Of a stretch of 58,620 bases of DNA, positions 1-58,620 are shown piece by piece. How positions within the stretch are numbered: the stretch's first letter is position 1; each line of letters starts with the position of its first letter. The position numbers were made by a program, and so were the translations under genes. A model generated the notes under the pieces. That model saw nothing but the letters and a program-made list of their open reading frames with translations, was not told where the DNA came from and searched no databases. Origin of the DNA: Clostridiaceae bacterium (GTDB lineage: Bacteria > Bacillota > Clostridia > Saccharofermentanales > DTU023); NCBI GenBank assembly GCA_012799825.1, contig JAAZKK010000082.1:1-58620 (forward strand). Direction: 5' to 3'.

Positions 1-321
1 GAATCGGCTCTGAAAGGGCTGGAGCGTTTTGGCTTGGCCGAGTACGCCCAAGTTCCGTTCAGTGAATTATCCGGCGGACTGCAGCAACGGGTCATGATTG
101 CCCGCGCCATGCTGGACAAACCCAGGATGTTGATTTTGGACGAGCCGACGGCCGGAGTAGATGAAGAAAGTAAACGAAGCTTTTTAAAACTATTGAACGA
201 TTTAAAAGACAAAGAAAAATTAACCTATATTTTAGTAACTCACGAAAAGGAGTTAGTGTACGAAATACTCGATATGGATTATCGGGCGGAAATACGTAAC
301 GGGAGATTGGAGTATGTTTGA
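1..321 (+). CDS. metal (Zn/Mn-type) ABC transporter ATP-binding protein, 5' end cut by window edge
   Basis: Frame 1 is open from base 1. ABC signature LSGGLQQR and Walker B LILDEPTAGVD are present. It overlaps the downstream ABC-3 permease gene by 8 nt. Confidence 0.8.
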   Translation, partial: ESALKGLERFGLAEYAQVPFSELSGGLQQRVMIARAMLDKPRMLILDEPTAGVDEESKRSFLKLLNDLKDKEKLTYILVTHEKELVYEILDMDYRAEIRNGRLEYV

Positions 322-1153
322 GTTTGCTTTTATGCGCCGAACCTTGCTGGTCGGATTGATGTTAGGCGTGACCATTCCACAAATAGGAATTATCGTGGTA
401 AATCGCAAGACTTCGATGATGGGTGACGCTCTGTCACATACCTCATTGGCAGGAGTAGCTTTAGGTCTGATTTTCGGCTTTAATCCCAGCTTGGGAGCTA
501 TAATGGTCTGTTTGATTTCGGCCTTTGCTATTGAGGCTATGCGCTATCGTCTTCCGCAGTACGGCGATATGGCGACAGCTGTAGTCATGAGTATAGGACT
601 CGGGGCTGCCTCCATACTGTCAGATTTTACGCCGGGAGGTAACACGTTGGAGTCGTATTTGTTTGGAAGCATTTCATCCGCGACTCCTCATGACGTCACC
701 GCTTCGATCGCCTTGTTTGTCGTCGTTTCGTTCGTCACTCTCTTCTTCTATAGCGGTCTGTTAAATATTTCCATAGATCCTAATCTGGCTCGCTTGGATG
801 GTGTGCCGGTTCATGGCATTAACGGTATTTTTACTGCTCTTACGGCTATAACGGTGGCTCTTAGCGCTAAAATGGTTGGTGCCCTTTTGGTTTCATCTTT
901 GCTGGTTATTCCGGTTGCCTGCTCTTTGTTCTTAGCCCGTTCTTATAAGCAGATGTATTTCATTTCATTGAGCTTAGGACTTCTTTTCATGATGTCGGGT
1001 CTGACCCTTTCCTGGTACTTCGAGATCAAACCAGGCGGTGCCATTATCCTCATTGCCACCATTGGCCTATTGCTCAGCGCGTTGTACGCAAGAAGAAGAA
1101 AAATCAGACGAGAAACCGTTCTTCAGGTAAAAGTAGAAGCCGTCCGTGAATAG
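314..1153 (+). CDS. metal ABC transporter permease (ABC-3 / ZnuB-MntB type)
   Basis: 279-aa polytopic hydrophobic protein. It is translationally coupled to the upstream metal-type ATPase. The sequence pattern is typical of ABC-3 (GDALSHTSLAGVALG). Confidence 0.8.
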   Translation: MFEFAFMRRTLLVGLMLGVTIPQIGIIVVNRKTSMMGDALSHTSLAGVALGLIFGFNPSLGAIMVCLISAFAIEAMRYRLPQYGDMATAVVMSIGLGAASILSDFTPGGNTLESYLFGSISSATPHDVTASIALFVVVSFVTLFFYSGLLNISIDPNLARLDGVPVHGINGIFTALTAITVALSAKMVGALLVSSLLVIPVACSLFLARSYKQMYFISLSLGLLFMMSGLTLSWYFEIKPGGAIILIATIGLLLSALYARRRKIRRETVLQVKVEAVRE

Positions 1154-1217
1154 TGGAAAGTGGGATGTCTCTTTTGAAACACCCCCCCTACTTTATTTAG
1201 GTAAAAAGGCTCGCGAA

Positions 1218-2189
1218 CTAAACTTCACCGTATTTTCGCATCAGGGTAAAAAGGCGCTCCCTAAACGCTTCCCGATCAATATCAAGGACGACGCGATGCT
1301 CGCGATAAGGCATTTTCTTGTCTGAATCGAGATCGGTAACCGTTTTGCCGACAGTTATTGATCCGCGCGTTTCCACACGTATACCCGCTTTTCTTGCTGT
1401 AAACATCGCTTCATCTTCCGCGAAGAAAAGCGCGGCCGGGTCATGGAGACAGATACCGGGAAGGCCTTTTGATAGCTCATATTTTAGTGCGTTCTGCTGA
1501 CTTTGGTAGCTAAAGATCGCTTGCGGCGTGCCGAGTTTGACAAGCTCATTAAGCTCATCTCCGGTGAGATACGCTTTCAACGTGACGTCAAGACCGCACA
1601 TGACAACGGGAACGCCGCTGTTAAACACGATATCGGCGGCTTCCGGATCGGTGACCACATTAAATTCAGTGCATGGCGTCGTGTTGCCGCCCACCGCGGC
1701 ACCGCCCATAATAACAATTTTAGCAAGACGCTTCGGCAACTCCCTGTACTTGATGAACGCCTTCGCTACATTAGTCAAAGGTCCCACCGCGACAAGAACA
1801 AGATCCTCATGCTCCATCGCCGCGTTATAAAGCGCGTCCCATGCGGTCTCGGGTTCTTCTTTTCGAGGCGAGGGGGCAAGCTCCACGCCGCCTAATCCGT
1901 TAAGACCATGCACATGAGGCGCCGAGACGAGAGGGCGCGCCAACGGCTTATCGGCGCCTTTGTAGACTGGGACATCTGTCCTACCCGCCAACGCGAGTAC
2001 GTTGAGCGTATTCGGCAGTGTTTTATCCAGCGCGACATTACCTGCCACCGCGGCTACGCCAATTAAATCGAAACTTTTCATTTTGGCAGCACAAAGAAGA
2101 GCCATCGCGTCATCGACACCCGTATCGCAATCGATGAAGAGCGGTACTCGTTTCATTTCGACATCCGATTTCATTTCTTTTTCAGTCAT
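1218..2189 (-). CDS. nucleoside hydrolase (IUNH family)
   Basis: N-terminal DCDTGVDDAMAL motif (DxDxxxDD) plus conserved GPLTN and HDP motifs. The ORF is open to 2240 (TTG), but the ATG at 2189 has a GGGTGA Shine-Dalgarno sequence 5 nt upstream, so that start is preferred. Confidence 0.8.
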   Translation of the reverse strand: MTEKEMKSDVEMKRVPLFIDCDTGVDDAMALLCAAKMKSFDLIGVAAVAGNVALDKTLPNTLNVLALAGRTDVPVYKGADKPLARPLVSAPHVHGLNGLGGVELAPSPRKEEPETAWDALYNAAMEHEDLVLVAVGPLTNVAKAFIKYRELPKRLAKIVIMGGAAVGGNTTPCTEFNVVTDPEAADIVFNSGVPVVMCGLDVTLKAYLTGDELNELVKLGTPQAIFSYQSQQNALKYELSKGLPGICLHDPAALFFAEDEAMFTARKAGIRVETRGSITVGKTVTDLDSDKKMPYREHRVVLDIDREAFRERLFTLMRKYGEV

Positions 2190-2236
2190 GTCATTCACCC
2201 AGATTTCCCTTATGTTTTCACCTTCGCAACAAAGAT

Positions 2237-3211
2237 TCAACCATAGTAAGCGACCGCGTCAACGAGCAAATCAACGAAGGCGTCGCGATTAATATCCATA
2301 AGACAATACGCGTTAGCCGGTTTCCCAGACACTCTGTTAAGATCTCCTACCGTGGCCCCGCGACAGAATTCGCCCGTTGTCTCTATCTGTACGTAGAGGT
2401 CTCTTCCCGAAAGGATATCCGGACGCAAAAGTGCCGTCACAGCTACGGCGTCGTGTACCGGCGCCCCGGGGTATCCAAGAGATTGATGAAAATGGTAGAA
2501 AAACTCGAGCCATCCGGCGACGACGGATGCGACTTGATTGCCGACACAGCGAATCCTTTCGAAGTCCTCGGGGTAAACGAGCGCGCGTTCCGTGACGTCG
2601 AGGCTGGCCATTGTGATGGGAATGCCCGATTCAAAGACGATCTTCGCCGCATCAGGATCAACGAGTATGTTAAACTCAGCGGCAGGCGTCCAGTTACCGC
2701 GAGCGATTCCCCCGCCCATGAGTGAAATATGTCTGATTTTAGACTTAAGTTCGGGATAGAGCAACAGCAGCGAGGCCACATTGGTCAACGGACCTGTCGG
2801 AACAATGACGACCGGCTCTTCGCTTTCTTCCAAACACTTCGCCATCAGCTCGGCTGCGGAGCATGCGACAGGCTGGCAGGCAGGTTCCGGCAATTCCGGT
2901 CCGTCTAGCCCCGTCTTCCCATGTACAGTGTCGGCGATGATAGGATCTCTAAAGAGCGGTTTCGCAAGACCCATCGCAAGCGGCACATCCATACCCAGAA
3001 GTGCCATGATGCGCCCCGCGTTATAGGTCGTTTTTTCTATCGTCTGGTTGCCGCAAACGGACGTTACACATAGAATACGAAATTCTGGGCGCGATCGCAC
3101 TAAGACCCAGGCGATCGCGTCATCGTGTCCCGGATCCCCATCCAGAATGATTGGGAGCGGATGCTCTGTCGATGCATGAAATGTCTGAATGTTGCTCTTT
3201 CTTACGATCAC
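2237..3211 (-). CDS. nucleoside hydrolase (IUNH family), second paralogue
   Basis: DGDPGHDDAIAW, TGPLTN and VHDAVAV motifs. GTG start preceded by GGAGAG at 6 nt. Confidence 0.85.
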   Translation of the reverse strand: MIVRKSNIQTFHASTEHPLPIILDGDPGHDDAIAWVLVRSRPEFRILCVTSVCGNQTIEKTTYNAGRIMALLGMDVPLAMGLAKPLFRDPIIADTVHGKTGLDGPELPEPACQPVACSAAELMAKCLEESEEPVVIVPTGPLTNVASLLLLYPELKSKIRHISLMGGGIARGNWTPAAEFNILVDPDAAKIVFESGIPITMASLDVTERALVYPEDFERIRCVGNQVASVVAGWLEFFYHFHQSLGYPGAPVHDAVAVTALLRPDILSGRDLYVQIETTGEFCRGATVGDLNRVSGKPANAYCLMDINRDAFVDLLVDAVAYYG

Positions 3212-3235
3212 GTGGAACTCTCCGTTCTTATCGAA

Positions 3236-4198
3236 TTAAATGCCCGTCAGGCGTCTTATACCGCGTTTTCTGAGCTTGCGTGTCCTATTCCATGCGTAGA
3301 TAAAGAGACCCAATATAGTGACCGCATAGGGAATCATAGAGACAAGGAAACTCGAGACATTCGGCAAACCGGCGACCTTCGTGCTCAAACCGTGCGCTGT
3401 GCCAAAAAGAAGCGATGTGAGCATGGCTCCCACCGGCTCACCGCGGCCCATGGCTTGAGCCGCAAGGGCGATAAAGCCTCGTCCTGCAACCATACCTTGG
3501 TTCCACCCCTGAGAGTAATACATCGACATAAAAGCACCGCCCAAGCCGGCCAAAGCGCCCGACATAGCAATGGCAATATACTTGACGCGTTTTACACTGA
3601 CGCCGACACTGGACGCCGCTTCAGGACTTTCACCGACAGCGCGTATATTAAGACCGAGGGGCGTTCTATAAAGAAACAGCCATATCAGCCAAACCAACAA
3701 GAAAGCGACGTACGTCAAGATGCAGTGACCTGACAGAATCTCGCCGAGAAATGGTATATCTTTGATCAACGGAATCTCGATGGTGGGAATTAGAATATTG
3801 GGAGAAACAAGTTTCGCCGTATTGCCACGAAGCCCCGTGAACATATAAAGCAAGAATATTGCCCCGCCCTCGCCGAGCATATTGACAGCAATACCGGCCA
3901 ATATAATATCTGTCTTAAATTCGAGATAGAAGAATCCCATCATCAGAGCCAAAAGCGTACCGACGAGCACGGCGCCTAAAACACCTAAAAGCCAACTCTG
4001 CGTCCAATAAGCGAAAAGGAATCCGAAGAGTGCCGAAAGCATCATCGTACCCTCGAGACCGATGTTCGACATCGCCGCCTTCTCGGCGACAACGGCAGCG
4101 AGCGCAGCAAAAAGAATCGGCGCTGTAATACGGAAGATCATAACGAGAAAATCGATCTGAAAAACCCACTCTGCTAGTTGTTCAAGCATGTTACTCAC
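3236..4198 (-). CDS. ABC transporter permease (BMP/nucleoside-type, YufQ/NupQ-like)
   Basis: 320-aa polytopic membrane protein in an operon with a BMP lipoprotein and a double-ATPase. It overlaps the upstream permease by 8 nt. Confidence 0.85.
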   Translation of the reverse strand: MSNMLEQLAEWVFQIDFLVMIFRITAPILFAALAAVVAEKAAMSNIGLEGTMMLSALFGFLFAYWTQSWLLGVLGAVLVGTLLALMMGFFYLEFKTDIILAGIAVNMLGEGGAIFLLYMFTGLRGNTAKLVSPNILIPTIEIPLIKDIPFLGEILSGHCILTYVAFLLVWLIWLFLYRTPLGLNIRAVGESPEAASSVGVSVKRVKYIAIAMSGALAGLGGAFMSMYYSQGWNQGMVAGRGFIALAAQAMGRGEPVGAMLTSLLFGTAHGLSTKVAGLPNVSSFLVSMIPYAVTILGLFIYAWNRTRKLRKRGIRRLTGI

Positions 4199-5315
4199 CT
4201 CCGTTTTCGATATCGGCGTTGCCTTGCTTTAGCAGTTCCTCCCTTGTCGTCTTGACAACAATCTTCTGACGATAACCAGATAGGAATTGTTCCGCGGCGA
4301 AGAACAGGAAAATGGCCGCCTGAATAATATCGATCATCTCACTGGGCACGTGCGTTTTTGTAGACATGAGCATACATCCCTTATTGAGGTACGCGAGAAA
4401 GAAGGCAGCCAGCGGTACTGCACCCGGATTGTTTCTCGCCAAGATCGCGATCGTTATCCCCGTCCAGCCATACCCGGGAAGACTCAACCAGAGGAACTGA
4501 TTATAGCGCCCCAACACTTCAAGACTGCCGCCCATGCCGGAGAGCATCCCGCCGATCATCTGCGAAACGATAATCATACCGGCGACATTCATGCCTGAGT
4601 AGAGCGCGAAAGACTCATTGATGCCGATCATGCGAATGCTATAGCCCCAACGCGTCCGATACATGAAGAACCACATGATGACAGTCAAGATAAGTGCCGC
4701 AATGAAACCCCATGACAATTTGCTCGTACCTGGCACGATTTGAAACACGCGCGCCGACTCGCGGAAATCATGAGTCATTGTTGCGCCACGTGAACGGTTG
4801 GCAAAATGAAAATTAAGGAAGTGCATCGACACATAGAGCATGACGTAGTTCAACATCAGGCTCGTAACCATTTCGCTTGCGCCAAGTATAACTTTGGCCA
4901 GAGCCGGAATTAACATGATGACAGCGCAGACGACACCGGCGACCAGCGTCGCCACGAGAGGATGTATAAACGGCGGAAGATCCCAATAAACGCCAATGAG
5001 ACCACCCACAAATGCGCCCACATAGACGCATCCTTCTCCTGCCAAGTTAAACTGGTTGGCGGAAAACATGACACAGACAGCAAGACCTGTGAAAATTGTT
5101 GGTATCATCGCCGCGAGCACTTCCAACATATTGCGCATGTTAAATGAAACCGCGCCGTTCTTTACGGACACGAGCGGTCCGATCAAGAGGTATCGCAGTG
5201 ATTCCAAAGGTGATTCGGACGTCAAAAATACGAAAATCGCAGCGACGAACAGCGCAAAGAATATGGCAACGGCGCCGCGCAAGATATTAAATTGGGTCAT
5301 TCTACGGTCAAGCAT
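4191..5315 (-). CDS. ABC transporter permease (BMP/nucleoside-type, YufP/NupP-like)
   Basis: 374-aa polytopic membrane protein. It overlaps the ATPase gene by 8 nt. Confidence 0.85.
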   Translation of the reverse strand: MLDRRMTQFNILRGAVAIFFALFVAAIFVFLTSESPLESLRYLLIGPLVSVKNGAVSFNMRNMLEVLAAMIPTIFTGLAVCVMFSANQFNLAGEGCVYVGAFVGGLIGVYWDLPPFIHPLVATLVAGVVCAVIMLIPALAKVILGASEMVTSLMLNYVMLYVSMHFLNFHFANRSRGATMTHDFRESARVFQIVPGTSKLSWGFIAALILTVIMWFFMYRTRWGYSIRMIGINESFALYSGMNVAGMIIVSQMIGGMLSGMGGSLEVLGRYNQFLWLSLPGYGWTGITIAILARNNPGAVPLAAFFLAYLNKGCMLMSTKTHVPSEMIDIIQAAIFLFFAAEQFLSGYRQKIVVKTTREELLKQGNADIENGGE

Positions 5316-6864
5316 GGCAGGCCCTCTTCACTTCTTCATCGCTTTGCTTCTTAAGACCAAGCATATATTCGCCCATCATCACATCATCCCACTGTCCGTC
5401 ATCGAAATATCCGACGATTTTGCCGCCGTAGAGCACAATTAAGCTATCGGAAAGCTCCATTACCTCGTTGAGATCGGCTGAAACGAGTAGGACAGCAGCG
5501 CCTTGACGGGAAAGATCGATTAGTTTCTTTCTTATGAGCTCGGTAGCTCCGACATCGATACCGCGCGTCGGTTGATCGGCAATGATAAGAAGCGGATCGG
5601 CAGAGAATTCGCGCGCGACAACGACTTTCTGAATGTTGCCGCCTGAAAGCATATTCACATGCTGGCGACCCGATTTGCAAAGGACGGCATAATCTTCGAT
5701 TAGATTTTGACTCGTTTCACGAATCGCTTTCATGTTGAGAAGCGGTCCTTTATTAAACGCAGGCGACGAAATCCGATCGGATACGATATTTTCATTGATA
5801 CTTGCTGACCCTGCAATGCCGAACGTCATTCGATCTTCAGGAACGTAGGAAATACCCATATCGCGCAATTCACGCTGCGACTTATCAGCAATATTCACAC
5901 CGTTGACATGAACGGAACCCTCTTCTGGGGCAATGAGCCCGAAGAGAATATCCACCAGTTCTCTCTGACCATTGCCTTCGACGCCGGCAATTCCTACTAT
6001 TTCACCTTTTCTCACGTCGAACGATATGCCGTTCAACATGCGTTTATTCCATTCATTGACAAACTGCAGGTTCTCGACGAGCAGAACGACTTCTCCCGGT
6101 TCAGCCGGTGTCTTTTGCACCTCTAGAACGACATCGCGACCGACCATCAGACGCGATATCTCCTGTTCTGAAATGGAATCGGTGTAATACGTGCCGACGG
6201 CTCTGCCGTGCCGCATAATCGTTACGCGGTCAGTCAATTCTTTAATTTCGTTCAATTTATGGGATATAAAGATAATGGTAAAGCCTTGACTTTTCAGTTC
6301 ATGCAACTGCCTGAACAATTCTTCCGTCTCCTGTGTGGTCAGCACAGCTGTCGGCTCATCCAAGATTAAAACCTTCGCGCCACGCACCAAGGCTTTTAGA
6401 ATTTCGACTTTTTGTTTCATACCGACTGAGATATCCGCTACACGAGCATTAGGTTCCACGTCAAAATGAAAGCGTTCTGCGTATTCCTCAGTCAGACGAA
6501 CCGCTTCCTTAAAATCAATAAAAATGCCGGACTTCCTAGGCGCCATTCCGAGCACCACATTCTCAGCGACAGTGAGACTCGGCACCAGCATAAAGTGCTG
6601 ATGGACCATCCCGATACCATTTGAAATCGCTGCCATCGGCGACGAAAACATTACTGCCTCGCCGTCAATCAAAATTGCACCGCTTGTCGGCTTTTCAAGT
6701 CCGAAAAGGATCTTCATCAGTGTCGATTTACCGGCGCCATTCTCACCGACCAGCGCGTGAATTTCGCCCTTATTGACGGAAAAATCGACGTCCCGATTGG
6801 CCGCGATGCCATTGGGGTAAACCTTAGAGATCCCTAGCATTTGTACAACAGGCGTATCTGCCAT
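5308..6864 (-). CDS. ABC transporter ATP-binding protein with two fused ATPase domains (nucleoside/simple-sugar type)
   Basis: Walker A GENGAGKST, signature LSGGNIQK, and Walker B LILDEPT and IIADQPTRGIDV in two halves of a 518-aa protein. Confidence 0.9.
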   Translation of the reverse strand: MADTPVVQMLGISKVYPNGIAANRDVDFSVNKGEIHALVGENGAGKSTLMKILFGLEKPTSGAILIDGEAVMFSSPMAAISNGIGMVHQHFMLVPSLTVAENVVLGMAPRKSGIFIDFKEAVRLTEEYAERFHFDVEPNARVADISVGMKQKVEILKALVRGAKVLILDEPTAVLTTQETEELFRQLHELKSQGFTIIFISHKLNEIKELTDRVTIMRHGRAVGTYYTDSISEQEISRLMVGRDVVLEVQKTPAEPGEVVLLVENLQFVNEWNKRMLNGISFDVRKGEIVGIAGVEGNGQRELVDILFGLIAPEEGSVHVNGVNIADKSQRELRDMGISYVPEDRMTFGIAGSASINENIVSDRISSPAFNKGPLLNMKAIRETSQNLIEDYAVLCKSGRQHVNMLSGGNIQKVVVAREFSADPLLIIADQPTRGIDVGATELIRKKLIDLSRQGAAVLLVSADLNEVMELSDSLIVLYGGKIVGYFDDGQWDDVMMGEYMLGLKKQSDEEVKRACHA

Positions 6865-6993
6865 CTTCGGTCTCCTCTTGGTCTTGATCCGCCCATCTGC
6901 AAGTCATTTTATCGCTTTCGATTAAGGAAGATCGCTGCGGATCGTTATTCACATCAGGTGATCGATCATATTGAAAATCACACATATATAGGA

Positions 6994-7019
6994 GAGGGGA
7001 TCCTTTGAGGGATCCCCTC
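6994..7019 (-). terminator. GC-rich intra-operon hairpin (partial terminator or stabiliser) after the binding-protein gene
   Basis: Arms AGGGGATCC (6995-7003) and GGATCCCCT (7010-7018) are perfect complements with a 6-nt loop. On the minus strand the hairpin is followed by a TATATAT-rich tract. It lies between the stop at 7063 and the next start at 6864. Confidence 0.45.
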
Positions 7020-7062
7020 CCATGTTATGTCTCCTAAATGGAGTCGTTGTCTCAAAATCAGC

Positions 7063-8238
7063 TTACGGCTTCATTTGCTCGCGAAGCGCAATTGCGCCAT
7101 CGTTGTCGGTGATCGCCGAGGGCACTTTGACTTCGCCGTTGCGAACCGCTTCTGCAGCGGCCAAAACTTTGTCTTGGACATCCTGAGGCGTATACTTCTT
7201 GAAGTTCTTGTCGCTTACAAAACCGACACCGTTTTCAAGTAGACCGAGGTTTACTTCTTTCCCCCAGTGGGTGCGGCCTGAATCCCATTCGTCGATCAGC
7301 CAGATCAGAGAGTCACCGACGTTTTTGAGACCCGATGTCAGCGTTATGGCCGCTTGGTTTTCAGGAAGTGTCAGCTCTTGGTCTGAGTCGACACCGAAGA
7401 ACCAAGCTTTGCCTGATTCAAGCGCCGCTTCTGCGCCGCCGTTGCCGGAAAGACCCGCAACACCCCAGATGATGTCACACTTATTGTCATTGATCATACT
7501 GAGTGCCATTTCTTTGGCCGTAGCGGTATCGGCATAGCTGTTGACGTAGCGCGCGTCGACACGAACCTCGGGATCGGTGTCTTTGACGCCGGTCAGGAAG
7601 CCGTAGAGGAAGTCATTGATGACGGGACTATCCATGCCGCCAATGAATCCGACCGTCTTTTCAGGATTGATTTTATCCATGCCTTCCACGGTCGTCAAAG
7701 CCGCCGCGTAAACGCCCAAGATGTAACCCATGTCATTTTGACGATAGCTGATGTTGACGACGTTGGCGTTCTCGCCCACGTAGGTGGTGTCATCGTAAAT
7801 CGCAAACTTTTGGTCAGGATAAGCGGTTGCAGTGTCTTTGAGGTAATCAGGCATCTGATACGTACCGCAGACGACAAGATCGTATTCACCGCTTTCTGCA
7901 ACTTCGTTTAATGTCTCTTGCCATCTCGGATGATCGGATTCGGCTGCGCCCATTTCCTCATATTTGAGTTCAATGCGGCCATCGGCTGCCAACTTCTCAA
8001 GTCCTGCTTGAGCAGAGTCAAAGAAGGACTTATCGCCGAGGTTTCCGTTGATCAGGTGAATGACTTTATATACCTTCTTCCCCGGGTCTTCCGATCCTGC
8101 CGGATCTTCGGAACCTTCGGGAGTCGAAGCTTCAGTCTTCTTACTCTCAGGCACTTCCGGATCCGGAGTTGACGGAGCACAGGCGACAACTGACATCACC
8201 ATCAACAACGCAATCAGTAATGCAAATACTTTTTTCAT
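7063..8238 (-). CDS. BMP-family ABC substrate-binding lipoprotein (nucleoside-binding, Med/PnrA/NupN-like)
   Basis: Lipoprotein signal MKKVFALLIALLMVMSVVAC, a low-complexity linker, then a BMP-like body. It is the first gene of the transporter operon. Confidence 0.85.
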   Translation of the reverse strand: MKKVFALLIALLMVMSVVACAPSTPDPEVPESKKTEASTPEGSEDPAGSEDPGKKVYKVIHLINGNLGDKSFFDSAQAGLEKLAADGRIELKYEEMGAAESDHPRWQETLNEVAESGEYDLVVCGTYQMPDYLKDTATAYPDQKFAIYDDTTYVGENANVVNISYRQNDMGYILGVYAAALTTVEGMDKINPEKTVGFIGGMDSPVINDFLYGFLTGVKDTDPEVRVDARYVNSYADTATAKEMALSMINDNKCDIIWGVAGLSGNGGAEAALESGKAWFFGVDSDQELTLPENQAAITLTSGLKNVGDSLIWLIDEWDSGRTHWGKEVNLGLLENGVGFVSDKNFKKYTPQDVQDKVLAAAEAVRNGEVKVPSAITDNDGAIALREQMKP

Positions 8239-8357
8239 ATTTTCTTCTCCTTGTTCTTTTGATGTGTCACAATTTGCTCATATCACCAAATCCTTTGATC
8301 GTAATAAAACATCAGGGAATGGCCCGATTTATGAACAAAATGACCAATCGCAGAGAT

Positions 8358-8386
8358 ATTATACACATATTTCACCACATAATCAA
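8358..8386 (-). promoter_or_regulatory. putative sigma-A promoter of the nucleoside operon
   Basis: On the minus strand: TTGATT, 17 nt, TATAAT. It lies about 120 nt upstream of the BMP lipoprotein start. Confidence 0.45.
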
Positions 8387-8538
8387 CGAAAACAGGGCTC
8401 CTGTGAGCGTAGTACCCGCTCAGTCCACTTAAGCCCAATCACTCAACTCGATCTCTCAGTCACTCAGTTATAAGCCGGTCACTCACCATCGATCAATTAG
8501 GTGCTCAGCTGATCAAGCTATGTGTAAAGATGCGAGTA

Positions 8539-8607
8539 TTTGAGGAAAAAGTGTGTATAATCAGGCTAATGAGAAAGAGCAGAGAGTATAAGAGCTATTT
8601 CTCGAGT
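8539..8607 (+). promoter_or_regulatory. second copy of the CRISPR leader segment (contains TATAAT at 8556-8561)
   Basis: 63 of 69 positions are identical, counted by eye with no gaps, to 14406-14474 immediately upstream of the array. Confidence 0.7.
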
Positions 8608-8636
8608 CTTTAACCTTACCTATGAGGAATTGATAA
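8608..8636 (+). repeat. solitary CRISPR repeat unit (no spacer array attached)
   Basis: CTTTAACCTTACCTATGAGGAATTGATAA matches the array repeat consensus at 28 of 29 positions. Only the last base differs. Confidence 0.85.
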
Positions 8637-8743
8637 ACCTATGATTTGAATGTATTATCTCTTGAGTATCAGAGCAATTGAAGCCTGCCGACATTGCCTC
8701 AACATAACTCCAACGAATCAGGGCATATGAGGAGCATGAAGAA

Positions 8744-10192
8744 ATGTACAATTTTGAACATTATCTGACTAGACGATTTATCTCAAATAGTTCTTATTAT
8801 CTAAGAAAAGATGAGCTCCAGTTTTACCCTTTTTTAAACCAAAAGTTCTTAAAAGCAATCTTGGATGAAAATCCAATTGAAATTAGAGAGTCAGTTCAAG
8901 AACAACTCCCTTGTCCTCTTACAGTTATTCTTGGTCAGCTTTTACTTTATTCAGACATGATTCATAAAGTGATTGACAAACTACAACACATGATCCGTGA
9001 TGTCGATCAAGGCAACATTTCGGTTGCCGACCTTGTGTACGATTTCTTTTCATTTGTCATCAATACATTTGAGAATCCGGACAATCCGATATTCGCATCT
9101 TTTATTGACTATAATTGGTTATGTGCAAGCTTTCGGCCAGAACGTTCCACGGATGAATTTTCCGAGTTAGCTGAGAATATTGAATATTTTTCATCGTTTG
9201 CAGGTCATAAGCGTTTCATTGATGAAATAACAAGCAACTTAACGGACACAGAATTAATCGCCTATTCAAAAGAATTAATATATGCGAATGGTCACGAACT
9301 CGGAGAAAATAACAATATACAGCAATACTTGTATCACATCGCAGACGTGTTCTTAATAAATTATGAAACGTCACCGGATGAAATGACGACCGACGATTTT
9401 ATTATCTCAGCTCAAAGCGCAATAAGTATACTCAACAGCATTCTGGACAACAAACTTAGCTTGAAATACAAGAACATTGATCATGTGACCTTTATTAAAA
9501 AAATGAGGCCTATTCTTCGAAAAGATTACTCTTTTATTTCGGAGATCGTTTCCATCAACGGATTTCTTGATTCCGGGCTTTCAGAAAGAAGTAAAGCCAT
9601 CTTTTTAGCTGACTTAAAAGCCGAATATATCATTCGATTTTGGAAATCATTAAAAGAAAGATCCGAGGAAATATATGACAAATACATTTTCTTTAAACAC
9701 TTTAATGGATCTGTCGAATTGTCGAATTATATTCGCAAACACAATTTCCCTCATATTAATAAGAATGCTGCTAATTTCTACAAGAAAATTAATAACTCGG
9801 ATTTAGTTTCTTGGTCAGATCTTGCTGCTTATCTATGGCTAGCAGAAAATGATATCAATATGGAGTTGCTGCTTTATCAATGCATGGATGAAATTAATAG
9901 TGAAGTTATCGTAAATAGACGACATATTTTCCCCTACTATCTAGAATTGGCGGATCAACGAATCATCGTGTTGGAAGAGTACTCAGGAGCTAAATTAGGT
10001 TATGATAACCCGTATGCCAAGAAGTCGACATACAGAAATTTAGAGTATCAATTCTGGGATGCCGAGACACGCTGTTTCGTGAAAAGAAAAGTCCAATTCC
10101 ACCGCGAACCTATAACAGGTGAATGTTACGAGACGTATGAGCCTAGAGCAATCTATGTCCCCTACATACCCCATCTCCCTTACCTGTTGTAG
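8744..10192 (+). CDS. hypothetical protein (482 aa), no recognisable domain
   Basis: Long ORF in an AT-rich island. GAGGAG Shine-Dalgarno sequence lies 9 nt before the ATG. It is on the same strand as, and 108 nt downstream of, the solitary leader-repeat unit. Confidence 0.75.
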   Translation: MYNFEHYLTRRFISNSSYYLRKDELQFYPFLNQKFLKAILDENPIEIRESVQEQLPCPLTVILGQLLLYSDMIHKVIDKLQHMIRDVDQGNISVADLVYDFFSFVINTFENPDNPIFASFIDYNWLCASFRPERSTDEFSELAENIEYFSSFAGHKRFIDEITSNLTDTELIAYSKELIYANGHELGENNNIQQYLYHIADVFLINYETSPDEMTTDDFIISAQSAISILNSILDNKLSLKYKNIDHVTFIKKMRPILRKDYSFISEIVSINGFLDSGLSERSKAIFLADLKAEYIIRFWKSLKERSEEIYDKYIFFKHFNGSVELSNYIRKHNFPHINKNAANFYKKINNSDLVSWSDLAAYLWLAENDINMELLLYQCMDEINSEVIVNRRHIFPYYLELADQRIIVLEEYSGAKLGYDNPYAKKSTYRNLEYQFWDAETRCFVKRKVQFHREPITGECYETYEPRAIYVPYIPHLPYLL

Positions 10193-10217
10193 CTGATCTC
10201 ATTCCTCATCGAGAACG

Positions 10218-10685
10218 CTATTCTGCCAACCATATTATTAAAATCCCAACTATCCAAAAAAAACAGTACTCTATGAGTTTTTTAGAATCATTTCGGCAAT
10301 CATTAGTCACTTTCATTTTTTTTATGAAACCTAGTTCTAAGATCTCATAAAGAACTACTCCGTACAACATACGCAGTTGCCGTCGATGATATGGGTCTGT
10401 AGCCGGTTTAGAATCTTTCAAGTGACGAGCGGCTTCGAAACACATCTCTTTGATTATTTCATCACTCCATCCGCTTTCTTCACGGATTTGACGGAGAAAT
10501 GCAAGCATTTCAGATCGATGATGATAGTAACCATTTTCCATGTCGTTCGGCAAATAAATTATTAGCGAGAGAAGATCAAAACGATGAATCATCTCTTCGA
10601 TGATAAGACTTCTTTGGAGCTCATCATAATTTGATTCGTCGCTGTCAGTACCTTCACCGTTGTGTTTCGATATTCTCATGCCCAT
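10218..10685 (-). CDS. hypothetical small protein (155 aa) with a single C-terminal transmembrane helix
   Basis: AGGTGA Shine-Dalgarno sequence 6 nt before the ATG. Acidic N-terminus and a C-terminal hydrophobic stretch, YCFFWIVGILIIWLA. Convergent with the 482-aa gene across a 25-nt gap. Confidence 0.6.
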   Translation of the reverse strand: MGMRISKHNGEGTDSDESNYDELQRSLIIEEMIHRFDLLSLIIYLPNDMENGYYHHRSEMLAFLRQIREESGWSDEIIKEMCFEAARHLKDSKPATDPYHRRQLRMLYGVVLYEILELGFIKKMKVTNDCRNDSKKLIEYCFFWIVGILIIWLAE

Positions 10686-10952
10686 TGTTTTTCACCTGAC
10701 ACTGTTTTCTGATTAACAATAGTACGATTGATTTAGTATAAACAGTTTCTTCCATTCGAAAATAATCACTTCTTTATCAGATGTCTGCTCTATGTTTTTA
10801 CACATTCCTCGGGTATTATCAGGCGACTCTATGGGTCTTATTTCTTTAGATCTAAGATAGTACCACTCCGCTTTGTCAGGCTAGACATGTTCATAGTAAA
10901 AGTCTCCTGGTTTTGTGACGTGCTTTCACATCTTTGAAATATCCGAGTTAGT

Positions 10953-12743
10953 CTAATTCTCAAATTTGCTTAAAAGAAAATTGGTAATGCCCAGATACGC
11001 TTCATACTTCTTGGGATTTGCTTGATAGAGACGCTCGTAAATCTCCTTCGATTGCAGATGACACGCTTTCGCTTTATTAAACTGGCCTTGGTCATCATAA
11101 AAAAGCCCTAAAATATCGCAAGTCGCGGCAAGATCCTCTCCAAAGCGATCGGGATTCTGCCGAAACAATTGCTCTATTATTTTCTTTGATTGGAGATAAT
11201 ACTGTTCCGCTATTTCAAGCTGACCTTGATCATCATATAAAACACCAAGATTGCCATAAATTGTCGCAAGATCCTCTTCATGGAGATCGGGATTCAACTG
11301 CGATAAACGCTCTCTAATTTCCATCGCTTGAAGAAAGCATCTTATCGATTCCTCAAACTGAGTTTGCTTATAGTAATGTGTCCCCAAATTCTTGCAAGAT
11401 AAAGCCAGATCTCCCTCATAAAAACCATGGCCATTCTTAGCGAGATATTCTCTGATCTCCCTTGATTTCAGATAAGATTTCTCCGCTTTGTCCGCTAGAC
11501 CTTGTTTACAGTATAGAGTTCCAAGAAGATCGAATAAGGTCGCGCGGTCCTTTTGTAGAGGATTTTCTAAATCGTATGTTTTCTCAAGCTTTTCTGCTAT
11601 TTGAATCGATTTTTGAACTTTGTTATGTTTCAGAAGGTATACTGCATATTCATAGACGGCATCAAACTCGATACTTTCCCTCAAGGCTACCTTGGTAATC
11701 TTTTCGTAGCAATCAGTAATGTCATCAAAGCAAGCAATGTAGCCCACCATGGTTCCTAGGATATCTATCCTCGTCCGGTATTCGCGGATGTAACGTGACG
11801 ATAGTGTCTTAATCTCTTCTTCCTCACCTTGCTTTCGTTTTTCGTAATCATCGTCTATTTCTTTCGGATCCAGAATACGGAGACAGCCATAGCAGTCTCC
11901 GCGCTCGAATAACGAATACGCCTTGCTCTGTCGTACCGTCACATCACCACTTAGTATTCCTCGACTCATTGACAAGGTCACCTCAAAGATCAGCTTTTCG
12001 AGCTCATTAATTTCATCGATCAAAGACTGCCGATCCACAGCAAGTTGTTCATACATCTCTTCTGCCTGAACATCCAACTTGCCCACAGTATACTTCGCTT
12101 TTTCGGCATAGTACTTTAGATTGATCTTCTCTAATTTCATTTTCAGGCTTTGTAGCGGAGCATGATTGAAAAATTCGTCAACTTTATTTAACGACAGATC
12201 ATCTTCTCCAATTTCAATTCCCTCAATCCAAATCTTCCCGGATGTCACAATAAGGTTGATATGATCGCCACTTAATATTTTCAGTGCCTGTAAAATTCGC
12301 AACTTCACCGTCTCGATATCACTAAAACGATCGCTATAGTATTCATACTTTTTTTCCAAAAGTTTGCGAAATTCCAAAGTACTTTGATTAAACCCTTCTT
12401 CGCCGGTCGTTTCTTTAAAAGAGATATAGACCTTGGGCTTTCCACACTTTCGGAAGGCTCCGATCGCCTTCTCACTCCCCTCGACTGCGAATTGTCCTGT
12501 GCGCGTAAAGAAGATAAATAAACTCAGGTCACTGCTACGTAGTTGTTCATTGTAACCATCTTGTTTCCGAGACAGATAGACCGCATCGTCAGAGGCATCA
12601 CAGATAAGAAGTTCAAACTCGATTCTGCACCGATCCTTAAGTAAAGCACTCATGCGTCTAATAAAAAGTTCGATCGTTTTTCGTTCACTCTGAAAATCAA
12701 TAAGCGAAGGGCCAAGGAAGATTGTGATGCTTTTTTTGACCAT
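10953..12743 (-). CDS. TIR-like/DUF4062-like N-terminal domain + coiled coil + TPR-repeat protein (596 aa)
   Basis: The N-terminus (ITIFLGPSLIDFQSERK ... SDLSLFIFFTRTGQFAVEGSEKAIGAFRKCGKPKVYISFKE) follows the beta-alpha pattern of DUF4062/TIR-like domains. The C-terminal third has at least 4 TPR-like units (LGTLYCKQGLADKAEKSY, LGTHYYKQTQFEESIRCF, LGVLYDDQGQLEIAEQYY, LGLFYDDQGQFNKAKACH). Confidence 0.65.
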   Translation of the reverse strand: MVKKSITIFLGPSLIDFQSERKTIELFIRRMSALLKDRCRIEFELLICDASDDAVYLSRKQDGYNEQLRSSDLSLFIFFTRTGQFAVEGSEKAIGAFRKCGKPKVYISFKETTGEEGFNQSTLEFRKLLEKKYEYYSDRFSDIETVKLRILQALKILSGDHINLIVTSGKIWIEGIEIGEDDLSLNKVDEFFNHAPLQSLKMKLEKINLKYYAEKAKYTVGKLDVQAEEMYEQLAVDRQSLIDEINELEKLIFEVTLSMSRGILSGDVTVRQSKAYSLFERGDCYGCLRILDPKEIDDDYEKRKQGEEEEIKTLSSRYIREYRTRIDILGTMVGYIACFDDITDCYEKITKVALRESIEFDAVYEYAVYLLKHNKVQKSIQIAEKLEKTYDLENPLQKDRATLFDLLGTLYCKQGLADKAEKSYLKSREIREYLAKNGHGFYEGDLALSCKNLGTHYYKQTQFEESIRCFLQAMEIRERLSQLNPDLHEEDLATIYGNLGVLYDDQGQLEIAEQYYLQSKKIIEQLFRQNPDRFGEDLAATCDILGLFYDDQGQFNKAKACHLQSKEIYERLYQANPKKYEAYLGITNFLLSKFEN

Positions 12744-12840
12744 ATTTATAGACCCACTCTACAGAACTTTTGAAATAGTAAACCCCATTTCTAAAATTTA
12801 TTATACCGTCTTTATTCCAGTATTTCTGTCGTAATCTTTT

Positions 12841-12943
12841 CCGCTCTTTCCTGCTAACCTCGTGCTTGGCAAGTTTTCACGCGTCGACACAAACCATATG
12901 CTTTTGTTGTGACCGCTTTCCTGCTAACCTCGTTCTTTGCAAG
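12841..12943. repeat. two direct copies of a ~31-nt element, 70-nt period, in the promoter region of the TIR-like/TPR gene
   Basis: CCGCTCTTTCCTGCTAACCTCGTGCTTGGCAAG (12841-12873) versus CCGCTTTCCTGCTAACCTCGTTCTTTGCAAG (12913-12943). The 17-nt core TTTCCTGCTAACCTCGT is identical in both. Confidence 0.55.
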
Positions 12944-13027
12944 ATACTCCTATATGGCAACAAGCTACGGCCGGATTCTTTTCATAGCACTCCTCGTAGC
13001 TTTTAGGAAGATGCGCAACGAATTCTT

Positions 13028-13945
13028 CTATTCATCCTCCATTCCTGTCATTCTCAAACGATATTCACTTAACCTAGTGTCATTCTCTTGCCATTCTCGA
13101 TATTTCATCCACAGAGGATGGTTGCTGAAGATCTCGTAATCGCTTATTTCTCCAACATCTTCAGGTTTACGATTTCCCAAATGATGCGAATAGCGAGACA
13201 AGCTAAAATAGAAATGCATTTCCTTCCCGCGAACATACAGAGCAATGTCACGGTCGAAGGAATCGTCCATGTATCCCCTTAAAAAGCCTTTGCACTGGAA
13301 CTTCTTATCACTCCCACTAGTGTCTTCCACAGAAAGTATTACCAGTTCCGCCTCGGATCCATTTTCAAGTAAGAGCTGCAGCCGTTTACCAAGCTCATTT
13401 TCAAAATTCGGCAAGATGCTCCCTTGTGCTATCAGGCTCGTTACACAAACATCGGAAGAAAAAGCATAGGTGTGTAATACACGTAACCCAGGAAATGTGA
13501 TTCTTTCCGGAAGAGGATAAGGCTTCAATAATTCTATCGGATAATAGATGCCATCCATCCACGAAAGCACCTCCTGACGCACCTTTGCCGACGTCCCCTT
13601 CCCGTCTGAGAGAGTAATAAGCCAAGGTGTTTCATGTTTTTCCACAAGCGGCACGCCCTCATGGAAATGTTTCCAGTCTTTACAAAACGCCAAATACACC
13701 TCTTCCGATTGAAATTCGAATAAGACCCGTCCATAAGGACTACGACACTGCTTTGCATCCAACCCCAAGCTTTGAAGCTTCTCTCGCAGATCAATGGCAC
13801 TCTCAAGTAAACATTCAATATATTTTGAGCTATTCAATAGCCCCATGGAATATCGCATGTTCAAATGCTGGCACTTAGCGATTTCTTCATTGCGATATTC
13901 TTTCAGTCCGTTCAAGTACAGCTCCTCTGATGTCTGTGCATTCAT
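13028..13945 (-). CDS. hypothetical protein (305 aa), no recognisable domain
   Basis: GAAGGAG Shine-Dalgarno sequence 9 nt before the ATG. Transcribed divergently from the CRISPR leader, with which it shares a 460-bp control region. Confidence 0.65.
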   Translation of the reverse strand: MNAQTSEELYLNGLKEYRNEEIAKCQHLNMRYSMGLLNSSKYIECLLESAIDLREKLQSLGLDAKQCRSPYGRVLFEFQSEEVYLAFCKDWKHFHEGVPLVEKHETPWLITLSDGKGTSAKVRQEVLSWMDGIYYPIELLKPYPLPERITFPGLRVLHTYAFSSDVCVTSLIAQGSILPNFENELGKRLQLLLENGSEAELVILSVEDTSGSDKKFQCKGFLRGYMDDSFDRDIALYVRGKEMHFYFSLSRYSHHLGNRKPEDVGEISDYEIFSNHPLWMKYREWQENDTRLSEYRLRMTGMEDE

Positions 13946-14194
13946 TCTGTAACGCTCCTTCGATTATGCAAACTTTAAACGATTGCGGACAATATTGCTA
14001 TTCGCTCTCCCATGATGTTAATCAAGTCTATCACCCGCAAAAAATTGGAATTGTCACATAAACATTATCACTGGGTTGTCGAGTAAAATAAAGCTTATCC
14101 TTACATAGTTTTGGTTCAATCATCTTTTGGCACGGCACTGTCAAGGATCTTTCGCAGATTGGGCTTGTAATGGTTTATTCCAATATAATCGACT

Positions 14195-14408
14195 AAAAAG
14201 TCCGTCAATCGATCTAGCTTGATATTTCAGCCTTTGCGTGACTTTTTCTGTAGCAAAATGAGGAGAAAATGGCCTAAAAGTTGCCATTTTCGATCAAAAA
14301 GTCCGTCGATCTCCTGAACAAGAACTCACAAAATGGACGAAGTGGAAATAAGCTTGATATATCAAGGAAAATAAGTCATTGATGAAAAAACGATTGACGG
14401 AGTTTTTT
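14195..14408. repeat. three copies of a 17-nt motif (two direct, one inverted) in the leader-proximal intergenic region
   Basis: AAAAAGTCCGTCAATCG at 14195-14211. AAAAAGTCCGTC(-)GATCT at 14296-14312. Reverse complement AAAAACTCCGTCAATCG at 14391-14407, abutting the conserved leader. Confidence 0.45.
14353..14366. promoter_or_regulatory. perfect 14-bp palindrome, candidate operator
   Basis: CTTGATATATCAAG is its own reverse complement. It lies about 55 nt upstream of the leader TATAAT. The half-site AGCTTGAT recurs at 14216 and, inverted, near 8510 upstream of the other leader copy. Confidence 0.35.
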
Positions 14409-14474
14409 AAGGAAAAAGTGTGTATAATGAGGATAATGAGAAAGAGCAGAGAGTATAAGGGCCTTTTCTCGAGT
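14406..14474 (+). promoter_or_regulatory. CRISPR leader (conserved segment, TATAAT at 14423-14428)
   Basis: AT-rich sequence directly upstream of repeat 1 and duplicated at 8539-8607. The degenerate repeats lie at the far end of the array, which supports + strand transcription. Confidence 0.7.
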
Positions 14475-15075
14475 CTTTAACCTTACCTATGAGGAATTGA
14501 TACCTCTCTAGGCAAGTAGACAATAAAATCGCGACCTACTTTAACCTTACCTATGAGGAATTGATACTATCAGGCTTCAGAAGATGTTTTTTCCTGTCAA
14601 ACCCTTTAACCTTACCTATGAGGAATTGATACATTTCGTGCCGTCTCTCTGCATCTTTATAATTTTCTTTAACCTTACCTATGAGGAATTGATACAGTTT
14701 GCCGCAAGCTGATTTAATTTCGATGGGCTTCTTTAACCTTACCTATGAGGAATTGATACGTTAAGGCGACTAAGGTTATAGTGCCGAGGATTTTCTTTAA
14801 CCTTACCTATGAGGAATTGATACGCTTGTACAAAGATAGTTCCAAAACTTTCTTTATCTTTAACCTTACCTATGAGGAATTGATACCTTAAAGCGTTCCC
14901 ATTTAAAGCGACTAGCCTTGCTTTAACCTTATCTATGAGGAATTGATACACGTCAACGGTCAGCGACTTATCTGCGATGCTCCTTTAACCTTACCTATGA
15001 GGAATTGATACGCGAGCCTCTCCAAGAAAAAGATGATCGTAAAGGTCTTTAACCTTACCTATGAGGAATTGATAT
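14475..15075 (+). CRISPR. CRISPR array: 10 repeats of 29 nt (30 nt if a usually-T preceding base is included) and 9 unique spacers of 33-36 nt
   Basis: Repeat CTTTAACCTTACCTATGAGGAATTGATAC starts at 14475, 14539, 14604, 14667, 14731, 14795, 14858, 14921, 14983 and 15047. Repeat 8 has one C>T change at 14932. The last repeat ends in T instead of C. The 3' end ATTGATAC resembles the ATTGAAAC-type 8-nt crRNA handle. Confidence 0.95.
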
Positions 15076-15449
15076 GTTATATTCAGAGATGTTAAGATCT
15101 CATGATCTTTTGAGATCACTTAGTAGAACCTAATCTGAGTAATTGCGAAGCAAATCAAAAGTCATTATCTTGTCGTTACAAATGATTGAGGCTTTTATGA
15201 TTTGAATATACTGTTGAAGATGAGGATATTACCTTTTTTCTTTTCCTTTAATTTTTGCTTGCTCGACAACTCGATAAAGAATGATGAAGCCATGTCTGTT
15301 TAAAATGATGCGATACATATCGTTCCTTGGAATGTTCTGAGAAAAATGAAAAAGATATCGGGAAATTAGACAAAGGCAAACAGGGGTAATAAGTTTCGCG
15401 GTTCATCCAGATGACTTTGGCACTGAGCAAAACACCTATTGCGATAAAC

Positions 15450-16826
15450 TCATGGGAAAAGTCGACGAGCGACCTCGATTTTAGAGGCCATCTGCAGCGC
15501 CTCAGGCGCAACTAAATCAATTAAACGGAGGGTTGTCCTGTTTGGAAGCGTCATCAAAAGTTGATGATCTTGTACACATACAGCAAGCGCGTAATCCTCG
15601 CGACCATCGACGCGATAAAAGAGAAGATCGCCTTCGCGAAACACTGACAGATCAGGGATCCCGTCGATCTTCGGAATCGTCAACGACTCTCCGGCATTTA
15701 AAAGCCCCTCTGTCGTTCGAGTAAGATCCATGCCGATCAAGCGCGATGCCACGAAAATAGCGCCTTCGGGTGACATTCCCTGCATGGTAGCGCCAGATGG
15801 AACGTACGGTGTTCGAAAAAACCGACGGACAGTTGAGGCAAAGACTGTCTGCGGGTCATCTTCAGTCATCAAAGGTTCCGATACAGGCCCTGTGAGCACA
15901 CCGCTTCCGCTGATCCATCCTGAACCGCCGCCGGGCATAATGACGCGAAAAAGATCGCCGCGCCGATAATCTGCAAAAAAGATGCTGCCCATTGGGGCTT
16001 CCGTAAGAAGTGTCCCCTGATACGCATGGCTCATGATGCGTTTACAGGTATCCACGACAAGCACACGGGCAATGGCGCCCGCAGGGTTCACCGAACGCGT
16101 TCCGGCTGCTAACAGGTCACGCCTGACGTAACCTTCAACGCCGTCTTCAAGACGAATTTTAAACCACAGCGCTCCTTGTGTTTCCAGAATAACGCACGGC
16201 TCATTAAACAGAGCGTCGGCCACGCGAGGCGCCTTCAGATCGGGAGATGCGAGTATAGGAGCAAATGACGCCGCGATTACCGCGTCAGCGGGATGATCAG
16301 GCAGCTCCCCTGATGAAGAAGATAACGTCTCGACAGGCGGCGGACTCTCAGGGACACGACCGACCAGACCGGGCACCACAATAAAGAGACCTGCCATCAT
16401 CAGGAAAAAGACGATAATTGCCAACACCCAAGGCGGCCATTTCGATTTTTTAGCGTCGAGATACACGGGGCGACGCGCTCTTTTGCTGTCGCCGTCGCTT
16501 GGCTCGCCGGACTCATGGATAGGCTCGCGCGCGATAGAGATCCTTTCAAGGTCTTTAACACGTTTATTTTTTTTAGTTGAAGACTCGTGAGATCTTGAGA
16601 GCTTTTTGAGGTCTTCGACGCGTTCATTTTTTTCGGTTAAAGGATCGCGAGATTTTGAAATATTTTCGAGGTTATCGCCGCATTGATTTCCTACGGTTGA
16701 AGATTCATGAATGTTAAAGATCTTATTTAGATCTTCGCCATTTTGATTTTCTGCGGTTGAAGGCTCGAAAGTTTTAGAGATATTATCGTCGTTTTGCCGT
16801 TTTTCAGATCGATTGTCCTCGGTCAT
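15450..16826 (-). CDS. membrane-anchored protein with an N-terminal 20-aa tandem repeat region, one TM helix and a C-terminal SH3-like + degenerate NlpC/P60-like domain
   Basis: TM helix WPPWVLAIIVFFLMMAGLFIVVPGLV. The C-terminus resembles NlpC/P60 (GDLLFY motif), but the position of the catalytic DCSG reads MSPEG. Confidence 0.6.
   Translation of the reverse strand: MTEDNRSEKRQNDDNISKTFEPSTAENQNGEDLNKIFNIHESSTVGNQCGDNLENISKSRDPLTEKNERVEDLKKLSRSHESSTKKNKRVKDLERISIAREPIHESGEPSDGDSKRARRPVYLDAKKSKWPPWVLAIIVFFLMMAGLFIVVPGLVGRVPESPPPVETLSSSSGELPDHPADAVIAASFAPILASPDLKAPRVADALFNEPCVILETQGALWFKIRLEDGVEGYVRRDLLAAGTRSVNPAGAIARVLVVDTCKRIMSHAYQGTLLTEAPMGSIFFADYRRGDLFRVIMPGGGSGWISGSGVLTGPVSEPLMTEDDPQTVFASTVRRFFRTPYVPSGATMQGMSPEGAIFVASRLIGMDLTRTTEGLLNAGESLTIPKIDGIPDLSVFREGDLLFYRVDGREDYALAVCVQDHQLLMTLPNRTTLRLIDLVAPEALQMASKIEVARRLFP
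16497..16796 (-). repeat. in-frame imperfect tandem repeat, about 5 x 60 nt (20 aa)
   Basis: Protein periodicity: ..DLNKIFNIHESSTVGNQCG / DNLENISKSRDPLTEKNERV / EDLKKLSRSHESSTKKNKRV / KDLERISIAREPIHESGEPS. Conserved D-L and S-T positions recur exactly 20 residues apart. Confidence 0.6.
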
Positions 16827-17338
16827 GTCTCATCTGCCCCCTGAATATCGGCAAAGGCCAGCGGGTCGCATGACACGACCTGCCTCTGATCTTCTTTAGA
16901 TGTCGGACAGTTTGAGTGTATAGAGAAAGATGAAGCCGCGACGTCCTCCTCGTCCGCCTCTCCTTTTGGAGGGATGGTCTCCATCACACAGAACGCACAG
17001 GCCATCTCCTTTTCGTGTGAAATGCTCACATGACACGCGATACCGCCTATGGATTCAAAATGTCTTCGTGCGGCGCCATGCAGCTTAGCGATCGGCTCAC
17101 CGTTTTGACCTCGCAAAATTTCGATGTCGTGAAAAACAACTCCTGAGCGCCAAAGACCCGTTCCCAGGGCTTTGGACACGGCTTCCTTAGCGGCAAAACG
17201 GCCGGCGAGCCGGCCAGCATCGCCGGAACACAAAGACTTTTCTTCAGGCGTAAAAATTCGGTCAAGAAACCGTTCACCGTATCGTGCTACGGCTCGAATG
17301 ATCCGGTCGACAGAAACGAGATCGACACCGATTCTCAT
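16823..17338 (-). CDS. acpS: holo-[acyl-carrier-protein] synthase (4'-phosphopantetheinyl transferase) with an acidic ~50-aa C-terminal extension
   Basis: MRIGVDLVSVDRI ... FTPEE ... AKEAVSKALGTG ... EILRGQNGEP is the classic AcpS pattern. ATGA-type 4-nt overlaps on both sides. Confidence 0.8.
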   Translation of the reverse strand: MRIGVDLVSVDRIIRAVARYGERFLDRIFTPEEKSLCSGDAGRLAGRFAAKEAVSKALGTGLWRSGVVFHDIEILRGQNGEPIAKLHGAARRHFESIGGIACHVSISHEKEMACAFCVMETIPPKGEADEEDVAASSFSIHSNCPTSKEDQRQVVSCDPLAFADIQGADET

Positions 17339-18549
17339 GGCAAATCCTCAGGCGATGCATTAAGACCGTCGGCAGAGTCGAACGACTCCTCTTCTTCAAT
17401 CAGCCGTTTTTTGCGAAGACGGATGTCACCTGAAGGGAAATTGCAGGTGAGGTAATCGCCGGCAATGCGACTTGCGATACGCTGATCATATTTTTTTGAA
17501 AGATCGCGAACCGTCAAATTGGAGGCGATGATTGTCGACAAACGCTTGTTCTGACGCGTGTCCAGAACGGTGAGCAATTGTGCGAACGATTCCTGCGTCA
17601 GCGGTTCGGTGCCCAGATCGTCAATCAGAAGCAAGTCCCACGATAACAGCGCCTCGTATAACATCGTCGCCTCCTCTAGCTGCTCCGGATCCGCTCTAAA
17701 GGAAAGTTGCTGGCGTTTATAGCGGGCCATCATGTCAAACAAAGTGGGCGACGAGACATAAATCACCGCCTTTCCCTCTTCCATCAAGCGGTGCCCGATG
17801 CACTGCATAAGAAACGTTTTTCCGGTGCCGGGCGCTCCTGAAAAGAAGAGATTCCTATCTTTGAGACGATCGAAATTCGAGACATACGTCGTCGCCATCT
17901 TGACATAACCCGCCATAATCTCGCGCGGCGAGACACCGATCTTTTTCTTATCGGATTTAACGTGTGAGTCAAAAAGGTTGAGATTGAAATTTGAAAATAG
18001 TGCGTCATCATTCATCGGATCCGGAAAATAACGCGGCATAAACGATTGCACCGCCAAATTTCGACACGCACACCAACGGTTTCCGACACGACCCGTGTCC
18101 TCACAAACCGAACAGATATAATCAGGTTCCTGATAACGGTCGTCGATGCCATATTCCAAAAGAAATGCGTCGCGCCTAGCTAAAGCGTCTTGAAAAGCCT
18201 GTTCTGTCTTCCGGCGCGCTGCCGTCATTCCGCTTTCACTTCGCTGTGAAACGTTCCTCTTTAAGGAATCGCTCGTGCTGGAAATCGATTTCTCGCGATC
18301 GTCATCGGAAACCGGCGGTGAGGAATCCGCTGGCTCTGATTGTCGAGCCGTACCCTCCTCAAAAGCGCGGCAATCGGCCTGTAAACGTTCAAACCCTAAA
18401 CGCCGGATGTCGATATCTAATTTTCGAAGCTCCGGATATGCATCGTAAAGCGCGCGCAAACGGTCGTCGCGGCGCTGATACGCATCCTGACGTCGTCGGT
18501 CATAGAGCCGCTCAAGATCACGGTTTAATTTTACGGAAAGACTTATCAT
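17335..18549 (-). CDS. dnaI: DnaI/DnaC-type helicase loader ATPase
   Basis: Cys-rich zinc module CSVCEDTGRVGNRWCAC. Walker A GAPGTGKTF and Walker B LLLIDDLG. Confidence 0.8.
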   Translation of the reverse strand: MISLSVKLNRDLERLYDRRRQDAYQRRDDRLRALYDAYPELRKLDIDIRRLGFERLQADCRAFEEGTARQSEPADSSPPVSDDDREKSISSTSDSLKRNVSQRSESGMTAARRKTEQAFQDALARRDAFLLEYGIDDRYQEPDYICSVCEDTGRVGNRWCACRNLAVQSFMPRYFPDPMNDDALFSNFNLNLFDSHVKSDKKKIGVSPREIMAGYVKMATTYVSNFDRLKDRNLFFSGAPGTGKTFLMQCIGHRLMEEGKAVIYVSSPTLFDMMARYKRQQLSFRADPEQLEEATMLYEALLSWDLLLIDDLGTEPLTQESFAQLLTVLDTRQNKRLSTIIASNLTVRDLSKKYDQRIASRIAGDYLTCNFPSGDIRLRKKRLIEEEESFDSADGLNASPEDLP

Positions 18550-18552
18550 GGT

Positions 18553-19554
18553 TTATCCGATCCTAGGCATTGGCGCTGCCTCAGGCAAAGTGCCGTCATC
18601 GTATGTTTCTTCATCGTGTGCCGTCGAAAAATTGCCTCGGTTGCTGCCAAGCGCCGCCGTTTTCGACTTAAGCGATGCACGCTCCGATTCTCGCTTGCGC
18701 TCGTATGCGTCGATATCTTCTACTGTTTTGACACCGTTTTCATACCAATCTTTGAGAATCGTGCCTACGTAACGGACACTCGGACTTTGCGCGCCGGTCG
18801 TACGCGACAAGGCTTCCTCGATCACATCTTCATCAAAGTCGTACTCGTCTACCCAACGGTCGACATCGCGCAGGTCATACTCCGTCATACGGCGGCGAAG
18901 CCGCTTTCCGACAAGCGCTTTGATGTCATTCTTGCGCATGAAACGCGTGTAGTAAATAGAAAGCTGGTCAAATGTCTTTACACCGGCAGACGCCCAGTCT
19001 TCAGCGATTCTGGCCGCGTAACCGGGACCGGAAAGTTTCTTATTGTTCGAAGCTTCCTGAAACAGGGCATAGACGACTTCCGGTTCAAATCCATACGCTT
19101 CAAACCAGCGGTCGATGTGATCATACCATGTAAACGTCATCATCCCTTGGAAAAAAGTCAAATTGATTTGATTCACCATCACCTCGCGATCTTTGTGCAT
19201 CGTTTCGCGTCGGCGTATTTCACTCGGCGACGACGACGTGATCGGACGATAGCGTTTTTGCAATTCCTGCATTTTGAGATCTAAAATCGCGATGTCCTGA
19301 TCAGATACCGTCACCAAATATCGCTTCTTCAACTCCACAAGCGCCTCATCGACGTCATCTTCCGACATGCCAAGGCGATCAGCCAAATCTTCGACAGTCG
19401 CCTTTCGTGTTCCGCTTTGCGACACAGAATTTAAGAACAGATAACATTTCACGGCGTTGCCGGATAGCTCGGGCATCACATCCTGTATAAAGAGATTGGG
19501 AATCATCGTATCGCTGAAAAGAATGGCACGGCTGTCTTTAATACGCACGGTCAT
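18553..19554 (-). CDS. DnaD-domain replication initiation / membrane attachment protein (DnaB/DnaD-like)
   Basis: Position directly upstream of the dnaI-like gene. Duplicated DnaD-type C-terminal segments (YALFQEA...GYAARIAEDWASAGVKT and EEALSRT...RYVGTILKDWYENGVKT). Confidence 0.75.
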   Translation of the reverse strand: MTVRIKDSRAILFSDTMIPNLFIQDVMPELSGNAVKCYLFLNSVSQSGTRKATVEDLADRLGMSEDDVDEALVELKKRYLVTVSDQDIAILDLKMQELQKRYRPITSSSPSEIRRRETMHKDREVMVNQINLTFFQGMMTFTWYDHIDRWFEAYGFEPEVVYALFQEASNNKKLSGPGYAARIAEDWASAGVKTFDQLSIYYTRFMRKNDIKALVGKRLRRRMTEYDLRDVDRWVDEYDFDEDVIEEALSRTTGAQSPSVRYVGTILKDWYENGVKTVEDIDAYERKRESERASLKSKTAALGSNRGNFSTAHDEETYDDGTLPEAAPMPRIG

Positions 19555-19603
19555 GTTCTCCTTTCCACGCCGTGTCTGCCGCCCAAAAGGCAGTCAGTGT
19601 TTG

Positions 19604-19642
19604 AAAAAAGAGCGAAGGAGATCGCGCACGATACTCCTTCGC
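19604..19642 (-). terminator. rho-independent terminator after the PFOR gene
   Basis: Arms GCGAAGGAG (19612-19620) and CTCCTTCGC (19634-19642). On the minus strand the hairpin is followed by TCTTTTTT. Confidence 0.7.
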
Positions 19643-19669
19643 CTGTCGAGGCGTCTTTGACGCGTTATC

Positions 19670-22600
19670 TTATAATTCTTGATTCGCAAGCCTTACGTAA
19701 TTCTGATACCGCTCCTCTGCCGCTTCGTGCGCGAGATTGAAGATATCAGCGACTTTCTCCGCGTTGTATTTCTTATAAAGAGAGGTATAACGCACTTCGC
19801 CTTTCAGGAATGTGTCGTAATCAACGGTCGGCGGTTTGGAATCAAGGACGAAAGGATTCTTTCCTTCTTCGCCGCGCAACGCGGGATTGTACCGCCACAG
19901 GTGCCAGTAACCCGTATCGACCGCAAGTTTCTGACGATCCTGAGCAAGCGTCATCCCTCCACGGATGCCGTGGTTGATGCACGGAGCATAAGCGATGACA
20001 AGAGACGGGCCATTCCAAGCTTCCGCTTCGCGGAGAGCTCTTAGCGTTTGCGCATGGCTTGCGCCCATCGCGATTTGAGCCACGTAGACGTAACCGTAAG
20101 CCATCGCCATCAAGCCGAGATCTTTCTTCTTCAACGGTTTGCCGCCGGCGGCAAATTCCGCAACGGCGCCAAGAGGAGTCGACTTCGATGCCTGTCCGCC
20201 CGTGTTCGAATAGACTTCCGTATCGAGAACGAGGACGTTGACATCCTCACCTGAGGCGAGAACGTGATCGAGGCCGCCGTAACCGATGTCATAGGCCCAG
20301 CCGTCACCGCCGATGATCCACGTAGAGCGGAGCAAAACGTAATCTTTGAGTTCGAGGATTTTCTCTTTTAAATCATCCGCCTCACCCTGAAGCGATGCAT
20401 CTTCTAAGGCAGCGATGAACGCGTCCGCCACCGGATGAGCGTCTTCCTTATCGTCTTTCTTTTCAAGCCAAGTCTCGATGGCTTGTTTAAGATCGGCCGG
20501 AACATCCATCTTGCCAAGTGCTATAGCATGATCCGTCACACGCTCGCGCAACTGTTTCACACCGAGGTGCATACCGAGGCCGTGTTCCGCATTATCCTCA
20601 AAGAGCGAGTTTGCCCACGAAGGCCCGTGTCCCGCGTCGTTCTTGCAGTAAGGCATCGACGGCGCCGAACCACCGAAGATGGAGGAACAACCCGTCGCGT
20701 TGGAGATCATCATGCGGTCACCGAACAACTGTGTCAACAAACGCAAATACGGTGTTTCGCCGCAGCCCGCACAAGCGCCGGAGAACTCGAATAGAGGACG
20801 CTCAAACTGGCTACCCTTCGGCGTATTTTTGTTCATCGGGTTCGGCTTCTCGCTAAGCGACATCGCGTACTCCCAATTGTCTTTCTCTTGCATGCTGTCA
20901 ACCAGAGGACGCATCTCCAAAGACTTCTTCTTAGAAGGACAAACGTGTGCGCACGCCCCGCATCCCGTGCAGTCCAACGCCGAAACTTGAATCCTGAATT
21001 GATATTGGTCGTACGCCTTCATACCGGGCTTCGTTGTAAAGCCTTCAGGCGCATTCTTCACTTCTTCCTCGTCGAGGAGGAAAGGACGGATGGCCGCGTG
21101 AGGACAGACAAACGCGCACTGGTTGCACTGAATACAATTCTCAGGAATCCAATTTGGAATATTCACGGCAATACCGCGCTTTTCGTAAGCAGTCGTTCCC
21201 TGAGGCATCGTACCGTCAACATGATCCATGAACGCCGAAACGGGCAGTTTGTCGCCTTCCTGGCGGTTCATGACATCAGCGATCTCGCGAACAAATGCCG
21301 GTACCTCACGAGGTTCTGCCGGTTCATCTTCCGCGTCTATCCAACTTGCCGGTACATCGACCTTCCAAACGTCGCGAATTCCGGCTTCGACGGCACTGTA
21401 GTTCATGTTAATGACGTCTTCGCCTCTATGACCGTAAGATCTGACAATAGCGTCCTTCATGTGTTGCACGGCTTCGTCTACCGGAATGACACCGCTGATC
21501 TTGAAGAAAGCCGCCTGACAGACAGTATTAATTCTGCCTCCGAGCCCTAAATCTTGAGCGATTTGAACGGCATCGATGATGTAGAATTGAATGTCGTTTT
21601 TCGCGATGTAGCGCTTCACATGTCCCGGGAGGAAATCATCGAGTTCATCCTGTTTGTGGGAAGTATTGAGCAGGAACGAACCGCCCGGCTTGAGCGAACT
21701 CATTACGTCGTACTGCTGAACGTACGTAGGGTTATGAACCGCTACAAAGTCAGCCTTCTCGACAAGATACGGTTCACGGATCGGTTTGTCACCGAAACGA
21801 AGATCAGAGATCGTGACACCGCCTGATTTTTTGGAATCGTAGGAAAAATAGGCTTGCGCGTACATCGGTGTGTTGTCGCCGATGATTTTGATGGAGTTCT
21901 TATTAGCGCCTACGGTGCCGTCAGATCCAAGACCCCAGAAACGAGCTGAGAAAGTACCGGCGGGCGATACGTGGATCGGTTCTCCAGTCGGCAGAGAAAG
22001 GTTCGTCACATCGTCTTCGATACCGATCGTAAAGCGCGATTTCGGCTGATCTTTCTTCAACTCATCGAAGACAGCTTTAATTTGTGCCGGCGTTGTGTCC
22101 TTTGATCCGAGACCGTAACGGCCGCCAATGATCGTTGCTTCACGACCCGCCTCAGCAAAGGTTGAGATCACATCAAGGAGGAGCGGTTCACCGATGGAGC
22201 CGGACTCTTTCGTTCGATCGAGCACCGCAATTTTCTTAACCGACGCCGGAATGGCCTCCAAGAAACGCTTTGTACAGAAGGGACGATAGAGGTAAACATG
22301 CAATGCGCCTGTCTTACGACCTGACGCATTAAGGTAATCGACTGTCTCGCAAACGGTCTCAAAGACTGAACCCATCGAGATGACGATCTCTTCCGCTTCC
22401 GGATCGCCATAATAGCCATACAACTTGTATTCGCGACCGGTCAATTTTCCAATCTCTTCCATGTAATGTTCAACGATGTCCGGTAGGCGATCGTAATAGA
22501 GGTTGGAGGCTTCGCGCTGCTGGAAGAAAATGTCAGGATTCTGTGCGGAGCCGCGCAGTACAGGATCATTCGGAGTCAAACCACGACTGCGAAACGCTTC

Positions 22601-23206
22601 TAATGCGTTCTGATCGACAAGTTTGGCTAGTTCATTGTAATCCAAAAGTTCAATTTTCTGGATTTCGTGAGATGTGCGGAAGCCGTCAAAAAAGTGTAGG
22701 AAAGGTACGCGAGCTCCAATGGCAGCAAGATGCGCAACCGCGCCAAGATCCATAACGGCTTGAACTGAAGGTGAAGCAAGAAGCGCAAAACCGGTTTGTC
22801 GAACCGCCATCACATCGCTGTGATCACCGAAAATCGACAACGCGTGTGTAGCCAGCGCGCGTGCCGATACATGGAAAACGGCGGGCAACAGCTCTCCCGA
22901 AAGTTTATACATGTTGGGAATCATCAAGAGAAGTCCCTGCGACGCTGTGTACGTCGTCGTCAACGCACCGGTCGCCAGCGAGCCGTGAACCACACCCGAC
23001 GCGCCGCCTTCCGACTGCATTTCGATCACGCGCACGGTCTGCCCAAAGATGTTCTTTCGACCTTCCTGCGCCCACTTGTCAACATAATCGGCCATCGGTG
23101 ACGACGGCGTGATCGGATAGATACCCGCCACTTCCGTAAACGCGTACGAAGCGTATGCGGCGGCCATATTCCCGTCCATCGTCGAAAATTTCTTTTCTTT
23201 TGTCAT
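19670..23206 (-). CDS. nifJ: pyruvate:ferredoxin (flavodoxin) oxidoreductase, single-polypeptide type
   Basis: 1178 aa. Two ferredoxin-type clusters (CIQCNQCAFVCPHA and CTGCGACAHVCP) and the TPP-binding GGDGWAYDIG motif. Confidence 0.95.
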   Translation of the reverse strand: MTKEKKFSTMDGNMAAAYASYAFTEVAGIYPITPSSPMADYVDKWAQEGRKNIFGQTVRVIEMQSEGGASGVVHGSLATGALTTTYTASQGLLLMIPNMYKLSGELLPAVFHVSARALATHALSIFGDHSDVMAVRQTGFALLASPSVQAVMDLGAVAHLAAIGARVPFLHFFDGFRTSHEIQKIELLDYNELAKLVDQNALEAFRSRGLTPNDPVLRGSAQNPDIFFQQREASNLYYDRLPDIVEHYMEEIGKLTGREYKLYGYYGDPEAEEIVISMGSVFETVCETVDYLNASGRKTGALHVYLYRPFCTKRFLEAIPASVKKIAVLDRTKESGSIGEPLLLDVISTFAEAGREATIIGGRYGLGSKDTTPAQIKAVFDELKKDQPKSRFTIGIEDDVTNLSLPTGEPIHVSPAGTFSARFWGLGSDGTVGANKNSIKIIGDNTPMYAQAYFSYDSKKSGGVTISDLRFGDKPIREPYLVEKADFVAVHNPTYVQQYDVMSSLKPGGSFLLNTSHKQDELDDFLPGHVKRYIAKNDIQFYIIDAVQIAQDLGLGGRINTVCQAAFFKISGVIPVDEAVQHMKDAIVRSYGHRGEDVINMNYSAVEAGIRDVWKVDVPASWIDAEDEPAEPREVPAFVREIADVMNRQEGDKLPVSAFMDHVDGTMPQGTTAYEKRGIAVNIPNWIPENCIQCNQCAFVCPHAAIRPFLLDEEEVKNAPEGFTTKPGMKAYDQYQFRIQVSALDCTGCGACAHVCPSKKKSLEMRPLVDSMQEKDNWEYAMSLSEKPNPMNKNTPKGSQFERPLFEFSGACAGCGETPYLRLLTQLFGDRMMISNATGCSSIFGGSAPSMPYCKNDAGHGPSWANSLFEDNAEHGLGMHLGVKQLRERVTDHAIALGKMDVPADLKQAIETWLEKKDDKEDAHPVADAFIAALEDASLQGEADDLKEKILELKDYVLLRSTWIIGGDGWAYDIGYGGLDHVLASGEDVNVLVLDTEVYSNTGGQASKSTPLGAVAEFAAGGKPLKKKDLGLMAMAYGYVYVAQIAMGASHAQTLRALREAEAWNGPSLVIAYAPCINHGIRGGMTLAQDRQKLAVDTGYWHLWRYNPALRGEEGKNPFVLDSKPPTVDYDTFLKGEVRYTSLYKKYNAEKVADIFNLAHEAAEERYQNYVRLANQEL

Positions 23207-23327
23207 GTTTACCCCCTGAGTAAAATGCTATATTTAGCAAAATTAATCGTACACAATTCAGTATAACACGTTATCGCTTGATAACTACGTCGTCGGCATG
23301 TGATGTGAGGCGATCTATGAAATGTTT

Positions 23328-24926
23328 TTATGCCTCATCTCTAACCCACAACGAATGCCCTGTCATCTCATCTGACTTAGGCAAACCGATAATATCTAAA
23401 AGCGTCGGAGCGAGATCCGCAAGACGCCCCTTCTCCAGATGTCCACCAGAAAGACCTGCGCCGATCAGCCAGACGGGATTTGTCGTATGCGCCGTAAATG
23501 GTTCATTCGTTATCGGATCGATCATAGCCTCACAGTTGCCATGGTCTGCCGTGATCAGCGCGAGGCCGCCTCGGTCGACGATGGCCGGGACTGCACGTGA
23601 AAGACAATTATCTACCGCCTCGATCGCTTTCACCGCCGCCTCAAAAACGCCCGTATGCCCGACCATATCGCCATTGGCATAATTTAGAATGATGACATCG
23701 AGGTGATCATCAGATAGCGCCTCAAGCAAGCGATCCGTAACTTCATAAGCGCTCATCTCCGGCTTTAGATCATAAGTCGGAACGGAAGGCGAAGGAACAA
23801 GGATCCGCTCTTCTCCTTCATAGCTGATTTCGCGTCCTCCGTTGAAGAAGAATGTGACGTGCGCATACTTTTCTGTCTCAGCGATGCGAAGTTGTCTCAA
23901 TCCCGCTTTTGAGATGACTTCCCCAAACGTTCCCGTAAGTTCGAGAGGAGGCCACGCGACAAAGAGGTCAGGAAAATGATCAAAATCAGCGCTGTATTCC
24001 GTGAAGGTAACGTAGTGAAGCCCCATGGGGACATATTCTGCCGGAAACTTATCAAATGACGGCTCACAAAATGCGCGTGTAAGCTCTCTTGCCCTATCCG
24101 GACGGAAATTAAAGAAGATGAAAGCATCGCCCGGCTTGACCGGCGCAACGGCGGATCCATCATCATCTACCATAACGACGGGCACGATAAATTCATCCGT
24201 AACGCCTAAGTCATAAGACGTTCGGATCGCTTCTAAAGGATCTCTGGAGGTCTTTCCTTCAAAATTGACTGCCGTCAGCGCGCGATATGCCTTTTCCACA
24301 CGATCCCATCGGTTATCGCGATCCATCGCGTAGTATCGCCCGGAAATCGACGCGATTTTTCCAATGCCGATCTCCCGCATCGAGTCAAGCAACTGCTCCA
24401 TATACGCGTAGCCGCCGGTCGGCGACGTATCGCGTCCATCAAAAAACGCGTGAATCGCGACGTTCTTAACGCCCTCCCGTTTTGCCATCCTGAGTAACGC
24501 CTCAAGGTGAGTGATATGACTGTGAACGCCGCCATCTGAGAGAAGTCCGGCAAGGTGCAATGTCTTATCGCCGTGTGATGCGACACGCATGGCGTCAAGA
24601 AGCACTTTATTATTATAAAAAGAGCCGTCCTCTACCTCGTTGCTGATGCGCAAAAGATCTTGGTAAACGACACGACCCGCTCCAATATTCGTATGTCCGA
24701 CTTCAGAATTTCCCATCTGACCAGCTGGTAAACCGACATCCGTCCCGGATGCTTTGATCTGAGTCACCGGCCACTTTTTCATGAGATCGTCGATAAAAGG
24801 CGTGCGGGCGGCGCAGGCCGCGTTGCCTTTACTCGGAGCTGCAATCCCCCATCCGTCGATAATAATCAACGCAACAGGTTTTTTTTGTAATTTCATCATA
24901 GAATTGATGTATTGACTTCCTTTCAC
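23328..24926 (-). CDS. gpmI: 2,3-bisphosphoglycerate-independent phosphoglycerate mutase
   Basis: LIIIDGWG, GNSEVGH, RDTSP and ADHGN motifs. The ORF opens with GTG at 24926. The true start may be the ATG pair at 24899/24896, and no clear Shine-Dalgarno sequence supports any of them. Confidence 0.9.
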   Translation of the reverse strand: MKGSQYINSMMKLQKKPVALIIIDGWGIAAPSKGNAACAARTPFIDDLMKKWPVTQIKASGTDVGLPAGQMGNSEVGHTNIGAGRVVYQDLLRISNEVEDGSFYNNKVLLDAMRVASHGDKTLHLAGLLSDGGVHSHITHLEALLRMAKREGVKNVAIHAFFDGRDTSPTGGYAYMEQLLDSMREIGIGKIASISGRYYAMDRDNRWDRVEKAYRALTAVNFEGKTSRDPLEAIRTSYDLGVTDEFIVPVVMVDDDGSAVAPVKPGDAFIFFNFRPDRARELTRAFCEPSFDKFPAEYVPMGLHYVTFTEYSADFDHFPDLFVAWPPLELTGTFGEVISKAGLRQLRIAETEKYAHVTFFFNGGREISYEGEERILVPSPSVPTYDLKPEMSAYEVTDRLLEALSDDHLDVIILNYANGDMVGHTGVFEAAVKAIEAVDNCLSRAVPAIVDRGGLALITADHGNCEAMIDPITNEPFTAHTTNPVWLIGAGLSGGHLEKGRLADLAPTLLDIIGLPKSDEMTGHSLWVRDEA

Positions 24927-24995
24927 AAATACGGCGCGCTAAAGGCTATGCCTCGGCGCGCCGGCTATTCCGATTATCGATATCGGCACCGCCGA

Positions 24996-26939
24996 TCAGT
25001 TATTCGCGATTGTCGCAAAATCACGCGCCTTCAGCGAGGCACCGCCGACCAGACCGCCGTCGATATGCGGCTGGGCAAAAAGCTCCGCCGCATTGTCGGC
25101 ATTGACTGAACCGCCGTAAAGAATCTTGACATTTTCAGCTTCTTCAGGACTATAAAGAGAAGACAGAACATCATAAATCAGCGCGCACATCTCTTCGGCC
25201 TGTTCAGGTGTTGCCGTGTTTCCTGTTCCTATTGCCCAGATAGGCTCATAAGCAACCGTCACTTGGCAAAGTTTTGATGCCTTGACGCCCTCAAAGGCTT
25301 TCTTAATTTGGGATGTAACAATGTCTTCGGTCTTTCCTGCCAAACGTTCTTCTTCAGTTTCTCCGCAACAGACAATGGGACGGATTCCCCAATGCAATGC
25401 CGATAAGAGCTTCTCATTCACGAACTCATCGGATTCGTGGAAGTATCCGCGGCGCTCAGAGTGCCCGATAATGACATAAGGCACGTGCATCATGGCTAAG
25501 GTACGCATGGAAATCTCGCCAGTATACGCGCCGGATTCCTTCGGATGGCCATTTTGAGCGGCTACGTGAATGACAGTGCCTTCACATGCCTTCAATGCCG
25601 CATCGAGAGCCGTGAAAGGAACAGCGGCAATAACGCGCGCTTCCGCGTTATCCAAAAGCGGAATCAGCTGATGGATGAGCTCCACTGCGTCTTGCGGCGT
25701 CTCGCGGTTCATCTTCCAGTTGCCCGCCGCCACCTTCATGCGCGGATCACGGTCGAGCAAACAGTCGATACCGGGCAGCACCTTACCTTCGAGGAACTCA
25801 AGAGATGCGCCGCCGCCGGTAGATACGTGACTCATCTTTGACGCGAGACCGAACTGCTCAACGGCAGCCGCAGAATCTCCGCCTCCGATGATGGTCACCG
25901 CATCGGCCTCAGACATGGCGTCAGCCAACGCGCGTGTGCCCTTGGCAAAATTGTCAAATTCAAATACGCCGACCGGGCCGTTCCAGATTACGGTGCCGGA
26001 TTGGCGAATAATGTCGCAGAAAAGACGTGTTGTCTCAGGACCTATGTCAAGTCCCATCATGTTATCGGGGATCATATTCGCCGGCACAATGACGAAATTG
26101 GCGTCCTTGTCAAAACGGTCAGCAACTACAATATCGACGGGAAGAACGAGTTTAACACCGCGTTCATCGGCCTCTTGCATGAGCTCTTTGGCAAGTTCGA
26201 TCTTGTCGGGCTCACAAAGCGACGTGCCGACCGAAAATCCGCGTGCCGCGATAAATGTGTAGGACATGCCGCCACCGATGAGCAAATGATCTACCGACTT
26301 CAACAGATTGCGGATAACACCGATTTTGTCATATACCTTAGAGCCTCCAAGAATCGCCGTCATGGGCCGTTTCGGCTTGGCAAGCGCATTCCCCATCATG
26401 TTCAGTTCGCGACTGATCGTATAACCAGCTACTGCCGGCAAATAGGACGCTACGCCGGCAGTCGACGCATGCGCGCGATGCGCGGTGCCAAAGGCGTCAC
26501 TGACATAAAGATCGGCCATAGAAGCAAGTTTTTGAGAAAATAGCGGATGGTTTGCCGTCTCTTCCTTGTGAAAACGGACATTCTCCAAAAGCATAACGTC
26601 ACCGTCTTTTAAGGCGGCCGCTTTGTTTTGAGCATCCTCACCTATGACGTCCAGTGCCAAAATCACATCCTGTCCAAGTAGAGAGGCGAGACGTTGCGCG
26701 ACAGGCTTCAGCGAGAACTCCATATCAAAGCCTTTAGGGCGTCCAAGATGGGTCACAATGATGACGCGAGCACCCCTCTCAACGAGTGATTTGATGGTCG
26801 GCAACGCAGCGCGGATACGGCGATCATCTGTAATTTCATTCGTCTCTTTGTCCAACGGAACATTAAATTCAGTGCGCAAAAGGATGCGTTTTCCTTTGAC
26901 ATCAATGTCGTCGATTGTCTTCTTGTCGTATTGAATCAC
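24996..26939 (-). CDS. pgk/tpiA: fused phosphoglycerate kinase / triosephosphate isomerase (647 aa)
   Basis: The PGK body ends at ...STGGGASLEFLEGKVLPGIDCLL and runs without a stop into a TIM N-terminus, RMKVAAGNWKMN, with TIM motifs IIGHSERR and AYEPIWAIGTG. Confidence 0.9.
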   Translation of the reverse strand: MIQYDKKTIDDIDVKGKRILLRTEFNVPLDKETNEITDDRRIRAALPTIKSLVERGARVIIVTHLGRPKGFDMEFSLKPVAQRLASLLGQDVILALDVIGEDAQNKAAALKDGDVMLLENVRFHKEETANHPLFSQKLASMADLYVSDAFGTAHRAHASTAGVASYLPAVAGYTISRELNMMGNALAKPKRPMTAILGGSKVYDKIGVIRNLLKSVDHLLIGGGMSYTFIAARGFSVGTSLCEPDKIELAKELMQEADERGVKLVLPVDIVVADRFDKDANFVIVPANMIPDNMMGLDIGPETTRLFCDIIRQSGTVIWNGPVGVFEFDNFAKGTRALADAMSEADAVTIIGGGDSAAAVEQFGLASKMSHVSTGGGASLEFLEGKVLPGIDCLLDRDPRMKVAAGNWKMNRETPQDAVELIHQLIPLLDNAEARVIAAVPFTALDAALKACEGTVIHVAAQNGHPKESGAYTGEISMRTLAMMHVPYVIIGHSERRGYFHESDEFVNEKLLSALHWGIRPIVCCGETEEERLAGKTEDIVTSQIKKAFEGVKASKLCQVTVAYEPIWAIGTGNTATPEQAEEMCALIYDVLSSLYSPEEAENVKILYGGSVNADNAAELFAQPHIDGGLVGGASLKARDFATIANN

Positions 26940-27213
26940 TTAACAACCTCCTAAGATCCAGATCTTCTATTACAAACATTTTTTATATAACAATGGTTGG
27001 CAGCGATCGGAAACGTGTCTCGTATTGTCAATTAGAACTGCGGTAAATGAACATCATCACCTACAAATCTTAAATCGCATGCACTCATTTCCATCATAGC
27101 TCATTCATAACATTTTATGAATAGACTCGTTCTAATTTTATCGAATTATTGCCCTGAATGTCACATGAAAATGAGAGAACATATGAGTCAAAAAAGCCTT
27201 AGAATACGACGTT

Positions 27214-28101
27214 TTAGATAAACTTCGTCGTACCGAAAAACATGGGTGCGTGCGTATCTATGCGCCCGTGATCATCTGAACCCGCCGTTCTTAAAAGGCC
27301 GAGCTCCGTTGTCACGTCAAATAACAGACGGCGCTCTTCCTCTGAAGCCTCGCCGTGAAAGCATTCGACGCCGTCGATGCCTGCCTTCTTACACTGTAAC
27401 AATCGTTCCCTAAGACGCGTACGCGTTGATGCGTAATCCGGAAAGCGACACCACCCATACTGCGCTGGATGCGCTAAAACAGCGACGCCCCGTGCCTTTT
27501 TGATAACATCGGTGACCTCACTTATGAGATGACGCGGTCTTGCGATGTATGCCGGTTTCCCTTCCGATAGAAGAGCACGAAAAGCATCCGGTACGGAGTT
27601 GAATTCGCCGTGATCGACGAGCCATAGCGCCATGTGCACGCGTCCAATACTTGCATTACCCTTCCCTCCATATGCGGCAAGAGCCTTTTTGTTAATTGGA
27701 TAACCCAGTGCGCGCAATTTGTCGAGCATACGGTCGTTTCGATCGCGACGGTCACGTCTTCGCTCTTCGAGATATGCCTCGACTTCCGGCACATGCAATT
27801 GGGGAAAATAACCTAAGATATGTACTTCCTCTCCGCAATCGACGGCCGAGAATTCAATGCCGGGAAAAAACAAAATATCATCCCCTGCCGCTTCTTTAGC
27901 ATCGACGACACCCGCCATCGTGTCGTGATCGGTCAACGCGAACGCGCGAAGCCCATGTTCAACAGCGGCTCGTCCGACCTCCTGAGGTGTCTTAGCGCCA
28001 TCTGAACACGTCGAATGAAGATGCAAATCAACGCCTCCGGCCAACGTTAGTCGATCAAGTAACAGCGCAAGATCACCTGGTGATTGAGGGATTTTTAACA
28101 T
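27214..28101 (-). CDS. PHP-domain phosphoesterase
   Basis: DLHLHSTCSDG and ALTDHDT motifs. The ATG at 28101 is preceded by AAGGAGAG at 7 nt. The upstream part of the ORF to 28215 is probably not translated. Confidence 0.75.
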   Translation of the reverse strand: MLKIPQSPGDLALLLDRLTLAGGVDLHLHSTCSDGAKTPQEVGRAAVEHGLRAFALTDHDTMAGVVDAKEAAGDDILFFPGIEFSAVDCGEEVHILGYFPQLHVPEVEAYLEERRRDRRDRNDRMLDKLRALGYPINKKALAAYGGKGNASIGRVHMALWLVDHGEFNSVPDAFRALLSEGKPAYIARPRHLISEVTDVIKKARGVAVLAHPAQYGWCRFPDYASTRTRLRERLLQCKKAGIDGVECFHGEASEEERRLLFDVTTELGLLRTAGSDDHGRIDTHAPMFFGTTKFI

Positions 28102-28290
28102 GAATAGGCTCTCCTTGCTGCTTCTTTTCTTAGAAAAGATCGCTAGTCTTCTTCCTTGAGGGATGTAATAAGACGATCCTTGCCCTATTTTACGGCCTAA
28201 ACAGTACCGTGCCACGTAACATTTGGCTTGCGAGCAGTGACGTCAAAGCGACCTTAAGTCGACAATAGAAAAACCGATATAACAATTACT

Positions 28291-29370
28291 TTACAACATC
28301 TTTTTCGGTTTTTTATCGGACGTGATACCGCTCCTACCGATTCTGTCAGAGACGATGTAGCGCGGTCTCTTCTTCTCTTCATGAAATAAGCTTGCCAGAT
28401 ATAGGCCGATCAAGCCAAGACTGATCAGTACGAGGCTTCCGATCAACAGTTGAAGCAGAATAACCGTCGTAAAACCCGACGCCGCCCTTCCGCTAAAGTA
28501 GCGGACGAGAGTCTGTATGCCAAGAGCGAAAAAAAATACGAGAAACAGCATTCCGATCCAAGTGATCAATACGAGCGGACGCGACGAGAAGCCCGTAATG
28601 GCATTGACTGAAAGGCGAACGAGCTTCTTGAATCCCCATTTACTCCTCCCTCTCGTGCGATCCTCGACATCGAATTCAAACGTCTTTCGAGAAAATCCGA
28701 GCCATGCCGATAGCGCCCGAAAGAAAGTCTCTTTTTCCGGACAGGAGTTCCATGCATCAATAACCTTGCGATCGAGCAATTTGAAATCCGATGCGTTTTC
28801 CAGTTGAATACCGGACATTTTGTGAAAAATACGATAAAAACAGTTCGCTGCAGCGCGTGAAAAGATCGACTCGCGACCGCGCGACGATTTGACACCTTCT
28901 ACGACGTCATAACCTTCGCGCCATAAACGGATCATGAGCGGTATGTATTTAGGCGGATGCTGGAGATCTCCGTCCATCACAATGGCAGCATCTCCTTTAG
29001 CGTAGGCAAGTCCGGCACAAATGGCGGCCTCTTTCCCAAAATTGCGAGAGAATCGCACCGCGGAAAAGCCGCTATTCTGACGCTCATATTCGCAAAGCGC
29101 ATGCCATGTTCTATCAGACGAACCGTCATCAATAGCAAATATTTCGCACTGCTCACCCGTCGTATTGAGAATCGAGCGCGTTGTATCGAGCGTCAATAAA
29201 ACCTGATCCTCTTCATTATAGAAGGGAATGATCACGGTAATACGCGCACGACCCTCTTTCGGTCGATCGAAGAAACACAGTTCGGATTCAGTGTCTATCA
29301 TTCTCTTTCCAACATTTATAGCCATCACAACGTCTACTATACCAAAAACAAGCCGGCACATGTCCGGCAA
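28291..29370 (-). CDS. family 2 glycosyltransferase with C-terminal TM helices (polyprenyl-phosphate sugar transferase type, GtrB/ArnC-like)
   Basis: VIIPFYNEE, DDGSSDRT and MDGDLQHPP motifs, plus two C-terminal hydrophobic helices. The start is uncertain and may be the ATG at 29301. Confidence 0.8.
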   Translation of the reverse strand: MPDMCRLVFGIVDVVMAINVGKRMIDTESELCFFDRPKEGRARITVIIPFYNEEDQVLLTLDTTRSILNTTGEQCEIFAIDDGSSDRTWHALCEYERQNSGFSAVRFSRNFGKEAAICAGLAYAKGDAAIVMDGDLQHPPKYIPLMIRLWREGYDVVEGVKSSRGRESIFSRAAANCFYRIFHKMSGIQLENASDFKLLDRKVIDAWNSCPEKETFFRALSAWLGFSRKTFEFDVEDRTRGRSKWGFKKLVRLSVNAITGFSSRPLVLITWIGMLFLVFFFALGIQTLVRYFSGRAASGFTTVILLQLLIGSLVLISLGLIGLYLASLFHEEKKRPRYIVSDRIGRSGITSDKKPKKML

Positions 29371-29510
29371 AATAGAAGAAATTCAATCCGTCGCATCGCG
29401 ACAAGGTGTTCTGCAAAATAGCTACCAATCCTCTATTGATCATGAATGAAAAAAGATGCCTTTGTCACAAAACGACGCCGGCATCCTTGTCTTAAACATA
29501 AGGCATTAAT

Positions 29511-31391
29511 TTAATCGTAAATGCGTTTCACAAGTGAAGGCTGACGGTAATATTCTCCCACACCCTGAATTTTGGCAGTGGGACGTGTCGCATGAACCAT
29601 CTGTCCGTTCCCGATATAAATAGCGGAATGATCGTACGTTCTGCCGCCGTTGCTGGAATAGAATAAGATATCGCCGGGCAGTAAAGTTGAGTAGTCATAG
29701 GCTTTAAACGATACTCTTGTGCCGTAGGCATGAGCGATGTAATTAGAGCTCTCTCTTGAACGCCAGTTGAAACCGGCTACTTTATAGACATAGTACACAA
29801 GACCTGAACAATCCATGTAATTCTTCGTCACCGCATCAACAGTCGACCGGTACGGTACACCGACACATGATCTTGCGATCTCAACGATGCGAGCGCGCAC
29901 AGCGTCATTGGCAGGATTGCCCTTGGCCACCGAAGGTATACTTGGAGCGGGAGGATTCGGTGCCTTCGGCTTCGTCGTAGTAGGTTTTGTCGTCCCCGCG
30001 CTCGATGACGAAGGTGTCGTGCTGGGAGATGGTGACGTCGGCGCCGCCGCAGTATTGCGAATCAAGTCGTTACGGATGTAACCGATCTCGCCGTTCGGCG
30101 CTTTCACCATCGTCCATTCGCTGCCGACCGCTTTTGTTTGAATAGATGTTCCTTCATAAACGACAGCAACAATCAATGAATCCGTATTCGGCATTGTGCG
30201 AATATTTACAGAAGCAGTATTAATGTACACCGTTTTTTCTACACGAGTGTATCCAGCGGGCGGAGGCGTGACGACGGTCAACATGTCACTGCGTATGAAG
30301 CCTGTTTTGTCGTTTGACAAGCGCACCTTTGACCACGTACTGTTGGCCTCAATTTCATATACGCTTTCATCACGCTTCAAAGAATGGAGAATCGGTCCGT
30401 TCGTCGACGGCGAATTGCGCAACAAAACGTCATCTTCTTTGACGTAGAGAGTGCGCTCCATAGCCTCAAACGTATCTTCGGGAGGACTATTTTTCAAAAG
30501 GTCTTTCAGAATATAGCCTTCAATACCGCTTACAATGCTGACCTGCACCCAATCGCCTTTTTCAGCGATAAATTGAACACGATCGTTCTCACAGAGATAA
30601 ATGATCACCGATGAATTCTCAGTCGGCTGTTCGCGAAGATTGACGACCTTCGCCTTAACATAGAGATATTCAGGAGCGGGCGGAACAACAGGTTCCGGAC
30701 GCACAGGAACATTGACATCAAATAGGTCATTGCGCATGTAACCGGTAATACCCGTCTCGGTGCGAATCTTTGACCATTCAGCACCCTTCTCAAGAACGAC
30801 CAGTTTCAAACCGAAAGTGGCAAATCCTTCGACATCATGATTCTGACCCGGTCCAACGCGCACATAAACAACTTCCTTTTGAACATAGTGTGGCGTGTTA
30901 TCAGCAGGTATCTTCATAGGAGGTGTTGTGGGAGCAACCGTCTCTTCCGGTTCAGTTTCAGTCGGAAGCACGTTCAGCGACGCTTCCGGTTCTGTCTCAG
31001 ACGTTTCGGTATGATCAATGATCTCAACAACAAGGGCGTCATTTGACGGCGTCGTGTCATCGACAACCTCAGGCAAAATAGTTTCCGGATTAGAATTATC
31101 GTTCGGCAGGTTTATCTCAGGCGAATCGCCTCGATTGATCAAAGCGACCTGATGATTCTTCTGATCGAACTGCTCAAACGACTTAATCGCCGTTTCCTTC
31201 TTATTGGAAACGACCATTTGCGCGATAAAAACGGAAAGCACAGCGACAAACGCGATCACGGCGAGCGCGTAAAGAATAAGATTCTTAGAAAGAATCTTTG
31301 ACATAGTGCGCCGTATCCGGGAAACCGGTACACGGTTCGTGCGGAGTGTCACCGCACGTATGCCTTTTTTTGGATTCGGTCGTTCGTGCAT
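29511..31391 (-). CDS. cell-wall hydrolase: signal anchor, repeated SH3b-like domains, Pro/Thr/Ser linker, C-terminal NlpC/P60 (C40) peptidase
   Basis: Repeated W..V....G..GY.R.DL segments. Catalytic MDCSGLVYYVY and HSAIYIGNGQMVHA. AAGGAG Shine-Dalgarno sequence 7 nt before the ATG at 31391. Confidence 0.85.
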   Translation of the reverse strand: MHERPNPKKGIRAVTLRTNRVPVSRIRRTMSKILSKNLILYALAVIAFVAVLSVFIAQMVVSNKKETAIKSFEQFDQKNHQVALINRGDSPEINLPNDNSNPETILPEVVDDTTPSNDALVVEIIDHTETSETEPEASLNVLPTETEPEETVAPTTPPMKIPADNTPHYVQKEVVYVRVGPGQNHDVEGFATFGLKLVVLEKGAEWSKIRTETGITGYMRNDLFDVNVPVRPEPVVPPAPEYLYVKAKVVNLREQPTENSSVIIYLCENDRVQFIAEKGDWVQVSIVSGIEGYILKDLLKNSPPEDTFEAMERTLYVKEDDVLLRNSPSTNGPILHSLKRDESVYEIEANSTWSKVRLSNDKTGFIRSDMLTVVTPPPAGYTRVEKTVYINTASVNIRTMPNTDSLIVAVVYEGTSIQTKAVGSEWTMVKAPNGEIGYIRNDLIRNTAAAPTSPSPSTTPSSSSAGTTKPTTTKPKAPNPPAPSIPSVAKGNPANDAVRARIVEIARSCVGVPYRSTVDAVTKNYMDCSGLVYYVYKVAGFNWRSRESSNYIAHAYGTRVSFKAYDYSTLLPGDILFYSSNGGRTYDHSAIYIGNGQMVHATRPTAKIQGVGEYYRQPSLVKRIYD

Positions 31392-31490
31392 ACCGAAACT
31401 CCTTCAAACAACAAATCTTGTCGATAATTAAACAGATTATAGCATCAGCGATTGGGAAGAGCAACTTGAGTTCATCCCCTGTTCAAGCAT

Positions 31491-33128
31491 TTATGGTGTT
31501 AATCGCCAAAAAAGTAACACGTTTGTAATATCTTGTAAAAAGGCATAGATGAGTCGGGTGCCGGCGAGAGCATCTGCCGTACCGCCTGCCGTAAGGCCTT
31601 CTTCCGCAAATTGTAACTCCAGTGAAGAAAGACACGAGTCAATCGAGGCGTCGTCGGCATTGATTAAGGCTGCTCTCCACTCGTCCGGCTCATCGGGTAT
31701 TCGGTGATCGCCCGATATCCAGCAGTTTAACAGAAACGTGCGCAAGGCCTCGGCGCGCGCGTCGCCTCCCCTTTTTCTTAAGGTCGTATCCTCTACCGCG
31801 CCTAGCAGCGCCAGAAAGACACGACGTCCCAATGCGTCCTCCCTGCCCGCGTCGTCCACACCTGTTGTCTCTCGACAACACGATGCCATCACCTGCAATC
31901 CCGTTTCCATAATCGACGGGAAACCGCGAAGTGCTTCTTTCCGGACCCCTACAGCTTCAGAAGCTACGGGAAGCGCTGATTTCACTTTTTCAAATATCGG
32001 CGATGCGTCAACGACATTTTCAAGCGACCGTGCAACATCGACAATTAAAGATTGAACGACTTTTTTAAGGTCATCCTGCGTCGCGAAAGCTATTGTATCC
32101 TCTTCCAGCACACGGCGATAAAGAAGGCCCATGGCCGCGAGCAGAACACCGGACATGTAAATCCAGCCTCGATGGGTATTGACGCCTCCGGTGGACTCAA
32201 GCATTCGCCGCTCCGCAAACACACCCTCAAGTCTAAGTTTATTTGCATCGTCAAGAGACAACGTTGATATCGCAGCGATCGTCAATGAACACGACTCGTT
32301 GCTCGACCGGCCTGACGCCCGTTCAATCATGGACGCGTTTTTTTCGCAATCGTCTGTTAAAGCTTCCCCTGTCGCGAAAAAGCCGACGCGAAACGCGGCT
32401 TCATAGTAAGTAAAAAACCCGGATTGCGCACGACCGAAGGTGAAGCGGTTCATATCGTCATGTGAACCGGAACTACGCATTGTGACAAGGCCGGGTTTTT
32501 TGGACACCATGAGCTCAAAAGAAGACGCTTCTGATGCGAAAGCCGCCATGCGCGACGCCATTTCTTCAGCGACAGCTTGTTCCAATCGCTGCTTGATTTC
32601 TCGATCAAGCGCCTCTTTGCTATGTGCACGAGAACGCGCACAAATTGAGGCGGGTTGATCGCAGAGCAGACAGCTGCGCGGCGGAAAACCGAGTGAACTT
32701 CGATTGATCTGAACCCCCTCTTTATCAATAACATCCAGATCGAGCAGGCGTGAAGCGGGACATCGCGCTTCTAGTGTCATCGCAAGTTGCTTGAGCGCCC
32801 GAACGCTTAAACCCTCAACAGCGTAGATAGCTTCGTCTCCCGTTTTTTCCCGCACAAAATTATACCGCGCAATCCTTGCGCCCAAACCTTCTAGCGCATC
32901 TTGAAGGCGCTTTGTTTCATATTTAAAAAAAAGAGAACTCAAACGCGTGCGTTTGATATCGCCCGGGATATTGAGCGTTACGGACAGAAGCGGCAAACCG
33001 GTCTCTTTTAAAAAATGTTTCTGACGCTCCAAACGTTGATCGCGCGCGCGAAGCATCTCATCGAGTTCAACACGCTGATCAAAAGCATAATTTTTAAGTC
33101 CCTTGATCTCACGCATGGCATATCTCAC
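31491..33128 (-). CDS. citXG: fused CitX-like holo-ACP synthase / CitG-like triphosphoribosyl-dephospho-CoA synthase
   Basis: The N-terminal ~180 aa resemble CitX (LDEMLRARDQR...SVTLNIPG). The C-terminal part carries a CitG-like KPGLVT..SSGSHDDM. The gene is linked to citDEF-like genes. Confidence 0.7.
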   Translation of the reverse strand: MRYAMREIKGLKNYAFDQRVELDEMLRARDQRLERQKHFLKETGLPLLSVTLNIPGDIKRTRLSSLFFKYETKRLQDALEGLGARIARYNFVREKTGDEAIYAVEGLSVRALKQLAMTLEARCPASRLLDLDVIDKEGVQINRSSLGFPPRSCLLCDQPASICARSRAHSKEALDREIKQRLEQAVAEEMASRMAAFASEASSFELMVSKKPGLVTMRSSGSHDDMNRFTFGRAQSGFFTYYEAAFRVGFFATGEALTDDCEKNASMIERASGRSSNESCSLTIAAISTLSLDDANKLRLEGVFAERRMLESTGGVNTHRGWIYMSGVLLAAMGLLYRRVLEEDTIAFATQDDLKKVVQSLIVDVARSLENVVDASPIFEKVKSALPVASEAVGVRKEALRGFPSIMETGLQVMASCCRETTGVDDAGREDALGRRVFLALLGAVEDTTLRKRGGDARAEALRTFLLNCWISGDHRIPDEPDEWRAALINADDASIDSCLSSLELQFAEEGLTAGGTADALAGTRLIYAFLQDITNVLLFWRLTP

Positions 33129-33231
33129 TTTGGCAGATATGAGAACATCGCGAAAATGTTGGCATCCAAGCGTTTTGCGATGGACAGAATCTATTTCTTA
33201 TTATCATATGAAGAATGCAAAGCACGGACGT

Positions 33232-34212
33232 TTACCCGACATTCCCACCTGAAGCGGAGACTTTTTCCTTCTCAGAGGGCATGTAGTGCATCAATTTGAG
33301 CGTATTGAGCTCAGAAAGGCTGTAATCGCTCGGCATGTCAACCAGCCCGAGTATCTGCGCTTCTTTTGTGATGGGATGTGTGATGAACTCATGGTACAGC
33401 TGAAAATTCCGAATCTTACCGGTCGAACTTACATGCATTCTGGGACCTGTGCAATAGTGGCGCTGATCGCCGATCAATACATGCGTGTTATCCAAATAAG
33501 AAATGGCCAAATCCATCGCGATCAATTTATTGACATCTCTTTCTAAGAGTCTGAGATCAATCTCCGGCTTATCTTGGAACGAAAGAATAAATCCTGAGCG
33601 AACGTCATTATGTTCGTAGCGGTAAACGCGGCGGTCAATAAGACAGTACTCAACTAAATCTTCTGCCGAGTGCGCCATCCGTCGCGTATTGATCGACGCG
33701 AAAACGACATCCCTGATATCACTCGGTTCCGGACCAAAAACACTCGGACGCGTCACAATGATTTCCTCGCCTATACCGAGAAGCAAATGCGCGTTCACAC
33801 CAAGATATGGATAAATCAAATCAAAATGTTCAACGATCACGCGTTTGCGGCGCGACAACGCCAGACGGATTGCGTCGGCCAATTCATGAGGCTGCGTAAA
33901 CGCCAACTCAAACCGAATATCGACATGGTAAGTGTGTGGCGAGAAAAATCCTGTATCATCCTGATGTAGTAGCGGAAGCGGTCTCACGTTCACGCCTTCG
34001 TCATCATTCGTCAATTCTAAGCCGGGGAACATCCCTTTAATCAGAATGCTCTTTCCGGAACCGCTGTCACCGATCAGTCCGATCAATAGATCAAATGGCG
34101 ACAAATACTGCTGAGCTATCTGCATACCTTGGTCGGCCATGCGCGGCGCACCGCGGGGCGAGAGAATAATGGAGTAAAGATGGTTGCGTTGCATACGGTC
34201 TGAATATGACAT
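33232..34212 (-). CDS. hypothetical P-loop protein (Walker A GDSGSGKS)
   Basis: The ATG at 34212 is preceded by GGAGG at 8 nt. Only the Walker A-like LIGLIGDSGSGKSIL is recognisable. Confidence 0.55.
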   Translation of the reverse strand: MSYSDRMQRNHLYSIILSPRGAPRMADQGMQIAQQYLSPFDLLIGLIGDSGSGKSILIKGMFPGLELTNDDEGVNVRPLPLLHQDDTGFFSPHTYHVDIRFELAFTQPHELADAIRLALSRRKRVIVEHFDLIYPYLGVNAHLLLGIGEEIIVTRPSVFGPEPSDIRDVVFASINTRRMAHSAEDLVEYCLIDRRVYRYEHNDVRSGFILSFQDKPEIDLRLLERDVNKLIAMDLAISYLDNTHVLIGDQRHYCTGPRMHVSSTGKIRNFQLYHEFITHPITKEAQILGLVDMPSDYSLSELNTLKLMHYMPSEKEKVSASGGNVG

Positions 34213-34657
34213 TAATAAACCTCCAATGAACCGGTGCACACTTACATTGTTGAGTGCGGCCGGCGCCGTCTATTCCAAATTGATCTGACGATTCACGAGC
34301 GCACTCTTGCGCCGTTGAAGCGTCGGTGGCTGTTAAGCCGTGATGTCAAAGTAAGCCACGTCCCTACCCAATCAGCAAAAATGATCGTCCTGTTTCGCTT
34401 ATTATAGATGAAGTGGATGAAGAGCGCTTATATCGACATTAGATCTTTTCTTTTCTGCCATAATTGACCGTTGTTTCTACGAAACTATGAACCCTCGCAC
34501 GTGCTATAAAGGATATAGAAGCATCGCAGAACATTTGCGGAATGCGGCATCGGCTCACCGAAGGCTTATCCGGAAGATTGTAATGATAATGATAGAAAAT
34601 AACCTTTATTGATGCCATCGGTCGTAAACATCGATCATCAATGACCTTGCGATAGGA

Positions 34658-35782
34658 GTGCAAACTGTAACGATGAACATCTACAATGAAAAAAATCATC
34701 AGGGCCATGGATCTGACGAGACTCTAAAGAACGATCGTCAGGTCTGGATCGTGACAGGCGCCTCCGGTCATCTCGGCAATACAATCGTCCAGCGCCTGCT
34801 CTCTCAAGGAGCCCGCGTGCGCGCGCTCATCATTGAAAGGGAGCGTCCACATGCCTTGAAAGGCCTCGACTGTGACGTCGTTACCGGCAATATTTTAGAC
34901 CGAAAAAGTCTTGATGCGCTGTTTGCGGGGTTGGAGGACAAAGAGATCAACCTCCTACATCTGGCAAGTCAAATCAGCATCTTCTCGGGACACGACCCCG
35001 GCGTCTTCAAGGTCAATGTGGAAGGCACGCAGAATATGTTGGACGCTGCCATTGCTCATGGCGTCCATAGATTCCTATATTGCAGCACGGTCCACGCCAT
35101 CCCCGTTCCAAATGAAGACGTTCCAATCACTGAGATCAAACACTTCGATCCTGATCTGGTCATCGGGAGCTACGCAAAATCAAAGGCCATCGCAACTCAA
35201 CTCGTGCTCGACGCGGCGGCACAGGGCTTGCCTGCCATCATCGTCCAACCCGTCGGCATTATAGGGCCATACGATCAACTTCAAGGACACATGACTCGTC
35301 TCATCTCGCGGTTCGCGCTCGGTCGCCTTCCCGGGATGATCCGCGGCACCTATAACTTCGCGGACGTCCGAGACATCGCGGAAGGTGCCATCAACGCAAC
35401 TTTGCACGGCAGAATCGGCGAATCCTATATTCTTTCCGGACACGTGACAAGTATCAAGGATATCTTGAACACCGTGGCAGAACTGATCGGGCGCAAAAAA
35501 ATAAAGCGGACAGTGCCGCTCTGGTTGGCGCGAATAGGCGCGCCGATCGTTGAGTCGTTCAGCCGTCTGTTCAATAAACCGCCGCTTTTTACAACGTATT
35601 CACTCTATACGCTTCAAACACCGTGTCGCTTCTCCTCTGAAAAAGCACAACGCGAATTAGGATACAGCATCCGACCTCTAAAAGAGACTATGCGCGACAC
35701 CTTGCTGTTCATGGATCGGCATCAGAACTTCGGAATTCGCCTCTCGTTGAGACCGATACCTCGTGTTGAAATCGAATCATAA
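34658..35782 (+). CDS. NAD(P)-dependent epimerase/dehydratase-family SDR
   Basis: Rossmann motif VTGASGHLG and catalytic YAKSK (YxxxK). The start is uncertain: GTG at 34658 or ATG at 34673. Confidence 0.75.
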   Translation: MQTVTMNIYNEKNHQGHGSDETLKNDRQVWIVTGASGHLGNTIVQRLLSQGARVRALIIERERPHALKGLDCDVVTGNILDRKSLDALFAGLEDKEINLLHLASQISIFSGHDPGVFKVNVEGTQNMLDAAIAHGVHRFLYCSTVHAIPVPNEDVPITEIKHFDPDLVIGSYAKSKAIATQLVLDAAAQGLPAIIVQPVGIIGPYDQLQGHMTRLISRFALGRLPGMIRGTYNFADVRDIAEGAINATLHGRIGESYILSGHVTSIKDILNTVAELIGRKKIKRTVPLWLARIGAPIVESFSRLFNKPPLFTTYSLYTLQTPCRFSSEKAQRELGYSIRPLKETMRDTLLFMDRHQNFGIRLSLRPIPRVEIES

Positions 35783-35828
35783 TGCTCTTACTAAAAGTTA
35801 CGTCGTTTAAAATGTGGGTTGAATAATT

Positions 35829-37253
35829 TTAAGAGCTGACGGTTCGTATGACATCGAGTTCATCGCCATCTCGATCATTGACACGCGCCACGACGCGCCC
35901 TTCGTTTTTCAGAAGTCGCGGTCTCCCTGTCAGAAGTTCGGCCTTCTCTTTAAGCTCTTCAATCGAGAAAACCGGAAGTCCGGCATCCACAAGACGATCG
36001 TGCAAGTCAGGTCGCCTTGGATTGCATGCCATGCCGAATTGTGTTACGAGCAGGTCAATCGTATCTCCCGGCGTGGAGAGGGTTTGCGGGCGATCCACGA
36101 TAAGGGGTAGACGCGCGCGCACGAGCGGCGCCGCAATGACGGCAAGCGACGCGCCGGCTGCTGTATCGCTGTGACCGCCCGAACCGCCCATAATCATGCC
36201 GTTCGAGTCGGTGTGAACGTTAACGCTAAAATCAGTTCCCACTTCTGTCGCACCCAATATCACCGCATCGAGACGATCGACGACGGCACTTTTTGCCTCA
36301 GGACTCGCGTACCGTGAAGCGCTGATCTCGACATGACGCGGATTTTGGCGAATCGACACCACGGCTTCCCGATCGAAGCATTGAACGTCGGCAAGCGATG
36401 TGAAAAGGCCTTCATTCAGAAGATCGACCAAGAGACCTGTAATCCCGCCTGAAGCAAAACTTCCTGTAACACCGCGCTTCCTCATGCGCTCCCCGATGTA
36501 CGCCGCAGCTGCAAGCGACGTGCCGCCTGCACCTGTCTGAAAAGAAAAGCCGTTTTCAATGAGTCCCGAGGCCTCGATCGCCCTCGCCGTGTAATCGGCG
36601 ATCAGCAAGCCGATGGGATCACGTGTGATGCGTGTGGTGCCGGACATAATGCGGTCGGGATCGCCTATGGAATCACATACGACGACAGCATCGACAAGGT
36701 TTTCAGGTATGGACACGTCCGTCAACGGGTAAGGCATGAGGTTATCTGTGACGACGACGACATAATCGGCGTGTTCGGCGTCGCTCATGGCATAACCGAT
36801 CGAACCGAAAGCTGACGACCCTTCTTTGCCGTTGCAGTTCCCTTCCGCGTCGGCAGCTGACGCCGCGATAAACGCGACATTGATATGTGACGTACCGTTT
36901 TCTAACGCGGCAGGACGTCCGCCGTGCGTGCGAAAAAGAACCGGCTGCTCCAGAATCCCTTGAGATACCGCATGGCCAACGGCGGCATGCATGAAATTGC
37001 ATTCTATTCCGGTGACGACACCCTCACGGATCGCCTCCAACAAGGGAGTATGGCACGCCATGATGGCGGACGCGTTCACCGTGAGATCTGAAAAACCGAG
37101 CGCGGCGCATGCACGAACAACGTCATTGAGAACGTAATCACCCGCCCGCAAGTGGTGATGAAACGAAATGGTCATCCCATTTTTCAAAGAAGACGCACGA
37201 ATCGCATCCTCGAGTGTCGGCATAACTTTACCTGTTCGGTGTTTCGGTTTCAC
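35829..37253 (-). CDS. citF: citrate-lyase alpha-subunit-like CoA-transferase (probable citramalate lyase alpha)
   Basis: CitF-like sequence in a citD-citE-citF gene order. Its GTG start overlaps the citE-like stop (GTGA). Confidence 0.75.
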   Translation of the reverse strand: MKPKHRTGKVMPTLEDAIRASSLKNGMTISFHHHLRAGDYVLNDVVRACAALGFSDLTVNASAIMACHTPLLEAIREGVVTGIECNFMHAAVGHAVSQGILEQPVLFRTHGGRPAALENGTSHINVAFIAASAADAEGNCNGKEGSSAFGSIGYAMSDAEHADYVVVVTDNLMPYPLTDVSIPENLVDAVVVCDSIGDPDRIMSGTTRITRDPIGLLIADYTARAIEASGLIENGFSFQTGAGGTSLAAAAYIGERMRKRGVTGSFASGGITGLLVDLLNEGLFTSLADVQCFDREAVVSIRQNPRHVEISASRYASPEAKSAVVDRLDAVILGATEVGTDFSVNVHTDSNGMIMGGSGGHSDTAAGASLAVIAAPLVRARLPLIVDRPQTLSTPGDTIDLLVTQFGMACNPRRPDLHDRLVDAGLPVFSIEELKEKAELLTGRPRLLKNEGRVVARVNDRDGDELDVIRTVSS

Positions 37254-38158
37254 TCTTCTCCATCTCCTTTCGCGGGTGCTCTGCGCTTTGTGCCCAACAT
37301 GCCGGATGCCTCGGCAAGTTCAATCGTCCGTTTAGCTTGTGTCAATACAGGCAAATCGATCATTTTTCCTCTGAGAGAAACGGCGCCACGCCCTTCCTCC
37401 TTGCCTCGCCGCATCGCCTCTACCACCTCCAACGCGTAGGCGACTTCACTCTCGTCCGGTCGAAACGCTCGATGAACAGGTTCGAGATGGTGCGGCGATA
37501 TGACAAGTTTGCCGTTGAAACCGAGACTACGCGCATAACAGGCGTCTTTGTAACAGCCTTCCGCATCGCGTGCATCGGTAAACGGCGTGTCGATAACATC
37601 CAGACCGCATGCGCGACCGGCCATGACGAGCTTTGCGCGCGCATAATACAACTCATGTGAAGCCTTCGTTCTGCGACAGCCCAGATCGGCAGCGAGATCT
37701 TCGCCACCTAGCGCCAGTGCGCTAACACGCGACGAAGCGGAGGCTGCTTCCAGCGCTTTTTCGATGCCCATAGCCGTTTCAATTAGAAGAATTAAACTGA
37801 CACTTCCATGGGATAAACCGGCCTTTTCTTCAGCTTCATCCAAAATAGACGCCGCCTTCAGAACCGTTGTCGCGCCTACAGTCTTCGGCACCATTACAGC
37901 ATCTGCTCCTGCCTCTGTTACACGGATAATGTCGAGGCGCGCGTGCGGCGTTTCCATGTCATTAACTCGGACAACGATCTCACGCATTCCGAAATCGAGT
38001 GTAAGAAGCGCCTGGCTGACAAGTTCGCGCGCCGCATCCTTTTCGTTCTCGGAAACGGCATCTTCCAAGTCAAAGATCAGGACATCACATGCGAGTACCA
38101 TTCCGTTTTGCAACATACTCGGTTGGTTCCCGGGCAAAAAAAGGCATGAGCGTCTCAT
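37250..38158 (-). CDS. citE: citrate-lyase beta-subunit-like (citryl-/citramalyl-CoA lyase, HpcH/CitE family)
   Basis: N-terminal RRSCLFLPGN and the DLEDAV motif. The ATG at 38158 is preceded by AGGAGG at 6 nt. The ORF extension to 38263 is unlikely to be translated. Confidence 0.8.
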   Translation of the reverse strand: MRRSCLFLPGNQPSMLQNGMVLACDVLIFDLEDAVSENEKDAARELVSQALLTLDFGMREIVVRVNDMETPHARLDIIRVTEAGADAVMVPKTVGATTVLKAASILDEAEEKAGLSHGSVSLILLIETAMGIEKALEAASASSRVSALALGGEDLAADLGCRRTKASHELYYARAKLVMAGRACGLDVIDTPFTDARDAEGCYKDACYARSLGFNGKLVISPHHLEPVHRAFRPDESEVAYALEVVEAMRRGKEEGRGAVSLRGKMIDLPVLTQAKRTIELAEASGMLGTKRRAPAKGDGEE

Positions 38159-38315
38159 CGCATTCCTCCTCATTGTGTAGTTCCCGAAGCAAAGAAGATG
38201 CTCCTTTTTCGCTTCAGATTGCGTATCGAACGCTTCGTTCTCGGGGCGACAGCGTATCGTCAAGTTGAGTTCATCGTCCCTTTTTTCTTGAGCTATCCCG
38301 CTTTATCGATCAGCC

Positions 38316-38606
38316 TTATAAAGATCCTGCGACATCGGCGTCATAATCCTGTAAGGCGCGATGGATGGCTGTGTGAAGGCGCGCGCGAAGCGTACAATCT
38401 AATGCTCCTTGGTCGGCAAGATGAACAGCGCCTTCATAGATTCCCATCGATTCAAGGACATCACGCGCGGAACGCTCCATTGCGTCACCGAACTGGCGCG
38501 CCACCGGCGATTCTATCTCAATCATCAGCGTATCCGACGGCTTGACCGTCACGAGTACATCGCCGGATTCAAGCGTCCCGGCCTGCGCCTTCTTCAGGAT
38601 CTTCAT
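38316..38606 (-). CDS. citD: citrate-lyase gamma-subunit-like acyl carrier protein
   Basis: ~96 aa. AGTLESGDVLVTV carries the prosthetic-group serine context. GAAGGAG Shine-Dalgarno sequence 6 nt before the ATG at 38606. Confidence 0.8.
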   Translation of the reverse strand: MKILKKAQAGTLESGDVLVTVKPSDTLMIEIESPVARQFGDAMERSARDVLESMGIYEGAVHLADQGALDCTLRARLHTAIHRALQDYDADVAGSL

Positions 38607-38801
38607 CTTCCGCTCCTTCTCTTTGTCAGCCGTCTGCTCCATCTCTGTAATATTGACATTGACGCATCATCGACTTCACGACAGTGGCGACCTTTTCTCA
38701 TACAATTCTGCGGCATTTCTTCAAACGTCGTGTTTTTGTCTTACAGAAAATATGCGACGAACCTGCCGACTGTGCCAAAATTGCGGTCATCTGATATCTT
38801 C

Positions 38802-40043
38802 TTATTTTGCGGCACGAAGTGCGAGTATTCTTTCCATTTCATTGCGTGCGATCATGATGGCCTCATCGACGCCCATGCCGGGTTTGGCAAGGATCTGCGC
38901 AGGATGCATCGCCATCGCGACGTGCACACACACGTGCGCTGAGCGGTCCGTTTCGTTGCATGTGCCACCTTGGTAAGCTCCGACACCGTGGTCGAGGCAA
39001 TATCGCAACGCCTCCGCCGTCTTGTGGAGGCTTCCGAGATCCGGTGTCTTGACCTGAATCATGTGACCTGCGCCCGCATCTACGAAATCGCGCACATCAT
39101 TGGCCGTATTGCACCACTCATCGGCAACCAACTCGACAGGGATCTCTCGCTTATCCACTTCACGTGTCAGTGCAGAAAGCCACTTAAGCTGCAGATCTCG
39201 CGTTCCGGCGTCAATCGGTCCTTCAACACGCAACTTAAAAGGATCGGCGAGCTTAGCCAGCCTCGATAGATAATTTGTGATCGATTCGATGTTGTCGTAA
39301 CCGAAACACTGGCCTATTGTGCCGTATACATCGAGTTGAATAATTGGCTGATAGTCTTCACAACGTCTATAATTTTGTATACGTTGGCGCAGCCAATCGA
39401 CGTATTCAGCCAACGTATCGCCGTTGGGACCGAGCTTTTCCAGATTGTTGATCAGCGCATGCGGCAGGACATCTACCTCTTTCAGAATCATTTTGTCGAC
39501 ATTAAGGTGTCGCGCATCACCGGATTGAGCAAAAATCGGAATCGCACGATCACTGACTGTGGTTCCAAACTCATCTGCGACGACTTCACACATCAACTTG
39601 CGTTGACTTAGCGCGACGGCGTCAAGCACGGCCTGGGAGAGACCGTAGCGTATGGCGGAATGAAGCTTTCTTCCGTCATGATCACGAAAGTCTTCGAAAG
39701 CTTCCATCGTTTCTCTAAAGGATGTCAACGTCTGCCCCACCAACTTCGGCGCAACATCGTTCTCGATAATCGGAATAAAATCTTTGGCAAGAAAGAGCGG
39801 ATCACGGCCACCCGCTCCTGAATATTGAACCGCTGCGGCATCGCCCCACGCGACCTGCCCGTCGTCGAGGACGAGCATAATCGAAATAGATTCCCCCGCC
39901 TGCCGAATCTGATCAAATCCTAGCGTTTTTGTTTCTCCCGTGTAAAACATCCCGTCGCTTCCGGCTCCCGCCTTAATAGCGGACTGATCGTCAAAATAAA
40001 ATCCTGTAACGCCCGGAGCACAAACAACTTTTTTGATTTTCAT
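38802..40043 (-). CDS. mal: 3-methylaspartate ammonia-lyase
   Basis: 413 aa. The N-terminus MKIKKVVCAPGVTGFYFDDQSAIKAGA closely parallels clostridial methylaspartase. Enolase-superfamily C-terminus. Confidence 0.9.
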   Translation of the reverse strand: MKIKKVVCAPGVTGFYFDDQSAIKAGAGSDGMFYTGETKTLGFDQIRQAGESISIMLVLDDGQVAWGDAAAVQYSGAGGRDPLFLAKDFIPIIENDVAPKLVGQTLTSFRETMEAFEDFRDHDGRKLHSAIRYGLSQAVLDAVALSQRKLMCEVVADEFGTTVSDRAIPIFAQSGDARHLNVDKMILKEVDVLPHALINNLEKLGPNGDTLAEYVDWLRQRIQNYRRCEDYQPIIQLDVYGTIGQCFGYDNIESITNYLSRLAKLADPFKLRVEGPIDAGTRDLQLKWLSALTREVDKREIPVELVADEWCNTANDVRDFVDAGAGHMIQVKTPDLGSLHKTAEALRYCLDHGVGAYQGGTCNETDRSAHVCVHVAMAMHPAQILAKPGMGVDEAIMIARNEMERILALRAAK

Positions 40044-40065
40044 AATTTATAACCTCTCTTTTATT

Positions 40066-41523
40066 TTATTCATTTCGAGGGCGCCCAACCAAGCGACCCT
40101 TACTAATAGCATAAACATCATCGATGACCATTTGGAAAGACGCCTCGCGCTTCTCATATTTAGCACGAGCTTCCATCTTTTGTTGATGGAACTCAAGCAA
40201 TTCGGTCGTCAGAGGGACATTGCCAGGATGAAACAGACGAATAGCGCCATCGTTGTCGCGGGCTGGCAACATCTTGCCGGCGTTGTATCGACTTGGTGCA
40301 AAGGGAATGTCGAGGACGCCCGATCTGATCGCCAGAATGGCTCCGCGTGCAATGTCGCCCTTTCCGAGCTCGAAACACTTGTCCAACACACATCGCGTCT
40401 CCGAGGCGATGATGACTTTTTCGTCTTGCAAACTGTACGTGTCAAGGCTCTGTTCACCCAACATATTGATCATCTGTTTCGTGCAAAGAAGTCCTGACGC
40501 ATTGGCCTCTTTTGTAGGAACGCCGAATGCTTCATGGGGTGTCTTTACGATAACTTTTGTCGTGTGCGACAATGCCGCTACAGCACTCCCCCACCCGATA
40601 ACGGCATACGCCTTAGCTTCATCTTGCGGGAAGCCTCCCATCCATTGATGCAAGACGGTTGTGACATTGACATCGCCGTATCCGTATTTCCTCAGGTATT
40701 CGTCCGTCAAACTCTGCAAAACTTGCATTGCCGCGACATCCTGCACAAGGTGACCGCATTGTCCATACCCGACAGTGATATTCTTGACACCTTGTTCCGC
40801 CGCCAGCAGGCTTTCAATGATGGCAACCGTAATTCCAATAAAAGGCGGCACGAGGGTGCCGGTCAAAGGACCGAACGGCTCGCGATTGATCGGACAGCCG
40901 GCTTCCTCATACAATCCTGTCAGACGATCTACATATTGCCAATCGCTTATCGTCCGTTCCAGCGAAACGTTTTTCGCGTAAGGGATATTATAAGAGATTC
41001 CTCCGCCTTCAAAACTTGTGAAACCGCCGGCGTAAGTTATTTCCGCCAAAAGCCGTGCGTCCGGCGTGCCATGGCGAATTTGAAGTGGCCTTTCCAGCGA
41101 ATCGATCAGCAATCTGCAACTTCGAACCCCATGATTGACAGCCGGAAATCCATTTAGCATGTTTTTCTGCGTACGAACCGACTCCTCAATGCCGACCTCC
41201 GCCTCATGGTAACGGTTCTGTCGCGTATAGCTGTCGATCGTCGTCGGCAAAAGATCGGCCTCGCCTTCATTTTGAAGGTAGGTCAAAAGATCGATCATAT
41301 CCTGCACAAGAGGTACGCCTGCGCGCGGCTGAACCAGTGTTATTTGCTTTCTTTTTGCATCGTTGAGCGCGTTGCTGAACACTTTCGACGGTTTTTGCCC
41401 CTGATGGTATTCAAACGCGTCTTCCAGATTGACATCCTTTCCGGTTGGCCACTGCGTAAGCACTTCCCGACGCCTGCGTTCAAAATCATCACGCGTCCAT
41501 TTCACATTGCGGACTTCGTCCAT
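40066..41523 (-). CDS. glmE: glutamate mutase epsilon (catalytic) subunit
   Basis: 485 aa. The N-terminus [24 protein letters not shown] parallels clostridial GlmE/MutE. Confidence 0.9.
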
Positions 41524-41584
41524 TTTTCCATCCTCCGATCGCCCATTTAAGGTAAATGTTTAAAATGTACGTGTATACTTCTTT

Positions 41585-43012
41585 TTAAGCTTTAAGCGCG
41601 GACATGCGCGCTGCACTCATACCCAAAGACTTCAGCTCTCTTTTCATCAGGCGCAGCGCAATGTCACTCTCCCGTTCGGCGAGCACGCCCATCGCAGCGA
41701 GAATGTAGTTTTCATCAAGCCATATTTCGGCTTCCAACGGGCGCAAGGACAGCGGGCTTTCCTCTGAATAAAGCGCGTGTTCGGCAATGGACTTCGGATC
41801 AGACGCATGAATGACCGATCCGCCTGTAAGTAAAATATGACGAATGGCGCGCAAGTCTTTGCCGGTCTGGACGTACACGATGCCGGACGTCGTATACGCT
41901 TCTTCTAAAGTACCGGCGTGACGTGTCGTCGCGATATCGACAGCGCTCGATGCAAGTGCCAGATCAAGCAGGACCGAGTTCGGATCGTCCGCCGTCGGCA
42001 CATAGGCTTTGTCATCGGCGATATTTGCCAAATAATGACGGACGTCGTCTTCACTCACACCGGCTTTTGCAGCAAGGTTTTCCGTACCAACGACGTCATT
42101 AATACCCGATGCGCTATAGCGCATACCAATGTCGCCTTCGACTGTTCGCTTGGCGTACGGTTCCTCTAAACCTTTTAATACGACACTGACATCAGTAGGA
42201 TGACCTTCAGCAATGGAATACACATCGGTTGTCGCCCCGCCCACATCAACGGCAAACAGCTCGCCAATGCCTGCCTCGCGCTCCGTACCTGTCGCAAGGA
42301 GCTTCACCGCGGAAAGTACGGCAGAAGGCGTCGGCATCAGAATTCCTGAAAGCAGGCTCGTTGCCTTCGTCATCCCGCGCGCCCGAATAATATGCGTCAG
42401 AAACAATGAGCGGATCGCCCGTTGAACCGGCTCGACGTTCAACTTGTTAAAACGAGGCATGACGTTCGGGCAGACCGTCACTTCAAAGTCTCGAAGGAGA
42501 TCTTCACAGTCATCGGAGGCGTCGCGATTGCCGGCAATAATAACCGGAAAACGTACGCTTAAGCGAGCAAGCGCTGACGCATTATCCGTGATAACCGCCC
42601 GATTTCCTCCATCTGTGCCTCCAGTCAAAAGTAAAATATCGGGCGGATTTGCCTCGATAAGAGCCAAATCCCGTCGGCCGAGACGGTGTGTGAAGATCCG
42701 CGTAATCTTCGCTCCGGCGCCTAGAGCTGCCAAGCGACCTGCTTCAGCCGTCAACTCTGGCACCAAGCCGGAGACCATCATACGCAAACCGCCCGCCGCC
42801 GAAGAACAGGCAAGGCGGTACTCGTACGAAAGAGCGCCCGTCTTCTGTTCCAGCTGCTTTATCGCCAGTGCAAGGCCATCGCCGATGTCGTGATCGACCG
42901 TCGTAAAAGCAGAAGCGTGACCGAGCAGCACTTCTTCATCGAGATCGACGGCTGTCACTTTCGTAAACGTGCTGCCAAAATCAATCAGTAGTACGGGACG
43001 CACCTTCTTCAA
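41585..43012 (-). CDS. glmL: glutamate mutase-associated chaperone/reactivase (MutL/GlmL)
   Basis: 475 aa. ASKHA-type [13 protein letters not shown]-terminus. Positioned between glmS and glmE. Confidence 0.85.
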
Positions 43013-43427
43013 CCCCGAGATCTTTCTTCAACCAATAGATCGTTGTCTCCGGCGGTGTGCCCGGCGGAAACACGCGATTAAAGCCCATCGCATGAAATCG
43101 TTTCTCGACATCGGAAAACTCCTGTTTGCCGACAACGATGTTGCCACCGACGTAGAGAAGAATGCCTTCGAGACCCGCCTCATCACACTTATCGCGCAAA
43201 CCGCGGCAGTCCAACTCGCCATGGCCATAAAGTGAAGAGACAACGATCGCGTCAGCATTCGTTTCAATCGCGGCTCCGATGTACTCCTCCTGCGAAACCA
43301 TCACTCCGAGGTTTGTGACATCGAATCCGGCATCTGTGAAGGCATAATCAAGTATTCGGATGCCGACAGCATGTACATCGGCGCCGATGACACCGATGAC
43401 CAGTTTTTTCCTATTTGATTCCTGCAT
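42981..43427 (-). CDS. glmS: glutamate mutase sigma (B12-binding) subunit
   Basis: B12-binding DxHxxG (GADVHAVG) and [18 protein letters not shown]. The ATG at 43427 is preceded by GAGGA. Confidence 0.9.
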
Positions 43428-43653
43428 GTTGATCCTCACGTTCTTTTTGACGCTTTCCCCGCCATTTTTATATCATTCATGTATTTTTGAGTTTCTTTTC
43501 TATGAGCTTATATGCACCTCCATGCGCTTAATTTTTTGCATTTTATTGTATCCGCACCGGTGAAACATATTCTCAATCATCTAAATACATGTCACCATTT
43601 GAAGAATGAAAAACTCAAAGTGCGCGAAGTCAACGTACCCGCGCGTCGATCTC

Positions 43654-44682
43654 TCATTCCGATCGCCTGACGTCACGGAGCTCTTTGTATCGCTTCTCTA
43701 CGGCACGGCGCACGTAGAGCGTCGACCCTTCATCACACTCAAAACGGGTGCGGACGACACGTCCGCCCAAAAGCGACCATTCGCGCACAAGCTTCATCAC
43801 AGAAGGCTGAGCAAAATCTGACACCTCAGGCGCGAGCATAAGCCAGTCCTGCTGCTTAATAAAATCTTCAATTCCGTTCTGCTCACGCAAATGTATTCCG
43901 GTTATCAAACACGATTCGGGAAAATACGGAAGAAGCGCCTGCTTCATCAGAAAGAGAAATCCCTCGCTTACCGTCATAAAGCCAACGCGTTCACCCGCTT
44001 TTACCGAAAGGCACGCGGCCATTGCTCCCCCATCCGGTTGCAAAGCAACAGGAAGAATCATTTCTTCGTCCTGTGCGAGAAGCGACAGTTCACGATATAG
44101 CTCATTTGGAGCAACGAGAAAATCATAACCGGAATTCAGGCGATCCGGACTTGCGAGCACATCTTCGTATGACATCCAAAAGCGCATCGTCATCGAAAGG
44201 CTTTCCAATGCGCGATCCATCACCGAACGCTCTTCCGGTGTTGAGGCTATGAGAGCAAGCCTGACAGGGCGTCGTTCATCCTCTTTTTGTCGAAGTCGGA
44301 GCTCAAAAAAGATTTGCGCCTCACGCATTGAAAAGCCGAGTTCTGTCATCTCCGAAAGCATATCGTCAATCGCTTTCAGCGCGCGTGTTTTTCTACTTTT
44401 CATCGGCTCATCCGCCAAAGTACCCGCCACAAAAGTTCCTTGACCGCGTCGTGAAACGATGACACCATCGCGATTGAGCAAAGAGTATACGTGGCGGATC
44501 GTACCCACAGAAACGCCATACTGCTCCGCCATCTTGCGAATGGACGGCAGCCTTGTGTGTTCAGGAAGCTTGCCGGATCCGATATCGGCCTGAATCGCCT
44601 CCGCGATCAGTTGATAGATCGGTCGATTCTCAACACTGTTACGAGTATTTAAGACATTGTCCTTCACGGCGTCTTCCGGCAT
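43654..44682 (-). CDS. GntR-family transcriptional regulator with a large C-terminal effector domain
   Basis: The winged-helix segment LPSIRKMAEQYGVSVGTIRHVYSLLNRDGVIVSRRGQGTFV is a typical GntR N-terminal domain. Confidence 0.8.
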   Translation of the reverse strand: MPEDAVKDNVLNTRNSVENRPIYQLIAEAIQADIGSGKLPEHTRLPSIRKMAEQYGVSVGTIRHVYSLLNRDGVIVSRRGQGTFVAGTLADEPMKSRKTRALKAIDDMLSEMTELGFSMREAQIFFELRLRQKEDERRPVRLALIASTPEERSVMDRALESLSMTMRFWMSYEDVLASPDRLNSGYDFLVAPNELYRELSLLAQDEEMILPVALQPDGGAMAACLSVKAGERVGFMTVSEGFLFLMKQALLPYFPESCLITGIHLREQNGIEDFIKQQDWLMLAPEVSDFAQPSVMKLVREWSLLGGRVVRTRFECDEGSTLYVRRAVEKRYKELRDVRRSE

Positions 44683-44689
44683 CTTTCAT

Positions 44690-45292
44690 TCACTTTCCCG
44701 CGATAATATCGTCTGCATCAACGTCGTGCATCACGCGCCAACCGGCAGGACCTTCTTCATAAAGGTCGCTACCATCCGTATCGATGGCAACCGTCACAGG
44801 AAAGTCGCGCACGCGTATCAAACGAAGCGCTTCCGTTCCGAGATCCTCCCAACAGATAACCTCCGACGATTCTATAGAATGTGAAAGCAGCGCGCCCGCT
44901 CCGCCCGTAGCGGCAAAATATACACATCCATAACGCCTCATCGCATTGATCACCTCCGGACTGCGACGTCCTTTGCCGATCATGCCGCCAAGCCCGCGGG
45001 AGATCAGCGCCGGCGCGTATGGATCCATGCGGTAAGATGTCGTCGGCCCGGCAGATCCCATCGCATATCCCGGAAGCGGCGGCGTCGGCCCTACATAAAA
45101 AATGACGGCGCCTTCTAAAGGAAAAGGCGATTCCTCACCGCGTTCTAAAAGCGCGACAAGACGTTGATGTCCGGCATCTCGAAGCGTGTACATCGGTCCT
45201 GTAAGGAGAACGCGCTCACCCATTCGAAAGCTTGTAGCCATCTCCTTTGTCAGCGGTAAAGTCACACGCCGTACCTCTTCGTTTCGATCCAT
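44690..45292 (-). CDS. class I Fe-S hydro-lyase beta subunit (fumarate hydratase/tartrate dehydratase type; probable mesaconase)
   Basis: GPTTSYRMD and YFAATGGAGAL motifs. The ATG at 45292 shares one base with the alpha-subunit TAA and is preceded by AGGAGG at 7 nt. Confidence 0.85.
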   Translation of the reverse strand: MDRNEEVRRVTLPLTKEMATSFRMGERVLLTGPMYTLRDAGHQRLVALLERGEESPFPLEGAVIFYVGPTPPLPGYAMGSAGPTTSYRMDPYAPALISRGLGGMIGKGRRSPEVINAMRRYGCVYFAATGGAGALLSHSIESSEVICWEDLGTEALRLIRVRDFPVTVAIDTDGSDLYEEGPAGWRVMHDVDADDIIAGK

Positions 45293-46134
45293 TACAACAC
45301 CTCCTGTCGATGACGTGTCGCATGGCAATTGAGATTACAGGCGACCGGCAATCCGGCAATATGCGTCGGCGCGACGTTCACAGCTAATGAAAGCGCTGTC
45401 GTTCGCCCGCCGAATCCTTGCGGTCCAATACCGAGTTGATTGATCTTTTCAAGTAGGGATTCTTCAAAATAAGCGTAAAACGGATCCGGGTGGCGTTCTC
45501 CAATAGGACGTGCAAGTGCCCGTTTGGCAAGCAACGCAACATGGTCGAACGTTCCGCCAATGCCTACCCCGACAACAAGCGGCGGACAGGCGTTAGGTCC
45601 GGCAAGTTTAACCGTTTCAAGGACAAACGCTTCTACACCTTCCAAGCCGTCTGCGGGGCGCAACATGGCAAGCCGGCTCATATTCTCGCTTCCAAAGCCT
45701 TTGGCTAAAAGCGTCACGGTCACGCGATCCCCGGGAACGATTCGAATCGTCGTGATAGCAGGCGTATTGTCACCGGTATTGACACGTCTTAGCGGATCTC
45801 CCACCACCGACATGCGCAAAAAGTATTTCTTGTAGCCGCGCCGAATGCCTTCATTGATCGCTTCGTAAGGGTCACCGGAAAAATGCACATCTCGTCCGAC
45901 ATCGAGAAAAACAACAGCCATTCCCGTATCCTGGCATAATGGAATGCGTTCTCTTCGCGCGACACGCGCGTTCTCTAAAAGTTCGGAAAGGAGGGCACTC
46001 GCATGTTCGCCATCTTCAAGATCCAATGAAGATGCAATCGCCTGTTCAACGTCATAGGGAAGGTCACACGCGTTTTCGCCACACATGCGTTCGATCGAAT
46101 CAGTCAAACGCATTACATCAAATTCTCTGATCAT
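45292..46134 (-). CDS. class I Fe-S hydro-lyase alpha subunit (probable mesaconase)
   Basis: 280 aa. PLCQDTGMAVVFLDVG is the typical class I fumarase N-terminal domain motif. Confidence 0.85.
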   Translation of the reverse strand: MIREFDVMRLTDSIERMCGENACDLPYDVEQAIASSLDLEDGEHASALLSELLENARVARRERIPLCQDTGMAVVFLDVGRDVHFSGDPYEAINEGIRRGYKKYFLRMSVVGDPLRRVNTGDNTPAITTIRIVPGDRVTVTLLAKGFGSENMSRLAMLRPADGLEGVEAFVLETVKLAGPNACPPLVVGVGIGGTFDHVALLAKRALARPIGERHPDPFYAYFEESLLEKINQLGIGPQGFGGRTTALSLAVNVAPTHIAGLPVACNLNCHATRHRQEVL

Positions 46135-46361
46135 ATCGGCTCCTAAGAATCAATTGTGCATACACATTAACAGAAATTGTGCTGGCATGCAACTGTGCTA
46201 AAAATGTAAAATTTACGCTTCAAAAAATGGTCGAATTAGCGTATGATCAAGTCAGCAAGAAAATGTGCGAGCTTTTACCGACGGCAGGTTCTCGCCACAC
46301 GATCCTTATGGAAATCTAATAAATGATCAGCTAAAAAGATCATCTAAAAACGGAGGTTCAT

Positions 46362-46796
46362 ATGTTTGTTGATGCAGTCGTAGGAGAAAAAGGCACTGGC
46401 AAAACGCCGGTTATGTTAGAGATCTTGACACGCGAGGCCAAAAACGAACACGCGAACATGGTTTTTGTGGAGTCCGGCAAAAGCGCCAGTCATCACATCC
46501 CGCACTCCGTCCGATTCATCGACATCACAGAGTATTCCATTCAAGGCTACGATCAGTTGCTCGCGTTCATCGCGGGCATGAACGCAAAAGATTACGATAT
46601 CTCCCATATCTTCATCGACAGCGTCTTCAAAATTGCCGGTGACAAGGCATTAGAGGGTCTCCCTGACTTCATCTCTCGACTTGAAAAACTTGCGCGTCTT
46701 GTTGAAACGAACATCACTTTGAGCATCAGTTGCGCCATCGACGAATTACCTAAGCTTCCCGATTCCATTGAAATTCACGTGCCGCGAGCTAATTGA
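46362..46796 (+). CDS. hypothetical small protein (144 aa) with a Walker-A-like GEKGTGKT
   Basis: GGAGG Shine-Dalgarno sequence upstream of the ATG. Only the P-loop-like motif is recognisable. Confidence 0.55.
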   Translation: MFVDAVVGEKGTGKTPVMLEILTREAKNEHANMVFVESGKSASHHIPHSVRFIDITEYSIQGYDQLLAFIAGMNAKDYDISHIFIDSVFKIAGDKALEGLPDFISRLEKLARLVETNITLSISCAIDELPKLPDSIEIHVPRAN

Positions 46797-46900
46797 CGTC
46801 GCCATTCCGATCAAATGAGGCGGATCTCGCACGCAAATGTTTATGAGGTGCAATAAAACGCTGGTCTGAATATTCAAAACCAAAGGAGAATGATCCTACA

Positions 46901-47347
46901 ATGTTAAAAGAATTTAAAGAATTTATTTCCAAAGGCAACGTGTTAGATTCAGCCGTCGGCTTCGTAATGGGTTTGGCGTTCAAAGCTATCGTAGACAGTG
47001 TTGTCAACGATATATTGATGCCTGTACTCGGATATTTTACAGCCGGCATCGATTTTGCGAACCTGAAAATTGTGTTGAAACCGGCTAGTGGTGAAATCGA
47101 GGAAGTTGCCATCACCTACGGCACGTTAATTCAGAGCATCATTTCCTTCTTGCTCGTCGCATTCTTTCTCTTTCTACTTGTGCGCACAGCAAATCGACTC
47201 CGAAGAAAACAAGAAGCTACTCTTGCCGCTGAAAAGGCTGCCGCAGACGAGGAAAAAGAAAAAGAAGAATCTGAGCTTGATTTGCTGAAAGATATCCGCT
47301 CGCTGCTTCAAGTAAAATCTGACACCGACATAAAGAACGAAGACTGA
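46901..47347 (+). CDS. mscL: large-conductance mechanosensitive channel
   Basis: MLKEFKEFISKGNVLDSAVGFVMGLAF...ILMP is the canonical MscL N-terminus. Two TM helices. Confidence 0.9.
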   Translation: MLKEFKEFISKGNVLDSAVGFVMGLAFKAIVDSVVNDILMPVLGYFTAGIDFANLKIVLKPASGEIEEVAITYGTLIQSIISFLLVAFFLFLLVRTANRLRRKQEATLAAEKAAADEEKEKEESELDLLKDIRSLLQVKSDTDIKNED

Positions 47348-47548
47348 CGACACGCCGATCGACTTCAGTCGACAGCGCCATTAACTGTTCTGTGCTAAGC
47401 CTCAGGCACCTATTCTGTGACTGATATTATCCTGCTTGACTTCATCTTCTTGTTTGTCGACAACGACCGGCAACATTGTTCGGCGATATATGTGCACCCG
47501 CTCCCCGACGGAAATGGTAAGCGCCATTCGGCAACCAGGCGTCGCCTG

Positions 47549-48556
47549 CTATTCGGTGCGCTTCGTTGATTCGCGCTCTATCAGACTGGGAAGTGTCGTA
47601 TAGGATTGCACCAGCAATTTCGGATTTTTAATCCGACGTATGATGATCTTTGCAGCCTGTTCACCCATGTCGTACATGTCGAGATTGACGACCGTGAGCG
47701 GCGGATCAATCACTTTTGAAAAGGGAAAGTCATCGAAGGTAAGCACCGCCATCTCATCCGGTATGGAAATATGGCTTTGCCGAAGAGCCTCCACACATCC
47801 GAACGCAAGATATTGATTGGCACAGATAATGGCCTCCGGCGGATTCTCGAGGGACAAAAGCTCCATGGTGCATTGAAAACCCGTGTCACTTTTTGGGTCG
47901 CCATGCCGTATGTAGTCCACGGGCAAAGATGGATCCAACGCCTCCAAAACACCTTCTAGACGATGGAGCGAAATCGTATCCTCGTCAGATCCCCCGATAA
48001 AGGCGATGCGTTCATACCCATTTTCTTTCAAATGACTTGCTGCGATCTGTCCGGCCACACTGTTATTCGTATCGATCCAGCACAAGCGGTTCGAGAAATC
48101 AGGCATGCCGATCACCACATACGGGAAAAACGTATCTGTCATAAGAGCCGCGACCTCTCTTGAAACAACCGAGGCATGTACGATGGCTCCATCCACATAT
48201 TTGCTGTCCATAATGTCGTCAAAACTGTTGACCAGCTCACGCGCATGGATACGCTTTATGAGCAGTCCATATTCCTCTTCCGCGAGTGCGGCTTCAGATC
48301 CGACCATCATCTCGAATAAATGTGGATTTTCAAAACCTACACCATGTTCCAGTTCGCTCAAAAAAAGGATATTCTTGGTCGCTCTCTTGGCAAAGCTTTG
48401 CGCCCGCTTGTTCGGTCGGTATCCCAGCTTGCGAATAACTTCTTGAACATGTTCAATCGTTTCCTGTGAAATCGTAGGATAGCGATTGATCACCTTAGAA
48501 ACAGTCGCCGTGGAAACACCTGCAGCCGCCGCGACATCTCGAATCGTCACACTCAT
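47549..48556 (-). CDS. LacI-family transcriptional regulator
   Basis: N-terminal HTH VTIRDVAAAAGVSTATVSKVIN and a periplasmic-binding-protein-like body. It overlaps the GH13 gene by 4 nt. Confidence 0.9.
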   Translation of the reverse strand: MSVTIRDVAAAAGVSTATVSKVINRYPTISQETIEHVQEVIRKLGYRPNKRAQSFAKRATKNILFLSELEHGVGFENPHLFEMMVGSEAALAEEEYGLLIKRIHARELVNSFDDIMDSKYVDGAIVHASVVSREVAALMTDTFFPYVVIGMPDFSNRLCWIDTNNSVAGQIAASHLKENGYERIAFIGGSDEDTISLHRLEGVLEALDPSLPVDYIRHGDPKSDTGFQCTMELLSLENPPEAIICANQYLAFGCVEALRQSHISIPDEMAVLTFDDFPFSKVIDPPLTVVNLDMYDMGEQAAKIIIRRIKNPKLLVQSYTTLPSLIERESTKRTE

Positions 48557-50295
48557 ATCTCTGTCACCTGTCTTACCACAGCAAATCCCATCGGATCGAT
48601 GGTTTTGCTGTTTAATCCCTCCTGCCGCAACAACTGTCCTTTAGCGAACTCTGCCGGTATTTCGGCTCTCTTAGTCCAGTTATTCAACACTACGGATATT
48701 TTACACTTCCCCAATGATCGCGCATAAGCATATAATCCGCTACCCGTCTTTGCGATCAACGTTTCAAAATTGCCGTGGCGCAGCTCCGGCCATGTGTTTC
48801 TCAGCAGGATCGCATCGCGATAAAATTGTTCCAGTTCGCCGCCCCCATGAGCCCAAGGCATCGGACGGCGGTACTCTTTTTCTAGTAGTCCTTCGATTCC
48901 TTTTTCATCTCCATAAAACACGGAGGGAATACCGATGAATGTCATCTGAAACAACACCGCCAACTTCATACGCGCCACATCGTGATGGCACAAGGAAAAA
49001 AAGCGACTCACATCGTGACTATCCAATAAGTTTAACTGTCCGTACAGTATGGGGAGTTTATATCGCATGCGCATGTTGGTGACACGCCCGTCGAACTGAG
49101 CGGCATCGATGACTCTTTCGGCAAAAAAGCGGCGGCAATGTTTGCGGAAATCATAATTCATCGTGGAATCGAACATGTCTCCGCTTAACCAATGCTCTGC
49201 ACTCTCCCACACTTCGCCAATCAATAGACAGTCAGGTTTTACGGCCTTTACAGCTTCTCGGAAGCGGCGCCAAAACGCATCGTTGATTTCGCTTGCCACA
49301 TCAAGTCGCCAGCCGTCGATACCAAATTCTTGAATCCAATGCTGACCTACGCGGCAGAAGTATTCAATGACCTCAGGATTTTCCGTATTTGTCTTAGGCA
49401 TCATCCTTTCGTACCCGAAACATTCGTAGTCAGGATATTCGTCCCCGCTTCTAGGGCGGCGTACGGGAAATGTAAGGTCGTAGAACCAGTCCTTATATCG
49501 AGAATTCTCACCGTTTTTTACGACGTCATCGAAAGCGAAAAAATTCCACCCTACATGATTGAACACACCATCTATAATGACACGGATCCCCATATCGTGA
49601 CATGTATCTACAAGACGGCGAAAATCATCGTCCGTTCCAAAACACGGGTCGATATGGAAATAATCGATCAGGTCGTACTTGTGATATTCTCCCGCGACAA
49701 AAATAGGGTTGAGATAAATGCAATTAAAACCCAAGTTCTTGATATAATCCAAGTTCTCAGTGATCCCGATGATCGTCCCGCCAAGCTTACCGTGTGTCGT
49801 CTGTCCATTCCACTCACATTGATTTGGATTCTCGCTGATTGAACGCCGCGCCGTCGCGAAACTGTCGGGAAAAATATTGTACATCACGGCATCTTTAGTC
49901 CATGCCGGAATATCGACAATGTCTGCCCTATGGTTAAACGGTAACTGAAAGTATTCTGAGCGGTCGTCTACACGATGACGCGCAAAAAAATCACCGTAAT
50001 ATAACAATTTATCGGAACCATCGTCCAATTCAAAATAGTAACAGACTCGTTTATAGGGACTTTTCAAGATCACTTCGTAGTAATCAAACCATTCATCTCG
50101 CGCAACAATCTGCATAGGCGTACAGGAGAAAATGACCGGCGTTTGACGGCAAGCCCGATCTGCATAATAGAGCGTGCAGCATTGCAAGTCGCCGCGGCCG
50201 GAGCGCAGCCGAAACAAAACTTCCTGTTCGCTGATTCCATGGGCATCGGCAGACATGGGTACATGTTTGATTGCGCTAAGATTCATTGACTCCAC
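48553..50295 (-). CDS. GH13 alpha-glucosidase/neopullulanase-cyclomaltodextrinase-type amylase
   Basis: GH13 regions DGVFNHVG, DGWRLDVASE, IGEVWE and LLDSHD. An N-terminal extra domain is present. Confidence 0.85.
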   Translation of the reverse strand: MESMNLSAIKHVPMSADAHGISEQEVLFRLRSGRGDLQCCTLYYADRACRQTPVIFSCTPMQIVARDEWFDYYEVILKSPYKRVCYYFELDDGSDKLLYYGDFFARHRVDDRSEYFQLPFNHRADIVDIPAWTKDAVMYNIFPDSFATARRSISENPNQCEWNGQTTHGKLGGTIIGITENLDYIKNLGFNCIYLNPIFVAGEYHKYDLIDYFHIDPCFGTDDDFRRLVDTCHDMGIRVIIDGVFNHVGWNFFAFDDVVKNGENSRYKDWFYDLTFPVRRPRSGDEYPDYECFGYERMMPKTNTENPEVIEYFCRVGQHWIQEFGIDGWRLDVASEINDAFWRRFREAVKAVKPDCLLIGEVWESAEHWLSGDMFDSTMNYDFRKHCRRFFAERVIDAAQFDGRVTNMRMRYKLPILYGQLNLLDSHDVSRFFSLCHHDVARMKLAVLFQMTFIGIPSVFYGDEKGIEGLLEKEYRRPMPWAHGGGELEQFYRDAILLRNTWPELRHGNFETLIAKTGSGLYAYARSLGKCKISVVLNNWTKRAEIPAEFAKGQLLRQEGLNSKTIDPMGFAVVRQVTEI

Positions 50296-50305
50296 CTCGT
50301 TTCAG

Positions 50306-51169
50306 TTAACCTTTTACACCGCCGGCTGTTAAACCGGATGTCATATGCCTTTGCACTGCAAAGAAAATAATAAGTATGGGCAAACTCACGACAAGCGACG
50401 CAGCAGCAAACACAGGCCAACTACCGCTCATTTCAGTTGCCTGCAGAGAATAAAGACCGGCAGCCAGCGTGTAGTTTTCCGCACCGGTCATAAACGTAAT
50501 CGCAAAAAGATATTCATTCCACACATAGATCAGAATCATGATCGCTGTGACGATGATACTGGGCTTTGCCAATGGAAGTACGATCTTAGTGACCAGCTGG
50601 AAATTGCTGGCGCCGTCAATCGCGGCAGCCTCTTCTACTTCAATAGGAATGGTATCGAAATATCCTTTCATGTTCCAAAGTCCGAAAACCGCCATAGTCC
50701 CTGTGTAAATCAGGATTAATCCGATCCTCGTGTTCACCAATCCCATGGGACTTATCAGCTTATAGATTGCGAACATGGAAAGCACAGAAGGAAAGGAGTA
50801 TAGCAACAACAGGATTTCAAGGATCGCTCTTCGTCCCGCAAACTGTTTACGGGAAAAGACATACGCCGCGGGGATCGCGGCTCCCAACGAAATCATCACT
50901 GTGCTGACGGCGAGAATCGCACTGTTCTTAAACCACAGCATAACCGCCTGTTTTGTAAAGACCTCTTTGTAATTTTCTAACGTAAAATGTTTGGGGATAA
51001 ATCGAAAGTCTGAACTCAACAGGCTGTTTTCAGCGTTCAAAGAGACCGACAGCGCGTACAGTATCGGTATGAGCGTCACAGCACATAATACAATGAAAAA
51101 CACATGGAGCGCACTGTGTCCGAAAAAACGACGAAGCCTCTTTTTCCTGCGCAATGACATCTTACTCAC
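50306..51169 (-). CDS. carbohydrate ABC transporter permease (MalG-like)
   Basis: 287-aa polytopic protein with an EAA-type loop (EEAAAIDGASNFQ). Confidence 0.85.
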   Translation of the reverse strand: MSKMSLRRKKRLRRFFGHSALHVFFIVLCAVTLIPILYALSVSLNAENSLLSSDFRFIPKHFTLENYKEVFTKQAVMLWFKNSAILAVSTVMISLGAAIPAAYVFSRKQFAGRRAILEILLLLYSFPSVLSMFAIYKLISPMGLVNTRIGLILIYTGTMAVFGLWNMKGYFDTIPIEVEEAAAIDGASNFQLVTKIVLPLAKPSIIVTAIMILIYVWNEYLFAITFMTGAENYTLAAGLYSLQATEMSGSWPVFAAASLVVSLPILIIFFAVQRHMTSGLTAGGVKG

Positions 51170-52055
51170 CCTCCCTAAGGCGCTTACGAGTCAACAGAGA
51201 AAAGGCGATCAACATAACAAAAATGATGATCGACACGGCTGAACTATAGCCGTAATTGTTCGTGACGAATGCGTTTTCATAAGCATACGTAAGAATCGTA
51301 TGCAAATTGGAACCCGTCTTTGCCCCCACCTGCTGCGTGAGCAGATAAATCACATCAAATTGTTTAAACGTAGTAAATACGGTAATGATGACGGAAGGCG
51401 CGATGATGGGCTTGATGGACGGAATCGTAAGGTATATTGTGCGCTGCACCCAATTTGCGCCATCAAGGATTGCATTTTCATAACAGCTTTTGTCGACGGA
51501 TTGTAAAGCCCCATCCACGATCATGATCATGAATGGGAGCGCGAGCCACAAGTTGACAACAGTGCAGCAGATAAAAGCCGATACATCCGTTGCCAGCCAG
51601 CGCTGTGCCTCTAAACCGAGCTTCTCCATCCATTGGTTCAAAAGGCCGAATTGGGAATTGAACATGCCCGTTTTCCAAAGCAGGATAGAAACGTAGCCGG
51701 GCATAGCCCAAGGAAACATCAGCAGCGTTTTATACACTCTGCGAAACTTAAAATTTTGAATATTCAAGAGACTTGCCAGTACGAAAGCGATCACGAGCTG
51801 CAACACCATGTTGACAATCGTCCAAAGAATTGTTGCGAGCAATGCACCAAGAAAGCCGGAATCGAACACAAAAAGCGCTCTCTTATAATTTTCTGTTCCG
51901 ATAAAGCTAAAATCAAACCAGTGGTAGACGTTCATATTGGTGAACGAAATATATCCCGTGTATAAAATGGGGAATACCACGATCAGAAGAATCAAAATGA
52001 GAGAGGGCGCACTGGTCAGATACGCCCATAATGTTTCTTTCCGGCGTTTCTTCAT
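51162..52055 (-). CDS. carbohydrate ABC transporter permease (MalF-like)
   Basis: 297-aa polytopic protein with an EAA-type loop (YENAILDGANWVQ). It overlaps the MalG-like gene by 8 nt. Confidence 0.85.
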   Translation of the reverse strand: MKKRRKETLWAYLTSAPSLILILLIVVFPILYTGYISFTNMNVYHWFDFSFIGTENYKRALFVFDSGFLGALLATILWTIVNMVLQLVIAFVLASLLNIQNFKFRRVYKTLLMFPWAMPGYVSILLWKTGMFNSQFGLLNQWMEKLGLEAQRWLATDVSAFICCTVVNLWLALPFMIMIVDGALQSVDKSCYENAILDGANWVQRTIYLTIPSIKPIIAPSVIITVFTTFKQFDVIYLLTQQVGAKTGSNLHTILTYAYENAFVTNNYGYSSAVSIIIFVMLIAFSLLTRKRLREGE

Positions 52056-52068
52056 CGCGTGTCGCTCC

Positions 52069-53280
52069 TTATTTCATGGACGCGATTAAATCAAGCGCTT
52101 TTTTCTGTGCAGCTTTGGCACTTTCTGTTACATCCTTGCCGCTCATATTGATGTCGACGAGTAAGTTTTCAGTCACCGTCCACATCACGTCCATCTCGGG
52201 AATATTCGGCATCGGTACGGCATTTTGAGCCGTTTCATACATCGACATGACCATAAGGTCTTTGGCGACGTCAGGGTCATCATAACAGCTTAATTTTGCC
52301 GGTGCGCATCCGCTTGCCTTCGCGATGGCAATTCCGACCTCATCGCCGGTCAATTGCTGTAGCACCTTGATAATTGCGTCATGTTTTTTCCCAGCAGCCA
52401 CCTTCAGCACGTGCAACCCTTGGACGCCGGAATAAGGCGCGATCGCCTTTCCGGTTTCATTGACAACAGGCATCGGAGCCAATCCCAAATCAATCCCGCT
52501 TTCTCTTATCGTTGGGACAAGCCACGGGCCGCCGATCGTAGAATGAGCCTTTGCTTCCCTAAACAGCGTGTTAACAGTAGCATACTCACCTTCACTTGGC
52601 ATATATTCAACAAATTTCTTGTGGTATTCAAGCGCCGCGATGGTCTCCTTGCTGTCCAGTCCGGGCTGACCTTCCTCGTTGATGATATAGCCGCCAAATG
52701 CATGAATCCAGCCAGCACTGTAATACGCCGTGCTGTGTTGTTCAACGAAGCCGTAGTGCCCGCCTACGGTAGTTTTACGCATATACTCATAAAGCTCTTC
52801 AGTCGTCTTCGGAACTTTATCGTCCTTCATATAACGGCGGTTATACATGTACAAAAGTGTTTCAAAATAAAGTGGCAGTTGATAGATTTCGCCTTTATAC
52901 GTTGCAGCCTCGATCGTCATCGGAAGGTAGGCTTCAAGTGCGGTGGCATCAATAAAATCTGAAATGGGGGCTAAAATGCCCATTTCCGCGTATACGCCAA
53001 GCTTATCGTGGGCAAAAAAATACATGTCCGGAGCCGCTTTAGGATCGTTGCCGACTAATTTCAGCGCCTCAGTCAGACCGTCTTTTCGCTCAAGCTTCAC
53101 GACGATGTCGGGCTCCAATCGCTCAAGCTCAGTTTGCAGGACAGCAGCAACTTCTTCTTCCTTATCATGCCAGATCGTAATCGTCACCGTGCCATCCGAT
53201 ATTTCCTCAGGTTGAGAGCAGCCTACAAAAAGCGTCGTAACAAGACATACAATCAACAAGATCGCAAGCCATCGCTTCAT
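52069..53280 (-). CDS. maltodextrin-type ABC substrate-binding lipoprotein
   Basis: Lipobox LFVGCS, family-1 SBP size, and a maltodextrin operon context. Confidence 0.8.
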   Translation of the reverse strand: MKRWLAILLIVCLVTTLFVGCSQPEEISDGTVTITIWHDKEEEVAAVLQTELERLEPDIVVKLERKDGLTEALKLVGNDPKAAPDMYFFAHDKLGVYAEMGILAPISDFIDATALEAYLPMTIEAATYKGEIYQLPLYFETLLYMYNRRYMKDDKVPKTTEELYEYMRKTTVGGHYGFVEQHSTAYYSAGWIHAFGGYIINEEGQPGLDSKETIAALEYHKKFVEYMPSEGEYATVNTLFREAKAHSTIGGPWLVPTIRESGIDLGLAPMPVVNETGKAIAPYSGVQGLHVLKVAAGKKHDAIIKVLQQLTGDEVGIAIAKASGCAPAKLSCYDDPDVAKDLMVMSMYETAQNAVPMPNIPEMDVMWTVTENLLVDINMSGKDVTESAKAAQKKALDLIASMK

Positions 53281-53334
53281 TTTTAACTCCTCCTTGTCGC
53301 ACTCGTTAACAGTTTACTGAACGAAAACAGTATA

Positions 53335-53373
53335 GAAAATTGGCGCAGGCAAGAGAATCGCCTTACCTGCGCC
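53335..53373 (-). terminator. rho-independent terminator after the starch-binding protein gene
   Basis: Arms GGCGCAGGCAAG (53342-53353) and CTTACCTGCGCC (53362-53373) with one mismatch. On the minus strand the hairpin is followed by AATTTTC. Confidence 0.6.
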
Positions 53374-53381
53374 GATTGCCG

Positions 53382-54563
53382 TTACGATTTCTTTTTCTTT
53401 GAGAAGTACACACCTGCGCCGGCGATCGCAGCTACGGCGGGAATGGCAATCAACAGAGGATTGATGCCTCCTTTTTCAGGTTCTTCTTTTGCAGGTTCGG
53501 ATGTTACCTCGGGAGCCGATGTCTCAGCGGGAGGTTCCGTCTCTGTAGGTTCCGGTTCTTTGGGGATTTCCGGTTTTTCGTAGTATACGGCTACATTTTC
53601 CGCATCTGTTACTACAACCCACAGGTCTTTCCCGGCGTCTACAGATAAATCCGCCGTTTGTACGCTTCCCTCGTTTCCGTTCACGATGACGCTGTTGACC
53701 CAGCCGGGCACTTCAAGCAACAGCCAGCCATCACCTGCGTCTTGCAGTGCCTCACCGGGCCATGAAGAAAAGACATTCGTGCCATCCGGTGCGGACCACG
53801 CCCACAGATGAGGCTCGTTCCAGTCAGCAGGAGATTTTACGTACACCGTAATATCGTCCACTACCGGAGCATCGGGATCATTGTAGGTAAACTCCGCAAC
53901 GCCCTCGGCGTCCACCGTTACCCACACTTCAGCCGGATCAATGGTGAGATCTTCCGTCTGTACTTCGCCGCCATTGGCATTGATAATGATGCTATTCACC
54001 CAAATAGGCACATTGACGGTATACCAGCCCGTGTCTTTTGCTTTCATAGTTTTACCAGGCCATGCCTCATACGCATTTGTTCCGTCCGGATGCAACCACG
54101 CCCAAATACAGACATCTTCCCAATTCTCGTCTACTTTGGCGTGTACCGGAAATTTCTCAACATATTCGGGGATCTCGCCCGTCGTTTTCGTCTCGTAGCT
54201 TATTTCTACCGTATCGGCATCAGTAATGATAAGCCATGCATTCTTAGCTTCCAACTTGAAATCTGCCGTCTGCACTTCGCCTTCATTCGCATTGATGATG
54301 ACATTGCCCGTTTCAGCCGGAATCCAGCAATAATACCAGCCGGGATTGTTTTCATCAGCTTCCATTTCTCCGCCAGGCCATGCTTTAAACGCATTTGTTC
54401 CGTCATCTGCCCAAGCCCATACACAGGGTTCTGTCCAATCTTCAGGCACCTTTGCGTAAACAATGATCCGCTCAACATCGTCCGCAAATACAGACATCGA
54501 GAGCGATAGCAAAAGCAGCACAGCAACAATGAACAGCACTAGAACTTTCTTCGCATCTTTCAT
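53382..54563 (-). CDS. surface protein with three tandem starch-binding (CBM25/26-like) modules and a C-terminal TM anchor
   Basis: Signal peptide, then three ~100-aa repeats each carrying W.W...DGTN.F..WPG..M...GW and G.VQT.DL. A PEPTETEPP linker follows, then the anchor LLIAIPAVAAIAGAGVYFSKKKKS. Confidence 0.65.
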   Translation of the reverse strand: MKDAKKVLVLFIVAVLLLLSLSMSVFADDVERIIVYAKVPEDWTEPCVWAWADDGTNAFKAWPGGEMEADENNPGWYYCWIPAETGNVIINANEGEVQTADFKLEAKNAWLIITDADTVEISYETKTTGEIPEYVEKFPVHAKVDENWEDVCIWAWLHPDGTNAYEAWPGKTMKAKDTGWYTVNVPIWVNSIIINANGGEVQTEDLTIDPAEVWVTVDAEGVAEFTYNDPDAPVVDDITVYVKSPADWNEPHLWAWSAPDGTNVFSSWPGEALQDAGDGWLLLEVPGWVNSVIVNGNEGSVQTADLSVDAGKDLWVVVTDAENVAVYYEKPEIPKEPEPTETEPPAETSAPEVTSEPAKEEPEKGGINPLLIAIPAVAAIAGAGVYFSKKKKS

Positions 54564-54659
54564 AAATAATCCTCCTTGCCAATTCTGAAGTATTCAGGGA
54601 CTGAATTCTTTTAGTGGATATAACATAACACGATCACATGATAATTTCAACGAAAATTT

Positions 54660-54675
54660 AGGAAACCGTTTTCCT
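54660..54675. promoter_or_regulatory. candidate LacI-family operator upstream of the maltodextrin locus
   Basis: AGGAAACCGTTTTCCT is palindromic at 14 of 16 positions around a central CG. It lies about 100 nt upstream of the first gene (start 54563). Confidence 0.3.
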
Positions 54676-54924
54676 TATCATCTGCACTGCAAAACGATGG
54701 ATGATAATTAGCAAGACATACAATATGTACAACAATTAGCAAAAATCTATCTGTTTCTATCATTGTTTTGTAATTTAAAATGCTAGAGCTGTGTTCACTT
54801 CTTGCTCTATTTTCCTAAAGTCAGATGCGATGCTACGCGTTTAGCCAATACTTGCATTTTTTGTATTCGCATTGAGGACATATTTGGATGTCTTCATATG
54901 AATATAAAGCTATAATCGGCACAG

Positions 54925-54962
54925 TTAAAAAAACGGAGCATTCCTCAGCGGTATGCTCCGTT
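54925..54962 (-). terminator. rho-independent terminator after the YhgE/Pip-like gene
   Basis: Perfect 10-bp arms AACGGAGCAT (54932-54941) and ATGCTCCGTT (54953-54962). On the minus strand the hairpin is followed by TTTTT. Confidence 0.75.
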
Positions 54963-54988
54963 CTCGATATTTAATTAATGATCCTACA

Positions 54989-57319
54989 TTACTTACTTTT
55001 GCCCGGCGGAACCTCTTCGGTCATGATCACGAATTGAACACTTGCCACATCTTTGTTCTTGTCTGACGCATATGAACGGATTTCATACCCGTCTCCTGAG
55101 AGTTCGTCGAGTTTCTCCTGAATGGCCGTCATAAATTTCTCGCGGAGATCTTTCGTTTCCTCCATCAATTTCTGAGCGCCCTCATCAAACTCAGTGATAC
55201 CCTCCTCATATGGAGTCATTCCTTTATCCTGATATTCGCCAAGACCGCTTTGAAAACGTTCGACACCGTTTACGTAAGCGGATACGCCGCTGCCCGTCTT
55301 AGATACGCCTTGGGAAAGTGTGCTCCCCGCGTTTTTAAGCGTACTGCCCTGATTGGCGAGCGTACTTAAGCCCTGTCTAATGCTTGCCGACCCCTGAATC
55401 AGACCGGGGTTGCCCGCACTGCCCTCAAAACCGGTGAGCAAACCGCCGATGCCTTCGGTCATATAGAGCGTAAGACCTTGATGGAATCCTACCTGTTTAT
55501 TGCCACATGCATCCGGTACCGGATTTCCTTGGGAATCGTAGACGCCGGCATACCCATTCCTTAATGCATGAATGCCATAGTAGAGTTGAGAGTATTGCTC
55601 CATCACGTCTTCCGTAGACGTTCCTGCCGAATCGGCAAGGGCTCGTATCCGATCACGGATCATGACGATTGCGTCATGAATCCCCGGATTATGTGAACCA
55701 TCAGCACCTGTCGTGCCGTAGTACGCATCGTCGAGTTGACGAAGGCCGTCGTACAACTGATGTGCACCGGAAACGAGCGCAGGGACACCCGAAGCCTGAT
55801 CCGTCAGTCCGGTCAGCGTCGATTGGAGCAACGTATAGGAGGCGACATAACCTGCGACAATCTGCGCCATCGTCGTGCGATATTGAGTGACTTTCTCAGG
55901 ATCGCCGGTGATCACGATGCCTTCATACAGAGCTAGGACATCTTCAAACGATGTAACTTGCGGCACCGGAATCTGATCGGCAGCTTGCTTAGCCATTGCA
56001 AGCGAACTATTGAGCGTTACAAGGCCCTGCCAAAGCTGATACATGCCGCCGTCCGATTTGCCGATGGCGTGAAGACCGTCGCGGAACTGCTCGGAACCTG
56101 CGACGAGCTGATCCAGCTGTGCAAGATCGGCTTCACTGAATGACGGCAACTGCGCCGTCATCTCGTCAGGATGCGGCAGTTTGGACGCCAACTCGTTCAA
56201 GCCGTCACGAATCGATGACGAAGCTGTCAGAAGTGTTTTTCCCTCGCTGTTTAACGTCTTCACGCCGGAATGCATCTCCGATAGGCCTTTGTCGAACTGG
56301 TTGTAACCTGTAGATGCCTTTTTGGCACCGTCCACATATTGAGAAACGCCGGACGTGTACTGATTCACGCCGCTCTTTAGCTGATTAACTCCGGCAGCAA
56401 GTTGTTGGCCGCCATGCACAAGCTCATAACTCCCCCCTCTTAGTTCGTCGAAAGCGCCCATAAGATCGCCGTATCCGGTGCGAAGGCGCTCACTGCCCTC
56501 GGCAAAAGCAGCAATACCTTCGGACAACTCATCGAGCGGAGCAAATTCATCTTCATACATGGAAAGGTCAAGGTTTAAAGACAGCGGAACACCGGCAAAC
56601 GTCATCTGTCCCATGTGGAAATCTTCCACATCGAGCTCAACTTTCATTATCGCCTCTTCTCCCGGCAATACAATTGATGTGAATTGTTGCGTAGAACCGG
56701 CGTACGCCAACATGAGATTGTCGGATGCCGAAACAACACGAGCACAACTGGGATCAATCGGGATGGTAACCTGCAATGCATAATGGTCAAAGTAGCCGCC
56801 TCCGACATCTTTATTCTCTCGAATGGCCAATTCAATTACCAAGCGACCATTTGCGCCGGAAAGATCTTTTGGCAAATACATATGGTCGTCGAGACGGTAA
56901 CTGATGATGATTGTCCACGGAAGCTCTCGCGTTCTCAAATTGCCTTGGTAGTAATAATGGCCTTTAGCGCAATCTGTAGTCACTTTACCATTTTCATATG
57001 TCAGCGGCTGGTCGCCTGTAAGCTGAACGACTTTCTCGTAATCGCCGTAATCGACGATGGTCTTCTGCTCGGCAGGCTGAAAATGATTGACGACATACAG
57101 TTGTTCGACTTGTCCTACGGCATCAAGTTTCCCGTAAATGACTTCACGTTTTGCCGTACCGTCCGTCGGAATCATGATCGGGCCATTGCCGCGCTCTGCT
57201 TGAACGAGAGGCGGAACATACGTCACCATGAACGCGACGATAAACAGCACGACCGTTACGCGCTTCAGGAATTGCAGCACGGATCGGCTTCGCCGTCCTA
57301 AACGATAGGATGATTTCAT
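54989..57319 (-). CDS. membrane-anchored YhgE/Pip-like protein with long Leu/Gly heptad-type repeats
   Basis: N-terminal TM VTVVLFIVAFMVTYVPPLV. Repeated segments such as QLAAGVNQLKSGVNQYTSGVSQYVDGAKK. Its ATG shares one base with the stop of the upstream MMPL gene. Confidence 0.6.
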   Translation of the reverse strand: MKSSYRLGRRSRSVLQFLKRVTVVLFIVAFMVTYVPPLVQAERGNGPIMIPTDGTAKREVIYGKLDAVGQVEQLYVVNHFQPAEQKTIVDYGDYEKVVQLTGDQPLTYENGKVTTDCAKGHYYYQGNLRTRELPWTIIISYRLDDHMYLPKDLSGANGRLVIELAIRENKDVGGGYFDHYALQVTIPIDPSCARVVSASDNLMLAYAGSTQQFTSIVLPGEEAIMKVELDVEDFHMGQMTFAGVPLSLNLDLSMYEDEFAPLDELSEGIAAFAEGSERLRTGYGDLMGAFDELRGGSYELVHGGQQLAAGVNQLKSGVNQYTSGVSQYVDGAKKASTGYNQFDKGLSEMHSGVKTLNSEGKTLLTASSSIRDGLNELASKLPHPDEMTAQLPSFSEADLAQLDQLVAGSEQFRDGLHAIGKSDGGMYQLWQGLVTLNSSLAMAKQAADQIPVPQVTSFEDVLALYEGIVITGDPEKVTQYRTTMAQIVAGYVASYTLLQSTLTGLTDQASGVPALVSGAHQLYDGLRQLDDAYYGTTGADGSHNPGIHDAIVMIRDRIRALADSAGTSTEDVMEQYSQLYYGIHALRNGYAGVYDSQGNPVPDACGNKQVGFHQGLTLYMTEGIGGLLTGFEGSAGNPGLIQGSASIRQGLSTLANQGSTLKNAGSTLSQGVSKTGSGVSAYVNGVERFQSGLGEYQDKGMTPYEEGITEFDEGAQKLMEETKDLREKFMTAIQEKLDELSGDGYEIRSYASDKNKDVASVQFVIMTEEVPPGKSK

Positions 57320-58620
57320 TAAAAGTCCTCCTGTTGATCCATCTTCAGAGGTGAATATTCTTGACGCCGGCGCCCAGAGGCTCCACGGGGTTTTCTGCGA
57401 TAAGAATGCTTATCGGGAAGTAATTTTAGTTTCCATGTCGTCTTTTCAATTAAGGGATCAAAAAAGCGTAGCAAGTTGGGAAGCAGGAAAAGAACCATAC
57501 CCAGCGACGTCAGTGCGCCACGTCCAAGCACGCGTCCAATTTCACTTACCACGGCAAGGCTTGATGAAAAATAAAGTACGTAGCAAACACTGGCCAGAAT
57601 TAGCGCCGGCGGAATAATGGAACCCGCTACCGTCTCGATCGTTCGCAAGGCTGAATCCTTCCGGTTGAGCATTAAGCGATGGTCGAGGTAGTGTTGTGTC
57701 ATCAAGATAGCATAGTCAACCGTCGCTCCGAGCTGCACCGTGCTGATGACAAGGAACCCGATAAAGTTCAGCGGAATACCGGTAAGATACGGTATCGCCA
57801 AATTGATCCAAATTGAAAGCTCAATTGTGAGTACTAATATCAGGGGAATCGCAATCGACCGGAATGTAAACAAAATGACGAGTGCAATCGCCAGAATCGC
57901 CAAACCGTCAACGATTAAAATATCCTTATTTATCGTAGAGCGCATATCAAGCAAAACCATATTGGCGCCCGTAAGGTGGGTGTCCCCGTCAGGATAAGCT
58001 TCATCGACTATCACACGAATTTTCTCCGCTGTCTCGAACGTCTCCGGCGCTTCATCAGGGGAATCAGCAATCAAAATGATCCTGCTGTAGTGCTCGGAGA
58101 GCAAAGGCGACATTAAGCGCTCCGGCAATATTTCATTTGGAATGCCGCGACCGACGGCCGTCACATAGCCAATGGCAGACTTGATTTCCGGAACATCAAT
58201 AAGTACATCCACCAGTCGTCCTTCGCGAGCCCAGTCCCCGCGCGGAAGAAGAAGTGCCATAGGAACGTTGTTGCCAAACCGCTCTTCAAGCAACAGAGCG
58301 TCACGCTCCTGACGAGAATTTTCCGGATACGTTCGCGCTCCATACAACAGACGGTTCGAGCGCTGCGCGAGGAACGACGGCACAATCACGACGGCGGCTG
58401 CGATCATAATGGGAATTCCGATCTTGATGATCCAGCGGCTCGGCTTCTTAAACGAAGGCATGAAAGAGCGATGTGTAGTTTTATCGATCAGTTTATACGT
58501 CAACGTAGTAAGTGCAGGGAGCAACATAAACGAACTCAACAGGCTGAAAAATACTCCTTTTGCAAGTACAAGCCCAAGATCGAACCCAATGCCGAAGCGC
58601 ATGAACACGAGCGCGAGAAA
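57319..58620 (-). CDS. MMPL/RND-superfamily membrane transporter, 5' end cut by window edge
   Basis: The frame is open to the window end. Multiple TM helices are separated by a soluble loop. The C-terminal TM bundle is MMPL-like (IPLNFIGFLVISTVQLGATVDYAILM). Confidence 0.7.
   Translation of the reverse strand, partial: FLALVFMRFGIGFDLGLVLAKGVFFSLLSSFMLLPALTTLTYKLIDKTTHRSFMPSFKKPSRWIIKIGIPIMIAAAVVIVPSFLAQRSNRLLYGARTYPENSRQERDALLLEERFGNNVPMALLLPRGDWAREGRLVDVLIDVPEIKSAIGYVTAVGRGIPNEILPERLMSPLLSEHYSRIILIADSPDEAPETFETAEKIRVIVDEAYPDGDTHLTGANMVLLDMRSTINKDILIVDGLAILAIALVILFTFRSIAIPLILVLTIELSIWINLAIPYLTGIPLNFIGFLVISTVQLGATVDYAILMTQHYLDHRLMLNRKDSALRTIETVAGSIIPPALILASVCYVLYFSSSLAVVSEIGRVLGRGALTSLGMVLFLLPNLLRFFDPLIEKTTWKLKLLPDKHSYRRKPRGASGRRRQEYSPLKMDQQEDF

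Follow-up and report, generated by a model that had tools for sequence, protein, structure and literature searches.

A probable second array of a type III-B CRISPR system lies with four putative cargo genes in a low-GC island

Isolated CRISPR arrays, those lying away from the genes that serve them, are reportedly surveyed by Shmakov et al. 2020 in 'CRISPR arrays away from cas genes' (as cited in PMC13142298). One described case is the CR3 array of Pseudomonas aeruginosa ATCC 10145, which lies far from its type I-F cas operon and shares the repeat and a similar leader with it; it sits in a horizontally acquired segment missing from relatives and is presumed to be served in trans (PMC13142298). 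Also relevant here are the type III-B systems with RT-Cas1 modules (PMC5513706, PMC5541045), the solitary repeat units with which phages are known to mimic host repeats (Racrs; PMC10651486), and Vulcan, Swarozyc and Evangelion, proteins presented in 2026 preprints for which a catalytic glutamate followed by an aromatic residue is described (E87-Y88 in Eva01, E98 in Vulcan; 10.64898/2026.09.04.749371, 10.64898/2026.05.01.722283, 10.64898/2026.06.25.731849).

The locus analysed here carries a bona fide CRISPR array, located in a window (the whole stretch of DNA under study) of 58,620 nucleotides (Table 1). The window contains 11 copies of the 27-nt core of its repeat, a single one at 8609 and the other 10 at 14476-15074, while shuffled sequences are expected to contain none. 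Within the array the repeats start every 62-65 nt, and eight of the ten are identical, with one showing a single internal change and the last differing in its final base only (T). All contigs that cover the whole array, drawn from at least four samples, carry it in identical form, and shorter contigs agree over the part they contain. The repeat ends in ATTGATAC, similar to the 8-nt handle that repeats processed by Cas6 typically carry.

Part of this locus is present twice. Positions 8539-8635 and 14406-14502 form a 97-nt direct repeat with 94% identity, in which leader copy 1 matches 14406-14474 at 63 of 69 positions and the solitary repeat matches at 28 of 29. Beyond each copy stands TATGATTTGAATRTA, found at 8640 and 15196 only in the 58.6 kb, against 0.02 occurrences expected. 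The first-pass annotation had described the duplicated leader and repeat, the 10-repeat array with its nine spacers and the matching sequence past each copy, and all of this was reproduced. It had also judged by eye that the middle was AT-richer, and the calculation agreed: GC content is 0.35-0.43 from about 8.0 to 15.5 kb, versus about 0.50 on both sides. The DNA between the leader-repeat copies is compositionally foreign.

Table 1. Coordinates of the island, its CRISPR elements and its genes in the window
Feature	Position	Strand	Remarks
Island left edge	8396..8538		Similarity to the relatives' empty sites stops at ~8395 (alignment with L024, L025)
Leader copy 1	8539..8607	+	Repeat-proximal 69 nt only, with promoter-like box GTGTGTATAAT
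Solitary CRISPR repeat	8608..8636	+	Final base C>A, like terminal repeat
15-nt direct repeat, copy 1	8640..8654	+	TATGATTTGAATGTA
Gene A	8744..10192	+	482 aa; GC 0.357; no detectable homologue
Gene B	10218..10685	-	155 aa; hydrophobic C-terminal stretch; no family match
Gene C	10953..12743	-	596 aa; putative DUF4062/NIR-like (TIR-like) head and TPRs
Gene D	13028..13945	-	305 aa; distant relatives only
Full-length leader (copy 2)	14176..14474	+	Near-identical to leader of the cas-adjacent array
CRISPR array	14475..15075	+	10 29-nt repeats, CTTTAACCTTACCTATGAGGAATTGATAC; 9 unique spacers of 33-36 nt
Array trailer	15076..15195	+	Possible degenerate repeat at ~15122-15150 (by eye)
15-nt direct repeat, copy 2	15196..15210	+	TATGATTTGAATATA
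Island right edge	15211..15400		Similarity to L024 restarts at ~15400-15420

The same site is empty in three related genomes (L024, L025 and L026), where the SH3 gene lies only 193-302 nt from the BMP gene and the sequence between them contains neither the repeat nor any of genes A-D. Since the flanking genes are directly adjacent in these relatives, the arrays and the four genes form one island of ~7 kb. The first-pass annotation had proposed looking at this site for the presence or absence of the cassette; since the relatives lack the array too, and not just the cassette, there is no sign that the array preceded the cassette. Judging from its composition and these comparisons, the segment from 8.4 to 15.4 kb, nearly invariant between samples, is a low-GC island that was most likely acquired horizontally.

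As the first-pass annotation had stated, the window itself holds no cas gene by tblastn with Cas6, Cas10, RAMP, RT and Cas1 queries, and Pfam annotation of the other genes (all but the ORFs of at least 150 aa at 42981-43439 and 44690-45328, both outside the island) likewise gave no cas gene, integrase or transposase. Its description of the array as Cas-less and orphan is not supported, however: the samples also contain a canonical type III-B cas operon whose repeat is the same and whose leader is nearly identical, and three contigs join this operon's locus to sequences of the window. Specifically, in L018, L019 and L022 a Cmr operon with Cas6 adjoins arrays with an identical 29-nt repeat. Its order is a 386-aa gene, Cas10/Cmr2, Cmr3, Cmr4, a 139-aa gene, Cmr6, a 537-aa gene, Cas6, a mini-array of two repeats, the leader, a five-repeat array and RT. 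Cas10/Cmr2 (98 bits versus a cut-off of 79.4), Cmr4 (101.4 versus 87), Cmr6 (122.5 versus 51.1) and Cas6 (108.9 versus 58.65) all exceed their NCBIfam cut-offs; Cmr3, with 33 bits, falls under its cut-off of 100, and the 386-aa and 139-aa proteins, which occupy positions expected for the remaining subunits (Cmr1 and Cmr5), matched no NCBIfam model. The Cas10 carries a GGDD cyclase motif but lacks an HD domain. The operon's single candidate effector is the 537-aa protein, which has transmembrane helices at its C-terminus.

The adaptation genes of this partner locus are reduced. RT aligns just to residues 1-351 of its closest homologues, 635-aa RT-Cas1 fusions (~60% identity), L018 contains no Cas1 part, an ISL3 transposase gene lies a short way downstream, and no Cas2 was seen at the locus; a second Cas1 may be present elsewhere in the genome. 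By its gene content, the partner locus reads as a Cmr (type III-B) system that retains a remnant of RT-Cas1. Its leader and the full leader in the window are homologous over ~300 nt with about 96% identity and roughly a dozen fixed differences, and the 97-nt unit of leader copy 1 and solitary repeat is 92% identical to its counterpart at the cas locus.

All of these data come from metagenome contigs, and the cas locus and the island were assembled from the same six metagenomes; several observations bear on whether the two share one genome. Every sample with the RT gene (6/6) also held the window's BMP or SH3 gene, the contigs of the two loci had coverages of 5.78 and 5.16 in one sample, and GC content is 0.36-0.44 at both the cas locus and the island. 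Moreover, in L005 and L008 the cassette is continuous with RT and the cas-adjacent array, and in L108 Cmr, Cas6 and the leader run on into the nine spacers of the window, SH3, acpS and dnaI, with one clean crossover in each; these three contigs may instead be artefacts of assembly across the near-identical leader. Taken together, the sequences suggest that the Cmr cas genes most likely lie elsewhere in the same biogas-reactor bacterium, and that the window array is most likely an isolated (cas-distal) second array of this type III-B system and not an orphan.

The explanation that we favour, and consider quite probable, is that of an acquired island carrying a cas-distal type III-B array and four cargo genes. 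The array would be transcribed from its roughly 300-nt leader, Cas6 encoded at the Cmr locus would process the pre-crRNA, and the Cmr complex would take up the crRNAs in trans. Spacer sets would be frozen, since the sole Cas1 found, the RT-Cas1 fusion, ends after its RT domain with the ISL3 transposase behind it; such a truncation agrees with the lack of any array differences between samples. The arrangement of leader-repeat, cassette and leader-repeat is most readily explained by homologous recombination at leader-repeat units, either as Campbell-type integration of a circle with one unit or as unequal exchange. Recombination alone leaves the 15-nt direct repeat at 8640 and 15196 unexplained, and is silent on why the cassette-side leader has 300 nt and the outer copy 69 nt.

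An origin of the cassette as the remnant of a mobile element, which brought its own leader and solitary repeat (the latter perhaps a decoy RNA for Cas6 or Cmr) and integrated into a pre-existing array, is unlikely in our estimate. The layout would suit it, with the 97-nt repeats enclosing 5.8 kb of AT-rich DNA whose genes are largely without homologues, as would the promoter-like leader that the solitary repeat has retained and the phage-borne solitary units mentioned above, and recombination between phages and CRISPR loci has been documented (Varble et al. 2019, as cited in PMC13142298). But no integrase, replication, structural or transfer gene was found in the island, neither the repeat nor the cassette genes had a match among 2.9 million viral contigs (IMG/VR), and the array that should have pre-existed is itself missing at this site in the relatives.

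The four genes themselves are poorly conserved. No homologue of gene A was found in 5.8 billion proteins, none of gene B in plasmid and phage collections (the sole ones searched for B), and gene D has four distant relatives out of 1.84 billion representative proteins. Since A and B are unique, their function can be argued in neither direction. The four ORFs of the first-pass annotation were confirmed, but its good Shine-Dalgarno sequences only for A (GAGGAG) and D (GAAGGAG), the motifs of B and C being weak; likewise, of its tail-anchored membrane protein, the hydrophobic C-terminal stretch in B stands and could be a candidate tail anchor.

Protein C begins with an alpha/beta domain (residues 1-160), followed by a small beta-sheet and a helical stalk, with TPRs at the C-terminus; by analogy this could be a TIR-like head on a stalk that ends in a helical-repeat sensor. 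It belongs to a family of ~40 stand-alone DUF4062-like/TPR proteins that appears to be built like the single-gene DUF4062/NIR NADase defence proteins. Most members keep a Thr-x-x-Glu-Phe motif (Glu in 24 of 35 aligned sequences, Phe in the following column in 34 of 35). In protein C Gly89-Ser90 stand in place of Glu-Phe, so that the window copy appears from the alignment to have lost the catalytic Glu-aromatic pair; Glu is also missing in a 10-member Cys subfamily. The TIR-like/DUF4062 and TPR reading of the first-pass annotation holds at the level of the family, where the distant member P0042 clears PF13271 (31.6 versus 24.7 bits) and P0037, P0020 and P0017 score under the threshold; the window protein itself gave no match to this Pfam model (DUF4062) at E-values up to 10. 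An AF2 model of C (pLDDT 84.6) had a nucleoside deoxyribosyltransferase (NDT; 8pqt) as its best Foldseek match (E 2e-5, TM 0.45-0.54), with the RUN1 TIR domain at rank 12 and small GTPases and flavodoxin-like folds scoring similarly. Among A-D only C can be called defence-like, and this by domain analogy.

An apparently TIR-like N-terminal alpha/beta head and a helical-repeat C-terminal region are shared by C and its family with Vulcan (NIR and HEAT repeats), Swarozyc and Evangelion, and a small beta-sheet and helical stalk follow the head of the C family as in the description of KpSwz. C differs from these proteins in that it has no DUF4062 match itself, carries Gly-Ser at the catalytic pair and has TPRs where Vulcan has HEAT repeats; its homologues, moreover, lie among housekeeping genes and not in defence islands.

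These data bear on whether the type III-B system has, beside its second array, lineage-specific accessory or effector genes in some or all of A-D, a reading to which we give little credence. On this account C, or else the membrane protein B, might function downstream of the Cas10 signal, and expression of gene A might be driven by the duplicated leader, its 5' UTR then containing a repeat that Cas6 can cleave. Several observations favour it: Cas10 has GGDD and no HD and its operon only one candidate effector, leader copy 1 and the solitary repeat stand 108 nt upstream of A on the same strand, the GC content of the cassette is as low as that of the cas operon, and the C family has a defence-type architecture. 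However, no CARF, SAVED or other recognised cyclic-oligoadenylate sensor was found among proteins A-D, on which PADLOC gave nothing but a generic TPR match in C, and C lacks the catalytic pair. The loci of C homologues (L015-L017 and L115) were in none of four cases near CRISPR or cas or near homologues of A, B or D, the one locus of a D homologue (L104) was likewise not near CRISPR, cas or homologues of A, B or C, and tblastn of A-D against all loci fetched via C and D homologues matched only each locus's bait gene. No homologue of A-D occurs in L011, a locus of a different organism that shares the repeat family and has a type III system; for A, which has no relatives, a co-occurrence signal is impossible.

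More specifically, leader copy 1 and the solitary repeat could have been co-opted as a control element, with gene A or the whole cassette under the leader promoter and Cas6 processing. The homologue-poor A, B and D and the catalytically altered NIR-like/TPR protein C would then form a lineage-specific accessory module of a type III-B system devoid of adaptation; this we find barely plausible. Just as implausible is a non-functional array, translocated or duplicated from the cas-adjacent one, in an island of decaying junk: the apparently dead adaptation with a truncated Cas1, the invariant arrays, the residues lost from C and the failure to find protospacers of the array in GenBank phages and PLSDB plasmids, or of four of its spacers in IMG/VR, would agree with it, but the repeats differ by at most one change each, all three copies of the leader retain its promoter box, Cas6 and the Cmr genes were called as full-length ORFs without gaps, long ORFs in DNA of 36-43% GC are unlikely to persist without selection, and the island hardly varies among samples.

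We return, then, to a cas-distal array with hitch-hiking genes. A cas operon elsewhere and poorly conserved passengers make this an ordinary locus and not a new CRISPR effector module, and A-D are best read from their distribution as cargo and not as a CRISPR-linked or conserved module. Of the two proposals in the first-pass annotation, the undescribed effector module is not supported, given the positions of the C and D homologues and the lack of any for A. The defence cassette caught between two array copies comes closer, in that C is defence-like by domain, although its catalytic residues are substituted. Of the two findings that the annotation had named together as evidence against a CRISPR link, one, a canonical cas operon with the same repeat, was obtained, and the other, cassette-free identical arrays in relatives, was not; the spacer targets it had suggested seeking among phages and plasmids did not appear.

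The value of this case is mostly corrective, as an array that is cas-less within a 58-kb window had its cas operon on another contig: an orphan array beside unknown genes should not be taken for a new CRISPR-linked system until the genome or metagenome has been searched. [quoted passage not shown] If the exchange of partners at the shared leader in L005, L008 and L108 is real, CRISPR leaders would be recombination substrates that rearrange chromosomes. Finally, C adds a Clostridia-wide DUF4062-like/TPR family, including Glu-less members, to the newly described NIR NADase proteins.

Compared with the phage Racrs and solitary repeat units, the window shares a lone host-type repeat preceded by a leader-like sequence with a promoter-like box and followed by no spacer-repeat series; unlike them, its solitary repeat is chromosomal and beside a full array, in an island without mobility or viral genes and without an IMG/VR match. 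The partner locus has Cas10/Cmr2 with GGDD, a probable Cmr3, Cmr4, Cmr6, Cas6 and RT in common with the type III-B RT-Cas1 systems, from which it differs in an RT-Cas1 cut after residue 351, ISL3 downstream and Cas2 unseen. The array itself is comparable to CR3 in its presumed distance from the cas operon, its repeat, its leader and its acquired segment, and by analogy would also function in trans. It belongs, however, to a type III-B system with an RT-Cas1 remnant and adaptation apparently disabled, whereas CR3 is of type I-F, and here a second, partial leader and a solitary repeat flank a four-gene cassette.

The locus is built around a 97-nt unit, 69 nt of leader plus a repeat, present in two copies of 94% identity. 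The 29-nt repeat, CTTTAACCTTACCTATGAGGAATTGATAC, occurs once after the left leader and ten times after the right one (chance expectation in the window, 0), and the nine spacers of the array are all unique and 33-36 nt long. The last base is changed from C to A in the solitary repeat and from C to T in the terminal repeat of the array, and a 15-nt motif, TATGATTTGAATRTA, is found in the window only at 8640 and 15196 (0.02 expected). GC content is 0.35-0.43 over about 8.0-15.5 kb, compared with about 0.50 in the rest of the window, so the sliding calculation confirms the AT-richness that the first-pass annotation had judged by eye; its other sequence-level claims, namely the duplicated leader-repeat unit, the ten-repeat array, the flanking motif and the four open reading frames, were likewise accurate. 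Rfam gave no match in the low-GC segment at E up to 0.1 and none window-wide at gathering score, and a promoter and terminator scan was uninformative, with 19 sites against 20 expected.

Features of the array locus (window coordinates) and gene order of the cas locus on other contigs
Feature	Coordinates	Strand	Length or description
Leader and solitary repeat	8539-8635; repeat 8608-8636		97-nt direct repeat of 14406-14502
Gene A	8744-10192	+	482 aa
Gene B	10218-10685	-	155 aa
Gene C	10953-12743	-	596 aa
Gene D	13028-13945	-	305 aa
Leader of ten-repeat array	14176-14474		~300 nt, matches cas-locus leader
Ten-repeat array	14475-15075		repeat CTTTAACCTTACCTATGAGGAATTGATAC
cas locus, first half (L018, L019, L022)			386-aa protein, Cas10/Cmr2, Cmr3, Cmr4, 139-aa protein, Cmr6, 537-aa protein
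cas locus, second half			Cas6, mini-array, leader, 5-repeat array, RT, ISL3 transposase gene

Relatives carry the same neighbourhood in an empty state. In two congeneric MAGs, whose identity to the window is 94-95% for BMP and 92% for PFOR, the BMP and SH3 genes are separated by 302 and 193 nt (L024 and L025), and in a more distant MAG (L026, 70%) this gap is 222 nt. None of the three has the repeat or a homologue of genes A-D, so that arrays and genes are missing jointly, and alignment with these relatives delimits a lineage-specific segment of about 8396-15400 which, arrays and genes included, is an island. The synteny check suggested earlier did find the cassette missing from relatives, but the array is missing as well, leaving no sign in them of an array that came first and a cassette inserted later. 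For the 15-nt direct repeat we also considered an origin as an att core or as a target-site duplication; the motif was found neither at the empty sites nor in the cas locus described below. Immediately left of leader copy 1, at 8440-8530, a (T)CACTCA motif occurs three times at a spacing of about 17-19 nt, in DNA that the empty sites lack; a regulator may bind there, or the motif may belong to the BMP promoter region.

Within the 58.6 kb there is no cas gene, integrase or transposase, as had been stated: tblastn with Cas6, Cas10, RAMP, RT and Cas1 queries returned nothing, and the other genes are housekeeping ones (nucleoside ABC transport, acpS/dnaI/dnaD, PFOR, glycolysis, citrate lyase, the methylaspartate pathway and starch use). 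A 60-nt tandem repeat (16544-16672; 2.2 copies, 75% matches) falls within the region coding for the low-complexity N-terminus of the 458-aa SH3-domain protein, and a 776-aa ORF at 54989-57319, without a Pfam match at E 1e-5, neighbours an MMPL-family protein and borders a GC dip (0.41-0.43 at 54.0-55.5 kb).

Beyond the window the description of the array as cas-less most likely does not hold. An exact scan of 185,579 representative genomes for the repeat gave no match, and the species' own representative genome, if any exists, is without an assembled array. The bacterium belongs to the uncultured Clostridia of biogas fermenters, and its identical BMP protein is encoded on contigs from at least 10 biogas metagenomes, with the cassette in all. 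A repeat scan of metagenomes found a contig (L013) that carries, behind a Cas6 gene, a 2-repeat mini-array and then a leader with its array; on another (L005) a reverse-transcriptase (RT) gene lies directly 3' of the array, and this gene, used as query, led to the three contigs carrying the complete cas locus. Its Cmr2, Cmr4, Cmr6 and Cas6 pass the NCBIfam type III-B cut-offs, its Cas10 has the GGDD motif and lacks the N-terminal HD, and its repeats are identical to those of the window. The ~300 nt before the first repeat of the window array equal the cas-locus leader but for about a dozen fixed positions, and a GTGTGTATAAT box is present in all three leader copies. Between Cmr6 and Cas6 (L018:6675-8288), the 537-aa protein, which has no family match and two C-terminal hydrophobic helices, is a candidate membrane-bound accessory effector of this GGDD-positive, HD-less Cas10.

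The RT is 100% identical to a 354-aa NCBI-named protein of a 'Clostridiaceae bacterium' MAG, and its nearest relatives are 635-aa RT-Cas1 fusions (about 60% identity), to which it aligns at residues 1-351 only. Since the match ends there and no Cas1 sequence follows the RT in L018, the adaptation enzyme is truncated; an insertion may have been the cause, given the ISL3 transposase gene immediately downstream. In L018 (10001-12804) the RT-Cas1 gene is cut after the RT domain, the ISL3-family gene that follows is called as two ORFs, and no Cas1 or Cas2 is seen over the following 6 kb. The repeat family, with 1-2 nt different, also occurs in an unrelated AT-rich organism (L011, JGI994J12354_10002843), where a type III locus with an 829-aa Cas10, RAMPs and Cas6 is set between two short arrays; this contig also carries a tyrosine recombinase and a fragmented RT-Cas1, which is thus degraded there too. 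A GC-rich contig (L012, JGI20166J26741_12030629) has two or three variant copies, such as CTTCAACCTTACCTATGAGGAATTGATAC, so the hosts of this family differ widely in composition.

Several observations bear on whether both loci belong to one genome. All six RT-bearing samples also hold the window's BMP or SH3 gene, the contigs of the two loci have coverages of 5.78 and 5.16 in ERZ778524, and the GC of the cas operon (0.37-0.43) is at the low level of the island, returning to 0.48-0.52 in its flanks. Moreover, three contigs join the loci reciprocally: L005 and L008 (the latter equal to L020 and L021) run from BMP through A-D and the leader to the cas-locus spacers and RT, and L108 from Cmr through Cas6, the mini-array and the leader to the window's nine spacers, SH3, acpS and dnaI. 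In every case the two loci meet at a single clean crossover, which falls between leader positions -139 and -84 in L005, between -302 and -254 in L108, and in L008 within a 13-nt stretch, TTTTTTCCTGTCA, that window spacer 2 has in common with cas-locus spacer 3. These joins may be real recombinants or assembler cross-overs at the near-identical leader; inversion between inversely oriented arrays would produce exactly the two junctions seen. In both cases reads of the two loci coexist. We rejected the placement of the cas genes beside the cassette that L005 implies, because L013 and the three contigs with the complete locus put the same four spacers beside Cas6, and because the leader of L005 is itself a hybrid with one crossover. 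The window's join occurs in at least seven assemblies and Cas6-array-RT separately in four, and the window configuration is the dominant one. We conclude, with moderate-to-high confidence, that 'isolated' rather than 'orphan' describes the array, as these terms are used in PMC13142298.

The array would then be transcribed from its own leader, which bears the GTGTGTATAAT box, and Cas6 would process the transcript for use by Cmr in trans, with mature crRNAs bearing the 8-nt tag AUUGAUAC. The spacer sets are probably frozen, which fits arrays that are identical across reactors and years and an island that is near-invariant. The protospacer search proposed earlier gave no spacer match when the whole array was compared with GenBank phages and PLSDB plasmids, the sole hits being repeat arrays of distant similarity on Geobacillus plasmids; four of the nine spacers (24-nt cores) and the repeat had no match in IMG/VR, and outside the arrays neither the window nor any fetched locus contains a match to a spacer.

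The X-Y-X layout points to homologous recombination at the leader-repeat units, and the crossovers in L005, L008 and L108 show, at the least, that leader and array sequences tend to become joined. Alternatively, as first proposed, the whole leader-array-trailer unit may equally have been duplicated, with one copy collapsing afterwards, a model that fits both the last-base changes and the 15-nt motif common to the two ends.

The cassette genes are not conserved. No homologue of gene A turned up among 5.8 billion proteins, nor any match in PDB sequences; for B, family models and the plasmid and phage collections gave no match, and neither these two nor D match Pfam, NCBIfam, PADLOC or PHROGs. 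D, also without a match in PDB sequences, has four relatives among 1.84 billion representative proteins, the nearest (38% identity) beside a HAD hydrolase gene in an organism of 68% GC; IMG/VR contains no relatives of A, D or the C family. C has about 40 full-length homologues (25-39% identity) that differ in TPR number and occur as single or tandem genes amid housekeeping genes, with no CRISPR, cas or A/B/D homologue nearby in the four loci compared (L015-L017 and L115). The proposed undescribed CRISPR-linked effector module is thus not supported, and for the genes without homologues we regard it as very improbable. Some homologues of C form tandem paralogue pairs, at L017:8001-13113 and L115:523-3195; in L115 these are truncated copies, at 53-57% identity to C, adjoining a RyR-domain protein.

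The confident AF2 model of C (pLDDT 89.8) begins with an alpha/beta head (1-160), followed by a small beta-sheet (164-178), a long helical stalk and finally the TPRs. Since Foldseek with the full-length protein returned TPR proteins only, the head was modelled separately (pLDDT 84.6); the top hit in the PDB is a nucleoside 2'-deoxyribosyltransferase (E 2e-5), a plant TIR domain ranks 12th, and TM-scores are only 0.45-0.54. One distant family member passes Pfam DUF4062, three others fall below threshold and window C has no match; the earlier label 'TIR-like/DUF4062-like + TPR' is supported for the family of C. In the family alignment 24 of the 35 sequences carry Glu at the first position of a Glu-aromatic pair, and 34 of the 35 carry Phe at the second. 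A 10-member subfamily (about 840 aa; P0005, P0006, P0013) reads Met-Arg-Ser-Cys-Phe for the Thr-Arg-Glu-Glu-Phe found elsewhere (C positions 86-90); here the putative catalytic Glu has been lost a second time, independently.

Overall the locus is of a familiar kind: a cas-distal array that lies in an acquired island and is most likely served by a type III-B system, with homologue-poor genes and one degenerate NIR-like/TPR gene as cargo. Three 2026 preprints (10.64898/2026.09.04.749371, 10.64898/2026.05.01.722283, 10.64898/2026.06.25.731849) show that DUF4062 (NIR) acts as the TIR-like NADase effector in single-gene abortive-infection systems, namely Vulcan (NIR plus HEAT), Swarozyc and Evangelion, with an aromatic residue after the catalytic Glu. 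By architecture C resembles such an NIR-type sensor-effector; its DUF4062 membership is not established and its NADase activity is doubtful. Whereas the NIR systems have Glu and an aromatic residue at this position, window C, alone among the 35 aligned sequences, has Gly89-Ser90, and where Vulcan carries HEAT repeats C carries TPRs.

Follow-up and report, generated by a model that had tools for sequence, protein, structure and literature searches.

The window (the whole stretch of DNA analysed, 58,620 nucleotides) contains at positions 8539-8636 a solitary unit, made up of 69 nt of CRISPR leader and a single 29-nt repeat. This unit is probably, though far from certainly, what is left of a second array module in a type III-B-family locus after collapse and truncation; it would now be part of the promoter region of an orphan gene. 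The reading follows from the homology to a leader combined with the presence of a repeat, the lack of spacers, a terminal-type degeneration of the 3' end and the existence of sister arrays with the same leader. It also draws on the related loci, which often contain additional leader-plus-mini-array modules, lone repeats and partial duplications, and on a published survey in which mini-arrays near type III loci, having no conserved position and no targets, were judged likely degraded (Shmakov et al. 2023, 10.1101/2023.03.03.530964).

A leader copy with one repeat

The features of the solitary unit and of the intact array are as follows:

8539-8607, + strand: leader copy, promoter-proximal 69 nt only (6 differences compared to 14406-14474)
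8556-8561, + strand: TATAAT, -10 box of the putative leader promoter, present in every full leader of the family
8608-8636, + strand: solitary CRISPR repeat CTTTAACCTTACCTATGAGGAATTGATAA, equal to the array consensus at 28 of 29 positions
8629-8636, + strand: predicted 8-nt crRNA 5' tag ATTGATAA, from its likeness to the canonical tag and the family consensus ATTGA(A/T)AC
8655-8682, + strand: weak repeat-like stretch, possibly a decayed second repeat, from a gapped local alignment to the repeat
14176-14474, + strand: full leader of the intact array, from BLAST similarity to the related locus L013 and motifs common to other leaders
14475-15075, + strand: CRISPR array of 10 repeats of 29 nt (CTTTAACCTTACCTATGAGGAATTGATAC) and 9 spacers of 33-36 nt, terminal repeat ending in GATAT

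The unit reproduces the leader-proximal end of the array, which lies 5.9 kb away, at 93-95% identity. Identity between 8539-8635 and 14406-14502 is 94%, BLAST reports 94.6% over 93 nt (E = 4e-37), and with the last repeat base counted there are 7 differences over the 98 nt of 8539-8636 and 14406-14503. These values confirm the initial annotation, which had described a duplicated leader with a TATAAT box and a near-perfect repeat. The similarity ends sharply at 8539 on the left and at the last repeat base on the right. The leader copy starts just past TTGACGGAG and keeps the -10 box; the distal ~230 nt of the leader, with the conserved AAAAAGTCCGTCAATCGAT and TTGACGGA motifs, are missing from it. 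The region upstream (8239-8538) is no more alike to the distal leader than shuffled sequence, and remote homology between the two was rejected because 116 of 300 shuffles score as well.

The single deviation of the solitary repeat from the array consensus concerns its final base, C to A. The same end (GATAA) is found in the terminal repeat of a mini-array at the related locus L007 and can be compared with the GATAT of the array's own terminal repeat. The solitary repeat folds as the same small 5-bp hairpin as the array repeats. Its 3' end, ATTGA(T/A)AC, resembles ATTGAAAC, which we take to be the canonical 8-nt tag of type I-B and III systems, and Cas6 would be predicted to cut before 8629. 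The repeat-like stretch at 8655-8682 begins only 18 nt past the solitary repeat; its score is reached by 83 of 1000 shuffles with the window repeat and by 34 of 1000 with the GTTT...GAAAC family variant (p about 0.03-0.08). The sequence next to the solitary repeat (at 8640) and the trailer of the array (at 15196) have a 12-mer in common, TATGATTTGAAT; with an E of about 1 in the window, it was set aside as chance.

The + strand is taken as the transcribed strand, since the leader is always on the left, the 3' end of the repeat is tag-like, degenerate repeats are found at the right end, and cas6 and cas1 are co-oriented in the relatives. Rfam gave no match at the gathering threshold. Its CRISPR-DR2 model matches 8610-8633 and 14475-15072 with 24-26 bits, short of the threshold of 37, and does so on the minus strand only, which we do not take as evidence of orientation. 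The repeat family of the window is not represented in Rfam.

Leaders of this family are ~300 nt long; in them, two AAAAAGTCCGTCAATCGAT-like motifs and an inverted TTGACGGACTTTTT precede the (G)TATAAT box. Positions 14176-14695 of the window, which comprise the leader and the first repeats, align to 1126-1642 of L013 at 85% over 529 nt. The leader also has the AAAAAGTCCGTC motifs and TTGACGGA in common with the leaders of L007 and of a related Oscillospiraceae contig. The motif sites in the window (14197-14215, 14288-14306 and 14394-14402) have counterparts at equal positions in the leaders of L013, L007 and the Oscillospiraceae contig. The two copies of AAAAAGTCCGTCAATCGAT with their inverted partner TTGACGGACTTTTT form a candidate protein-binding site that could serve integration or regulation; neither motif is present in the solitary copy. 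With regard to the spacers, spacer 2 of the window (14568-14603) and spacer 3 of L013 (1581-1613) both contain TTTTTTCCTGTCA; identical or related protospacers may have been the source at both loci.

Related loci and their layout

Relatives were sought with the repeat core in species-representative genomes and JGI metagenomes. In the Oscillospiraceae MAG contig (WQWL01000011.1) the repeat GTTTAACCTTACCTATGAGGAATTGAAAC is found with Cas10/Cmr2, Cmr3, several RAMP proteins, Cas6 and Cas1. L007 has the exact repeat of the window with Cas10, RAMPs, Cas6 and fragments of RT and Cas1, and in L013, again with the same repeat as the window, cas6 is followed by 2.5 repeats and then by a leader and its first repeats. 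Based on these cas genes beside the repeat, the family appears to be type III-B-like (Cmr), with Cas6 and (RT-)Cas1.

The Oscillospiraceae contig carries eight repeat units on one strand, four of which have the full ~300-nt leader:

3229: full leader, three repeats
5785: full leader, two repeats
10118: full leader, three repeats
19518: full leader, seven repeats
770: no full leader, solitary repeat; the distal leader is kept and the promoter part is gone
7401: no full leader, solitary repeat
8370: no full leader, two repeats
17694: no full leader, two repeats

A co-directional gene follows six of the eight units, at these distances from the last repeat:

748 nt: ATPase (AAA_14/DUF4143)
109 nt: ATPase (AAA_14/DUF4143), second case
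165 nt: nucleotidyltransferase
267 nt: SAVED-like fragment and cmr operon
51 nt: cas1
234 nt: HTH protein

At L007 a leader with two repeats is followed by cas6 59 nt on, and a leader with three repeats by the RT fragment 88 nt on; at another related locus (L018) the RT gene begins 29 nt past the last repeat. For the family in total, a co-directional gene comes after 10 of 13 units, in nine cases within 29-270 nt and in one at 748 nt; the 10 of 13 are only weakly significant (one-sided binomial about 0.05, the cases not being independent). Repeats without a leader also stand between co-directional genes, at 7401 and 17694/17759 of the Oscillospiraceae contig. The layout in the window, a repeat with an ORF 107 nt on, fits this habit of the family. 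Given the recurrent order of leader, repeats and co-directional gene, read-through from the solitary unit into the ORF is plausible. The layout supports read-through from arrays into following genes as a trait of the family; Cas6-dependent control is not thereby implied. This family-wide pattern of repeats before genes is the part that deserves attention.

Apart from this, the first 24 kb of the Oscillospiraceae contig (WQWL01000011.1 1-24000; L005+L004+L002) show an unusually fragmented array layout, in which the units are interspersed with AAA_14/DUF4143 ATPases, a nucleotidyltransferase, a HipA-like gene, TnpB and cmr/cas6/cas1.

The orphan gene and its putative promoter region

From the 3' end of the repeat onwards we find the following features:

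8630-8658, + strand: alternative sigma-70-like promoter, TTGATA (8630-8635, the 3' end of the repeat), 17 nt, TATTAT (8653-8658), scanner score 10/12
8729-8734, + strand: Shine-Dalgarno-like GAGGAG, 9 nt before the ATG, read off the sequence
8744-10192, + strand: 482-aa orphan ORF, 35.7% GC, ATG at 8744, no homologue and no family match

Among 5.8e9 proteins searched by word index, and among 1.84e9 representative proteins scanned in full with phmmer, the 482-aa protein matched only itself, and nothing was found in Pfam, NCBIfam or PADLOC. The orphan status assigned to the ORF in the initial annotation is therefore correct. From base composition, the probability that 482 codons stay open by chance at about 36% GC is estimated to be near 1e-15. 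A single-sequence AlphaFold run reached a pLDDT of 38, and the model is unusable.

The end of the repeat and the ATG are 107 nt apart, on the same strand. No terminator-like sites are present on the + strand across 8200-10800, the longest T run in 8637-8743 is 3, and the RNA of 8600-8748 folds less stably than shuffles (z = +1.66), which bears out the earlier statement that no terminator separates the repeat from the ORF. Because of this short distance and the absence of a terminator within it, the remnant would be part of the promoter region of the ORF.

Two signals are candidates for the start of transcription. The leaders of the window array, L013, the Oscillospiraceae contig and L007 all have (G)TATAAT 33-47 nt ahead of their first repeat, and in the solitary unit the box sits 46 nt upstream of the repeat. 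The solitary copy starts 17 nt before this box, its -35 position reads CGAGTA, and neither of the two leader copies in the window has a usable -35. The L007 leaders have a good promoter (TTGATT-17-TATAAT); compared to these, TTGACGG and TATAAT lie about 22 nt closer together in the leaders of the window and L013, which show no recognisable -35. The promoter scanner made no call at 8556-8561. The claim of a leader promoter is weak.

The scanner does find the hybrid promoter listed above, with a predicted start near 8665, downstream of the repeat. It is the sole 10/12 site on the + strand upstream of the ORF, and it uses the TTGATA of the repeat as its -35. Since similar repeat-based matches occur at 3 of the 10 array repeats and at one L007 terminal repeat, the hybrid promoter is plausible but not beyond chance. 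The region as a whole has 10 promoter-like matches against 9.8 expected from shuffles, and no other promoter was called in 8659-8743. Either predicted promoter would send transcription into the ORF; only the leader -10 would put the repeat in the mRNA.

The initial annotation had proposed that a transcript from the leader carries the repeat into the 5' UTR of the ORF. The geometry of this proposal stands and agrees with the layout of the related loci, whereas its promoter is reduced to a -10 box that the scanner does not call and that competes with a start downstream. For the other possibility raised there, a separate start within 8637-8743, the scanner offers the one near 8665, yet not beyond chance.

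The same annotation extended the proposal to regulation, with expression or processing of the ORF coupled to Cas6-type recognition of the repeat. Worked out further, Cas6, possibly together with loading of the tagged 5' end into Cmr, would process the repeat-bearing mRNA and tie the orphan gene to the state of the CRISPR-Cas system. We regard this coupling as unlikely, although several observations agree with it. The geometry is right, no terminator intervenes and the repeat is intact. In the family, repeats (leaderless ones included) stand 29-270 nt before cas6, RT, cas1, cmr operon, ATPase and nucleotidyltransferase genes, and the cas6 gene of L013 adjoins an 85%-identical leader with the same repeat. 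On the other hand, besides the reduced promoter, a start downstream of the repeat is predicted equally well, the window has no cas gene, the co-orientation is at a level of about 0.05 with non-independent cases, and a literature search found no natural precedent.

Less likely again is that the unit is inert debris, untranscribed, and that the ORF uses an unrelated promoter within 8637-8743. The poor promoter features of the truncated leader, the shuffle level of the promoter-like matches and the literature view of type III mini-arrays (10.1101/2023.03.03.530964) are in favour of this. However, the best-scoring site upstream of the ORF borrows its -35 from the repeat itself, and the stretch behind that site is without another called promoter.

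Origin of the unit

According to the collapsed-module reading, which we prefer, the locus would at one time have contained a pair of leader-array modules, of the kind found in L007 and the Oscillospiraceae contig. Recombination between repeats would have collapsed the left module to one repeat with a terminal-type 3' base, and a second rearrangement would have removed all sequence beyond the 17 nt that precede the -10 box. Transcription into the ORF would then most likely start either near 8568 (leader -10), with the repeat in the 5' UTR, or near 8665 (hybrid promoter, with TTGATA of the repeat as -35), leaving the repeat untranscribed. With a start near 8568, and in a cell that produces Cas6, the mRNA would be cut ahead of 8629; this would be a by-product of ancestry and involve no dedicated regulatory circuit.

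A three-way comparison gives an indication of age. Private changes number 5 in the solitary copy, 2 in the array leader and 4 in L013, which makes the solitary copy an old paralogue and no fresh duplicate. At positions 58-59 it has the L013 state. The -10 box and the repeat are intact despite a divergence comparable to that between two separate loci. Changes affect 4 of 69 leader positions against 1 of 29 repeat positions, a difference that is not significant. The intact -10 box and repeat could reflect selection, with gene conversion as the alternative. Nine further metagenome contigs, drawn from several studies, cover the unit without a single difference. As these are near-clonal copies (one of them shows one SNP over 522 nt), their identity is uninformative on constraint. 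Only such near-clonal copies of the locus were found.

Duplication and recombination of modules can be followed in the relatives. Past the second mini-array of L007, at 7450-7536 on the minus strand, lies a collapsed cas6 duplicate consisting of internal and 3' fragments, while the cas6 gene itself is at 8050-8751; moreover, the cas6 5' UTR recurs as the first 'spacer' of this second mini-array. We consider this evidence of a segmental duplication of a leader-repeat-cas6 module. L018 (10509-11304, oriented as the window) and L021 (8422-8650) stem from the same organism in other samples, and in both the distal leader of the window is joined to the proximal leader, spacers and RT gene of L013. 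The crossover in the leader lies between 14406 and 14431, and L021 has a second one inside a spacer, via 13 shared nt, giving a hybrid spacer. Unless these contigs are assembly chimeras, the crossovers in leader and spacer indicate that leader-array modules do recombine. We rejected the idea that a circular element bearing a solitary repeat unit had entered the array through one crossover, because the full leader would be expected upstream of the left copy and is found at the right copy.

A wider interpretation is that the leader-repeat modules of type III-B/Cas6/RT-Cas1 systems are portable units, which would supply the next gene with a promoter and a Cas6 site in the 5' UTR and at the same time act as homology patches for cassette swaps. 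The genes served may be cas6, RT-cas1, the cmr operon, accessory ATPases or an orphan cargo gene, and the unit in the window would be a working example tying a non-cas cargo gene to crRNA biogenesis. We hold this to be more doubtful than the readings discussed so far. If the layout of the family does reflect processing of mRNAs by Cas6, this would be the natural equivalent of engineered Cas6/Csy4 mRNA control. CRISPR components would then regulate cargo genes in a type III system, a role that is not documented for this type. If the unit is a relic only, it would be a clear example of array decay and recombination, showing a leftover leader and repeat that become promoter material for an unrelated gene. 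For annotation it follows that such units are not to be labelled arrays or anti-CRISPR RNAs by default.

Comparison with known systems

The window unit belongs to a known class, the standalone repeats near type III arrays (10.1101/2023.03.03.530964). Like these, it has the repeat of a neighbouring array, lies outside yet near that array and has no detectable target; the type III context is likewise shared, although for the window unit it is known from relatives. Unlike these, it keeps 69 nt of duplicated leader with a -10 box and stands directly before a non-cas orphan gene, in a window without cas genes.

With arrays that are co-transcribed with cas genes the unit shares the order of leader promoter, repeats and co-directional gene without a terminator. 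The array-then-cas layout is found in L007 (cas6, RT), L018 (RT) and the Oscillospiraceae contig (cas1, cmr). In the window, by contrast, the downstream gene is an orphan and the 'array' consists of one repeat behind a truncated leader. Surveys of CRISPR loci in E. coli have described remnants made of a leader and a single repeat, left at decayed CRISPR-Cas loci. The window unit would resemble these as a relic of array collapse with a leader fragment and one repeat, but differs in having an intact sister array 5.9 kb away.

One repeat is in principle enough for Cas1-Cas2 to integrate a spacer. The unit might accordingly be thought of as an empty but competent array, a leader-proximal integration site with one repeat that is able to take up spacers, and its 69 leader nt and repeat are indeed 93% conserved compared to the active-looking array end. 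We nevertheless find this very improbable: no spacer has been gained in any of ten contigs (the window and the nine others), the distal leader motifs conserved in the family are missing, and the last repeat base is mutated.

The unit is just as poor a candidate for a repeat-mimic RNA, whether as a Racr-like decoy of Cas6/Cas7 or as a crRNA-like regulator (CreR, CreA, crlRNA) that guides an effector to a partly matching target. Racrs, or solitary repeat units, are defined as phage and plasmid elements (Camara-Wilpert et al. 2023, PMC10651486). A single repeat after a promoter-like element and not beside cas genes resembles this definition, and the marginal second repeat-like stretch at 8655-8682 would fit as well. 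However, Racrs reside on mobile elements and oppose the host system, whereas the window unit is chromosomal and has the leader of the host's own array, 5.9 kb away. No mobile-element context is present, there is no match in 50,697 phage records, and a scan of IMG/VR with the 22-nt repeat core gave no match; with an 18-nt core two matches were obtained, which were dismissed as chance as their flanks are unlike the repeat. The likeness to mobile-element solitary repeat units drawn in the initial annotation thus does not hold, for the locus is chromosomal, lacks mobility genes, is identical in nine other contigs and has no viral copies.

CreA/CreTA, CreR, scaRNA and crlRNA are similar to the unit in that an ectopic repeat derives from the local array. 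They differ in having a spacer-like segment with partial complementarity to a promoter and in using DNA-binding effectors (types I, II and V). The family studied here is type III-B; the documented cases of regulatory mini-arrays involve effectors of types I, II and V, which bind DNA, and none involves type III (10.1101/2023.03.03.530964). A complement to the sequence that would serve as spacer (8637-8680) was sought within the window; the best antisense match is 11 nt, which is at chance level.

Genomic surroundings

The solitary unit and the array mark the borders of a region that differs from its flanks:

8539-15075, no strand: low-GC island, 39% against 50% GC in the flanks, with the solitary unit as left border and the array as right border

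The island spans 6.5 kb and has four genes, encoding proteins of 482 aa (+), 155 aa (-), 596 aa with TPR repeats (-) and 305 aa (-), none with cas homology. The 305-aa protein is an orphan as well. None of the island proteins is similar to genes of the related CRISPR loci, no integrase or transposase is present in the island, and the island has no similarity to the 50,697 phage records. Neither cas6 nor any other cas gene was found in the whole 58.6-kb window. Both flanks are of a housekeeping nature: on the left a Bmp-type ABC substrate-binding protein with its transporter, on the right an SH3 protein, AcpS, DnaI-like and DnaD-like proteins and PFOR.

A number of minor observations were made in this part of the genome. 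The 596-aa protein (10953-12743, minus strand) has an N-terminal part of about 440 aa without assignment and TPR repeats at its C terminus. It has about 50 homologues at 23-53% identity, which are mostly longer (700-970 aa) and of which two distant ones carry PF13271; the one homologue whose context was checked (P0019) lies among housekeeping genes with no CRISPR nearby. Between the start of the Bmp gene and the solitary unit, at 8438-8515, there are three spaced copies of a TCACTCA(N2-4)CGATC-like sequence, which gave no match in Rfam. Four tandem 60-nt units of 60-70% identity are found at 16521-16760, inside the gene for the 458-aa SH3-domain protein, where they encode a repeated 20-aa motif near the N terminus. 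Finally, 24996-26939 (minus strand) is a single ORF of 647 aa that represents a fusion of phosphoglycerate kinase and triosephosphate isomerase.
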